The notes under the pieces were generated by a model. It saw nothing but the letters and a program-made list of their open reading frames with translations. It was not told the origin of the DNA and ran no database searches. The translations under genes and the position numbers were made by a program. Shown one piece after another: positions 1 through 64,000 of a stretch of 64,000 bases of DNA (positions are counted from its first letter, which is position 1; every line of letters begins with the position of its first letter). Source of the DNA: Octopus sinensis (lineage: Eukaryota); assembly GCF_006345805.1 (NCBI RefSeq), contig NC_043011.1, forward strand, positions 20,534,464 to 20,598,463. The letters are read 5' to 3'.

Positions 1-140
1 CCGAAAGTACTCTGGCTGAAATAAGATTAAGATTAACATAAAAAGTAAATAACGCTGAAGCAAAGTAACACCAAATATATAGTGCGTGTGTTTTTATGGG
101 CTAAACTGACAAAATGACCATTCCTAAATACAACAATATA

Positions 141-186
<46 letters not shown>

Positions 187-897
187 TATATATATATTAT
201 ATATATATATATACATATATTGAATGTGTTTGCATGAGTGTGTACATATATATATATGTGTGTATGTATGTATGTTGTATGTATGTATGTATGTATGTAT
301 GTATGTATGTGTGTATGTATGTATGTATGTAATGTATGTATGTATGTATGTATACATATATATGTATGTATATATATTTATTTATATAAATGTATGTATA
401 TATGTATCTTTATATATATATATGTATGTGCGTGTGTGTGTGTAGTTGTTTGTTTTATATTTATATGTTCATGACCATTGTTCGTGTCTGTTTGTAAAAC
501 CAAGTCTATGCTTTGTGCTTTCCATTGTCCAATACAACTCTAACAATCGCAACACACATAAGGGAAAAGATATGAATTGAAACAGGGAAGAAGAATAAAG
601 TAGAACCTGTGTATATGCATTGGTTAATTAATGATAAAACCAGTATGGATTACAACACTTATGACTGATTTATACAACACAATGGCTTATAACACCAGAG
701 GCACATGTATACATTTTTATCACCCATGAATGTACACACACACAACACACACACACACACACACACACACACTCAGTCACAGAAATATACACCGACTTAG
801 TTTCTATTTCATGTTTTAAATTTGGTATCTTCCACTTCTCACCTTCTGTTTTTGGAGGGGTTTTTTGGCTCATTCAACCACTTCATGTTTTATAGAT

Positions 898-1135
898 AAT
901 AATAATAATGAAATTATTGTATACAGTGCTCAGATGCACCACAACTTGTCAAAAGTGCGTATAAAGTATATGCAGTAATGTACAAATGTCTGGAAAGTGA
1001 ACAGTGTATGAGTCAGATACATGCTTGCATGTGTATGGAGGGGAGAAAATCAGGTGTAGTGTTGGCGAATCTCAGGAAGCATGGAAGTTTTGAATGATGC
1101 AGTGCTCTAACAACTAACAACTGATGCCGGCAGTT
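898..1135 (-). mobile_element. CR1-type LINE 3' end fragment
   Basis: Reverse complement of 2196-2432, which continues a CR1-like ORF2 C-terminus and ends in an (ATT)n-like tail. Confidence 0.7.
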
Positions 1136-1235
1136 TGACATCTCTTTCATTTATTATTTACCTCTTCACATCTCTTCTAAATGCTGCAAGTGTAAATTTA
1201 CTCCTTTTTCCATACAGTTATAGAAACCAACGTGC

Positions 1236-1304
<69 letters not shown>

Positions 1305-1558
1305 GTGTGTGTGTGTGTTTGTGTGAGTGTGTGTGTGGTGCAAAACTATAAAGCCAATGTCCAACTTAATATAAAATAAATATGAGCTGTGTTTCAAGGC
1401 ACACGGCTTAGTGGTTAGACTGTAGGGCTTGTGATCATAGGATCGTGGGTTCGATTCATGGACCGGTTGGTGTGTGGTATATTTGAACGGTGCACTTTAT
1501 TTCACTACATTCCATGATACTCTGCTGGCATGAGCACCAGACACATGCTGGTACAGCC

Positions 1559-1597
<39 letters not shown>

Positions 1598-1984
1598 GGT
1601 GACAGTAGAGGTGGTGGTGGCAGTGGGAGTGGCGGTGGCAGTGGTGGAGATGATGGTTTTTTGGCAAATCTGAAGCTACATGACAAGATCAGGCCCATCA
1701 CCCAAGAAGAGATAAAGTTTATTTGATGAATATCCACCCAATTTCACTCAGAGTTTTGGTAGAAGATACTTACCCAAGGTTCCGTGTAGTGAAAATAAAA
1801 TTTGGAACCACAGGATTTCAAAGCAAATTTCCTAACCATGGATTCAAATCTGTACCCAATTTCTTTGCAGCTTGCATCACTATTTATAATTACCTCCCTT
1901 GAGTTATTGTCAACAAGGCAGACTTAGAGACGCTGCATTTCACTAAAGAAATTGAACTTATGACACCTTTCATAACTCAGCCTC

Positions 1985-2432
1985 TTACCATTCTTGTTTA
2001 GTCCACAACTGTAAAGTGAAACACCTGACAATTTTCTATTGTGTATAATTAACCATCTTACAAACAATAACTCTGATCACCTTTTCAAACTCCACCAGTC
2101 TAACACCAATGGACATGTTTACAAAGTCAGAAAACAGCACAGCTCCCATGACTTTCGGAAACATTTTTTCACGCTAAGAGTCGCTGAAGCATGGAACAAA
2201 CTGCCGGTATCAGTTGTTAGTTGTCGGAGTACTGCATCCTTCAAAACTACAATACTTCCTGAGATTTGCCAACACTACACCTGATTTTTCTCCCCTCCAT
2301 ACACACACAAGCATGTATCTGACTCATACACTGTTCGCTTTCCAGACATTTATACATTGCTGCATATACTTTATACGCACTTTTGACAAGTTGTGGTGCA
2401 CCTGAGCACTATATACAATAATTTCATTATTA
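1985..2432 (+). mobile_element. CR1-type LINE 3' end (ORF2 C-terminus plus 3' UTR)
   Basis: Translation KVRKQHSSHDFRKHFFTLRVAEAWNKLP resembles the CR1/L2-group terminal motif RxxFFSxRVVxxWNxLP. Start coordinate approximate. Confidence 0.75.
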
Positions 2433-3318
2433 TAAGATTTTTAACTGTTCGAACACCAGATATCCTTCAGACCACTTGTAGATTTCTGGCACAAGAGAGT
2501 TGATATTCAAACCAAAACCTAACATCATACATTTATGCAAGGACCTTTTGTTCAGTTAAGTTCCAAACACCAGTTTACCAACCTTATAATTAATAAGTAT
2601 GTCATTTTACTAAATTTCTCTAAATTGCTAATATTAAAAGTTAATTGAAATATACACACACTGGTTTTCTTAAGAAATAAAATCACAAAAAGTTGAAGGC
2701 TTTGAGTGCCGTATGTACTTTTTTAGCGTTTCTTGTGTTTGGATTACAAGTCACCTTCAGAAATTACTATCATTAACGTCTGTTTTCTATGCTAGCATGG
2801 GTTAGACAGTTTGACTGGAATTGGTAAACCAGAGAGTTGCACCAGGCTCCAAACAGAGTACAAGACATACAACACAAGGAAAATTCTCCTTCTTCAGCCG
2901 CCCATGCTTTGTCTATGTGTTCAACGTTTTTTTGGTGTCCTGTACCCATATATGCATGTATATATACATATAGATGTAGGTACGTACATAAATATATGTA
3001 TATATGTATATGTTTTATTTATTATTTTGTTATTATATGATCGAACGCCACTCATCCACTTCCAAGTAAGTTTTATCTTATATTTATATACATATTCACA
3101 TATATATACACTCACACTAACATATGCATACACTCACGCTAACATTCTAACAGATATACACATATATTCATATACATGCTCACATACATACATGCTTATA
3201 TATATACACCTTAACATTTTTATATACATGCTAGCATATATATTTATATATATGCTAACATATATACTTATATACATACTCATGTGTAAACTAGCAAAGA
3301 GAAATAATAAACACTTAC

Positions 3319-3417
3319 CCTAAAGCTTCTGATATACTACGAGTGGAATGGTCTCCAAGAAAAACATGACAGGCAAACCTATATTCTCTTGGATGCTTCG
3401 TTATGAAGGCAAAATAA
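3319..3417 (-). CDS. MAPK8IP1: JIP1 coding exon I, PTB (99 nt, phase 2/2); the terminal exon must follow downstream
   Basis: gtttcag|T TAT TTT ... TTA GG|gtaagt. YFAFITKHPREYRFACHVFLGDHSTRSISEALG matches JIP1 [33 protein letters not shown]. Confidence 0.96.
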
Positions 3418-3624
3418 CTGAAACAACACAAATCAGGAAATATATTTATCAAAATGGTTAATCTAGGGTTGAATGACAAATACAGGCTTGCATTTAAACA
3501 AAGCACGTATATCATCTACAAATAAATCTTTTCTTAAAGAAAAGAATATACATAGATGATATAGGGAGAATCTCCTAATATAATAATGAGTATAGTGTTT
3601 AGATCATCAGAGGCATCGACTGAC

Positions 3625-4200
3625 AAGACAGCGTCAACATCAATGACGAGCTCCTCACCCACTTCCGTTTCGCTGACGACATCGTACTCATCGCTGAAAC
3701 CATGGATCAGCTTCAGACCATGCTGACAGAGCTCGACATCAAAAGCTCTGCAGTAGGTCTCAAGATGAACCGCATGAAAACGAAGTTCATGCGGTCAGAC
3801 ATCATACCAACAGGTCGAATGGTGATAGGCAGTGATGAAATAGAGAAGGTAAAGGAATATGTCTACCTGGGACAGTGAATATGTGCCAAGATATCGAAAA
3901 GGAGATCTCACGGAGAGTAAAGGCCGGATGGAAGACATTTAATGGCATAAGGGATGTGCTCAAGGGAAGGTTGGACAGGACCACCCACGCCAACCTCATC
4001 AACAGTACAGTTCTACCTGCAATGTTATATGGTAGTAAAACATGGGCTACCACAAAGAGAGAAGAGCAGAGACTGGTAACGGCTCAAAGAGCCATGGAAA
4101 GGTCAATGCTTGAGAAAGGCACGATCTATGGAGGAGTGGACAGTGTGCTGTGACCAGTGGTGTCAAATGGGCGCCCGACGGACTGGACAGTCAAGGTGAT
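3625..4200 (+). mobile_element. RTE-clade LINE reverse transcriptase remnant
   Basis: Reads NINDELLTHFRFADDIVLIAETMDQLQTML...GLKMNRMKTKFM...EYVYLGQ*...VLPAMLYGSKTW. Contains the FADD catalytic motif and is disrupted by stops. Confidence 0.9.
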
Positions 4201-5302
4201 CAAGGTGATATATATATATATATATTTGTCCAGAATCACGCTGGTAGCTGAGAAGGAGAGAAAATAGTAATTCAGTGTAGGAGAAGTAGTGAGAGTAATA
4301 GCCCTGGCTGAGAGGGAGTGAGAGAAAGTAATAGCAATGAGAGAAAGGAAGGGGTGATAGATGAATAAGGAAAGAAGGGGTGAAAAAAATAGTTTCAACT
4401 CTGTGTGAGTATATGTGTGTATGTGTGTGCGTGTACAACGGAAGTATATGAATGTTTGCATGTGTGATTATTTTGTACCTTATTCATATATAAAATACTA
4501 CAATTAGCTGTCAATATTGACAGTAAGTGGGCAGCTAGTAACAAAATAAAGAGCATATGAAAGGGAACAAAAATGTGAGTATTTGTCAGTATTTGAACCC
4601 ACACCCTCTAGTTGATGTCTTATTTTGAATAAAATAATAAGTTAAAGGTATATCTTGAGACATTCAGTTACTCTTTAGCATTCAGTTACTCTGTCAAATG
4701 TAATTCTTATTTATTCACATTATGTTTAATTAATTATGTATTATCTTGTATCTCTGAGATTTCCATGATGTGGTTGTATATTTTTAGAATGACATTGTGG
4801 GGTAGGTGTGAGAGATCAGATCTGGCTGGCTTGAATGTAAAACAAGTAGAATATTTTGGCTGGAAATGGCCAATTTCAAATCGTAAAGGGTTAAGCAACT
4901 GAGAGTACAAGACCCACTGGAGAGGATGCTAGTCTGTCAGAGGAATAACTTCCCACTCATCCCCAGTACATTCCTGGTACTGATTTTCAGTAGAGTGAAC
5001 AGGAGAAATGTGAAATGAAGTGCTTTTACTCAAAACACAAAGCAATGTCTCATCCAGAAATCAAACACAGAATTTACAATTGTGTGTCCAACACCCTTAC
5101 CATCGGACTACACACCTTCATTTGAGGTAATTACTATTTTATTATAAGTCATCCACAAAATACATTGCTACATGTTACCCTTTATTTCCTTATTTTTGTT
5201 TTTACCAGTTGGAGGAAAATTTGCTCTCATATTGAGGAGGAGGAGGAGGAGGAGGATAGACATACAAAAAGAGAAATAGAAAGAGAGAAAGAACCAACTC
5301 AC

Positions 5303-5382
5303 TTTTCATTTCTTGGATGATATCCACAGTAGGAGATATTTTTGAGTGCGAAGAAGTTTGAAAAATTAGCGTCACTTTCGTG
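5303..5382 (-). CDS. MAPK8IP1: JIP1 coding exon H, PTB (80 nt, phase 0 in, phase 2 out)
   Basis: atttcag|CAC GAA ... GAA AA|gtgagt. NFFALKNISYCGYHPRNE matches JIP1 HFFQLKNISFCGYHPKNN. Confidence 0.96.
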
Positions 5383-5470
5383 CTGAAATTATAAAGAGAT
5401 ATCACATTGATATTAATATGGTGTATCATATTTAGTGTGTGCGGGCATGTGTGTGTGTAAAATAGTGAAA

Positions 5471-6275
5471 TATCAGGTCATCCCATAAGTTCTGTTCGAT
5501 TTTACCTTTTCTAAAATTGAATGAAATTTAATAGTGTTTTAGAACTCAACTGTACATAGAATTAAAAATTATTTTTATGCATTTGTGTACATTTAAACTA
5601 ATTAAATATTATTTTACAGAATAATAGAATTAAAATTTCTTTGATTGAAGCCCTTTCTAACATGGAAGTATCCAAAGAGCATTTAAGGTACATAATACTT
5701 TAGGAGTACAAAAAAGGAAACTCTGCAGCCAAAGCGCCTCAAAACATACACTCAGTTTATGGGAAAAAATGCTTGAATGAAAGAACTTGCAGAAGATGGT
5801 TTGCAAAATTCAGAAGTGGAGAGTTCAGTCTTGAAGATCGAACAGGACATCCAGTTGAGTTTGATGATAAGCTCCTTGAGGCATTACTTGAAGAAAATCC
5901 TGCATTATCAGTTGAAGAATTGGCAATAAAGCTTAGTTCAAACCATACAACTGTTCATCATCATCTTCAACAACTTGGAAAATGGGTGCCTCATGAATTG
6001 TCCGAAAGCAACCGCAAATCCCGAGTTGACATCTGCTCTTCTCTCCATTCTCACGAACTCGTTTCACCCTTTTTGGATAGATTTGTGACTGGTGACGAAA
6101 AATGGATTTTCTATTGAAATGTTAAATGTTATAAACAGTGGCTTAGTAAAAGGGAAAGAGCTCAACCACAACCGAGAAGGGAACTTCATGGGAAAAAGGT
6201 TCTTCTCTCTATCTGGTGGGATTGCAAAAGAGTAATTCACTTTGAATTGTTACCACCTAATGTAACAATCAATGC
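5471..6275 (+). mobile_element. mariner (DD34D) transposon remnant: left end plus a 3'-truncated, disrupted transposase
   Basis: TA followed by a TCAGGTCATCCCATAAG end. ATG at 5662 gives MEVSKEHLRYIIL*EYKKGNSAA...TCRRWFAKFRSGEFSLED...WVPHELS...DRFVTGDEKWIFY*. WVPHEL and the first catalytic D motif are mariner hallmarks. Confidence 0.92.
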
Positions 6276-6593
6276 TTTGCTTTTTTACCCCCCTTTCTCT
6301 TGTCTTCTAGGATGGTCCTGCGGGTGTCTTCAAAGGTGGTTGTTGCCTGGAGGACATTGAGACCCTAAGCTTAATGGTCAGTAGCAGTGTTGGAGATCAA
6401 GGTGGCAAGAGCTGAGGGATTTCTTTAGGAAGCCTTTGTTTATCTTCTTTGGTGACCAATTATTATATCTGTAAATATCACGTGACCGACTGTCATATGT
6501 CAATGTTGCATAACCTGATTGTTACATGTCAAGTCACATGGTCACCCTTCATAGTTGTCTATGTTACACGATCATTTCAAAATGACAGCTTAC

Positions 6594-6698
6594 CACAGAT
6601 TTACTCTTGTCGATCATGCGAATACCATAGTCACTGATTTCTAAGCAGCAATTCGGGGGAGGTGTTGAGGATAGTGTTTTCCTTCGAGTTAATGCCAC
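6594..6698 (-). CDS. MAPK8IP1: JIP1 coding exon G, PTB (105 nt, phase 0/0)
   Basis: gttacag|GTG GCA ... TCT GTG|gtaagc. VALTRRKTLSSTPPPNCCLEISDYGIRM matches JIP1 [28 protein letters not shown]. Confidence 0.95.
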
Positions 6699-7267
6699 CT
6701 GTAACAGTAGAACAGAGAAATTACAGAATGTATCTACAATAAAGAAGCACAAATGAATATACATATATCAGGTTTATATCTGTAATTATTAGGGCACTAG
6801 GTTATGTAACAAACTGCCTAAATACCAATCTTGAGAAATCAGGCTTCTCAAAACCAGAAAGGAGAAAGCTGATTTGAAGACTACAGCTTCAAGCCATCAG
6901 TGGAACTGTAAAAATCTGTAAAACTTTCCAGAAGTTTATCATTTAAATATATATGAGCATGTCTAGATATGCAAGTATATGCATGAGAAGACACACATTA
7001 AACAAAACATACAAACCTGCATGTATACATACATACAAAAATACCCTGTTGATGTTGTTGAAATTCCAATGAAGGAGCCTTGGATCTAGGTTAGAAACCA
7101 GATCTTCTTCTATTAGCAAGAAATTGTGAAATAAAACTGAATAAGGACATACATACCTGCATACATGCACACATACATATCTACATATATAGATGTATTC
7201 ATGTATGTATGTATGTATGTATGTATGTATGTATGTATGTATGTATGTATGTATGTATGTATGTATG

Positions 7268-7810
7268 TCAGGTCACTTTCGAGAGCTACTGGTAACATGT
7301 AACCCAGTACAATCTGTTGCATGGTTGGGTCGTCAGCAACTAAACTGGCAACCACACCAAACTTGCTTGGTGAGGAGGGTGTTTATTGAACACCCTGCGG
7401 GATGAAAAACAAAACCCGTCAATGGGCGGAGGAACTCTTGAGAGTCAACGGCCATCCAATAAATGTCTTAAGCCTTTATCATGTGCGGGGACATAGAAAT
7501 AATCGGACTGAATACCTGATTACGCAGTTAAACCATTGGGAGTGAAGGACTCCTAGCATCCTTCTAGGAGAAGGTAACTCAGGTAACTGCGATAACTCCG
7601 ACATAAAACCTGCAGCTCAGTGGTTACCGATGATGTTGACTTGTTCTTCTTTTCGGATTATGGCTGCTGTTGCTTAGTGAATGGGATTGACTCAGTGCAC
7701 AGCCTTTCCTCACTTTAAAAAAAAATCTTCTTGCACAGGCATTGCACGACAACAACATTGATTAAGCTTCATGCAATGGCCATACTCGATAATGAGGGTG
7801 CAGCCATCAT
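7268..7810 (+). repeat. unclassified dispersed repeat (possibly an RTE LINE 5' UTR); longest of three copies
   Basis: The core aaaccattgggagtgaaggactcc...ctaggagaaggtaactc...ctcactttaaaa recurs at 15463-15692 and 17241-17540. RTE origin is inferred only. Confidence 0.6.
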
Positions 7811-8048
7811 GTATGTATGTATATATACATATAAATATATACATCAGTACTGACTTCCTCATTTGTAATGCCTTCTCTGTATATTGCAGAAATGTAATTC
7901 TTCTTTTTCCCAAATAAATTGCACTTCATATTCAAGGCTCTGATGAAGCTACAGGTTGTTATTCAGGTACTCCACTATGAGTAAACTACATTGTTTTCCC
8001 TATGTCGTCCCTTTTTCTTATAAATATGTGTGTGTGTGTGTGTGTGTG

Positions 8049-8132
<84 letters not shown>

Positions 8133-8169
8133 CACACGTGCATACATACATATATGCATATAGAGAAAC

Positions 8170-8228
<59 letters not shown>

Positions 8229-8384
8229 CAGACAGATAGACAGGAGGCAGGCAGATGGAGAGACAAGCAACAGATGGACAGACAGACAGACTGACAGATA
8301 GATAGATATACATGCAATAGTAGAATACAGAATTAACAAACAGATTGCAGGGAGGGGATTAGAAGCAGCAACAGCAGAGATGAA

Positions 8385-8850
8385 AGGACGATGGTTATAG
8401 TAACGATGAGGAGGAAGACGATGACGACGATGACAACGCCGACGAAGATGACAACGATGACGATGATGACGACAGCGACAATGACGATGACAACAACGAC
8501 GACGATGATGACAACGAGGAAGACAAGGACGAGGAGGACGAGGAGGACGACGACAATGAGGACGACAACGAGAAGGGGGAGGGGCGGAGGGGCGAGGAGG
8601 AGGAGGAGGAAGAGGTGAGGAGGAGGAGGTGGTGGTGGTGGTGTGTGTGTGGTGGTGGAGGACAACGACAACAACGACGCAGAGGACGATGGGGAGGATG
8701 ACAAGGCGGATGAGAAAGACAAGGAGGACAAGGAGGTGGATGAGGACAATGATGAAGACGAGGTCGAGGATGAGGATGAGGACAAGGATGAGGATAAGGA
8801 GGACGAGGAGGAGGAGGACAAGAAGAAAGACGAGGACAAGGACAAGGAGG
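8385..8850. repeat. degenerate (GAC/GAT/GAG)n trinucleotide tract
   Basis: Direct reading. Explains the poly-D/E, poly-S and poly-T/R ORFs in the track. Confidence 0.9.
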
Positions 8851-8862
8851 ATATCATCTTAC

Positions 8863-8960
8863 CTTATTTATAGCTTGGCATAACACTTCAGTTCCTTTGT
8901 GACAATTGACCTCCAGGGAGCCAAGGAACTTCACCTGGAATTTCTTACAGCTGTCATCAT
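8863..8960 (-). CDS. MAPK8IP1: JIP1 coding exon F, PTB start (98 nt, phase 1 in, phase 0 out)
   Basis: tttacag|AT GAT ... AAT AAG|gtaaga. KFQVKFLGSLEVNCHKGTEVLCQAINK matches JIP1 [27 protein letters not shown]. Confidence 0.96.
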
Positions 8961-9267
8961 CTGTAAAGACAAAAGAACAAGACACACATTTGAGAGACAT
9001 GATGACAATCAGATAATATTCAAGTCAACAAGATTAATTCTATGAGATCACCTAATTGGCTAGAAATAACAGCCAAATTCCCTTCAAACCTGAAATAGCA
9101 TCCTAATGTCTAAAAAGAGGACGAACAAATCGGATGATATGATTATGAATGCACACAGCATGAAAGAAAAGAGATGGGATGGGCAAGTCTTGGACATCTT
9201 TCCCTTTAGGTTTAGTTAAATCAAGGGATGAAACAGCTAAACCAGAACAACAGCAACGACAAACAAT

Positions 9268-9358
9268 ATTCTTCTTCTTCTTCTTCTTCTTCTTCTTCTT
9301 CTTCTTCTTCTTCTTCTTCTTCTTCTTCTTCTTCTTCTTCTTCTTCTTCTTCTTCTTC
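9268..9358. repeat. (TTC)n microsatellite
   Basis: Uninterrupted ttc repeats. Confidence 0.95.
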
Positions 9359-9653
9359 TCTTTACCTGTCAAGTTTTCCATCATTCCTTCTACCATCTGC
9401 TCACTTTCTATATCTCTACTATATTATCACATTACCTTTCTATTGTGAAGCTTTATCATCCCTTTTATTCTCTCTCCCCTCTATTTAGGGGGCTATCTCT
9501 TCCACTCTCACTATTTTCCCCATTCCTATATTTTATTGTCTGGTTGTATGATTACTTTCTGTCTCTTTACAATACCATCTTTCTCTTTCTTTCCCCTTAT
9601 TCTGCACAGCCACTGCTTTCTCCTTCCAGCTTGACAGAAAGAGGAAAACCAAC

Positions 9654-10060
9654 TCTTTTACTCTTTTACTCTTTTACTTGTTTCAGTCATTTGACTGCGG
9701 CCATGCTGGAGCACCGCCTTTAGTCGAGCAAATCGACCCCGGGACTTATTCTTTGTAAGCTCAGTACTTATTCTATCGGTCTCTTTTGCCGAACCGCTAA
9801 GTGACGGGGACGTAAACACACCAGCATCGGTTGTCAAGCAATGCTAGGGGGACAAACACAGACACACAACACACACACATACATATATATATATACATAT
9901 ATACGACAGGCTTCTTTCTGTTTCCGTCTACCAAATCTGCTCACAAGGCATTGGTCGGCCCGGGGCTATAGCAGAAGACACTTGCCCAAGATGCCACGCA
10001 GTGGGACTGAACCCGGAACCATGTGGTTGGTTAGCAAGCTACTTACCACACAGCCACTCC
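9654..10060 (-). mobile_element. SINE family A, full-length copy
   Basis: Reverse complement of the consensus ggagtggctgtgtggtaag...ggttccgggttcagtccc (Pol III box-like head)...central (TA/TG)n...ccagcatggccgcagtcaaatgactgaaacaagtaaaagag tail. About 15 copies occur in the window. Confidence 0.88.
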
Positions 10061-10505
10061 TTTTAACAAAAAAAAAACACAACACCTAACTTGAAGTTTT
10101 ATTTATTGATCTGTTCATATCTACTTCTAAGCTGCAAAGGTTTGCTTTGGTTTATTTCAGAAGTTTCAATAGCAAGTTAGTTGTAATGTTTGCTAGGCCC
10201 TGATTCAACCCACCTCTTTTAATCAAACTGGCTTCTCTATTGGAATAGCAATAACCAGGGGAGGGGGGTCAGCTGGTTTTTCTGAGAAAGAGACACATGA
10301 ACACCGGTATTCAACGGATACTTTATTTTATTGTCTCTACAAGGATGAAAGGAAAACTTGAGCATGACAGGATTTTTAAGTCTGAAGGCTAAGAAGCAGT
10401 ACAAACAGCACAAAGCTATTTGGTGGTCTAATAAGTCAACCAATTGCTACCTTAATAAAAGGGAGTATGCAGCAATCATGATTTCTTTGATTGGTATGAA
10501 TCAAA

Positions 10506-10947
10506 GGATCTTTTCGGTTTGAACTGCAGTTTTTCTAGCGGTGTCATATGAAATTGTCACCCATAATTATGACCCTAGTATCGATCTATTGCATTTCAAT
10601 CTGTTTTAGAGTTAGGGTTAGTTAGGGTTAGGGTTAGGGTTAGAGTTAGGGGTGGGGGAAGGGTATCTTTTTTCTTTACAAATGTAAATAAACCCAATCT
10701 GTTTCTTAAACGAGGGACATATTCATACGGCACAGAATGTTTTCACCTCAATAGACATCATTGATTGGTTGAAATTGCAGAAATTGAAGAAAAGAAACAA
10801 CAAATATCTTACAAACTATAGAATTTTCTCAATAAAGCCAAGAGAAAAAGATGTATTATAAACACATTCTACCTGTATACGAAGTTTAAAAGTGTTTAGT
10901 TACGTGGAAATTATTTTTAAAAACTGCTGTTCAAATCGAAAAGATTC
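10506..10947. mobile_element. MITE with ~29-bp TIRs, 8-bp TSD GAATCAAA and an internal (TTAGGG)n tract; Merlin-like
   Basis: Left end GGATCTTTTCGGTTTGAACTGCAGTTTTT; right end reverse complement GAATCTTTTCGATTTGAACAGCAGTTTTT. GAATCAAA at 10498-10505 and 10948-10955. Confidence 0.8.
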
Positions 10948-11190
10948 GAATCAAATGTTAATCAAGAAATAATTAGAGCAGTAAGCATAACTAGCATAAC
11001 AGTCCACCCCAGGTGGTGCTTTTATGTGGATAGCACTTTTGGGCCTGTTGTATAAGTCTGCTGTATGAGTTTGCTTTATACCCTGGGGGAAGTTGAGGGC
11101 TAGTAAAGTAAAGGGATGCTCTGAGTGGCACACACTGTAGTAGCACCACTGAATAAGATCTGAATAATAAAAATGTAAGTCAATATTTAC

Positions 11191-11268
11191 CATCTTCTTC
11201 TAAGAAGTGTAAGTCTGTAGCATACATTGATGGAAATATACCTTTCTTGCCGGTTCTTAGATTCACAC
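11191..11268 (-). CDS. MAPK8IP1: JIP1 coding exon E, SH3 C-terminal part (78 nt, phase 1/1)
   Basis: ttttcag|GT GTG AAT ... GAT G|gtaaat. GVNLRTGKKGIFPSMYATDLHFLEED matches JIP1 NMRTGARGVFPAYYA. Confidence 0.95.
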
Positions 11269-11844
11269 CTGAAAATTGAAAGTAAAATCTGTTAAATGTC
11301 ATCATCTAAACAATTGATGGAATGAACACTCTGAATGCAGTTTAATAAACACCGAAAATAAAGAATTGTTGGATCTGGAGAAAGATTGCAATGCCCTTAG
11401 CCTTTGCAAGACCTCTGAGATGGGTCAATGTTATTTTGTAAATATCAAGCTTAAACTACTGCAAGTCAAAGTATGTAGGAAAGCTGTCCAAAGGGAATAC
11501 TGTTCGGGGGTAGAAGATCTGAGCAGAGTGATGTGTGGGGGGATTTGGATGCTGAACACAACACGGATTATGAATAAAATTGAGACAATGAGTTTATGGA
11601 GCCTTGGCAGAGATAGAATGAGACCAGCCAGCTCCATAGGACAGTGGCCGTAAAAGTAGCAATAGAAAAGGAAGAGAAAGGGGATAGCATTCTTGTGGGC
11701 AATGTGATTCTGTGTCTTTCACTTGAGTGGCCCTTTTGAGTAGCCCTTTTATGAATACAGTCTAGATGTTTGAGCAGCAGCAGCAGAAATGTATATGTGC
11801 ACAGTTTCTGTCAAACAGAATTACTCACAAGTAACTGATCACCC

Positions 11845-12170
11845 GGGTCTTTTTTTTTTTTATTTATGCACCCTTTTCAAGCCTAGCCAGACCCCATGGG
11901 CCTGGTTTCCCGGTTTCTGTGGTGCATGTGTTCAACCCCAGCTGGACAGGATGCTATTCCATCGCAGCATTACTCAAGAAACAGAAACAGTGAGAGAAAG
12001 CTGGGGCTAAAGAGTACAACAGGGGTCGCCACCACCCCCTGCCAGAGCCTCATGGAGCTTTTAGGTGTTATCGCTCAATAAACACATACAACGCCCAGTC
12101 TGGGAATCAAAACCACGATCCTCCGACCGCGAGTCTGCTGCCCTAACCACTGGGCCATTGCATCTCCACA
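11845..12170 (-). mobile_element. SINE family C (tRNA-derived head)
   Basis: Reverse complement of the ggaggcgcaatggcccagtggttagggcagc...tcgattcc head, also seen at 21457. Confidence 0.8.
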
Positions 12171-12605
12171 ATAGACCCAAGTCTATAGTAAAAAAAAAAA
12201 TCACTTGCTGATGATGGTGCATTGAGGGACTAAATCCAGACCCACATATTTGCAAAATGAGCCTTTTAACCACTGTCATGGTGGTATCATGAATTACCTC
12301 ATAGCTTCAAGATTTTGGTGATACGATTGTTTATTTTTAAAATGGCATGGTAAGGTAGGTGTGAGAAACTAGATCTGGATAGTTTGAACATGAAAACAAG
12401 TAGAATATTTGGGTCTCATATGGCTGGTTTAAATGCTAAGGGGTAAATGTATATGTATGGATATATTTCTCTTGGCTTGGCTTTATCAGCCTATAGTGTG
12501 TGTGGCAGGGAGCTGTGTATTTTCTATGTATGTATCTATGTATATATGTATGACTGTGATTATAAATACAAAAACAGGAAATGTGCTGGTAAATACAAGA
12601 TACAT

Positions 12606-12990
12606 GTTGATAAAAGTATGATGTATATGGATAAGTACATGATATATATTGAAGAATACAGAGTGTATATTGATAAATATAGGATATATATTGATAACTA
12701 TACAGTATATATGTATATGTTGAAAAATGTAGAATGTACATTGATAAAACATATACAATGCATGTTGATAAATTTAGGATGCATAAAGATCAATACAGAC
12801 TATATTGATAAATACACGATAAATATTGATTAGTACAGGATAAATACAGGGTAAATATTGATTAATATAGGCTAAATATTTGTTTAGGCTGAATATTGAT
12901 TAATTCAAGCTGCATATTGATTAATTCTGATTATGTATTGAGTATTTTTTTAGAGAATTAAATGATTGATAAAATTGTTATTGATTAGCA
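12606..12990. repeat. degenerate 21-bp minisatellite
   Basis: Consecutive units ttgataaaagtatgatgtata / tggataagtacatgatatata / ttgaagaatacagagtgtata / ttgataaatataggatatata. Confidence 0.75.
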
Positions 12991-14336
12991 GAGTGCATAT
13001 TCAATACATCTGTGATAATTTTTGGAATAAAAATCAAATTTAAAGGAAAGGAAATAACGTCTTGCCATTTCAGCTTTCATTGGAATTTTACAATAGGCAC
13101 TTGCTGTCATAGATCTGTTATGTGGTCAGTTAAATCTCTCTCAAATGTAACTATACCACCTGGTTTTGTTTTGTTTTTTCTTTTACTATGTAATAGGGTA
13201 GGGAGGATGCATGGCTTAGTGATTAGAGTGTTGCACTCATGATCACAAGATCATGGTTTCAATTTCCAGACCAGGCAGTGCATGGTGTTCCTGAGCAAAA
13301 CACTTTACGATCACTTCAACATCTGATGTGTTCCACATTGTGCACCAGTAATGGTAATGTCAGTTTTTGAGGGAGAACATGATTTAATATAAAGCACAAG
13401 CATCCGATCACTATAAACAAATCCTCTGTGTAGGTTCTTTCATAGAAAATTCCAGAATGCTCATCTGTCATCTATTACAGGACAGTCCACAAGAGTTCAT
13501 CAGTAAAGGAGGAAAGGGCAGCAACCATGACCCTTTATTTTCCCAAGGTTTCTGAGACTGGTAGGAGGAAGTTATCATAAACTTCGGGGCAGGAACAAGG
13601 GCTTGCAATAGAATGAAACCTGCTAAATAAATCAGGCAATGGAGTTCAGCCTAAAATCATCATCATCATCCCAACAAAACAGAACACACAGACACAGAGT
13701 AAGTATTGCAAAGTATCCTTATCTGACATTGATAATTCACACCATAGCAAACTAGCAGATTCATTAGCATACTGGGTAAAATGCTAAGAGACAATTCATC
13801 CATTTTTGTGTTCTGAGTTCAATTCCACCAAAGGTGACTTTGCCTGTTATCCTTTCAGAGTCTATAAAGTAAGTACCAGTTGATTACTGTGGAGGCATGT
13901 GGATTAGTGGTTGGGGTGTTAGACTCACAATCGTAAGATTGTGGTTTCAATCCCTAGACCAGGTGGTCCATTGTGTTCTAGATCAAAGCACTTAATTTCA
14001 CATTGCTCCAGTCCACTCAGCTGTAGAAATTAGTTTAACCTGGAGAGGGATGGGTACCACCAAGCTTTCTTGCCCTAGATACACAGCATGGCTGCAGCAC
14101 CCCAACGACTCCTAAGGGGTTAAAGGACTTGTCATTGATTATTAGGGCTGATGTGATCAATCAACTCCCTACCACGAAATTACTGGCCTTGTGCCAAAAT
14201 TCGAAAGCAATAATTTACACCACTTAACTCAGTGGAATTCAGATTTGAACTCAGACAGCTGGGATAAATACTACATGATATTTTGAGTTACACTCTGACA
14301 GCTCTGTTAATTTTGGAGCAACATATTACATATTAC

Positions 14337-14575
14337 ATATTTATTTCCTTATTGCCCACAGGGGGCTAAACATAGAGGGGACAAACAAGGACAGACAAAG
14401 GGATTAAGTCGATTACATCGACCCCAGTGTGTAACTGGTACTTTATTTATAGACCCCGGAAGGATGAAAGGCAAAGTTGACCTCGGCGGAATTTGAACTC
14501 AGAACGTAAAGACAGATGAAATATTGCTAAGCATTTTGCCCGGTGCACTAAAGTTTCTGCCAGCTCGCCACCTTA
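14337..14575 (-). mobile_element. SINE family B copy
   Basis: Reverse complement of ...ctgccagctcgcc...ttctgagttcaaattccgccgaggtcaactttgcctttcatcc...ggggtcgat...ttgtccccctctatgtttagcccc. More than 10 copies occur in the window. Confidence 0.85.
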
Positions 14576-14779
14576 AACATATTACATATTGTATTACAAC
14601 ATAGCTTTAAAAAGATGGGATGGTCATGGGAGGGTGGTGCATTGGGTTGTAATTTTTGTCTGTCAGAATTGACTCAAAGCTAAACAGCAACAGCAACAAC
14701 AACAATACAATGTGACACCCAATGAATTGCTGGACTTAGTCTAAGACACACTATGTCTGCAAATATCCATAACACCAAC

Positions 14780-15305
14780 ATTAAGGAATTTGTTAGTGAA
14801 CATGACTTAGGTATTATTGTCAACAATGGGCTGTGTTGGACAAACAACATTTACAAAATTGTCAAAAAAAGGCCAAAGATATCTTAACATCCCTCAGTAA
14901 GAACTTTGTCAGCAACTCACCAGCAATCTATTTAAAGCTATGTATGGCTATGGTATGCCCACTCTGAGAGTTAACAGCTCTAGTCTGAAAATCCCATCTT
15001 GACCAGAATATTGATCTGCTGGAAGTTGTTGAGAGGTGTGCAACTAGACGAATCCAGTCTGTCGGTCACTTCCAATATATTGAATGTATTGATTCTTTGG
15101 AGATTCACACACTAAAATTTTGATGTCAAGCAGCTGACTTGGTAGAAGCCCACAACATTATTGACTGTCTGCTCCACAACATTTTTCACCATCATTTTCA
15201 ACTCAACACCTCTACCACTTTTGGACACACTTACCAAATAAAAAAAAAAAAACAGTGCATCACTCAATTTTTGGAAAAATTTTTTCATACTTGGAATTAT
15301 CATAT
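14780..15305 (+). mobile_element. highly degraded CR1-like LINE ORF2 3' region
   Basis: Frameshifted remnants resembling DLGIIV...VRPxLEY...W.P...DIDLLEVVxRRATR...DLVEAHNII. Confidence 0.55.
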
Positions 15306-15462
15306 AGAGGGTAGTCAAAAATGGAAGGGGGCTCTTCCTAATTTAATTAGTAGTGAGATGATTATGATGGAGGAGAATAAAGAATTATTGAATATTGAGA
15401 ATATAGAGATTAAAGATATATATATAAAGATTGATCTTCTGATAATTCCAAGTATAAAAAAA

Positions 15463-15692
15463 TGTTGTTTAGTGAGTGGGATTGACTCAGTGCACAGCCT
15501 TTTCTCACTTTAAACCATTGGGAGTGAAGGACTCCTAACCTTTGTTAGGGCATCCTTCTAGGAGAAGGTAACTCAGGTAACTGGGATAACTCCGACATAA
15601 AACCTGCGGCTCAGTGGTTACCGATGATGTTGACTTGTTCTTCTTTTCGGATTATGGCTGCCTTTCCTCACTTTAAAAAAAATCTTCTTGTG
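15463..15692 (+). repeat. rearranged copy of the 7268-7810 repeat
   Basis: The 3' segment precedes the 5' segment, joined at ttaaa (about 15510-15514). Confidence 0.7.
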
Positions 15693-15695
15693 CTT

Positions 15696-15905
15696 GGATA
15701 AGCAAACTGCATCATTTGTTAGCTGTCAGGACTGAGAGTCCTTCAAAAATCCATGCTTCCTAAATTTGTTGGTTTCTGTAACAGGTATTTTTACAGAAAC
15801 CAATAACAATTCATTTAAAACTAATTTATGTCAGGAGTAGTATTGGTGAATTTAGGAAGCATGGATTTTTGAAGGACTCTCACAACTGATGCAGGTTGCT
15901 TGTCC
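15696..15905. repeat. fold-back element with a perfect 34-bp inverted repeat
   Basis: 15733-15766 is the exact reverse complement of 15849-15882. Outer 24-bp arms carry 3 mismatches. Confidence 0.85.
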
Positions 15906-15914
15906 CATGTTTTG

Positions 15915-16260
15915 AAGTGGTTTGACAGAGTGCCAAACACCAGCCTGTGGGAAAGGGCCAACCAGGAGCCCATACATGTTCAGATTAGACAAAAGAAATG
16001 GAGATGGATTGGGGACACACCGCAGAAAGAACCCTCAAATGTGACATGACAAGCACTTGACTGGAACCCACAGGGGAAAAGGAAGCGAGGATGCCCAAAG
16101 CAGACATGGAAGCGGAGCATTTTGGACGAGCTCAGGACCACTGACCTGACATGGGAAGCAGCCAAGAAACACCAAGAAACACACCAATGACTGCAAGAAG
16201 TGGAAAACAACTGTTGAGGCTCTGGGCTCCACAAGGGGAAAAAGGGATTAAGAAGAAGAC
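15915..16260 (+). mobile_element. RTE-clade LINE 3' end remnant
   Basis: Frameshifted reading NTSLWERANQEPIHVQIRQKKWRWIG...ALDWNPQGKRKRGCPKQTWKRS, ending in an (AAG)-like tail. Confidence 0.85.
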
Positions 16261-16729
16261 TCCTGAGATGCCTTTACACACTTTCCTCTTTATAGCTCTT
16301 TTACTGGTTATTTTTGTGACTTTTTGTATCTTCTTCTCTGAACTGTGCATGTATTTCTACCTTGCACTTCTATTTACCTTCACTTGATTGTACAGTGGTT
16401 TTCTGTCCCCCTTTTCAACCTTTTTTATTACATTGTAATGCACCTAAACACTAAATACAACAAGCCCATTATTATTATTATTATCATTATTATTATTATT
16501 ATCATCATTATTATTATGACAGCAGTGAGCTGGCAGAATCATTAGCATGCTAGATAAAATGCTTAACAGTATTTCGTCCATCGCTACGTTCTGAGTTCAA
16601 ATTCCACTGAGGTTGACTTTGCCTTTCATCCCTTCAGGGTCAATAAATTAAGTACTAGTGAAACACTGGGGTCAATGTAATCAACTTATCCCCTTTCCCC
16701 AAAATGGCTGCCCTTGCGATAAAATTTGA

Positions 16730-16755
16730 AACCATTATCATTATTATTATTATTA

Positions 16756-16786
<31 letters not shown>

Positions 16787-16955
16787 GTCATCATTATTAT
16801 TTGTGGTGGTGGTGGTGGTGGTGGTGGTGGTGGTGGTGGTGGTGGGGTGGTGGTGGTGGTGGTGGTGGTGGTGGTGGTTTTGGTGATGGTAGTGATGGTG
16901 GTAGTGGTGGTGGCGGTGGTGGGTGGTGGTGGTGGTGGTGTGGTGGTGGTGGTGG
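16730..16955. repeat. (ATT)n followed by (GGT)n microsatellite
   Basis: Direct reading. Confidence 0.9.
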
Positions 16956-17240
16956 TATCTCAATCAATAATACCTAGGTGTATTTATGCATATAAACACA
17001 CATATATATATACACTTGCATATATAAGTGTGTATGTGTAAAGAACACGCACATATATGCATACAAACATACAAAAATATTTTTTTATATGTGTACGTGA
17101 GTGTATATAAATGTCAATTTTTGTCAAGCAAATGAACATGAGAGAACTCAATACATGTTCTAAAATATATATCTGAAATTTTTCTTACAAAAAATCAGAG
17201 GTTTTGCATTTCATATGAATATATGTATGTATGCCCGATC

Positions 17241-17540
17241 GTGCGGTTAAACCATTGGGAGTGAAGGACTCCTAGCCTTTGTTAGGGCATCCTTCTAGGA
17301 GAAGGTAACTCAGGTAACTGGGATAACTCCGACATAAAACCTGCAGCTCAGTGGTTACCGATGATGTTGACTTGTTCTTCTTTTCGGATTATGGCTGCTG
17401 TTGTTTAGTGAGTGGAATTGACTCAGTGCACAGCCATTCCTCACTTTAAAAAAAAATCTTCTTGCACAGGCATTGCACGATAACAACATTGATTAAGCTT
17501 CGTGCAATGGCCATACTCGATAATGAGGGGGCAGTCACCA
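17241..17540 (+). repeat. third copy of the 7268-7810 repeat
   Basis: Near-identical by eye to 7525-7810. Confidence 0.75.
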
Positions 17541-17585
17541 TATAAGTATATACATACATATGCATGCATGTAGGTATGCATGTAC

Positions 17586-17616
<31 letters not shown>

Positions 17617-18417
17617 TGTATGTATGTATGTATGTATGTATGCATGTATGTATGTATGTATGTATGTATGTATGCATGCATGTATGTATGTATGCATGTA
17701 TGTATGTATGCATGTATGTATGTATGCATGTATGTATGCATATATGTATGTACAACCGTATGCATACATAAATGTACATATGTATATATGTATGTTGCTA
17801 GACATAGGCCCCAAATTTTCCATTTTGATAATTGAAATTTTTCATTATTCTTTCTCTTTACTCTTCAGTCATTTGACTGTGGCCATGCTGGAGCACCACC
17901 TTTAGTCAAGCAAATCGATCACCGGACTTATTCTTTGGAAGCCTAGTACTTATTCTATCAGTCTCTTACTTATTGGCTATTTTTTCCTGGTCTCTTTCAT
18001 CTATACAATGGGCTTCTTTCAGTTTCCATCTACCAAATCCACTCACAAGGCTTTCGTCAGGCTGAGGCTATAGTAGAAGACACTTGCCTAAGGTGCCATG
18101 CAGTGGGAACGAACCCAGAACCATTACTTACCACACAAACCTTTCAAGAAGAATCCAAGGTTTTGTGTCTTTGAGTTCCTATACTACATATTTGTTTATA
18201 TATTTTGGGAGTATTTTTATGACATCTAAATTGAACCATTTTCTAAATTTCATGGATGCAACGATCTTGTGGGAATCAACATTCCATTAGAATGCTTAGC
18301 AAAGATTGTCAGCATCATTTTGAGGCAATTTATCCAAAATTTTGTGAGCATATTTATTTTAGGTATTAATAAAGTCTGGCATAGTCATGTACTAGCATGA
18401 GTATATATGTGTGTGCA

Positions 18418-18453
<36 letters not shown>

Positions 18454-18710
18454 AGCATGCATGCATGCATGCGTGTATATGTTTATATATATATAATGTA
18501 CTGATCCATGATAGAAGATTCAACAAAAAAGTACTCCATCTGGTGAGAGATAAATATAAATAGATAGATACATACATACATACATACATACATACAGATA
18601 TCAAATCATCATCATCATTCTATTGATATATATGTATGCATGCATATATATATGTGTGTGTGGTGTGTTGTATATATATATATGATATCTATATATATAT
18701 CTATATATAC

Positions 18711-18741
<31 letters not shown>

Positions 18742-18803
18742 CATTATATATATATATATATTATATATATATATATATACATATGTTTGCATGTATGCAT
18801 ATA

Positions 18804-18834
<31 letters not shown>

Positions 18835-18857
18835 TATGCATACACACACATGCATAC

Positions 18858-18894
<37 letters not shown>

Positions 18895-20348
18895 AAGCGT
18901 GAGTAAGAGAGCGAGATACATATACACACATATTTATATGGGCATTTATATATTTATATGAACGTATAGTCAAAGACACGCACATCATCTGCACATGTAT
19001 ACACTATAATAAATCCAGACAAAAAGAGAAAGACAGAGAGAGAGAGAAAGAGAGAGAGAGACAGAGAGAGAGACAGAGAGAGACATGCTCGGTTCTGTCT
19101 TAGTAGCAGCATTTAACAATGTCTTCTCACTGTAGCAACAACAGAAATATCACGTGAGCACCAAATTGGCAGTGAACGTGTGTGTGTGTTTGTGTCTGTG
19201 AGGTGATGGGGGAAGTCTTTGATATGTTGATTATGATGCACTGATGCAGCAGTTTAGCTATATTGCCGGCAAGGGTAGGTAAATAGAATAGACAGGCAGC
19301 CAGTGGGATTGGCAGACACAGAGATAGATATACCGGACAGAGGCAGATGGACAGATAGGCAAATATATATATATATGAATACATATATATATATACACAC
19401 ACACTCACACATGCACACACACATATATGTATGCATAAATATTTATGCATGTATCTATCTATCTATCTGTCTATCTGTCTATCTATCTATCTATCTATAT
19501 ATTTATATATATATATATCATCATCATCATCATCATCATTTAGTGTCCATTTTCCATGCTACATGGGTTATATATATATATATATATATAAATACACATA
19601 CACATATACATATAAATATATATAATATATATATATAATTATATTATATATATAGACATATATATATACATACACACACATATAATTACATTGTGGGTGT
19701 GTGTATGTGTGAGCATTCCAACCCATGCCACCATGGAAAACAGACGTTAAACGATGATGATGATATATACATACATTATAATATATTCATACATACATAC
19801 GTATATATATATATGTCTGTCTGTCTGTCTCTCTGTCTGTATATGTGTATATATATATATATATAATATATATATATTACACACACTAATATATTATATA
19901 TATATATATATATACACATGCATATATATGTATGTTATAATATATATATATATTATATATATATATATATACATATACACCATAATATACATATAGTAAG
20001 TGACAAACAGACAGACAGAACGGACAGTCAGCTAGACAGATAAATTACCGTTATTATTATTTACTCCTAAGCACCAGAACAACAGGAACTACCACCACCA
20101 CCACCAACACAACAACAACAACAACAACAACAGCAACAATCACTGCTAAATTAATGCACGGGGGGTATTTGCACTATAAAAGCAAACAGTGATGTAGCAG
20201 ACAATTGATTTATTATTATTATGTATATATGTGTGTTGTGTATATATATATATATATATATGATATATATTATATATGTATGTATATATTTATATTATAT
20301 ATATTATTATATATATATGTATATATATATGATATATATATATGTATA

Positions 20349-20385
<37 letters not shown>

Positions 20386-20899
20386 ATATATATATATATA
20401 TAATAATATATATATATATATATATATATTAATATATTCTATTATGGATATATATATAGTATAAATCATAAGAATGAATGTAATGTATATATAATTATAT
20501 TATACTATATTATATATACACATATATACAAGTAGACCATTTTCTTCAGTCACACCACTTCTGCATCATCATGACTACTGCAGCCCCGCACTATCACTCA
20601 CTCTACATCTATTTACTCCACTGCAATCACCAATTCTACTGCTACTAACCACATCACCATCATCACCATGCTCTTATTCTTAAAGCTGCTGTCTCCGCTA
20701 ATAATAATCATAACTGTTAAGCGAGCCTCTCCTTGTTTGTTTATTCGATTGGCTGGAAATAACAGCCAAATCTTGCTGAAATTATACTTTACTGTCTTGA
20801 AAATATTTCTGTTGAATAACCTGGACTCACATTCTTTGCATGTAGGAAGAAGACAGGATGGTCGTGGCTGGAAAAGTTTTGATTATAAGACAGCTTGAT

Positions 20900-22310
20900 T
20901 TGAGCTGACCTGGGGCTAAATGAGGCATAACAGTCACCATTGCCCTCACTGTTATTACAATCATTTGTAAGGTTGTCATGATCATTGATATCACCACTAC
21001 AGATACTACTGTGCTCACCAATGCTACATCTGTCAACTACATCATTACTAATAGCATCACTGCTACCACTACCACTCCACTAGCATTGCTACTACCACCA
21101 ATACCACCACTACGAACGCCACTACCACTATCAATGCATATAACAGCAACAACAAATAACACTACCACCAACACCACTGCTACCAATACTACTACCACTA
21201 CCAATGCATACAGCAATAGCAATAACAAATAACACTATCACCAACACTATTACTACTACCACCAACAATACCACAACCAATACAAACAAACAACAATAAC
21301 ACTACCGCTAACACCATCACTACAAACAAGAGTACCACTGCTACCAATGCTACAACCACTACCAACAACAATACCACTATTAATAACACCTCCCCTACCA
21401 ACAGAACCACCACTACCATCATCACCACCAACACTATTAGCAACACCAACAACATTGGAGGCGCAATGGCCCAGTGGTTAGGGCAGCGGACTCGCGGTCG
21501 GAGGATATGGTTTCGATTCCCAGACTGGGCGTTGTGTGTGTTTATTGAGCGAAAAAACACCTAAAGCTCCATGAGGCTCTGGCAGGGGGTGGTGGCGACC
21601 CCTGTTGTACTCTTTTGCCCTAACTTTCTCTCACTCTTTCTTCCTGTTTCTTGTCCCCGACTTCCTACGCAACCGCTGAGCCTGGATGCACATTCATCCA
21701 TCCGTCGATGCTCTCGGTGTCGGGGGTTGACCTGCTTTCTCTTCTGCAGGTCTTACGAATAGCAAAGGACCACGTTTCGGACTTCTCCCACTGGGATGAA
21801 GACTGCTTCGCTCAACAAACAAACAAACAAAGACCAACAACACCACAAGTACCAATGCAAACCAATGACATCATCACTACCAACATCACCCCTACTATCA
21901 CCTACGCCACCACTACCAACACTATCATCACAATTGCCACTAATAACACTACTGCCACTATTAACAACAATACAACCATTAGCAACACCACCGTCAACAC
22001 AACAGTTAGCAACAGTGATAATGCGACTGTCATCAGAAATACCACATTAACCATTGTGGTAACCTCTATTTAGAAATAGCAGCTAAATCTCCTTTGTCTC
22101 ACACCCTAACATATTTAAAAATAAAATAGCAGAAGGATGGTCATGGCTGGAGTGGATTTGATCATAAAGTTTGCTCCATGAGGATTCGCATGGAGCTAAA
22201 CTACAACAACAACATATCACCACCCCACCAGTATCAGCACCACAACCATCATGACCTCAACCACCACCATCACCAGTACCACCACCACCACCACCACCAT
22301 CATCACTATC
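20900..22310. repeat. degenerate (ACC/ACT/AAC)n low-complexity region, interrupted by a SINE
   Basis: Direct reading. Source of the poly-T and poly-V ORFs in the track. Confidence 0.8.
21457..21800 (+). mobile_element. SINE family C (tRNA-derived)
   Basis: Head GGAGGCGCAATGGCCCAGTGGTTAGGGCAGCGG...GGTTTCGATTCCC with A- and B-box-like motifs. Related copies lie near 1395, 13210, 13890, 24450, 35240, 52930 (-), 55625 and 61675. Confidence 0.85.
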
Positions 22311-22317
22311 ATGAAGC

Positions 22318-22529
22318 TTTTACTCTTTTACTTGTTTCAGTCATTTGACTGTGGCCATGCTGGAGCACCACCTTTAGTTGAGCAAATCGACCCCAGGACT
22401 TATTCTTTGTAAGCCTAGTACTTATTCTATCGGTCTCTTTTGCCAAACCGCTAAGTTACAGGGACGTAAACACACCAGCATCGGTTGTCAAGCGATGTTG
22501 GGGAGACAAACACAAACACACAAACATAT

Positions 22530-22579
<50 letters not shown>

Positions 22580-22730
22580 CACATATATATGACAGGCTCC
22601 TTTCAGTTTCCGTCTACCAAATCCTCTCACAAGGCTTTGGTCAGCCCGAGGCTATAGTAGAAGACACTTGCCCAAGGTGCCATGCAGTGGGACTGAACCA
22701 GGAACCATGTGGCTGGTAAGCAAGCTACTT
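22318..22730 (-). mobile_element. SINE family A copy
   Basis: Same consensus as 9654-10060. Confidence 0.88.
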
Positions 22731-22959
22731 CCTCAACCCTAACGTCTTAAAAAAGAAAACGGTGGGGTACAATTAAATAACGTAGTCCTAGTACACTCTT
22801 CCTGAAAAACTATAGATTGGGTGGTTATAATTTGAAGTCCTTTTATAAGAGGTCTTCTGGATGGAAGCTGGTTAGGGGTAGAGTAACAACAACAAGAATA
22901 ATAGGCACAGCAGTTGGAGGACACGATCAATAATATGACAAATATTGATTTCGAATTTT

Positions 22960-23920
22960 GGCACAAAGCCAGTAATTTCTGGATATAGACTAAGCCAATT
23001 ACATCGACCCCACAACTCAACTGGTTCTTATTTTATTGACCCCCAAAAAGATGAAAGGCAAAGTTGACCTCAGTAAAATTTGAACTCAGAATGTGAAGAT
23101 GGATTAAATGCTGCAAAACATTTTGCCTAACCAATAGACTGCTTGAGAAGTGATGGTAATATCACTAATATTGATTTCAAATTTTGGCACAAGGTCAGCA
23201 ATTTCGGGGAGAAGGGGCTAAGTCAATTACCTCAACCCAAGTGTTCAACTGGGTCGATTCAATTTTATCGACTCTGAAAGGATGAAAAGCAAAGTCGACC
23301 TCAATGGAATTTGAACTCAGAAAGTAAAAGATGGACAAAATGCTACTAAACATTTTATCTGGCATGCTAATGATTCTGCAAGCTTGCCACCTTAAAATGA
23401 TAGTTGTGTCCCAAACAAGAAACCAAACACTTGACACCATAGTGAGAGCACAGAATTATAACCAACAGACTACTTGAGAAGTGACAGTAATATCACTAAT
23501 ATTCCTATTTCTTTATTACCCACGAGGGGCTAAATGCAGAGAGAACAAACAAGGACAGACAAACGGATTAAGTCGATTATATCGACCTCAGTACGTAACT
23601 GGTACTTATTTAATCGATCCCAAAAGGAAGAAAGGTAAAGTCGACCTCGGCGTAGTTTGAACTCAGAACGTAGTGGCAGACGAAATACCTATTTCTTTAC
23701 TACCCACAAGGGGCTAAACACAGAGGGGACAAACAAGGACAGACACACGAATTAAGTCAATTCCATCGACCCCAGTGCATAACTGGTACTTATTTAATCG
23801 ACCCCGAAAGGATGAAAGGCAAAGTCAACCTTGGTGGAATTTAAACTCTGTAACTGCAGACGAAATACCGCTTAGCATTTTGCCTGGCATGCTAACGTTT
23901 CTGCCAGCTCGCCACCTTAT
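22960..23920 (-). mobile_element. cluster of SINE family B copies, partly head-to-tail
   Basis: Repeated ggatgaaaggcaaagtcgacctc...gaatttgaactcagaa cores. Confidence 0.8.
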
Positions 23921-25469
23921 CACTAATATTACCATCCATATAACTACCATTGTACACGCAATGAACTGGCAGGGCCATTGAAGTATTAGAATGCCTTGTG
24001 ATATTTGTTTGATTTCTCTGCATTCTGAGTTCAAATCCCAATCCCAATAAAGTCTTTTATCCTTTGCCTTTCGTCCTTTCAAAATCAATAAATAGCTGCA
24101 GGCATGGCTGTGTGTTAAGAAGTCTGCTACCCAACGACATGGTTCTGAGTTCAGTCCACAGTGTGGCACTTTGGGCAAGTGTCTTCTACTATAGCCTCGG
24201 GCCAACCAAGGCCTTGTGAGTGGATTTGGTAGACAGGAACTGAAAGTAGCCCATCATATAAATATGTCTGTATGTATGTCTTTGTGTCTGTGTTTGTCCC
24301 CCACCATCACTTGACAACTGGTGTTTGTATGTTTACATCCCTGTAACTTAGCAGTTTGGCAAAAGAGATTGATCGAATAAGTAACAGGCTTTACGAAATA
24401 ATTAATGATAAGTATTGGGGTTGATTCATTCAGCTATAACTATTCAAGGGTGGAGGCGCGTGCTTTAGTGGTTAGGGTGTCAGTATCATGATCGTAAGAT
24501 TGTGGTTTTGATTCCTGGACCAGGCGACATGTTGTATTCTTGAGCAAAACACTTCATTTCACGTTGCTCCAGTCCACTCAGCTGGCAAAAATGAGTGCAC
24601 CTGAGCACCACAACTTGTTAAAAGTGCGTATAAAGTATATGCAGTAATGTACAAATGGGGAACACATACGCCATAGAAACCAGGAAACCGGGCCGATGAG
24701 CCTGGCTAGGCTTTAAAAGGGCCAAAAAATAAAAAATAAAAATTTTAAAAATAAAATAATTATTCAAGCCTGTGCCCCAGCAAGGCTACAGTCTAATGAC
24801 TGAAACAAGTAAAAGATAAAAGAAATAAGGTACATGTCTAATACTAGAGTCCAATCTTCTCCCCACCCATGGTCTCTTTATGTGTCTATATATCTATCTA
24901 TCTATCCATCTAACTATCAATCAATGAACTTCTACATAATGTGGAAATCAAAGGGAAATATAGTACTTATTTTATAGCTAGTTATATCTATCTCAGTATT
25001 TGCCTAGTAGTTTGTTCCTCAGTACCTCAGTACTTGACTAGTAGTCATTTTATTAACTCCTATTTCACTACCCGATGGATGTAAAGTAGAATCGATACCT
25101 TTAAGATTTGAACACAGAATGTAAAGGATCAAAACTGAATACTTACAACAAGCATTTTGTCTAAAGTCTCAACCAATTCTACCATTCATTGCCCTTGATC
25201 TTTAGCTTCACAAGAGAGTATCAAACCTCAACCTCTAATATGATTTGAAGAATTTTATCATAGGCTCAAGTCATCAAATTTATGGTAACACCAGTATTTG
25301 ACTAAGACCTGGCAGGACAAGTGAGGCCATAACCCATGGCCTCTACCTGGGATGTAGCCAGCCCACTTATGCATACCTTTCCTTCTTGGGACACAAAACT
25401 CTACTTGCGAAGACCTGTTGAGGCAAGTGAAATTGGAATCGAAATCGCTCAAAAATCAATGGAAATTGT

Positions 25470-25790
25470 AGTTGTGATACCAGTGCCGGTGGCGTGTAAA
25501 AGAACCATCCGAACGTGGTCGTTGCCAGCACCACCCCAACTGGCCTCAGTGCCGGTGGCACGTAAAAAGCACCAACCGATCGTGGACATTGCCAGCCTTG
25601 CCTGGCACCATGCTGGTGGTACGTAAGAAGCACTCACTACACTCATGGAGTGGTTGGCGTTAGGAAGGGCATCCAGCTGTAGAAACACTGCCTGATCAGA
25701 CTGGGCTTGGTGCAGCCTCCTGGCTTGCCTGACCCCAGTCGAACCATCCAACCCATGCTTGCATGGAAAGCGGACGTTAAACGATGATGA
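25470..25790 (-). mobile_element. repeat family D (SINE-like or LINE-tail, ending ...ggacgttaaacgatgatgat)
   Basis: Shared core ccttcctaacgccaaccactcc...gtgccaccggcac. Also at 2770-2930, 41228-41478, 45110-45510, 46290-46510, 46790-46990, 52635-52770 and 57470-57630. Confidence 0.7.
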
Positions 25791-25904
25791 TGTTGAAAGC
25801 CAAAGTAAACTTGGAACATAAATGGTTATTACAAAATATCACAAAGTATTTTGTTTGATGCTCTACCCACCTTCTTTGAACTAAATAAGCCTTTCTATTA
25901 TAGA

Positions 25905-26325
25905 CTCAATGCCTGAAGGGGCTAATTGGTTATATCAACCCAAGTGCTCAACTGGTGGTGCTTATTTTATCGACCCCTAAAAGGATGAAAAGCAATGCCA
26001 ACCTCGGTGGAATTTGAACTCGGAATATGAAAAGAAACAAAATACTGCTAAACATTTCATCTGGCATGATAACGATTCTGCCAGCTTGGTGCCTTCTCTT
26101 TGAACTAAATAATGGTTTTAAATTTTGACACAAGACCAGCAAGTTCAGGGGAAAGTTAGATCGATTACATTGATCCCAGTGTTCAACTGGTACTTATTTT
26201 ATCGACCCCAGGAAGAGTGAAAGGCAAAATCGACCTTGGTGGAATTTGAACCCAGAACATGAAGACAGACAGAGTGCTTATTGGCATTTCGTCCAGCATG
26301 CTGATAATTCTGCCAGCTTGCTGTT
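25905..26325 (-). mobile_element. two SINE family B copies just downstream of the exon D donor
   Basis: Two consecutive B cores. Confidence 0.8.
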
Positions 26326-26371
26326 TTTGAACAAAATAAGAAAAAATAAAAAGGGCTGTAATATATCTTAC

Positions 26372-26542
26372 CTTGACACCAAAGGTCATCATCTTCGCTT
26401 TTGACATGAATAGGGTCACCTATTTCAATATCAATTTCATCACTGTGGCGTGGTATGAACCGGTGCATCCCTCGATGGGTTACTTCAAGTTCTTGGTAGT
26501 TTGGGCATACTGTACTTGAACTGGAAGACTTCCGTTTTGACT
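26372..26542 (-). CDS. MAPK8IP1: JIP1 coding exon D, SH3 N-terminal part (171 nt, phase 1/1)
   Basis: ttgcag|AG TCA AAA ... TGT CAA G|gtaaga. [37 protein letters not shown] aligns with the JIP1 SH3 segment [26 protein letters not shown]. Confidence 0.96.
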
Positions 26543-26668
26543 CTGCAACAGCAAATAATATATGTTGATACATGAATACACAGACACTCTGCCACACATG
26601 ATGCACATACATGTGCACACACACCACACACACATGCAGAAGAATGTGTGTATGTGTATATATATATA

Positions 26669-26767
<99 letters not shown>

Positions 26768-27646
26768 GTATATATATATGTATATATATATATATATAAT
26801 ATATATATATATATAACATCTTGCATGTTTTTATCCAAAATGGAAACAAACGCCAAACTTTCGTTGGGAATGGCTTGAAAAGACATTCCTTAACATGAAA
26901 CCAATGGTAGCCTTAATACGTAAATAAAGAATCTTTATCCACCAATACAGTGCTGAGCACTTATTCTCATTGTTTGATATTTACGTGTATACATATACAT
27001 GTGTGTGCCTATGCACGTGGGTGTGTGCATGTGTGTGTGTGTGTGTACAATAAGCATCCTACAGTTTTCATCTGTCAAATTCATTCATTGATACATAAGT
27101 CTTTGGTTGCAGTTATTGGAAAAGACACTTGTACACACAGATAGTATATTATGTATTTTGTTTATTGTCTAAATAATATAATTATATAGAGTTGGTGACA
27201 GGAAGAGCATCTGGTCATAAAATGTATAAGCTTCATGCACGTACACAAACACACACTACACAAACACACACTGCACAAACACACACTGCACAAACACACA
27301 CTACACAAACACGCACTACACAAACAAACAAACACACACTACACAAACACACACTACACAAATGCACATACATATACACACAAAGCTGGAATGTATTTGA
27401 ATGTATGTCAGCTTGATCAGAGCTGACTTGGGATTTAAATACTGTCAGATCAACTAAATTACTCAACAGCATCAACTGAAGTGTACAGAAGCAAGCCATT
27501 ACAACAAGGTTGAAAGAACTTAACACTGCAGGCAGTGGTAGCACTGTAAAATGGATGTGTGTTGGCTTCTAGTAATGATTTCTTCTATTCTAGTTGGAAT
27601 AGTATAAGACAGCAAATTGGTAGAGACATTAGAGTGGTGGAGAGAA

Positions 27647-27880
27647 TACCTATTTCTTTACTGCCCACAAGGGGCTAAACACAGAGAGGACAAACAAGGA
27701 CAGACAAACGGATTAAGTCAATTATATCGACCCCAGTGCGTAACTGGTACTTATTTAATCGATCCCGAAAGGATGAAAGGCAAAGTCAACCTCGGCGGAA
27801 TTTAACTCAGAACATAGCGGCAAGCGAAATACCGCTAAGCATTTCGCCCGACGTGCTAACGTTTCTGCCAGCTTGCCACT
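27647..27880 (-). mobile_element. SINE family B copy
   Basis: Full B consensus. Confidence 0.85.
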
Positions 27881-28183
27881 AAATACCTTGTAGTACTTGG
27901 AGAGAATACCTTGTAGTACTTGGTCCAGATCTTTATCACCTGAGTTCAAATTCTACCACAGTCAATTTTATCCTCCCTTTTAACTGGGTTAACAAAAACT
28001 GGGTTGACCAATTCAGTCCAGTCCAGAACAGTAGATTAACAGAATTGTTAGAACTTTGGATGGGATGTTTTGTGGGCCATATATTCCAACCCTTTGCATT
28101 TTCACTCAATGCCTGTAATAGTGACTAAATTGTATCAGCCTTTGCTGTTTTTACTTTTTTCCTTGGACGAACATCAGGGACAT

Positions 28184-28244
<61 letters not shown>

Positions 28245-28554
28245 GCAGGCATGAGTGATTAACAGGCTTCCATTAAAAGACCCTGCCTAAAGCTACACTT
28301 TGGAGACGATATTTCAAGCTCCTTATATCTCTCACAAGATATAAGGAAAATCCTCTATATATATATAAATATGCATGCTTTTCCTTTGAGTTTTATTTAA
28401 GTTTTTCTCAAGAGAGTTCAAGCTGGTTACTAACAAAGCAACAAGATTTTTTGATTTAAGAAAATTTCTATTGTTTTTAAATACATGATGGGGTTGATAT
28501 ATGATTAGAAATGTCGATGCATACAACCAAGTGTGTGCATCTATTTGAATAATT

Positions 28555-28800
28555 CAAGATGAAGAATCTTCAGAATGTCTTACAAATTTTCATTGTATCA
28601 CTAATAGATTGGATTTGGAAAATGCCCATCAGTTTCTTTTGCTTTTTCTTTGAATCTTCTAGTATTTCTAGGCTTTTGTGTAAATCTGTAGGTATGTAAC
28701 CTATTGCACCTATGATGATAGGTACAACTGAAAATTCATAGTCAGTGTACAAGAGTCAGTGTTCAGCAATAATTCACCATAAATGTGCTCTTTTACTTGA
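28555..28800 (-). mobile_element. 3' remnant of an RLE-type (restriction-like endonuclease) non-LTR retrotransposon
   Basis: Y.DYEFSVVPIIIGAIGYIP...IQSISDTMKICKTF resembles the VVPIIIGALG...GT.KI..F C-terminus of R4/NeSL/Hero-like elements. Confidence 0.65.
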
Positions 28801-29029
28801 TCTTCCTTTTTCTTATCTTGGCACATAAGCAGGATTTATATGTATATATATATATGAGGGAATATTATTCCAAACTAACAGAGAAAAATTTAGTTTAGAA
28901 ATACTAAATCAAATTTCGCAAAATATAATTAGAAAAAAATTAGAAAAAAAAACACCTTTCAACAATTCAATAAAGAAAAATTAAATTATACCATCTAGAA
29001 AATTACATATTATAGAAAGATTAAATATA

Positions 29030-29530
29030 AGATAAAACCCCAGCAGAATTTGAACTCACAACGTAAAGAGAGATGAAATATTGCTAAGCATTTCACCCAG
29101 CTTACTAACGTTTCTTATTTCTTTATTGCCCACAAGGGGCTTAACATAGAGGGAACAAACAAGGTAAAACAAGGAGATTAAGTCGATTACATGGACCCTA
29201 GTGCATAACTGGTACTTAATTTATCGAGCCCCAAAAGGATGAAAGGCAAAGTTGACCTCGGTGGAATTTGAACTCAGAACGTAGCGGCAGACGAAATACC
29301 TATTTCTTTACTGCCCACAAGGGGCCAAACACAGAGAGGACAAACAAGGACAGACAAACGGATTAAGTTGATTATATCGACCCCAGTAACTGGTACTTAT
29401 TTAATTGATCCCAAAAGGATGAAAGCAAAGTCGACCTCGGCGGAATTTGAACTCAGAACGTAACGGCAGGCGAAATACCACTAAGCATTTCTCCCAGCAT
29501 GCTAACAATTCTGCCAGCTCACCGCCTTAC
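29030..29530 (-). mobile_element. tandem SINE family B copies
   Basis: Two to three B cores head-to-tail. Confidence 0.82.
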
Positions 29531-29989
29531 ACACATAAAATAATGATGAACTTATTGTATTCGGTGTTCAGGTACACAACATAATCACAGTCATATACAT
29601 TCATAACCATTCACGCATACATACATGACATATACACATATACACAGACATCTGTACCTAATAAACAATAATAACAATCTTAAAATATTTCAGGCAAAGT
29701 AAAAAAAAAAAAGTTCTTTCTTTATATTCTTGCCAATTTCTTCTTTTCTGTAAATTAGGAAAAGACATCGCGCACACGCATGCCCAAACACACACACACA
29801 CGCTCACACACACACATACACACACACATACACACACACATACACACACACATACACATATAGCATTTGCATTTGAGAGGATAAACTACAAATTTTTCAA
29901 ATATTTCATATTCATATTTATTACATATTTACACTTTATTCTGTACACACACACACACACATATCTACGCATATACACACACATAATTT

Positions 29990-30381
29990 TTCCACTCTCT
30001 CTCCATCCGTCCCTCCCTCCGTCCCTCTATCTCTCTCTCTCATTACTCTTATCCTCTTTCTCCATAAATCTCTTCCTCATTTCTTTCTCTCAGTGTCTTT
30101 GAATAACTATCTACCACACCCCATCCTCTCTTCCTTTCTCCCACTCTCTCTTCTTACCTCCTCCTTCTCTCTCTGTCATTCCTCCTCTCTCCGTCGTTCC
30201 TTCGCTCTCCGTCGTTTCTTCTCTCTCCCTCTCTCTGTCACCCTCTCCCTCTCTCTTTCTCTCCCCTCTTGATCCTCCTTTTTCTCTCACCTTTCCTCCT
30301 TCCATATTCGCATTGATGTCTATCTATCTTTCCTTCCAGTCACTTCTTACATATATTTCTCCCCTTGTCCCTCACACCCCT

Positions 30382-30421
<40 letters not shown>

Positions 30422-30711
30422 ATGATCTGTCTCACTCCCTTTATCCTCATTCTCCATAAAATCTCCTCTCCATCTCTTTCTCTCTTTCTGTTTCTTTGAA
30501 TGACTATCAACCACACCCCATCCTCTCTTCCACTCCCTCTCCCCCTCCATCTCCCCCACTCTCCCTCACTCCCCCTCTTCTCTCCTCTCTTGTTCCTTAT
30601 TTTTCTCTTTCCTCCCCTCCTTCTACATTGATGACTATCTGTCACCCCCTCCAGTCACTTCTGATATATATACAGATATACATATATATATATATATATG
30701 TATATCTGTAT

Positions 30712-30764
<53 letters not shown>

Positions 30765-30857
30765 CACACACCACACATATATATATATATATACACACAC
30801 ACATATATATACCACACACACATATATATATACATACCACACACACACACACACCAC

Positions 30858-30915
<58 letters not shown>

Positions 30916-31070
30916 TACATATATATACAATTATTATATATATATATATATACATACACACACACAATATATATATATATATATATTTCTCTCTTTCACA
31001 CTCACTCACCCACTCACTCTCTCTCTCTCTCTCTCATTCTCTATCTCCCTCTCTCTCTCTCTCTAATATT
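29990..31070. repeat. CT-rich polypyrimidine tract followed by (TA)n/(CA)n
   Basis: Direct reading. Confidence 0.9.
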
Positions 31071-31561
31071 TAACATATTTCAACAGATATAAGATAGCCG
31101 TTTCCTTCACACCCCATTACTGTACTACTATACATATGCCCTATACCTTAGCCTTTTCCATCCTAGCATTTTTTCCCCTGGCACTATACATCAGCACCCA
31201 TTCTAGCACTGTGCCTCAATTACTTCATACCCTGTTGTATCACAACATAAATACAAACACACACATAAATACATGCATGTGAACACTCACACACACACAC
31301 AGCATTCAAAACATGCATACATGTATACGTTTAATAAACATATTACTATTCATGCATGCAAACTTAAATACAGACACAGAAGCAATGCTTCTCATAGGTG
31401 TAGGTGGAGCTGTGAGTGGGGAGAAATTTGCTTCCTAATCACATGGTTTCGGGTTCAGTCCCACTGTGTGACACCTTGGGCAAGTGCTTTCTGCTATAGC
31501 CTCAGATTGACCAAAGTTTTGTGAGTGGATTTGGTATACAGAAACTGAAAGAAGCCTGTCT

Positions 31562-31595
<34 letters not shown>

Positions 31596-31841
31596 TTTGT
31601 TCCCCACCACTGCTTGACAACCAGTGTTGGCACGTTTACATCCCCCATAACTTAGCAGTTTGGTAAAAGAGACCAACAGAATAAGTACCAGGCTTCACAA
31701 AAAATAAGTAGTACTGGGACGGATTCATTCGACTAAAATTCTTCAAGACTATGCCCCAGCATGGCCACAGTCTAATGACAGAAACAAGTAAAAGATAAAA
31801 AGATAAGGGATCACATATACTCAAACACACATTTAATCACA

Positions 31842-32252
31842 TAGTGGCTGTGTGGTAAGTAGCTAGCTTATGAACCACATAGTGCCAGGTTCAGTTCCAC
31901 TGCATGGTACCTTGAGCAAGTGTCTTCTACTCTAGCCTCGGGTCAACCAAAACCTTGTGAGTGGATTTTGTAGACGGAAACTGAAAAGAAGCCCGTCGTA
32001 TATGTGTATATATATACATATATGTATGTGTGTGTATATGTTTGTGTATATATGTTTGTCCCCCAACATCGCATGACAACCGATGCTGGTGTGTTTACGT
32101 CCCCGTAACTTAGCGGTTCGGCAAAAGAGACCAATAGAATAAGTACTAGGCTTCCAAAGAATAAGTCCTGGCGGTTGATTTGCTCAACTAAAGGCGGTGC
32201 TCCAGCATGGCCACAATCACGACTGAAACAAGTAAAAGAGTAAAAGAGTAAA
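31842..32252 (+). mobile_element. SINE family A copy (a variant copy precedes it at about 31400-31805)
   Basis: Consensus match. Confidence 0.85.
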
Positions 32253-32547
32253 GAGTATAAACAAACCCATACACACACACACACACACACATGCATGTAC
32301 ACATTCACACTCATGTACACACATTCATAATTATATACATGCATACACACACAGAAAAACACAATTACATGCAAGCACTCTCATACACATGTCAGACAAA
32401 CAAATCGACACATGCAATCACATCCAGTTATTTGCTCACACATATACAAGCAATTACAATCATAGTTTGTTGTATATTTTGTACACAAGGAAAGGAAATG
32501 GATGTCTGTCAGTTTTAACAATGTATCTTTATGTATGTATTTATGTG

Positions 32548-32579
<32 letters not shown>

Positions 32580-32889
32580 CTTATTTGTATGTGTGTGTGT
32601 GTGTGTGCGTGCGTGTATGTGTGTGTGCGTGTGTATGTGTGTGAGACTAATTTAGAGAAAAGTGGAGAAAAGTTGTCAATGGCCTATGCTTCATAGAGAG
32701 CAAAGTGCTTAGGTAAATAAGTACACACACACATATACACACAAGTACACGTACACACACAGGGTCACACACACACACACACAGGGGGCACAAACACACA
32801 CATACACACACACAAACACACATACACACACACACACACACACAATTATTAAGAAAAATAATGCAAAAAAAAAAAAACAAGAAGATTAC

Positions 32890-33273
32890 CTTCACTATCA
32901 GAAGTTGCTCTGCACACTCTAGCTCCACCATTTGCGGAGCGAGACCCATTTTTCTCAGCAGGGAAAGAATCTTCTTTGATATAAGGATTATCACAATGGA
33001 TATAGGCTTTTGTATTTCTCGAAGCAATGTTAAAGTACAAGAGACGATCAAACAGATTTTCCTGAGACTTCTCCTTGTATTTTGCTCCGTTCTGTGTTGG
33101 TGGTAGAAACACATCGTCATCATCATCGACCTCCACATCACCAGAGTTGCAGCTCTCGTTGTCATCGTCATTGTCGACTTCTATGTCTCGGAGAAGGGGT
33201 AGCTTTTGCCGGGTAGCTTCGAGAAGTTCTTCTGCCAGAGACTTCTCTCGTGGTGCTGTGTTTACAGGAGGGT
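32890..33273 (-). CDS. MAPK8IP1: JIP1 coding exon C (384 nt, phase 1/1)
   Basis: ttatctag|AC CCT CCT ... GAA G|gtaatc. Lies inside ORF 32849..33298 and encodes PPVNTAPREKSLAEELLEA...acidic tract...RATSDSE. Non-repetitive codon-like sequence with matching phases. Confidence 0.85.
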
Positions 33274-33431
33274 CTAGATAACAAGAAACTATATGCAATC
33301 ATTAATAATGACCGATACTTTAGCCAATCAAGGGAACAATTATAGAAGCATTATTCAAGTTATTAAAAAAGAAACAGCAGTCAAATTTCATTTAAATTGC
33401 ATTCTATTATCTTGAATTTAAAAAAAAATAA

Positions 33432-33590
33432 GGAGTGGCTGTGTGGTAAGTAGCTTGCTTACCAACCACATGGTTCTTGGTTCAGTCCCACAGCGTGGCA
33501 TCTTGGGCAAGTGTCTTCTACTATAGCTTCGGGCCGACTAAAGCCTTGTGATTAGATTTGGTAGACGGAAACTAAAAGCAGTCCATCGTA

Positions 33591-33633
<43 letters not shown>

Positions 33634-33848
33634 GTGTGTATGTGCTTGAGTGTCTGTGTTTGTCCCCCCAACGTCACTTGACAACGGATGCTGGTGTGCT
33701 TACGTCCCCGTAACTTAGTGGTTCAGCAAAAGAGAGACCAATAGAATAAGTACTAGGCTTACAAAGAATAAGTCCTGGGGTCTATTTGCTCAACTAAAAG
33801 CGGTGCTCCAGCATGGCCGCAATCAAATGACTGTAACAAGTAAAAGAG
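33432..33848 (+). mobile_element. SINE family A copy
   Basis: Consensus match. Confidence 0.88.
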
Positions 33849-34453
33849 TAAAGGAAAACATATTAGATAATGTAGCTCTAAATTCCCTTAAAAAGACAAT
33901 GATTTTAACTGAAGTGCCATTGATCACAGGTCAACTTGATTAGGGATAACCTGGAGCTAAATAAGAAAAAGAACAACTCAATGAGTCATCTTATACATGG
34001 TCATTCTTCATGCTAGAAATAGCAGCCAAACCTTCAAACATACCCTAACTTTTTTTTTTTTTTGATTTAAGGAGAGAAAGTAATAATTGGTAATGTAGTC
34101 TCAGAGATTGCTAACAAGATAGGCTGGCCATAGTTTCGGTCTATTTGAACAGAGATGATCTGCTGCTTAACAACATAGGCATCAATAACCAATAATTAAG
34201 ACTGTCAGTTATTAAACTTTCTGTTTCCTATTTGGATCACAGCAGATTCATTAGATCAGAAAAATAGTATCTTCTCAAGGAATATTGATTTCTAACATAG
34301 CTATCAGACTTTAAATATACCATGGACCATTCCTAGCTGAAAACATATTTCAGACACGCAATGGACTCATCCTGACTGATATATCCTAGTTACATATAAA
34401 GTCAAACTACTCTGTGGTAATAAACTTTTCCAAAAGAAGTTAGCATAGGCGTT

Positions 34454-34853
34454 GGAGTGGCTGTGTGGTAAGTAGCTTGTTTACCAACCACATAGTTCCG
34501 GGTTCAGTCCCACTGCATGGCACCTTGGGTAAGTGTCTTCTACTATAACCTCGGGGCGACCAAAGCCTTGTGAGTGGATTTGGTAGACGGAAACTGAAAG
34601 AAGCCCATCGTATATATGTATATATATATATGCATGGGTGTGTTTGTGTGTCTGTGTTTGTCCCCCTAGCATTGCTTGACAACCGATGCTGGTGTGTTTA
34701 TGTCCCCGTTACTTAGCGGTTCGGCAAAAGAGACCGATAGAATAAGTACTGGGCTTACAAAAGAATAAGTCCCGGGGTCGAGTTGCTCGATTAAAAAAGG
34801 CGGTGCTCCAGCATGGCCCAGTCAAATGACTGAAACAAGTAAAAGAGTAAAGA
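34454..34853 (+). mobile_element. SINE family A copy
   Basis: Consensus match. Confidence 0.88.
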
Positions 34854-35857
34854 GTATATTACTGGTACTTATTTTTATTGATCTCTGAATGATGATAGAT
34901 AAAATCAAGCATTCATCATCTTCATCATCATCATCATTGTTTAAAATTTCATTACTCTATTTATTTTGAGATGCTCTATGTTTCTTTCAATTAATTTTAA
35001 TATAACGAAGAATTTATTAAAATAACTTAGTTAACATTTACCTAGTGTTAGGAACATAAATTGTGACTAAGGTTTGGTGGAAGATTTTAATTCAAAACTT
35101 ATGAAAACAAGACATTTGTACTACAGAGCCAGAGCCGGTTTCAGCCGGGTTGGTAATGAAAGGGTTAATGCTCATTTTTCATGCTGGCTTGGGTTGGATG
35201 GTTTGATAGGAGCTGCAGCAGGTTCCAATTGTCTGTTTGTGGAGGCGCATGGCCTAGTGGTTAAAGCAGCGGACTTTTGGTTGAGGGATCATGGGTTCGA
35301 ATCTCAGATCGGGCAATGTGTGTTTATGAGCGAAACACCTAAGCTCCACGTGGCTCCAGCAGAAGGTAATGGCAAACTTCTGCTGATTCTTTCGCCACAA
35401 CTTTCTCTCACTCTTTCCTCCTGATCTTGCAGCTCACCTGCGATGGACCGGCGTCCCGTCCAGGTGGGGAACCTATATGCCAAGGAAACTGGGAAACCGG
35501 CCCTTGTGAGCCAGGCATGGCTCGAGAAGGAACAAACAACAACAACAATTGTCTGTTTTGGCATAGTTTCTCCAGCTGGATGTCCTTCCTTATACTAATC
35601 ACTATACAGAGTGTGCCAAGTGCATTTTATGTGCCACTGGCACAAATGCACTTATGCCGGTGCCACTATGGTGTTTGAATTCTGAACTTAGAGTATTAAA
35701 TGCTGAAACCAGACACCATAAACTTTTGTCTTTGATACTCTATCAATTCTTTTATTCACACATGCAACCAATCACACCTTGCATAATCGATACTGATAAT
35801 CACAATCACACATGCACACACATCACTGACACACATATACATACACAAGTATGAATA

Positions 35858-36140
35858 TACAAGCTCTGATCAATAAGTATCCGGACTGTTGCCATAGTGA
35901 CAAAGGTAAAGCACGCAAAGTGAAGCTACTTGGCACAGATTGACCTTGAACTCTGCTGTGTATGTGCATTAAGTTTTAATATTCTAGCACACTTCTACTG
36001 TTTACAACTGTACTTGGAAGGAAGGTGTGTAGCTTGTGATCATCGCATTGACCATGACAGAGAAAACTGAGCAGAGAATCTGCATCAAATTTCGCCAAAA
36101 GCTTAGCGATACCTACTCAGAAGCCTATGCAAAACTGCCC
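35858..36140 (+). mobile_element. mariner-like element, left end with transposase start
   Basis: TA-CAAGCTCTGATCAATAAGTATCCGGACT end. ATG at 36054 gives MTEKTEQRICIKFRQKLSDTYSEAYAKL, resembling the mariner N-terminal EQRxCIKF motif. Truncated. Confidence 0.7.
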
Positions 36141-36239
36141 CAGCAGCACATACTCTATGCTACAGCTGGAACATTTTTGACCATAGGCCCACTTGACCAG
36201 CATACAGAATAGACTGGACAGTTGATACAAAACCACTGT

Positions 36240-37055
36240 CATCATTGGCATTATCGTTGTCACTGCCATCGCTGCCACCGCTGCCACCACCATCGCCAGC
36301 ACCATCACCATCACCGTCATCATTGTCATCGTCGTTGTAGTTCAGCCCCTGGTCAGCACTGATAGACTGAACTTACAATGTAAGACAGTCCTGGGTTGAC
36401 TGTCACATGACATTATCCAATGTGTCTTTCCCATTATTATAAGATGATTAATGTGACTTGAGAAAGATTTGGTTCATATTTCTAGTATGATGATCAACCA
36501 TACAGACTCTTCCACCTTGGTTCAACCAAACCTTTTGCTGGTATTGTTTAGTCCAAGGTCAATTCTCATAGAGAAGTCCTATAGTCAAAGGCATTCTAGC
36601 CATGCCAAAAGATATGAAGAACTTCCTTATCTAATATATCTTCCCATATTTAATGCAGTAAAATGAAATTTGAGGGATCTGTATCAACTATTATTAGCAC
36701 CTCCAGTAATCATACTGTAATTTGAGGGAAGTGTGACTGCTATTTCTAACAAGCCAATGACCATGCAGAAGATCCCTTTACAGTTCATAGAACTATTTTG
36801 CTATCGGTTAACCCCAGGTTAACTCTGATGGAACAGATCTATAATCAAAAACATTCCAAATGTGACCATCCTGTCATTTTTATTTTCAGTTGTAATACAT
36901 CTAAAACTACATTATCCAACATCCTTGCATTTTTAAAGTAGTATGGTTGATTTGAAGCTTTCTTTCTAGCTCTAAAAATCCTTTGATATTATTATTTAGC
37001 CCCAAGTCTGTTCTTAAAGAAAGACTTATGATCAAGGTATTCCAGCCATGATCAC
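36240..37055 (+). repeat. local duplication, copy 1
   Basis: Colinear with 39022-39849. Confidence 0.9.
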
Positions 37056-37339
37056 TGCACACCATACGAGAAACACCAAATTGTATTAGGAAACCCTGCA
37101 TGCAGGAGTAAATCATATACAGCTCAGGTGAGATGAGGAGTCTATATCCCTGAATTGCATTTTGGCAATTAACTGACTACATACTTTTAAGTCTGAAATT
37201 TTCAGTCAATATGCTACAACACACTTATGTGCAGGTGTATGGTGAATTTTTTTTTTTTTTTTTCAAATTATGAGGATATTTAAAACAAATAACTCAAGTG
37301 CACGTGATGATGAATATGATAATAGTGATGAGGATGAAG

Positions 37340-37640
37340 ACAATACTGGTGGTGATGGCAGCAGCAGCAGCAGAGGGGGTGGTGGTGGTGGCAGCGTCAG
37401 CGTTGGCAGTGGTGGTAGCGGTGGCGGCGGCGGCAGTGGTGGTGGTGGTGGTGGTGGCAGTGGTGGTGGTGACAGTGGTGGTGGTGGTGGTGGTGGTGGT
37501 GGTGGTGGTGGAGGTTGCGGCAGTGGCGACGGCGGTGGTGACGGTGGAGGTGGTTGTGATGGTGGTGGCAGTGGCAGTGATGGTGGTGGTGGTGGTGGTG
37601 GTGGTGGTGGTGGTGGTGGTGGTGGTGGTGGTGGTGGTGA
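37340..37640. repeat. (GGT/GGC)n G-rich tract
   Basis: Direct reading. Confidence 0.9.
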
Positions 37641-37878
37641 AGACAGCAATTGTTAGGCTGCTCTATTTATGCAAATCATAGCTGTAAGCCAGTACACTGA
37701 CCTTGATTTGATTATCAATTAAGGAAATACTACTTTAACGAGATTACATGATTAGACTTGGATTATCTCACTTTCCTTTGACACATACCCATAAATCTTT
37801 TGTGTTCAATTAGTTGATAAATCAGACTACAGCTAGTCTGTTTATGTCTGTTTGTGTGTGTGTGTGTGTAGGTGTGTG

Positions 37879-37917
<39 letters not shown>

Positions 37918-39021
37918 ATATCATGTGAGAGCCAATGACCGAAAATGTCCTACCTGTGACCATCTAATTGTTTTTTAAGCATAATGTATTTAAAATTATC
38001 AATGTGCTCCTTTTTCTTCCCAATATGGCCTTTCTTCTTTCATATGGTTGTGTTTGATTTGAGAGAGGTTTGACTGCCTTTTCTAGCAGGTTGAAAATAA
38101 TCCAAGTAGAAAACCCTCCTTTTGACATGTGGTATGGACATTTGATGAACTTGCAGTGATGGGTTCTAACGACAGAGAAAGACTAAAGGTGTGGAGAGAT
38201 CAAATCTTAATGATAAGACTTACGAATTAAACTGATGTTCAATCAAGACAAATGGTGATTTTTTTCCCACAGTCATGGCTAATCTAGTTGGGACAGAGTA
38301 AAACACAACAATAACAAGTCCATGAGTCCATACTAGTGCAGATGTCACTGATTTACAAGTCAATTGATTGTTTTTGTGAAAAGCCAATCCTTGTGTTTAC
38401 CTGTGTTGCACTTTACCTGTATTATAAATACAGGTAAGGATGACTCATAACACATCCAAAGGATTACACTTGACTCATTTCTCACTTCCCATCGTATATT
38501 ATCAACATTCAATTCCCATGCTCCATTAACCATATTGTATCCGGTTATAGTACATCTTGTACATTCAATACCCATAACTAACTACCATGTTTTGAATTTC
38601 ATACACCTTAAGGCAGTGGTTATCAAAGAGTGCACCAAACGGATTTGTGCAGCACAAGGAATATCTCGTTAACTCATGAATTTAAAAAATTATGATTAAA
38701 AGCTTTAAAAAACTATACTAACACCTGAGTGTATTGAAAACTGTGTTATTCATAATAGGTACTGGCATGGCTGTGTGGTTAAGAAGATCACTTTGCAACT
38801 TACAGTTTTGGGTTCAGTCCCACTGCGTGGCTAATTGTCTTCTATTGTAGCCCACAAAAGTCAAGAAATTAAAAAATTCTGATTTATGATGAAATCTGGA
38901 ATCTGAAGTAACTGACCCCAGGTCATCTGCATAAGTTAAAATCATTACATACAGTTTAGCCTATTTTTAATATATAGAGAGGATCTTCATTGTTGATATT
39001 GTTGTTGTCATTGTTGATGTC

Positions 39022-39849
39022 ATCATCATCACCATCGTCATTGTTGTTGTCACTGCCACTGCTGCCACCACCGTCACCAGCACCATCACCATCATCATCG
39101 TCATCATCGTTGTTGTTCAGCCCCTGGTCAGCACTGATAGACTGAACTTGTGATGTAAGACAGTCCAGGGTTAACTGTCACATGACATTATCCGATGTGT
39201 TGTTCCCATTATTATAAGAGGATTAATATGACTTGAAAAAGATTTGCTTCATATTTCTAGTATGATGATCAACCATACAGACTCTTCCACCTTGATTCAA
39301 CCAAACCTTTTGCTGGTATTGTTTAGCCCAAGGTCAATTCTCATAGAGAAGTCCTATAGTCAAAGGCATTCTAGCCATGACCACATTGCCATTCTAGCCA
39401 TGCCAGAAGATACGAAGAACTTCATTGTCTAATATATCTTACCATTTTTAATGCAGTAAAATGAAATTTGAGGGATCTGTAGCAACTACTATTAGCACTC
39501 CAGTAATTATACTGTGATTTGAGGTGTGACTGCTATTTCTAACAGAGCCAATGACCATGCAGAAGATCCTTTTACAGTTCATGGAACTTTTTTGCTATCG
39601 GTTAACCCCAGGTTAACTCTGATGGAACAGATCTATAATCAAAAACATTCCAAATGTGACCATCCTGTCATTTTTATTTTCAGTTGTAATATATCTAAAA
39701 CTACATTATCCAACATCCTTCCATTTTTAAAGTAGTATGGTTGATTTCAAGCTTTTTCTCTGGCTCAAAAAATCCTTTGATATTATTATTTGGCCCCAAG
39801 TCTGTTTTTAAAGAAAGACTTATGATCAAGGCATTCCAGCCATGATCAC
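39022..39849 (+). repeat. local duplication, copy 2
   Basis: Colinear with 36240-37055. Confidence 0.9.
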
Positions 39850-40971
39850 CCTGCCATAAATAAATTGTCCAATGTATCTGTGCATTTCTAAGATCGTAAG
39901 GTGTAATTTGAGGAAGATGTAACTACTGTTCCTAGCAGGTCCAATGGCCATGCAGAGGTTCTCTCACTCAAAATACTCTGTTATCATTGATAAAACCCTT
40001 GGTCAGTTTTGATGGACAGACCTAAGAACAAATATGTTCTAACTATAATCATCCCATATGTCCTTTTATTTTAAAAATAATTTTGGGTAGCCATGTATCT
40101 CTTCTATGGCAAGACATCTCTCCTTGTCCTTCTATCATACCTTAGCCTTCAACACCTGGTATAAAGCTACTTTTATCTCTCTCTCAGATGCACCCCCACT
40201 TAGCTGAGGGGGGTTTTCTTTGTTTCCTTTCTTTAGTTTGTCTTGTAAGTAGTTGGCAGCCTCACCAGTGCCAGTGTCACAAAAAAAATGATATCCTATT
40301 TCTTTACAACCCACAAGGGGCTAAACACAGAGGGGACAAACAAGGACAGACAAACAGATTAAGTTGATTACATCGACCCCAGTGTGTAACTGGTACTTAT
40401 TTAATTGACCCTGAAAGGATGAAAGGCAAAGTCGACCTCGGCGGAATTTGAACACAGAACGTAGCGGCAGACAAAATACCGCTTACATTTCGCCCAGCAT
40501 GCTAACATTTCTGCAAGCTTTGTCAAAAAAAAAATAATGGTATCCAATACACACTACAAAGTAGTTGACGTTAGAAACCATACCAAATCTTATATTGGGA
40601 CCTGAAGCAGATGTGCAGCCTGTCAGATCCTGCCAAACCATCCAACCCACTTTACCATGGAAATCAGACATTAAACAATAACGATGATGGTAATTATGAT
40701 AGTGATAGTGATGTTGGTGATGATGATGACAACAACAACAACACGATGATAATGATACAATGACAATGACAACAAAGATACAACAATGTCACAACAACAA
40801 CAATAAAGACAATGGCATTGATGATGACAACAACAACGATGGTGACAAGAGTGTGAATTGTGAGAAATGGGATTGCAAGTTCTATCCTGGACAACAACTA
40901 GTCAGAAACTCTTTGATATGAGGATTACTTTGTGGCCAAAAGAAATAACAACTCCTTGACTTTTATGCCTT

Positions 40972-41613
40972 CTACTCTTTTACTCTTTTACTCCTTTACT
41001 TGTTTCAGTCATTTGACTGTGGCCATGCTGGAGCGCTGCCTTTTTTTAGTTGAGCAAATCGACCCCAGGACTTATTCTTTGTAAGCCTAGTACTTATTCT
41101 ATCGGTCTCTTTTGCCAAACCACTAAGTTACAGGGGACGTAAACACACCAGCATTGGTTGTCAAGCGATGTCGGGGGGGGGGACAAACACAGACACACAA
41201 ACATACACACACACACACACACACATATATCATCATCATCATCGTTTAACATCCGTTTTCCATGCTAGCATGGGTTGGACAGTTCGACCAAGGTCTGGGA
41301 AGCCAGGAGGCTGCACCAGGCACCAGTCTGATCTGGCAGTGTTTCTACAGCCGGATGCCCTTCCTAACGCCAACCACTCCATGAGTGTAGTGGGTGCTTT
41401 TTACGTGCCACCGGCACAGGAGCCAGAGGAGATTGGCAAACGGCCACGATCAGTTGGTGCTTTTACGTGTCACCGACAGGCTTCTTTCAGTTTCCATCTT
41501 TCAAATCCAGTCACAAGGCTATAGCAGAAGACACTTGCCCAAGGTGCCACACAGTGGGACTGAACCCAGAACCATGTGGTTGGTAAGCAAGTTACTTACC
41601 ACACAGCCACTCC
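40972..41613 (-). mobile_element. SINE family A with a family D element nested in its central microsatellite
   Basis: The A-family tail and head flank 41228-41478 (family D). The post-insertion part resumes at acaggcttctttcagtttcc. Confidence 0.8.
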
Positions 41614-41979
41614 TCCTTCTGTTCACATATTGTTCATATCTCTTACTACAACCATCACAGACACAAAACAAATCCCTTGGAAACTATAAACTACATCTCA
41701 TTAGCTAGTCATAGTTACCTTGACTACCAGCTACACCTGTATGCACATCACATCTGAATTCTAGGTTCATTGTCAATCTGCCAGGGATCCTACTGCATCT
41801 GTTGACCCCAATAGTAGCTTATTTATTTGGAACAAGGTAAATAATTATGGTTTTAAGTTTTGGCACAAGGTCAGCTATTTCTTAGGGAAAGAAGATTAAT
41901 TAATTACATTGACCCCACCCAGAATGCAACTGGTTCTTATTTTATCATCCCAGTAAGGATGGAGGGTAAAGTTGACTTT

Positions 41980-42247
41980 AAAAGAAAGAAAGAAAGAAAG
42001 AAAGGAAGGAAGGAAGGAAGGAAAGAAAGAAAGATGGATGGATGGATGAACAGGCAGATAGATAGACAGATAGATAGATGGATGGATAGATAGACAGAAA
42101 GAAAGGAAGGAAGGAAGGAAGAAAGGAAGGAAGAAAGAAAGGAAGAAAGAGAGAAAGGAAGGAAGGAAGAAAGAAGGAAGAGAGAAAGAAAGGAAGGAAG
42201 AAAGAAAGGAAGAAAGGAAGGAAGGAAGGAAGGAAGGAAGGAAGGAA

Positions 42248-42278
<31 letters not shown>

Positions 42279-42312
42279 GGAAGGAAGAAGAAGAAAGAAA
42301 GAAAGGAAGGAA

Positions 42313-42350
<38 letters not shown>

Positions 42351-42400
42351 AGGATGGATGGATGGACAGGCAGACAGATAGATAGACAGACAGATAGATG
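41980..42400. repeat. (GAAA/GGAA)n polypurine tract with (GATA/GATG)n blocks
   Basis: Direct reading. Confidence 0.92.
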
Positions 42401-42965
42401 TATGTGAATAATTTATTGTGTGTGCATGTGTATACCAACAGCCAGCCAGTCAGACAGACAAACGCTTAAAGTAATAATAACACTTCAGATAATCCGGTGT
42501 TGTTAATAACATCACTTAGACACAATGAATTCTGAGAATATTGCGAACCATATTTCATGAGTTCAGTTCCTACCCTCTGTTCTGTCAAGAGAGATCTTTG
42601 GGCAATACACATTCCTTTTGCTTTACTATTTTTGAAAATTTTCTCAAAACAAAATATATGAATTCTTCACACTCACCACACCCAAAGCTGTTGACTTTGT
42701 TGTTGTTGGTGTTGCTGTTGTTGCTATTGTGGTTATTGTTTAGCTATGAGTCAGCCCTAACTGAACAAACTTATTGTTAAAGACATTCCAGTATTGACCA
42801 TCAAAAAAATTTTTTTTTGTCTTGAACATAGTATACCTTAAACTTCAAATATCTAATGCACTGTTTCCCAAACTTACACTTTTACTTTTGAGGAACCCTT
42901 GAAAAACATTTTGTCCCATCGGAAACCCCTACACAAAAATCATTACATATATATAGAGAATTATA

Positions 42966-43176
42966 TACTCTTTACTCTTTTACTTGCTTCAGTCATTTGA
43001 CTGTGGCCATGCTGGAGCACCGCCTTTAGTCAAGCAAATCGACCCCAGGACTTATTCTTTGGAAGCCTAGTACTTATTCCATCGGTCTCTCTTTTGCCGA
43101 ACCGCTAAGTTACGGGGACGTAAACACACCAGCATCGGTTGTCAAGTGATGTTGGGAGACAAACGCAGACACACAA

Positions 43177-43209
<33 letters not shown>

Positions 43210-43374
43210 CATATATACAACGGGCTTCTTTCAGTTTCCGTCTACCAAATCCACTCACGAGGCTTTGGTCGGCCCGAGGCTATAGTAGAAGACACTTGCC
43301 CAAGGTGCCACGCAGTGGGACTGAACCCGGGACCATGTGGTTGGTAAGCAAACTACTTACCACACAGCCACTCC
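42966..43374 (-). mobile_element. SINE family A copy
   Basis: Consensus match. Confidence 0.9.
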
Positions 43375-43397
43375 TACACCTATATATGTAGCATTAA

Positions 43398-43610
43398 CCC
43401 TTTAGTGTTCGCATTATTCTGACAAAATTAATCCTTTTTTATCCACATTGTTTTGAACTAATTATCTTGTAGCGATGAGATTTTGATGAGGTACCTGTAA
43501 TTTTTAAAACAATATTGTAGGGTTGGTGTGAGAGACCAGATCTAGCTAGTTTGACCATGAAACAGGCAGAATACTTTCAGCCGGATATGGCTGGTTTAAA
43601 TGCTAAAGGG
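43398..43610. mobile_element. TTAA-flanked MITE (piggyBac-like)
   Basis: TTAA|CCCTTTAG...CTAAAGGG|TTAA. Relatives lie at about 4670-4895, 12270-12445 and 54412-55162. Confidence 0.8.
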
Positions 43611-43915
43611 TTAAGCATGAAAATGACTCAAAAAGGCTTTTGTATTAGCACATTTATCTCTAGTTCTCAAAGAACCTCAGGTAAACTATCACAAACCCTT
43701 AAGTTCTTGGAAACATTGGTAAGGAAACTTTAATCTAATTCATTCTCTCCTTTCCCTTCCTTCTTTTGCGGGATGATAGGATATGATTTGAAGGAGAATT
43801 AACTCTTATTTGTAACAAATCAAGCAGCCAAATTACAAGTTCCATGATGATCATATTAACAAAAATGGCAGAGGAATTGTAAATTGAGAAATCAAAGAAT
43901 TTTCAAAATACTTAC

Positions 43916-44051
43916 ATTTACTTCTAGTCTTTGGAGTTTCAGGTAATTTGCGTGGCCGTCGAGGTGTCTTTGGTTCATTGCTGTTACCAGATGTGTTCTG
44001 GGGCCATTCTTTGTGATTAACATTGTTTACTGTTTTTGCAGGAAGTACTGA
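43916..44051 (-). CDS. MAPK8IP1: JIP1 coding exon B (136 nt, phase 0 in, phase 1 out)
   Basis: ccattttag|TCA...AAA T|gtaagt. Encodes SVLPAKTVNNVNHKEWPQNTSGNSNEPKTPRRPRKLPETPKTRSK. Phases fit both neighbours. Too short to appear in the ORF track. Confidence 0.85.
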
Positions 44052-44166
44052 CTAAAATGGAACAAGAAAATAACAAAATAAACAAAATTTGTTAATGTTT
44101 CTTGGTACTTCTAACAATTCAGTTTAAAAAAATGATTTAAGAGAAATGCATGAATATATAAATAAA

Positions 44167-44207
<41 letters not shown>

Positions 44208-44313
44208 CAGGCAGAGAGGCAGGTAGGCAAACAGATAGATAGAAGTGTGTGTGTATATATATCCTCATGTTTTGAGTTCTATTTTTCCTTGTTTGCACCA
44301 CCAAACTTATATA

Positions 44314-44372
<59 letters not shown>

Positions 44373-44661
44373 ACAGGAAGGTTTACGAAAATAAACAAAA
44401 GACGAAGGCAGGTGGAGTACAAACATACATATATATGTGTAAGAGTCAACAACTATTGAAAAGGTTGCAAGACACAACAAACATTTTCGAAAATAAATAA
44501 GATAATCAGTGGAAATCAAACTGCTTAGTGTGTCAAATAATAAGGTACTAAAAGAGAATGACTCTCCCCAGACACAATAATATATGTGTGTACATATAAA
44601 TATATATATATATGTACACACATATAATATTACCTATCTATCTATAATTATATATATTCTT

Positions 44662-45040
44662 TTATTCTTTTACTTGTTTCAGTCATTTGACTGTGGCATT
44701 CTGGAGTACCGCTGTTAGTTGAACAAATCGACCCCAGGACTTATTCTCTGTAAGCCTAATACTTATTCTATTGGTTTCTTTTTCCGAACCGCTAAGTTAC
44801 GGGGGAGGTGAACACACCAACATCGGTTGTCAAGGGATGGTGGGGAGACAAAAACAGACACACACACACACGCATATATATATGGACGGGCTTCTTTCAG
44901 TTTCCATCTACCAAATCCACTCACAAGGCTTTGGTCGACCCAAGGCTATAGCAGAAGACACTTGCCCAAGGTGCCACGCAGTGGGACTGAACCTGGAGCC
45001 ATGTGGTTGGTAAGCAAGCTACTTACCACAGAGCCACTCC
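44662..45040 (-). mobile_element. SINE family A copy
   Basis: Consensus match. Confidence 0.88.
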
Positions 45041-46679
45041 TGTGCCTATATATATATACACACACGTATATATATATGTGTATGTATGTATATATATATT
45101 GTAGTCATCACCAATGCCAGTGTCGTATAACTAGCACCTGTGCCAGTGGTACATAAAAACCACCCTTCGAGTGTTGGCCAAAATGCCGTGCTTGAGAAGA
45201 CCCATGAACCTAAGTGAAATTATAGTTGTGCTCAATGCTAGTGTCACATAACTGGCACCCTTCAAACGTTGGGCCTCATGGAGGCAGTGACAAGTGACCA
45301 AGACCATTGGCAATATACCATGCTTGAGAAGACCTGTTAAGCCAAGTGAGATCATAGTTGTGGCCAATGCCAGTGTTACATAACTGGCACCCATGCCAGT
45401 GGCACATAAAAAGCACCCACTGCAATCTTGGAGTTGTTGGCATTAGGAAGGGCATCCAGCTATAGAAACCATGCCAAATCAAATGCTAGCATGGAAAATG
45501 GACATTAAATTATATATAGAAAATGCTAAAATAATTTTATAAAAAACATTTCAGTACCGGTTTCAGTCATTGAGAATTTTTCAACTGTAAGTATGGAAAA
45601 CAATTAAATTTTAGAAAAATTAAAAGAAAAGTTTTTTAAAAGAATATTTGCATGGTATTCAAATACAAGGGGCATTTTCCTTGTTTCTGCCTTCTCTGTC
45701 TCTATTGTTTACTCTAGTGGGTAGGGAAGAAGAAGAAGAAGAGAAGAAGAAGAAGAAGAAGAAGAAGAGAAGAAGAAGAAGAAAAAGAAGAAGAAGAAGA
45801 AGAAGAAGAAGAAGAAGGGGGAGAAGGAGGAGGGGATGGGGAGGAGGAGGAGGAGGAGGAGAATGCCATGATAGTAGTATGTTAAATGGTCAAGTGCCCT
45901 GAAAGTGACCTGTTGTGGATGGTAGTAGTGATTGAATTATTGAGACATCTCTTTTGAATGTTTTGTTTATAAAATTTGCATAGGTGTTATTCTAAACAGC
46001 AATAATGGTAAAGTTAGGAAGGAGGTGGCGGAGAGGAAGAAGACAAAGAAGGAGAAAGAGAAGGGAGAATAAGAAGGAATGTAGGTAGTATGATAGTAGT
46101 AGGATGTTAAATGGTCAAGTGACCTAAAAGTGACTCGTTATGGAGTATAGCAGTGATTGGAACTGTTTTTTAATGAATTCTTGGGAATCTCTTGGGTGTA
46201 TCATTTTTAATATAACATAAACACCATTACTATGTACACATACACACATGTACAGACATATGTACACACACATACATATGTATATATATCATCATCATCA
46301 TTATCATCATTTAATGTCTGCCTTCCATGCTGGCATGAGTGGGTCAGTTTGGCAGGAGCTAGCCAGGCAGAAGCCTGCACCAGACTTCTGCAACTGTTTT
46401 GGCAGGTTTTTTCCAAATGGATGCCCTTCCTAACATCGACCACACAGCAGAGTGGGCTTAATGCTTTTTACGTGGGACAAGCGCAGGTGAGGTCAGTTTT
46501 GGCAAGCTTTTTACATCTGAATGTCCTATATATATATATATATATATATATGACTGTATGCAACAAAAATCTCCATAAATTATATATATCTATATATATT
46601 TTTGTGCGTATGTGTATCTATATATATATATATTTATATACATTTGTGTGTGTGTGTGTATCTATCTATCTATCTTTAT

Positions 46680-46720
<41 letters not shown>

Positions 46721-47574
46721 CAGAATTGAGATCTTAAAACCAAGGTGCCACTTGAAAAAATTGGTGTTGGTGCTGGTCCCACTTAAATAGCACTGGTGAT
46801 AGTGCTACATAAAAATCACCCAGTACACTCTGTGAAGTAGTTGGCATTAGGAAGGGCATCCAGCTGTAGAAACCCAGCCAAAACAGACTATGGAATTTTG
46901 ATGGTGCACCTACTCTTACCAGTTACTCTCAAGCTGTTCAATGCATGCCAGCATGGAAAACAGACATTAGATGATGATGATGATGATGACATATTGTGAG
47001 ATTCTTTCAGTTTTCCATGTACCAAATCCACTCACAAGGTTTTTGGCTGCCTTGGGGCGGCTATAGCAGAATACACTTGCCAGATGTCACACAGGGGACC
47101 GAACCTGGAAGCACATAGTTGGGAAGCAAATTTCCAGCCTACACTCTCATATCTGTGCCTATTGTGTATCCAATAGATTTTATCTGTGAAAACATTTAGC
47201 AGGTTGATTCATCTATTATTAATACAATTCTTTGTCAACTATAAAAAAATTCAATTATTACTTTATTTTTTAGTGTCATGTGAATACTACTATTTCTTCA
47301 GCTAAATCTGGATCTACAGGCAACTTACAGACTTGGATAATTAATGTGATTCAGCATACGATAAGTGCAGTTATATAAATTTAAAATTACACATGATAAA
47401 GACCATGGCTCAATATAGATACATACATACATGCAAACATACAAACATGCAAGCAGGCATACATACATTCAAGCATACATACATACATACATACATACAT
47501 ACAATAAACAATGCACATGTGAATAGATTGTACACTTTGCTTATGTATGTATATGTATGTATTTTTATGTGTAT

Positions 47575-47810
47575 ATATGTATATGGATGTGAGACCTGAA
47601 CACTAAAGAAAGCTGACCAGAAGAGAATTAATGCATTCAAGCTTTGGTGTTGGAGAAGACTTTTGCGGATTCCATGGACAGTGAGGCTCACCAATGGAGA
47701 AGTTCTTAAGCAGATAAGGCCGAAAATGTTGCAAGAAGCTGGGATCACCAAGCGTAGATTGGCATATTTCGGTCATATTATGTGGAGAGAATCCCTGGAG
47801 AAGGACATCA
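47575..47810 (+). mobile_element. RTE/BovB-like LINE ORF fragment
   Basis: YGCET*TLKKADQKRINAFKLWCWRRLLRIPWTVRLTNGEVL is a typical RTE post-RT motif. Confidence 0.88.
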
Positions 47811-48716
47811 TATATATGCTGCACGTATTATTTAATTTAGACAAATAAACAATAAACAAATATCCAATTATACATATATATATATGATTGGTCGGCCCAG
47901 GGCTATAGCAGAAGACACTTGCCCAAGATGCCACGCAGTGGGACTGAACCCGGAATCATGTGGTTGGTTAGCAATTTCTACAGCTGAGTGAAATGGAGCA
48001 ATGTGAAATAAAGTGTCTTGCTCAAAAACACAACCTCACGATCGTAAGCTCAATGCTCTAACCACTGAGCCATGCACTTTCATCCCTGTATTATAGACAG
48101 CAATTATGAGATTAATACTATTTCTTCTATGAAGGGCAGTGGATTGGCAGAAGTATACATGCATTGAATGAAATGCCTTGTGTTGTATGTTCTATGTCCA
48201 AATCACACTAAGGCCACCTTTGCCTTTTATTATTCTTGGGTTGACAAAATAAAGCACAAGTCTGATATAATTACACGGTGTAACATGATTTTCATCTTTC
48301 AGTAGAGACAATGAAAAATGGCTAACATTTCCTTCAAATTTTGCTTTTGTTACATTTATTCAAACCCCAAAGAATCCCTCTGGACACATGGTTATGATGC
48401 TCCCCCACTACTCCAGCTCATCATCAGAGATGCACATATTGTCAGCCACTAAAGGACATGCTCAAGTGGTTAAAGTCAAGCAACTGACAAGCAAATCTGT
48501 GATATTTAGTAGAATATTTGTTATAATGATATTTCTGTTCTGGCAATTTAGCATTAAATCTGTCTGAAATGTAATGGAAAATAGCTCAGTTTTAAAACAT
48601 TGATGTCCGGGTCACAAAAGTTTGAAGGGAATAGTAGTCATTTCCTTTGGTTTCAAGATAGAAGCAAACAAGAAATAATACCAAAGACAAAAAAACAATT
48701 AAAATGTTGTTACACA

Positions 48717-49085
48717 GGAGTGGCTGTGTGGTAAGTAGCTTGCTTACCAACCACATGGTTCCAGGTTCATTTCCACTGCATAGCAACTTGGGCAAGTGTC
48801 TTTTACTATAGCCTCGGGCCGACAAAAGCCTTGTGAGTGGATTTGGTAGACAGAAACTGAAAGAAGCCCATCGTATATATATATATGTATCTGTTTATAT
48901 ATGTTTGTGCGTCTGTGTTTGCCCCCCAATGCTGGTGTGTTTGCGTCCCTGTAACTTAGCGGTTCGGCAAAAGAGACCGATAGAATAAGTACTAGGCTTG
49001 TAAAGAATAACTCCTGGCATTGATTTGCTCAACTAATGGCGGTGCTCCAGCATGGCCGCAGTCAAATGACTGAAACATGTAAAAG
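48717..49085 (+). mobile_element. SINE family A copy
   Basis: Consensus match. A 5'-half copy follows at 49881-50035. Confidence 0.88.
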
Positions 49086-49273
49086 AGTATTATCGGTTCA
49101 CTTCGACCAAATTCTGACCTCATGCCTATTTAGGAAGTTATCATTTACTTCTACTGTGTTATTGACTGTCACTTTGGCCAGTTTCTTAGTTGCTGAAGAT
49201 GAGGTTAATGCTCAAAATATTAAAGGCCAACAATAACAAATCAGAGCTAAAATGATGTAGACCGTCTACTTAC

Positions 49274-49772
49274 CTGCAAGTAACGATTGCTGTCCATGGT
49301 GGTGATGGCACCATTTGTATTGGCAGCAGTTGTGTTGTTGTTATAGGTGTTCTTGGTAACAGTGTTGTTTGTGAAAGTGTTGGCTGTAGTGTTAGTGGTG
49401 TTGCTTGTGCCCATTCTACTTTTTGTGTTGGTGAGTCCATTATCGTTTCCTTTATCACTATTGCTGTGCAGTTGTTTATTGATTTCATTCTTTCGAAGGA
49501 CCATTTCAGAGTCTGACGCCTTGTAAATTGGTTTGTCGTATGTCGTATTCGTTTTTGTGCTTCCGTAATTTCCGACATCTTTGCCGGTAAATTCCTCGAC
49601 ATCGGATTTCTCTTGAAATAATGGTACCACTGTTTTCTCGGTAACATCATATTTTCTTTCTTTCTCTTTGTTTTGCGTCAGAGAGTAAAATTCCAGCTCT
49701 TTTGGATTGAAGTCAAATTCTGCGTCAGTATCATCATCAGGAAAACTGTCCAGGCTAATGTCATGGGCGATT
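49274..49772 (-). CDS. MAPK8IP1: JIP1/Aplip1 coding exon A (first exon found; 499 nt, phase 2 in, phase 0 out)
   Basis: Acceptor tttccag|A ATC GCC CAT and donor TTG CAG|gtaagt. Encodes (R)IAHDISLDSFPDDD..., matching the JIP1 N-terminal RLTHDISLEEFEDED motif, followed by a T/N-rich stretch ending SNRYLQ. Confidence 0.88.
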
Positions 49773-50031
49773 CTGGAAAGGGATTTTAAAAAAAACAAAA
49801 ACAATTAATATTTTTATCATGGAATTAAGTAAATTAAAAAATCAAATAATTAAACATCCAAATTTCATTAATATAGGTGCAGGAGTGGCTGTGTGGTAAG
49901 TACCTTGCTTACCAACCACATGGTTCCGGGTTCAGTCCTATTGTGTGGCACCTTTGGCAGGTGTCTTCTACTATAGCCTCAGGCTGACCAAAGCCTTGTG
50001 AATGGATTTGGTAGACAGAAACTGAAGGAAG

Positions 50032-50068
<37 letters not shown>

Positions 50069-50086
50069 GACGTTAAACGATGATGA

Positions 50087-50133
<47 letters not shown>

Positions 50134-50316
50134 ATATACATATATATATATACATATATAATATATATATTATATATATATATATATAGATATATATATA
50201 TAATATTATATATATACATATATATATAATTGTTAAAGAGGACAACAAACTTTAAGGCAAAGCAAACATCTCAAGTCACACACATTATTATTATTATTAT
50301 TAGAAAAATATTCAAA

Positions 50317-50372
50317 GTCTTACAGCTGTTTCTGGGATATCCCAGAGTATGGGGTATTCCATCATCAGAGAC
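50317..50372 (-). ncRNA. minimal type I hammerhead ribozyme motif (Penelope-like-element type)
   Basis: Minus strand reads GUCU CUGAUGA UGGAAUACCCCA-UACUC-UGGGAUAUCCCA GAAA C-AGCU-G U A AGAC. Intact core, 4-bp stem I, 10/12-bp stem II, palindromic stem III and a GUA cleavage triplet. Activity untested. Confidence 0.72.
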
Positions 50373-51000
50373 GAATAGGGAAAATGAGAAGGCTATAGAT
50401 TAAAGAAATGACAACATAGAGGACAGGAGTAAAGGAATATGCTTCTTTTTTCTTCTCTTTCATCATCTCCTTATTTCTTAACATTTGTTGTCCTCTTTAC
50501 CAATTATATATCCGCTATATCAGACATCTGCAATGGTTCCATAACTATGCATGACTGCATTCAAATGGCTGAAGCAAGTAAAAAAATAAAAGAATAAAAT
50601 AATCTGAGATGAGTTGTTAACCTCATTACACTCTTCACAGCATTCCATGTTTAATTTTAATTAATCAATTTTAATTAATCAATTAATTAAAATTTTGAGA
50701 TTATCTCCCCTATCACTTTTATGAAAATTAGTCATTTAGAAAATGATCGGTCTCATTGGTTAAGGGTGTAATTTTAATAAATGTTTCTGAGGTTACTATG
50801 TGAAGTATGCTCGCATCAGCTTTACTATTTGGAGATATATGCCTTATCTTTAAAGATGATGCATTTTAGGGATGATGAGAAGCATAAACTAAATAATCAC
50901 CATATGCAAAACCAAAGTTCATGCCAAATGCTTTATCTTTAATATGTATGTGTGTATATACTCAGATACATTAATATATCTATCTATCTATCTATCTAAA

Positions 51001-51066
<66 letters not shown>

Positions 51067-51081
51067 AATATAAATATACTG

Positions 51082-51168
<87 letters not shown>

Positions 51169-51316
51169 CAGAAATATGTTACGAAAAGAAAATATAAAAT
51201 ACATGTGGAAATGTAAGGGTAAAATATGAAAAATCAACGAAAATGCACATGTATATATATATATATTTCAGTCAATCTAAATATGTATATATTTGTCGTT
51301 ACCTATCATAAACATA

Positions 51317-51358
<42 letters not shown>

Positions 51359-51446
51359 TACATATATATATGTACATATATATCTAATAGATATATTCCA
51401 AGTAAGTTTTATCTATCTATCTATTTAGCTAGCTAGCTAGACAGAC

Positions 51447-51567
<121 letters not shown>

Positions 51568-52154
51568 AATTGATTGAATAATGTGTCTTTTCTCTTTGAC
51601 TTCTCCTCCTCTCCATTTGTATAAAAACCAAGAAACCTTCTACAAAATTCATTTTGAAAAATCTTCATGAATGGATGAAAGCACTGATAAAGAATTATCC
51701 AAAATATCTGACTGCTTCCCTTTTCTTCATATACAATATATGTACATCACTTCAAACACTATATATATATATATATATATATCATGATAGATCAGTAGCC
51801 ACTACACACATTTTTTTTCTCTCCTTGTTTTTTTCTGTGTCCCTTTCTGTAGAAGAGCGTAGGCTCGAAATGTAAAAGACTTTTTCAATTCCTGAGTATT
51901 ATACTAATACATCTGTTTGTTTTCTACACCACCTGTCTTCGCCTTTTGTTTTTTTTTGTGAACTCTCCCTATATATATATATATATAAGCAACAAGGATA
52001 TCCAAGGTAGAATAGTACAATTGTTTCATGCTGCTTCATTTTATTAAACCCTGTAAGTATATCATCAGTTTTAAAATCTCGAGCAATCTTCAGCCACATA
52101 TCGAATTTTTCAATTAAACAGAGAATGCACATTCTTATACTTATTTCATTATGC

Positions 52155-52232
52155 CTTCTACTATAGCCTTGTGAGTGGATTTGGTAGACGGAAACTAAAA
52201 GAAGCCCGTTGTATATATATGTATATATATAT

Positions 52233-52309
<77 letters not shown>

Positions 52310-52567
52310 TATATATATATGTGTGTGTGTATATATATATGTGTGTGTGTGTGTTTATGTGTCTGTGTTTGTACCCACAACATCGCTTGACAACCGATGC
52401 TGGTGTGTTTACGTCCTCGTAACTTAGCGGTTCAGCAAAAGAGACCAATAGAATAAGTACTAGGCTTACAAAGAATAAGTCCTGGGGTCAATTTGCTCAA
52501 CTAAAAAAAGGCAGTGCTCCAGCATGGCCGCAGTCAAACGACTGAAACAAGTAAAAAAGTAAAAGAG
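52155..52567 (+). mobile_element. SINE family A copy, 5'-truncated
   Basis: Consensus match from ctactatagcc onward. Confidence 0.85.
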
Positions 52568-53610
52568 AATGTACATAAATACATACACATGCATACATAT
52601 ATATATACATGTGTGTGTGTGTGTGTGTGTGTGATCATCATCATTTAACGTCTGTCTACTTACCATGCTGGCATGGGTTGGACGGTTTGACAGGAGACTA
52701 CTCTAAGCTTCAGCTTCACTGTCTGTTTTGGCAATCTTTATGCCTGGATGTCCTTCCTAACACCCTAGCTGCATTCAGTGACAATTATAATTCTCCTTTT
52801 TTGGTGACACATTGCAAACTGCTGTTTATATTATTTATTTATATATATCACCGTGATCACCGTGACCGACCAGGCTATCAGATTTTGCTACACATCGCTG
52901 GTCACAATGCGTTTCGCATTGTTTTAGCCTTCAAATGACGCCACCCCGCTGGCTAAGTGAGCTGGCCAACAGAAGAAAGAGTGAGAGAAAGTTGTGGTGA
53001 AAGAGTACAGCAGTGATCGCCACCACCCCCTGCCAGAGCCTCGTGGAGCTTTAGGTGTTTTCACTCAATAAACACCCACAACACTGGTCTGGGAATCGAT
53101 ACCGCGATCCTACGACTGTGAGTCCGCAGCCCTAACCACTGGGCCATTGCGCCTCCACATTTATATATATATATACATGTGTGTGTATAGATACATAAAT
53201 ATACACACACACACTCACACAGACATAGATACATACATACATATATTCATATGTATGTACCTTTATATTATTTATATATATATCTATATACATATATTTG
53301 ATTACAGAGGATCCATAACAGATCGAAGCATACAGAAGTGAAGCACACCACAGTTATTGGCTGGCCAGAATGACGTAAATCCGATTGTTAAGTAATCCAA
53401 TATCATACCACAAATGAATCAATGATGGGAAGTTCTCTGTTGTTTGGTAGTCAACAACTCCAACAACTGGATACTTTGGGGTATATTCTACATATATTAT
53501 ATGTATTTGCATACATATGTATAGATAGATAGACAGACAAACAGATAGACAGATATATTCTGCATTAAATTAAAAAAAGGTGATCTGTGAAAATGTTGTA
53601 AATAACAATA

Positions 53611-53803
53611 ATAAGTTTGCTTATAAGCATTCACAGTATATTGGCTAATACAGAAATAATCTAATATTGAGGTATATAAGCCCTTGATAGAAAAAAATTT
53701 GTATTAGTATACGACCAATTTTTTTCCATCGTTGGCTTATATGGCCCAATACTATACTATTTTCTATAGCCAATATACAGTGAATGCGTATAAGCAAGCT
53801 TAT
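53611..53803. mobile_element. small MITE with ~37-bp imperfect TIRs
   Basis: Left ataagtttgcttataagcattcacagtatattggcta; right end reverse complement ataagcttgcttatacgcattcactgtatattggcta. Confidence 0.7.
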
Positions 53804-54411
53804 AATTATGATTTACTTATATATATATATTTATAATGCATAAACAGAGTCTGGAAGATTGCTTTAAGATAAATGGCATATTTTATAAATATGCCTGATC
53901 AAGTATCATGATAGTATGAAACTATTAGTAGTTCTTTCAGTTGTGTATTTAATTTGATATATACTCTTTTACTCTTTTACTTGTTTCAGTCATTTAAATT
54001 GATATTAATCAAATTAATATCAGTAGTTACTTTACTGAGAAGTAATGTTTATCGCCACATCAGTATGGCTGTTCGACATTATATCTGACAAGCTTCTTTC
54101 AGTTTCTATCTACCAAATCTACTCTTAAGGCTTTAGTTGGCCCGAAGCTATAGTAGAAGTCACTCGCCCAAGGTGCCATGTAGTGGGATTGACCCCAGAA
54201 CCATGTGGCTGGGAAGCAAGCTTCTTACAACACTGTCATCCACAATATCAAACTCAGTGAACTTGCAGTGCTTCAGAGCCAGTTAATTACTTCAGGACAG
54301 CAATCTCATTGAGACAACCCCATAGTCCTGGAGGCATCAAGAATATGCTTACTTTTAATGTCTATCTCACACTTTGGTATGAACAAGGGGTATGAGCAAA
54401 TCAGCCTACTT

Positions 54412-55162
54412 TTAATCCTTTAGTATTCAAATTATTGTCAAATATAAGGTATATTTATTCCCATTGTTTTAAATTACTGTAAATCCTCGAGTATAGTCCG
54501 CCCTTGAGTATAATACGCACGGGATTTTTAGGGGGCTGTACTTATGAAAACACTAAACCTTATGTATAATATGCACCCCTTCTTTAACTTGAGTCATGCG
54601 TAATTAAGCCAGCAGCACCTAGTCGAACAAACACTTCTGCGCATGCGTAATACAATAATGGTGATGTTCTTAACTGTTATATGGGAATGTAAATGTGTTT
54701 GCAAATTGTTTTTGTTATATGTTATTCTGTGTTCTGAATATTTTTTATTTTAATAAATGTTGCTTACTGCAAGTTATGGATGATTTTTTAAAGACTTCAT
54801 TGCTTTCAAGCTTAGCTTAAGGTATTTTCGCAGCTGGCATCACAAAATGCATCTGATTAAACATTGCCGGACAGAAAATAGAGACTCGGACGTTGCTTAG
54901 AAAATATTTTTCATTTTTAACCTCGTATATAGTATGCACTAGGGATTTTGACCTTTAAATTTTGGGGAAAAAATGCGGATTATACTCGAGGATTTATGGT
55001 AGTTATGCATTATCTCACAGCTTTGAGATTTCAATGGTGTGATTGAATATTTTTAGAATGACATTGTAGAATTGGCATGAAAGACCAGATCAAGTCAGTT
55101 TGAATGTAAAACATGTAGTATATTTGGACTGGATATGGCCTGTTTAAATGCTAAAGGGTTAA
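54412..55162. mobile_element. TTAA MITE split by a nested insertion
   Basis: ttaatcctttag at the left end and ctaaagggttaa at the right end. Internal sequence matches 43398-43610 once 54477-54999 is removed. Confidence 0.78.
54477..54999. mobile_element. Tc1/mariner-pogo-like non-autonomous element (TA TSD, 25-bp TIR)
   Basis: TA|CTGTAAATCCTCGAGTATAGTCCGC ... GCGGATTATACTCGAGGATTTATGG|TA. Confidence 0.85.
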
Positions 55163-56046
55163 GATGAGAAAGGAAATTGGGTTTATGGTCCTGAAGTTTT
55201 AATTAAAGAGTAGGTGTTGCATGGTGAGTGGTCCTTTCTTTAGGGAGTGGCTTCTCTCTCTTTCTTCTCTTTCTTTCTCTTCTCTCTCTCTCTCTCTCTT
55301 TCTCTTTAATGTATAATATCTGTGCAACATACCACACACATATATGTGTATATGTATGTATACATATGTATGTATATATGTATGTGTGTATGTATGTATG
55401 TATGTATGTATGTATGTATGTATGTATGTATGTATGTATGTATGTATATGTGTATGTATGTGTGTATGTATGTGTGTATGTATGAATGAATGTATGTATG
55501 TATGTATGTATGTGTGTATGTATGTATGTATGTATGTGTGTATGTATGTGTGTGTGTGTATGTATGTGTGTATGAATGAATGTATGTATGTGTGTATGTA
55601 TGTGTGTATATATGTATAGTGATGGCATATGGCTCAGTGGTTAGAGTGTCGAGCTTACGATTGTGAGGTTGTGAGTTCGATTCCCTGACCAGGCTGCGTG
55701 TTGCGTTCTTGAGCAAGACATTTTATTTCATGTTGCTCCAGTTAACTCAGCTGTAGAAATGAGTTGCGACATCAGTGATGCCAAGCTGTATCAGCCTTTC
55801 CCTAACATCGGTGGCATGAAGAGGGAAGCTGGTATGCATGGGTGACTGCTGGTTTTTCATAAACAATCTTGCCCGCCCGGACTTGTACCTCGGAGGGTAA
55901 CTTTCTAGGTGCAATCCCATGGTCATTCATGACTGAAGGGGGTCTTAAAAAAATGTATGTATGTATGTACAATACATATATACATGTTTAATGTATAATA
56001 TCTGTGCAACATACCACACACATATATATATGTATGTATATGTATG

Positions 56047-56078
<32 letters not shown>

Positions 56079-56312
56079 TGTATGTATGTATGTATGTGTG
56101 TGTATGTATATATGTATATGCACACACACACACACGAACATCTACATATATATATATAACAGAGAGAGAGAGAGAGAGAGAGAGAGTGGTCACATATTTC
56201 AGGTAGAATTCTTTGAATATCAGGACATATTTATCCATGTGAAGTAGCTCCAATTTATTTCTGGTCTTTTAAAGATGTGTGGCATATATATGCATGCATG
56301 TGTGTGTGTGTG

Positions 56313-56354
<42 letters not shown>

Positions 56355-57284
56355 TGTGCTTCTATTGTTAAACATTGCCATCATCTCTTTCCTTCTTTTC
56401 TTGAAAGAAACCATTTACAGAAATAGATGCATATAAATCCAGAGAAACAATTCTTGGATGACATATTTCACCACAAAGAAAAATTAAGTGGCTATATAAT
56501 GGTGTCATTGCATCTCTTGCACCTGTAGAATATGCCTAAGGAGGTTTTATGTGGTCATTAAAGATGCTGGAAATAGCAGCTAATTCTCCCTCAGATCACA
56601 AACCATTCTCTTAATATACAAAAACATACATTTGTTAACGTGGTCCCTGTTTTCCCTAAAAAAGGAGGATGGTTATGGCTGAAATATGTTTATCATTGGT
56701 TTGCTCAATTGGGCCTTACTTGGGGCTGAGAAAAAATAAAGCCTGTAGTGTAATTTTTAAAGAATAAAGAAGCTTGTGTGTTATTGCTGAGCTTTTTGCA
56801 AATAGCAGTTGGAACTGGATTAACCATTAAGCAAAATAAACACATGCTTAGTCAATCAAAGGAAGGGAGATGTGCAACAGAAATGGTAATTGGTTTACAG
56901 CACAAAAGAAATCACTTTAAACTTGCTATGAAAATGTTCAGGATGTCTTATCTTTATTAAGTATGGAAGCAGATATGTTGTATAAGATTAATTTTGAGAA
57001 TCTGATCAGACACTTTACAAAAGTGGAAATACCCAACAATAAACAGTATTTTCCGTCTTACTGTTAGTTTTGTTTTATTTTGAAAAATGAAAATTTATTT
57101 TATGGTTTATTATTGTTTATATTTTGAATTATACTTATATGGTGGGGCATCAAAATCTTTTAAGTGCTTAGGGTCTTAATCCAGCCCAGATAGCAGTCAA
57201 ATTTCAAGCCATCTTTGAAGCAATCCTTAACCTCTTAAAATCAGAAAGACACATTGAACAATGTTGTCCTTGATATACAAAAAA

Positions 57285-57369
57285 ATCATCATCATCATCA
57301 TCATCACCATTATCATCATCATCATCATCATCATCATCGCCATTATCATCATTGCCATCATCATCACCG

Positions 57370-57419
<50 letters not shown>

Positions 57420-57470
57420 GCCATTATCATCATTGCCATCATCATCATTGTCATCATTGCCATTGTCATT
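57285..57470. repeat. (CAT)n microsatellite
   Basis: Direct reading. Confidence 0.92.
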
Positions 57471-57721
57471 TAATGTTTGTTTTCTATGCTGGTATAGGTT
57501 GCATGGTTTGACGAGAGCTGGTAAGCCAGAGGACTGCACCAGGCTTCACTGTCTGTTTTGGCACGGTTTCTATGGCTGAATGCCCTTCCTAATGCCAACC
57601 ACCCAACAGAGTGGACTGAGTGCTTTTTATGTGGCTCTTGATTATATGTTTGATTAATGAAAGCAAACCTACGACTAAACAACAGCAACAACTTGTAATT
57701 ACCCAGAGAAAACAAAGAAAC

Positions 57722-57935
57722 GTTAGCATGCCGGGCGAAATGCGTAGCCGTATTTCATCTGCCGTTGCATTCTGAGTTCAAATTCCGCCAAGGTCGACTT
57801 TGCTTTTCATTCTTTCAGGTTCGATAAATTCAGTACCAGTTACGCATTGGGGTCGATGTAATCAACTTAATCCATTTGTCTGTCCTTGTTTGTCCCCTCT
57901 GTGTTTAGTCCCTTGTGGGTAGTAAAGAAATATGT
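57722..57935 (+). mobile_element. SINE family B copy
   Basis: Consensus match. Confidence 0.85.
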
Positions 57936-58684
57936 ATTTCTTTTGCTATCTGGAATCTACTGATCACTCACAGACACACACCAGTGTCTGGCCCACAGAT
58001 TAATTGTCTCCTTTCTCTATCGTTTTTTATTACCATTATGGCAATGGTTGCTCTAATGTTAACTCAACCCAGTCAGTCATTTTAACCCCTTCTCATCACC
58101 CATCTTGTTTCCAAACTCACAGGCCCCCACTGACCATTACATCATGTCATTTTTCTTTACAGAATATTATCCCTCTAGGTATCCTTCCCTACACATTTCT
58201 TACCTGCAATCATGTGCTCCTTTCATTACATGTAATATATGAATCACTCACAGACTCACACCGACCTCTGTCTCCTTTCCCCGGTCTTTTTTTTGCTACT
58301 ACAATGACAATAGCCTTTGCTTATCAGAGATGGCTAGTTTCTGTTAACTTCACCCAGGCATTATTACCTCATTTATTTTACCTCCTGTCATCACACATGT
58401 TGTTACCAAGCTCACAAACCCCACTACTCACTCTACCCAGTCATTTCTCCCCAGAATATTGCCCTGCAAGGATTCCTTCTCTGTACATGTCATTCCTGCA
58501 GTCATCAACTTGCAACAATTTTAATAAAACAGCTTCAATTTCACCCATCCCAGAGGGCATGAAGATCCTATGGCCACCACTCCTTACTTAAAACCTAACT
58601 AATTAAAAAGATACAAATTAAAAACAAGAAAATTGCAGCAAAGCTGTGTGATAGAGGTGTCAGATGTGGCATGCAGACCATCAT

Positions 58685-59087
58685 GTTTCTGCTGTCTCAT
58701 ATGCTGTCTCTGTTGCATTTGAAAGCTCTCTGTCTGGTAGTCGTGGTGTGTTAATTTTATACTGATTGATGGGCTCAGAAAAGAGTCTGCCAAAAGTTGA
58801 AAAAGATGAATGAACACACAATGCTCATATGCACACTGAATTCATAAAACAGAAAAGAAGAATAAAAACACAATGCGCATGTCAAAATAAAGTGGAAGAG
58901 AAGAATAAAAACACAATTTCAGTTTTATGAATTCAGTGTGCATATGAGCATTGTGTGTTCATTCATCTTTTTCAACTTTTGGCAGACTCTTTTCTGAGCC
59001 CATCAGTCAGTATAAAATTAACACACCATGACTACCAGACAGAGAGCTTTGGAATGCAACAGAGACAGCATATGAGACAGCAGAAAC
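58685..59087. repeat. long near-perfect inverted repeat (166-bp arms, 71-nt spacer)
   Basis: 58685-58850 pairs with 58922-59087, with 4 mismatches counted by hand. Confidence 0.93.
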
Positions 59088-60200
59088 AGCACAACAGACA
59101 ATCAGTGAACAGATGTGGGCAGCTGTTGAACTGAGCTGACATCAACTTAATGAACAACTGGTGACAGCAACACAATGTCTAGTAGTTAAGTTTTTGACTA
59201 CTATTACAACTACACCAAGAACAATAACATCCAGACTCTCTCAATGTTTGTCAGTCATAATAACAACAGTATTTGTCTTTTGCTTGTATACAAAAAGAAT
59301 AAAAGTTAATTTGTAAAAATCTCAACAGATCTCATCATCTTCTATGTACAACATTTTCTGTGTACAACCTCTGATGCTAGAAATAGCAGTTAGCACACCA
59401 GCTCCAGTACAGGTACCAGTACAGAGGTACAACTGAATACTACAAATGATTTTGTCTGCCACCCTTTGTCTGTCGTTCTACAGATTCTGTCCATCCACAG
59501 GCCTGGGCTGAAATAATGAAAATTATTATTCCAGTGTTTAAGTTACTGGAATTTTAATCTTATGGTTATAGAACAAGTAGAAAGATAAATTTTTTTCCGG
59601 CAACCAGCATGAGTGGTTGCCAGTAAATTTTTCTGCTCTTAGAAAGATTTTATCCCTTACATATACTGTTCAGTATTTACATGTTGAAAATAATTTATCG
59701 TTGTACTTGTTCTACAATACATTTCAATGCTTCAAAAACTAACTTATGCTTGTTTACATATGACGTAATCTTATGGTTATATTTACAAATCTAGAGATAG
59801 CTAATCAGGTTGACTTCTTGAGCAAAGACACAGAACCCTTAACTGATGAGTGATAAAAAAAAAAGGTAAGGTCCACTACTACATCACAGTTGAATGGTTA
59901 GCATCCAGTCATAAAAAATAGAAGCATTAGCTAATAAAAATAACTTAGAGAGACCAGTGGTATGTATTTGAACAACGGACAAATATGATATATTTGTATT
60001 TGTCTATGTTGTCCAAATACATGCCACTAGCTCTTCTGAGTTATTTTTCTTAGCTCATGCTTGTTTAAATTATGTAAATTACCTATGCCAAAAATGTGTT
60101 CAACTCTTCATGCATAAGTCTAAGCCTCTTGACAGCTGGAGATAGATTAAGAACATTGTCAAGCTGATAATGCCAATTCAGGCAGAAACATATACCATTT

Positions 60201-60570
60201 ATTCTTTTATTCTTTTATTTGACTGTGACCATGCTGGAGCACCGCCTTTAGTCGAGTAAATCGACCCCAGGACTTTTTCTTTGTAAGCCTAGTACTTATT
60301 CTATTGGCCTCTCTTGCAGAATTGCTAAGTGATGGGGACATAAACACACCACCATCAGTTGTCAAGCGATGTTGGGGAGACAAACACAGACACACAAACA
60401 TATATATACACATATATACGACAGGCTTCATTCAGTTTCCGTCTACCAAATCCAATCACAAGGCTTTGGTCGGCCTGAGGCTATAGTAGAAGACACTTGC
60501 CCAAGGTGCTATGCAGTGGGACTGAACCCGGAACCATGTTGGTATGCAAGCTACTTACACAGCCACTCCT
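60201..60570 (-). mobile_element. SINE family A copy
   Basis: Consensus match. Confidence 0.85.
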
Positions 60571-61635
60571 ACGCCTATTTGGTAATTATGATACATCATC
60601 TAGAGGCAGAAAAAATTTTAATAAATCAAGAATTTATGTTGCATGTTATTTTATATACCTGTATTCATCTCTGTCGTAAAAAAAAAATAATTTTCTTGAA
60701 GTGAGAAGACCATCCCACTTCAGCTAGAAGGAAGCCACTCATGTAAAACTATTTCTTTTTTTAAAGAATAGAAAATATTATCTTATTTCTTTTATGAATA
60801 TTACTCACCGATTCTAAGTAGAGGAAATAGAATATTTGTTGTGCAGTTCAGCTTGAAATAAACATTTATCTTTAGCTACACATTTTAGTGACAGTAAAAT
60901 GTGCAATGCATACACACACACATACACACATATATATATTCATATATATACATATAAGTATATATATGTATGTATGCATATCTTTCTTTCTTTATCTATG
61001 CATATATAGTGATGAGGAAGGACTTACATAAAACAGAGTGAGAGAGAGAAGTAGGGAAGATTACTCACTAAAAATGCTTCGTTAGCATGATAAGGAAGAA
61101 TTTTAAAATATTCTTATGAAGAAAGATAATGAATTCGTTAGACTAAGAATAACAGCACATACATCCTCTGACACTCTCTAATTCACACTCTCACTTACAC
61201 ACACACACACATTTATGGACAAATTGTAAAGTGCTCAATTTGTGGGACAAAATAAATTAATTGTCTGTATTAGTTCAGATAACTTCATATCTTATTAGTC
61301 AGAGACTCATACCTGAAGGAGGGAGCAATCTTCAGGTAAGGATGGTTGGTGGTACAAGTTCCAATGAGGTAGGAATCTATGCCATCCGACCATGCTGGAG
61401 TTCACATGATTAAGTATGGAGTTTGACTCCAAGCACGAAACACTATGTAATAATGAGCTAACAGTGTAACAGGTAGCTATGATCATGAGTGGTTCTATTT
61501 AATTGCTTGGTTTAACAAATGCTGCTACATAAAGCTTGGTCTTGGGGTGACGGCAATTAATATGCAGATGCAAGAAACTTAAAGTTGCTAACAGACACAC
61601 AAATACACCCGCTCACATACATACACACACCTAAA

Positions 61636-61673
<38 letters not shown>

Positions 61674-61957
61674 GGCACATGGCTTAGTGGTTAGGGTGTT
61701 GTACCCATGATTTCTTGACTGTAGTTTCAATTCCCAGACTGGGCACTGTGTTGTGTTCTTGAGCCAAACACTTCATCTAACAGTTCGTCATCTGACATGT
61801 GGCAGATTGTGCACCTGTACAGGTAGTGTCAATTTGATGGAAGGAGTGAGCTTATGTGAACACAAACATTTGATCACTATAAACAAATCTTCTGTGTGGT
61901 TGTTCAGAAAGAAATTGCAGAACCCTCATACATTGTCTAACAACAAGATAGTCTATG

Positions 61958-61995
<38 letters not shown>

Positions 61996-62302
61996 ATAAT
62001 AATAATAATAATAATAATAATTTAAAAATATATATACCAGATCTATACGTTTTTATTATTATTTTGCAATTTACTTAATCATTGGTATATCATTGTTATT
62101 TTATTTTTGATATTTCTATTATATGTAATTTTCTAGATGGTATAATTTAATTGTTCATTTTGAATTGATAAAAGGTGTTTTTTCTAATTTTTATATATGT
62201 ATATATATATATATATATGTATGTATTTATGTATGTATGTATGTATGTACGTATGTATGTATGTATGTATGCATACACACACATACACACACTAATACAC
62301 AC

Positions 62303-62366
<64 letters not shown>

Positions 62367-62654
62367 ACATACATATATATATATATATCAAGTAGACCTG
62401 TGATCAAAAACATTCCAGCCAATCAGATCCTGTCTTTTAGTATGTCACTATATTTCTTTAAGTCTTACAAGATGGTAAGATGAGATATGAATGAGATTTA
62501 GGAATGAATTAGGATTAGTAAAACGTTGAGTGCTCAATAACCAACTGCACCACATTTCTCTAATCAACGATTTGTGCATGGTTTAAAAATAACTTAACAG
62601 TAAACTCCCATTACTAAGTGGTCAAAATATTTAGTGTAATATATTCATCTAGCT

Positions 62655-63368
62655 CAGTGATTCCCAGCCTGGGGCATATGCCCCACCAGCGGAGCCTAAG
62701 AAAATTGTGGAGCAATTAAAGTGATTTGCATTTTTTTCTTAATCAATAATGTACTTTTTATTTTTGTACTCAGTACTTCATAAAAGAGTTAACTGTAGAT
62801 TCTTTTGTAGTAAATAATTGTGATAAACGTGTGAAATTTGACTGCCAACTGTTGGTGTTGCCATCTACAGTTGCTTTCTGAGTAAGAAGCAGAGAGAAAG
62901 AGAGTTTGCTAAGAAATAGAAGGGAGGGAGAAATTTCCCCCAGGGGGAGAGAATCATTTAGAGCATTCTTTTTTTTTTTTTTTTTTTTTGCTTTATAATT
63001 ATGCGATGTCTTTTCCTTATGTAATAAAATTATGATAAAATATTCTTTTCTACTCTAGGCACAAAGCCTGAAATTTCAGGGGAGGGGACCAATCGATTAG
63101 ATTGACCCCAGTACACAACTGGTATTCAATTTATTGACCCTGTAAAGATGAAAGGTAAAGCTGACCTCGGCAGAATTTGAACTCAGAACACAAAGACAGG
63201 CAAAATGCCACTAAGCATTTCGCCCGGTGTGCTAACGCTTCTGCCAGCTCACCACATTTCGTAATAAAATATTAAAAACAAAGTTGCTTTTCCCCTACCA
63301 CCAGTGGTGCATACATTTTTCTGGAAAATTATTGTGGAGCCTGGGAGAGAATAGGTTGAGAAGCACTG
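62655..63368. mobile_element. hAT(Charlie)-like non-autonomous element containing a nested SINE B (about 63055-63255)
   Basis: Ends CAGTGATTCCCAGCCT and AGGTTGAGAAGCACTG are imperfect TIRs of the CAGTGnTTCnCAACCT type. No clear TSD. Confidence 0.6.
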
Positions 63369-64000
63369 TACCAAAGCCAGCTGTTTGTGGGGATTTTTAG
63401 CCTTACTGTCATATAGTTCAGCCTTTAACAGGCCCTGGTCAAATATGAAATACAGGCTCTATTTGAACTGGTAATACTTTAGGTAAGGTCTGAAATGTAA
63501 GTACATTTCAAACTGCTCATTAAATATCCTAATAATCAGTGCTAAATACCTATAATTTATTTATGGGTTACAGCGGAGGTCCGCAACCATCAGGCCGCAG
63601 ACCAGTACTGGTCTGTGGGTCATTTGTCACTGGGTCACATAGAAATCATTAACTTGTTTAAGATTATATAATAGATAAATTGAATATTAGACTTTAATTT
63701 TAAAAGATTTGTTTCAATATTCAATATTCATCTACTCAATACTATCAATCATAACTGTAATTACATTTTATAATTAATGTATATTTTTATAATTAATGCA
63801 TATTTTATGTCTACCTTTATTATCTATCATATAACTGTAAGCACATTTTACAATCCATGTATATTTTCTATTTATCTATTATATAAAATCCATTCTGTCT
63901 GTCTGTGTGTCTTCTAGGATCACGGGCATCCTCCATCCGATTGCACTCAAGTTTGATATGAAGATACCAACAGTATCAGGGCGTGTATAAGTCATGAAAA

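What the first reader, a model, noticed from the sequence alone, without database searches (positions are those of the whole stretch)
50317..50372. Intact hammerhead ribozyme motif in the sense strand of a JIP1 intron
The minus strand reads GUCU-CUGAUGA-[stem II, 10 of 12 pairs, UACUC loop]-GAAA-C(AGCU)G-UA-AGAC. All core nucleotides are present, stem I GUCU/AGAC pairs, the predicted cut falls after A at 50321, and stem III is the palindrome CAGCUG (seen). This is the minimal type I architecture known from Penelope-like elements, which cleave best as dimers (established). It sits about 550 nt upstream of the exon A acceptor, inside a perfect 16-bp inverted repeat (50234-50249 / 50484-50499). 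An internal palindrome UCUGGGAUAUCCCAGA could sequester the GAAA strand and act as an off conformation. Inference: conditional self-cleavage of the JIP1 pre-mRNA. A lone copy may be weakly active or a harmless TE relic.
Basis: partly seen in the sequence, partly recalled or inferred. Interest (0 to 1): 0.75.

Follow-up and report, generated by a model that had tools for sequence, protein, structure and literature searches.

The report
Lone hammerhead-like motif in octopus intron
A 56-base stretch in an intron of an octopus JIP1/2 gene does spell out a complete minimal hammerhead ribozyme, but it is a single imperfect copy inside a small inverted-repeat element, so it is more likely a transposon leftover than a switch that cuts the gene's RNA.

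Summary
The motif is there exactly as described (minus strand 50372-50317). It has all invariant core bases, helix I GUCU/AGAC, helix II with 10 of 12 pairs, the palindromic helix III ACAGCUGU, and a cut site after A50321, 549 nt upstream of a JIP1/2 exon on the same strand. A relaxed hammerhead descriptor finds it as the only hit in the window. Simulated windows give 0.005-0.018 hits, which is unusual for one window but implies hundreds of chance hits per 2.8-Gb genome.

Weak points:
- Pair 10.1-11.1 is U-A, not the conserved G-C.
- No Rfam hammerhead model scores it.
- A competing palindrome hairpin takes 67% of the predicted ensemble, against 18% for helix II.
- There is no second copy to dimerise with.
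- No Penelope reading frame lies nearby.
- The only related octopod locus I could fetch has no alignable intron.

That locus does carry a cleaner Penelope-type minimal hammerhead in the same intron, but antisense.

The motif sits in a roughly 290-bp unit bounded by a real 35-nt inverted repeat. My best reading (about 0.55) is a solitary, degenerate transposon-derived hammerhead with no host function. A chance look-alike is about 0.3, and conditional JIP1 pre-mRNA cleavage under 0.1. Copy number could not be tested.

The parts
50317..50372 (-). Minimal type I hammerhead motif: GUCU / CUGAUGA / helix II hairpin / GAAA / C-AGCU-G / UA / AGAC. Predicted cleavage is 3' of A50321.
   Evidence: Read directly. 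It is the only descriptor hit in the window. Simulated windows give 0.005-0.018 hits each. No Rfam hammerhead hit.
50309..50377 (-). Extended helix I: distal UAUUC (50377-50373) pairs with GAAUA (50313-50309), separated from GUCU/AGAC by a UUU bulge (50316-50314).
   Evidence: Both helix I segments appear in the minimum-free-energy fold.
50333..50361 (-). Helix II hairpin: 12 positions, 10 paired, two A.C mismatches (A50358.C50336 and C50354.A50340), loop UACUC. The closing pair 10.1-11.1 is U50361-A50333.
   Evidence: Helix II occupies 18% of the predicted ensemble.
50331..50346 (-). Perfect 16-nt palindrome UCUGGGAUAUCCCAGA. It forms a competing hairpin that sequesters A11.1, G12 and A13.
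   Evidence: Present in the minimum-free-energy fold. It occupies 67% of the predicted ensemble.
50322..50329 (-). Helix III: palindrome ACAGCUGU, giving 2 bp plus loop AGCU in a monomer, or 8 bp between two copies.
   Evidence: Cofolding two copies pairs these 8 nt between the molecules.
50222..50256 (.). Left arm of the 35-nt inverted repeat bounding the roughly 290-bp unit that carries the motif.
   Evidence: the repeat finder pair I20, 91% complementary, 220 nt between the arms. No comparable inverted repeats in 40 simulated windows.
50477..50511 (.). Right arm of the 35-nt inverted repeat.
   Evidence: In the RNA fold of 50222-50511 the two arms form the closing stem (z = -5.4).
50035..50230 (.). 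(TA)n microsatellite abutting the unit. It is also the tail of a tRNA-like SINE at about 49877-50033 (+).
   Evidence: The SINE family matches Octopus vulgaris copies.
49274..49772 (-). JIP1/2 exon A ('(R)IAHDISLDSFPDDD...'). Acceptor AG at 49774-49773, donor GT at 49273-49272. It starts 549 nt downstream of the predicted cut.
   Evidence: An orthologous exon is 63-64% identical in protein in another octopod. The JIP1/2 SH3 exon lies further downstream on the same strand.

Best explanation
The site is a solitary, partly degenerate copy of the minimal type I hammerhead motif that Penelope-like retroelements and their non-autonomous derivatives scatter through invertebrate genomes.

It is carried on a roughly 290-bp insertion-like unit (about 50222-50511). 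That unit is bounded by a 35-nt inverted repeat and abuts microsatellites. It lies in the intron upstream of exon A of an octopus JIP1/2 gene, on the sense strand.

It is transcribed passively as part of the pre-mRNA (inferred). On its own it is expected to cleave very poorly or not at all, for four reasons:
- Helix III has only 2 bp and needs a second copy to extend it.
- No second copy is nearby.
- The 10.1-11.1 pair is U-A.
- A palindromic hairpin competes with helix II.

The intron is removed by splicing whether or not the motif cuts, so the motif most likely has no role in JIP1 expression.

Shown: the sequence anatomy, the inverted repeat, the gene context and the fold predictions. Inferred: transposon origin, lack of activity and lack of function.
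For: 1. The motif has features my descriptor did not require but which real metazoan hammerheads show:
- a fully palindromic helix III with its loop (ACAGCUGU);
- a distal helix I segment behind a 3-nt bulge;
- a long helix II and a short 4-bp proximal helix I;
- a U directly after A9.

2. No simulated hit had a comparable helix II.

3. The motif sits inside a unit bounded by a non-random 35-nt inverted repeat, next to (TA)n. Penelope-like elements are reported to prefer microsatellite targets, (TA)n included. They carry the hammerhead near the 3' end and often have an adjacent inverted 5'-truncated copy (PMC8557442).

4. The host is an octopus: SINE ORFs are 86-90% identical to Octopus proteins, and SINE DNA is up to 92.6% identical to O. 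vulgaris loci. Octopus genomes carry Penelope-like elements, with 31 recently active families in O. vulgaris (PMC13282606).

5. A related octopod has a clean Penelope-type minimal hammerhead in the same intron (L001 8839-8878, minus strand). It reads GUCU CUGAUGA U GAAGU-UUUU-ACUUC GAAA UUAA UU AGAC, and shares the 13-nt 5' half GUCUCUGAUGAUG and an AGAC..UGAAUA 3' flank with the window motif. Together that is 2 motifs in 145 kb against 0.073 expected, and 0 of 150 simulations gave 2 or more.

6. Against host function:
- there is no partner copy;
- the competing hairpin takes 67% of the ensemble against 18% for helix II;
- single minimal hammerheads were inactive in vitro, and dimers only weakly active (PMC4209133).
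Against: - No second copy of the 290-bp unit was found in anything I could search: the window, 81 kb of other octopod DNA, a six-frame protein search, and metagenome or prokaryote DNA scans. Multi-copy status, the hallmark of a transposon, is therefore untested, because no searchable Octopus genome was on hand.
- No RT or GIY-YIG domain lies within 3.3 kb upstream on the same strand.
- The flanks of the window motif and the L001 motif are not significantly similar overall (Smith-Waterman score 13.5 against a shuffle mean of 13.8).
- G10.1-C11.1, which PMC4209133 counts among the signatures of genuine Penelope hammerheads, is absent. The 12-position helix II is also longer than the 6-8 bp described.
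- Rfam hammerhead models give no score.
- Terminal inverted repeats are more typical of MITEs, which are DNA transposons, than of retroelements.
Confidence: 0.55

Rival explanations
1. Chance look-alike. The 11 core bases and the three short helices arose by accident in AT-rich intronic DNA. They were helped by a local near-duplication of the palindrome UGGGAUAUCCCA, which automatically produces a 'helix II'. The surrounding inverted-repeat unit would be an unrelated MITE or foldback element.
For: - The relaxed descriptor gives 0.005-0.018 hits per 64-kb window. For a genome of about 2.8 Gb (19 Mb is 0.68% of it, PMC13282606) that is roughly 200-800 chance hits, so a scan of many windows will meet some.
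- The two strands of helix II are 10/12 identical direct copies of a self-complementary 12-mer, so this helix needs no selection to explain it.
- U10.1-A11.1 replaces G-C.
- No Rfam hit. No other copy. No Penelope ORF.
- About five inverted-repeat clusters occur in this window, so small inverted-repeat units are common here whether or not they carry a ribozyme.
Against: - Several traits not required by the descriptor co-occur: palindromic ACAGCUGU, the distal helix I behind a bulge, and U after A9.
- None of 800 simulated windows produced a helix II this strong.
- A second, more canonical minimal hammerhead with the same 13-nt 5' half occurs in only 81 kb of independent octopod sequence, where about 0.04 is expected.
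Confidence: 0.3
2. Functional intronic ribozyme. The motif self-cleaves the JIP1/2 pre-mRNA conditionally, with the palindrome hairpin as the off state. This would lower the output of full-length mRNA or affect splicing upstream of exon A.
For: - The motif is on the sense strand, 549 nt upstream of the exon A acceptor.
- The core is intact.
- Two mutually exclusive folds of comparable stability exist, at 18% and 67% of the ensemble.
- Intronic hammerheads are known in amniotes (PMC6765202).
Against: - No conservation could be shown. The intron does not align in the related octopod, and that species' hammerhead lies on the antisense strand of the same intron.
- No dimer partner.
- Helix III has only 2 bp, and 10.1-11.1 is U-A.
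- Single motifs of this architecture were inactive in vitro (PMC4209133).
- In Xenopus, hammerhead-bearing retrozymes are depleted from introns, which suggests such insertions are selected against rather than recruited (bioRxiv 10.64898/2026.07.22.740005).
Confidence: 0.07

Closest known systems
Minimal hammerheads of Penelope-like elements (Cervera & de la Pena 2014, PMC4209133)
   Same: Type I topology, a short helix I (4 bp proximal), a long helix II, a U right after A9, a very short palindromic helix III that can only be extended by pairing with a second copy, and a host genome rich in Penelope-like elements.
   Different: - The U after A9 is paired with an A inserted before G12, so 10.1-11.1 reads U-A instead of an unpaired base followed by G-C.
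- Helix II has 12 positions with two A.C mismatches, against 6-8 bp.
- No pLTR, tandem copy or RT/EN reading frame is nearby.
- It is a single copy in 64 kb.
Metazoan non-LTR retrozymes (PMC7229834; bioRxiv 10.64898/2026.07.22.740005)
   Same: A small (under 400 bp) non-coding unit carrying a type I hammerhead with a palindromic helix III. Dispersed single copies are described as well as tandem arrays.
   Different: There is no tandem repeat here. The unit is bounded by an inverted repeat, which is not a described retrozyme feature. Rfam Hammerhead_1, which detects canonical type I motifs, gives no hit.
Amniote intronic hammerheads HH9/HH10 (Rfam RF02275/RF02277; reviewed in PMC6765202)
   Same: A hammerhead on the sense strand of an intron of a protein-coding gene, thought to derive from retroelement-type hammerheads.
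   Different: Those are ultraconserved across species and fold as stable monomers with tertiary contacts. Here no conservation could be shown and neither Rfam model matches.
Newt satellite 2 and Schistosoma Sm-alpha hammerheads (Forster et al. 1988; Ferbeyre et al. 1998, as cited in PMC4209133)
   Same: A 2-bp helix III with a small palindromic loop, and activity that depends on double-hammerhead (dimer) formation.
   Different: Those lie in tandem or highly repeated units that supply the partner copy. This one has no partner within the window.
MITEs (miniature inverted-repeat transposable elements)
   Same: Size of about 290 bp, terminal inverted repeats of about 35 nt, AT-rich and TA-flanked ends, and a strongly hairpin-forming transcript (z = -5.4).
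   Different: Multi-copy status and target-site duplication could not be established. To my knowledge MITEs are not known to carry hammerheads.

Membership tests
Hammerhead ribozyme (any type) | Invariant core C3 U4 G5 A6 N7 G8 A9 / G12 A13 A14 / A15.1-U16.1 / H17 | tested here: met
   CUGAUGA 50368-50362, GAAA 50332-50329, U50322, A50321. Descriptor hit.
Hammerhead ribozyme (any type) | Three helices radiating from the core | tested here: met
   Helix I has 4 bp plus 5 bp behind a bulge. Helix II has 10 of 12 pairs. Helix III has 2 bp plus a 4-nt loop. However, the full hammerhead fold scores -10.7 kcal/mol against a minimum free energy of -16.5.
Hammerhead ribozyme (any type) | Quasi-invariant G10.1-C11.1 pair closing helix II | tested here: not met
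   U50361-A50333. PMC4209133 calls G10.1-C11.1 highly conserved.
Hammerhead ribozyme (any type) | Match to a curated covariance model (Rfam Hammerhead_1, _3, _II, HH9, HH10) | tested here: not met
   No hammerhead family reported at gathering score, or at E<=10 on 551 nt or 91 nt. The cleaner L001 minimal hammerhead is missed as well, so these models are insensitive to this subclass.
Hammerhead ribozyme (any type) | Site-specific self-cleavage giving 2',3'-cyclic phosphate and 5'-OH ends | not testable with these tools
   Needs an in vitro transcription and cleavage assay, or RNA end mapping.
Penelope-like-element minimal hammerhead | Short palindromic helix III / loop 3 that allows a dimeric active form | tested here: met
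   ACAGCUGU is a perfect 8-nt palindrome. It pairs between two copies in a cofold.
Penelope-like-element minimal hammerhead | Unpaired nucleotide between A9 and G10.1, followed by G10.1-C11.1 | tested here: inconclusive
   U50361 follows A9, and GG...CC follows it, but U50361 can pair with A50333, which sits between the CC and G12.
Penelope-like-element minimal hammerhead | Location in the pLTR of an element with an RT/GIY-YIG reading frame, usually in tandem or partial-tandem copies | tested here: not met
   No Pfam domain in three frames over 3.3 kb upstream on the same strand. Downstream lie a SINE and exon A. No second motif in the window.
Penelope-like-element minimal hammerhead | Member of a multi-copy genomic family with covarying helices | not testable with these tools
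   No searchable Octopus genome was available. Only 145 kb of octopod DNA could be examined, with one further motif, in L001.
Metazoan non-LTR retrozyme | Tandem repeats of a 170-400-nt unit, each with a type I hammerhead | tested here: not met
   No direct repeat of the unit.
Conserved intronic hammerhead (HH9/HH10-like) | Conservation of the motif in the orthologous intron across species | tested here: inconclusive
   The only ortholog available (L001) aligns in the exon only. Its intron carries a different hammerhead on the opposite strand.
MITE | Terminal inverted repeats | tested here: met
   35 nt, 91% complementary. Non-random.
MITE | Many dispersed copies with target-site duplications | not testable with these tools
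   No copy in the window or in L001-L004. The ends lie in TA-rich sequence, so a TA duplication cannot be judged.

The most novel reading that the evidence does not exclude
The motif could be an RNA-editing-gated intronic ribozyme. Both mismatches in helix II are A.C (A50358.C50336 and C50354.A50340), which is the context ADAR prefers (from my own knowledge). The flanking 35-bp inverted repeat would give the pre-mRNA a long duplex that might recruit ADAR in a cephalopod neuron. Modelling either A as I (treated as G) makes helix II the minimum-free-energy helix and displaces the competing palindrome hairpin. Editing could therefore switch the hammerhead from off to on and couple JIP1/2 pre-mRNA integrity to ADAR activity. 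Nothing here shows editing or cleavage, and the weak helix III and the U10.1-A11.1 pair would still limit activity.
Probability: 0.03. Interest if true: 0.85.

Novelty: new member of a known kind. Interest (0 to 1): 0.25.

Why it matters
If it is a transposon relic, it is one more of the very many minimal hammerheads that Penelope-type elements leave in invertebrate genomes. Its main value is as a caution: an 'intact' hammerhead consensus in an intron is not evidence of regulation. It would matter only if the lone copy really cleaves. It would then be the first intronic self-cleaving ribozyme tied to a neuronal scaffold gene in a cephalopod, and possibly one gated by an alternative fold or by RNA editing. 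That is cheap to test in vitro and by looking at existing octopus RNA-seq.

Tried and rejected
1. **Rfam**, at gathering and permissive thresholds, on the window, on 551 nt and on 91 nt: no hammerhead family. The clean L001 motif is also missed, so this negative result is weak.

2. **Other copies of the 290-bp unit or of the motif.**
- blastn within the window and against 81 kb of other octopod DNA.
- Mismatch-tolerant pattern searches.
- A six-frame pseudo-protein search of the 5.8-billion-protein collection.
- Exact-pattern scans of metagenome and prokaryote genome contigs with the inverted-repeat consensus and with a hammerhead-specific pattern.

All found nothing. None of these resources holds a searchable Octopus genome, so copy number stays open.

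3. **Homology between the window motif and the L001 motif beyond the core.** By eye they share GUCUCUGAUGAUG, AGAC..UGAAUA and a ..CYTTAACAA.. end before (TA)n. Local alignment of the whole units is no better than shuffled sequence, so I do not claim homology.

4. **Orthologous-intron conservation.** Only exon A and one SINE align between the window and L001. The upstream first exon was not found.

5. **A Penelope RT/EN next to the motif.** None was found.

6. **Fraction of the ensemble in the full hammerhead fold.** My first figure (1.7e-5) overstates the problem. It is dominated by the intrinsically unstable 2-bp helix III that all such minimal motifs share. The fairer comparison is helix II at 18% against the competing hairpin at 67%.

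7. **Lunse et al. 2017** (dimeric Penelope hammerheads) is not held in the library.

Full report
**What is at the coordinates**

Reading the minus strand gives this layout:
- distal helix I, 5' strand UAUUC (50377-50373)
- helix I, 5' strand GUCU (50372-50369)
- core CUGAUGA (50368-50362)
- helix II, 5' strand UGGAAUACCCCA (50361-50350)
- loop UACUC (50349-50345)
- helix II, 3' strand UGGGAUAUCCCA (50344-50333)
- GAAA (50332-50329)
- C (50328), loop AGCU (50327-50324), G (50323)
- U (50322), A (50321)
- helix I, 3' strand AGAC (50320-50317)
- bulge UUU (50316-50314)
- distal helix I, 3' strand GAAUA (50313-50309)

Every invariant hammerhead position is present. Helix I pairs GUCU with AGAC and can continue behind the UUU bulge as UAUUC/GAAUA. 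Helix II has 10 of 12 pairs, and its two mismatches are both A.C. Helix III is A-U and C-G closed by AGCU, so ACAGCUGU is a perfect palindrome. The cut would fall 3' of A50321.

The repeat finder extends that repeat to 35 nt at 91% (50222-50256 / 50477-50511). The one correction is that the pair closing helix II (10.1-11.1) is U-A, not the G-C that is nearly universal in natural hammerheads.

**Is it more than chance?**

I wrote a relaxed descriptor: helix I of at least 4 bp, CUGANGA, helix II of at least 4 bp with at most 2 mismatches, GAAA, helix III of at least 1 bp, then U followed by a non-G base.
- It finds this site and nothing else in the 64 kb.
- Windows simulated from the window's own order-1 and order-3 statistics gave 2 and 7 hits per 400 windows. 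None had a helix II this strong.
- For a single window the motif is therefore unusual, at about 0.005-0.02 expected.
- An octopus genome of about 2.8 Gb (19 Mb is 0.68% of it, PMC13282606) would still hold a few hundred chance hits, so the statistics alone do not settle it.
- Helix II is partly 'free'. Its two strands are 10/12 identical copies of a self-complementary 12-mer, so a local duplication would create the helix without selection.

No Rfam hammerhead model reports the site at gathering score, or at E<=10 on 551 nt or 91 nt. The same models also miss the clean minimal hammerhead in L001, so this negative result is weak.

**Context**

The window is octopus DNA.
- It is 36% GC and full of microsatellites and tRNA-like SINEs.
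- The SINE ORFs are 86-90% identical to Octopus bimaculoides and O. vulgaris proteins.
- The SINE DNA is up to 92.6% identical to O. vulgaris loci.

The gene is a JIP1/2 orthologue on the minus strand.
- An exon near 26.4 kb matches the JIP2 and JIP1 SH3 domains (E = 4e-11 and 3e-10).
- Exon A (49772-49274) encodes the N-terminal '(R)IAHDISLDSFPDDD' segment.
- Exon A has a polypyrimidine tract and acceptor AG at 49774-49773, a donor GT at 49273-49272, and no start codon of its own.

The motif is therefore intronic, on the sense strand, 549 nt upstream of the exon. I could not find the upstream exon by homology. Between the motif and the exon lie a (TA)n tract (50035-50230) and a SINE (about 49877-50033).

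**The unit that carries the motif**

The 35-nt inverted repeat is not a chance feature. Forty simulated windows gave no comparable inverted repeat, while the real window has about five clusters. As RNA, 50222-50511 folds with the arms as a closing stem (z = -5.4). The motif thus lies in a roughly 290-bp insertion-like unit flanked by TA-rich sequence.

Two readings fit.
- **A MITE-like DNA element.**
- **The arrangement described for Penelope-like elements.** That arrangement has the hammerhead near the 3' end, frequent 5' truncation, an adjacent inverted truncated copy, and a preference for microsatellite targets including (TA)n (PMC8557442).

No RT or endonuclease domain lies within 3.3 kb upstream on the same strand. 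No second copy of the unit or of the motif exists in the window.

**Related sequence**

The exon A protein found one homologue (P0001, 64% identity) on a 225-kb ENA contig, fetched as L001. Only the exon and one SINE align between L001 and the window, so the introns have turned over.

L001 does carry a textbook Penelope-type minimal hammerhead 1.15 kb upstream of the same exon, but on the antisense strand (8839-8878). It reads GUCU CUGAUGA U GAAGU-UUUU-ACUUC GAAA UUAA UU AGAC. It has the unpaired U, G10.1-C11.1 and the palindromic AUUAAU, and it is flanked on both sides by (TA)n.

It shares the 13-nt 5' half and an AGAC..UGAAUA flank with the window motif. Overall, though, the two units are no more similar than shuffled sequence, so I do not claim homology.

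With a unified descriptor there are 2 motifs in 145 kb of octopod DNA against 0.073 expected, and 0 of 150 simulations gave 2 or more. Discounting the window, which was chosen for its motif, that leaves 1 motif in 81 kb against about 0.04 expected. This suggests octopod genomes are enriched in genuine minimal hammerheads. The literature agrees: Penelope-like elements are abundant in coleoids (PMC13282606, PMC8967140), and 235 Rfam Hammerhead_1 hits were reported in the giant squid (PMC6962438). Two O. vulgaris loci and one Argonauta locus (61 kb) held no motif and no copy of the unit.

**Would it work?**

- **No partner copy.** Helix III has 2 bp. Motifs of this kind are described as active only when two copies pair through the palindrome. 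Even then Penelope minimal hammerheads cleaved poorly in vitro, and single motifs did not cleave at all (PMC4209133; PMC6765202). Two copies of the window motif can pair through ACAGCUGU in a cofold, but the locus supplies only one copy.
- **Competing fold.** In the predicted ensemble helix II forms in 18% of structures and the competing palindrome hairpin in 67%. That hairpin sequesters A11.1, G12 and A13. The minimum-free-energy folds of the 81-nt and 290-nt contexts both contain the competitor. In the L001 motif helix II forms in 85%.
- **Closing pair.** The U10.1-A11.1 pair removes the guanine that forms part of the A9/G10.1 metal site (established knowledge of the hammerhead).

Together these points predict little or no monomer activity.

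**Speculative aside**

Both helix II mismatches are A.C. Modelling either A as inosine (treated as G) makes helix II the minimum-free-energy helix. In a heavily editing cephalopod, with a 35-bp duplex next door, an editing-gated ribozyme cannot be excluded. There is no evidence for it, and I give it about 3%.

**Verdict**

The mechanistic inference is not supported.
- **Solitary, degenerate, transposon-derived minimal hammerhead with no host role:** about 0.55.
- **Chance look-alike inside an unrelated inverted-repeat element:** about 0.3.
- **Functional conditional cleavage of the JIP1/2 pre-mRNA:** under 0.1.

The decisive missing piece is copy number and orthologous-intron presence in Octopus genomes. 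No available tool could search these. After that comes a simple cleavage assay of monomer, dimer and core-mutant constructs.

Noticed in passing
L001:8839-8878 (minus strand; ENA ERZ21867824 ctg119204l): A clean Penelope-type minimal hammerhead, with an unpaired U after A9, G10.1-C11.1, a 5-bp helix II and the palindromic AUUAAU. It lies 1.15 kb upstream of the orthologous JIP1/2 exon but antisense to the gene, and is flanked on both sides by (TA)n. It is a curious coincidence that both species have a hammerhead in the same intron.
   Followed up: partly
window:50222-50256 and 50477-50511: In the pre-mRNA the 35-nt inverted repeat would form a roughly 35-bp duplex enclosing 220 nt. That is a plausible ADAR substrate in a cephalopod neuronal gene. 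Both helix II mismatches of the motif (A50358, A50340) are A.C.
   Followed up: partly
window:5773-6117 (+): An ORF that looks by eye like the N-terminal HTH region of a mariner-type transposase ('...CRRWFAKFRSGEFSLEDR...'). L001 16736-17221 has a weak HTH_48 hit.
   Followed up: no
window:47663-47848 (+): A short ORF ('RIPWTVRLTNGEVLKQ...KRRLAYFGHIMWRE') that resembles by eye the C-terminal end of an RTE/CR1-type LINE reverse-transcriptase ORF.
   Followed up: no
window: about 15720-15880, 50960-51540, 53600-53800, 58660-59080: Further inverted-repeat clusters (at least 30 nt, at least 90% complementary, spacer up to 400 nt) that simulated sequence never produced. Some may be tetranucleotide-repeat artefacts, such as the (TCTA/TAGA)n region at 51.0-51.5 kb.
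   Followed up: no
window:49877-50033 (+) plus the tail at 50035-50230, and many other sites (e.g. 22.4, 43.2, 44.9, 48.7, 52.2, 60.4 kb): Copies of a tRNA-like SINE with microsatellite tails. Their spurious ORFs ('[14 protein letters not shown]...', '[28 protein letters not shown]...') are annotated as hypothetical proteins in Octopus vulgaris, O. bimaculoides and Argonauta hians.
   Followed up: partly
L002:18201-18328 (minus strand; Octopus vulgaris OX597836.1): A full-length U4 spliceosomal snRNA gene (69.8 bits).
   Followed up: no
window:52004-52068 (-): A second CUGAUGA...GAAAC...UA string without supporting helices. The descriptor rejects it, which shows how easily the bare core strings recur.
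   Followed up: yes
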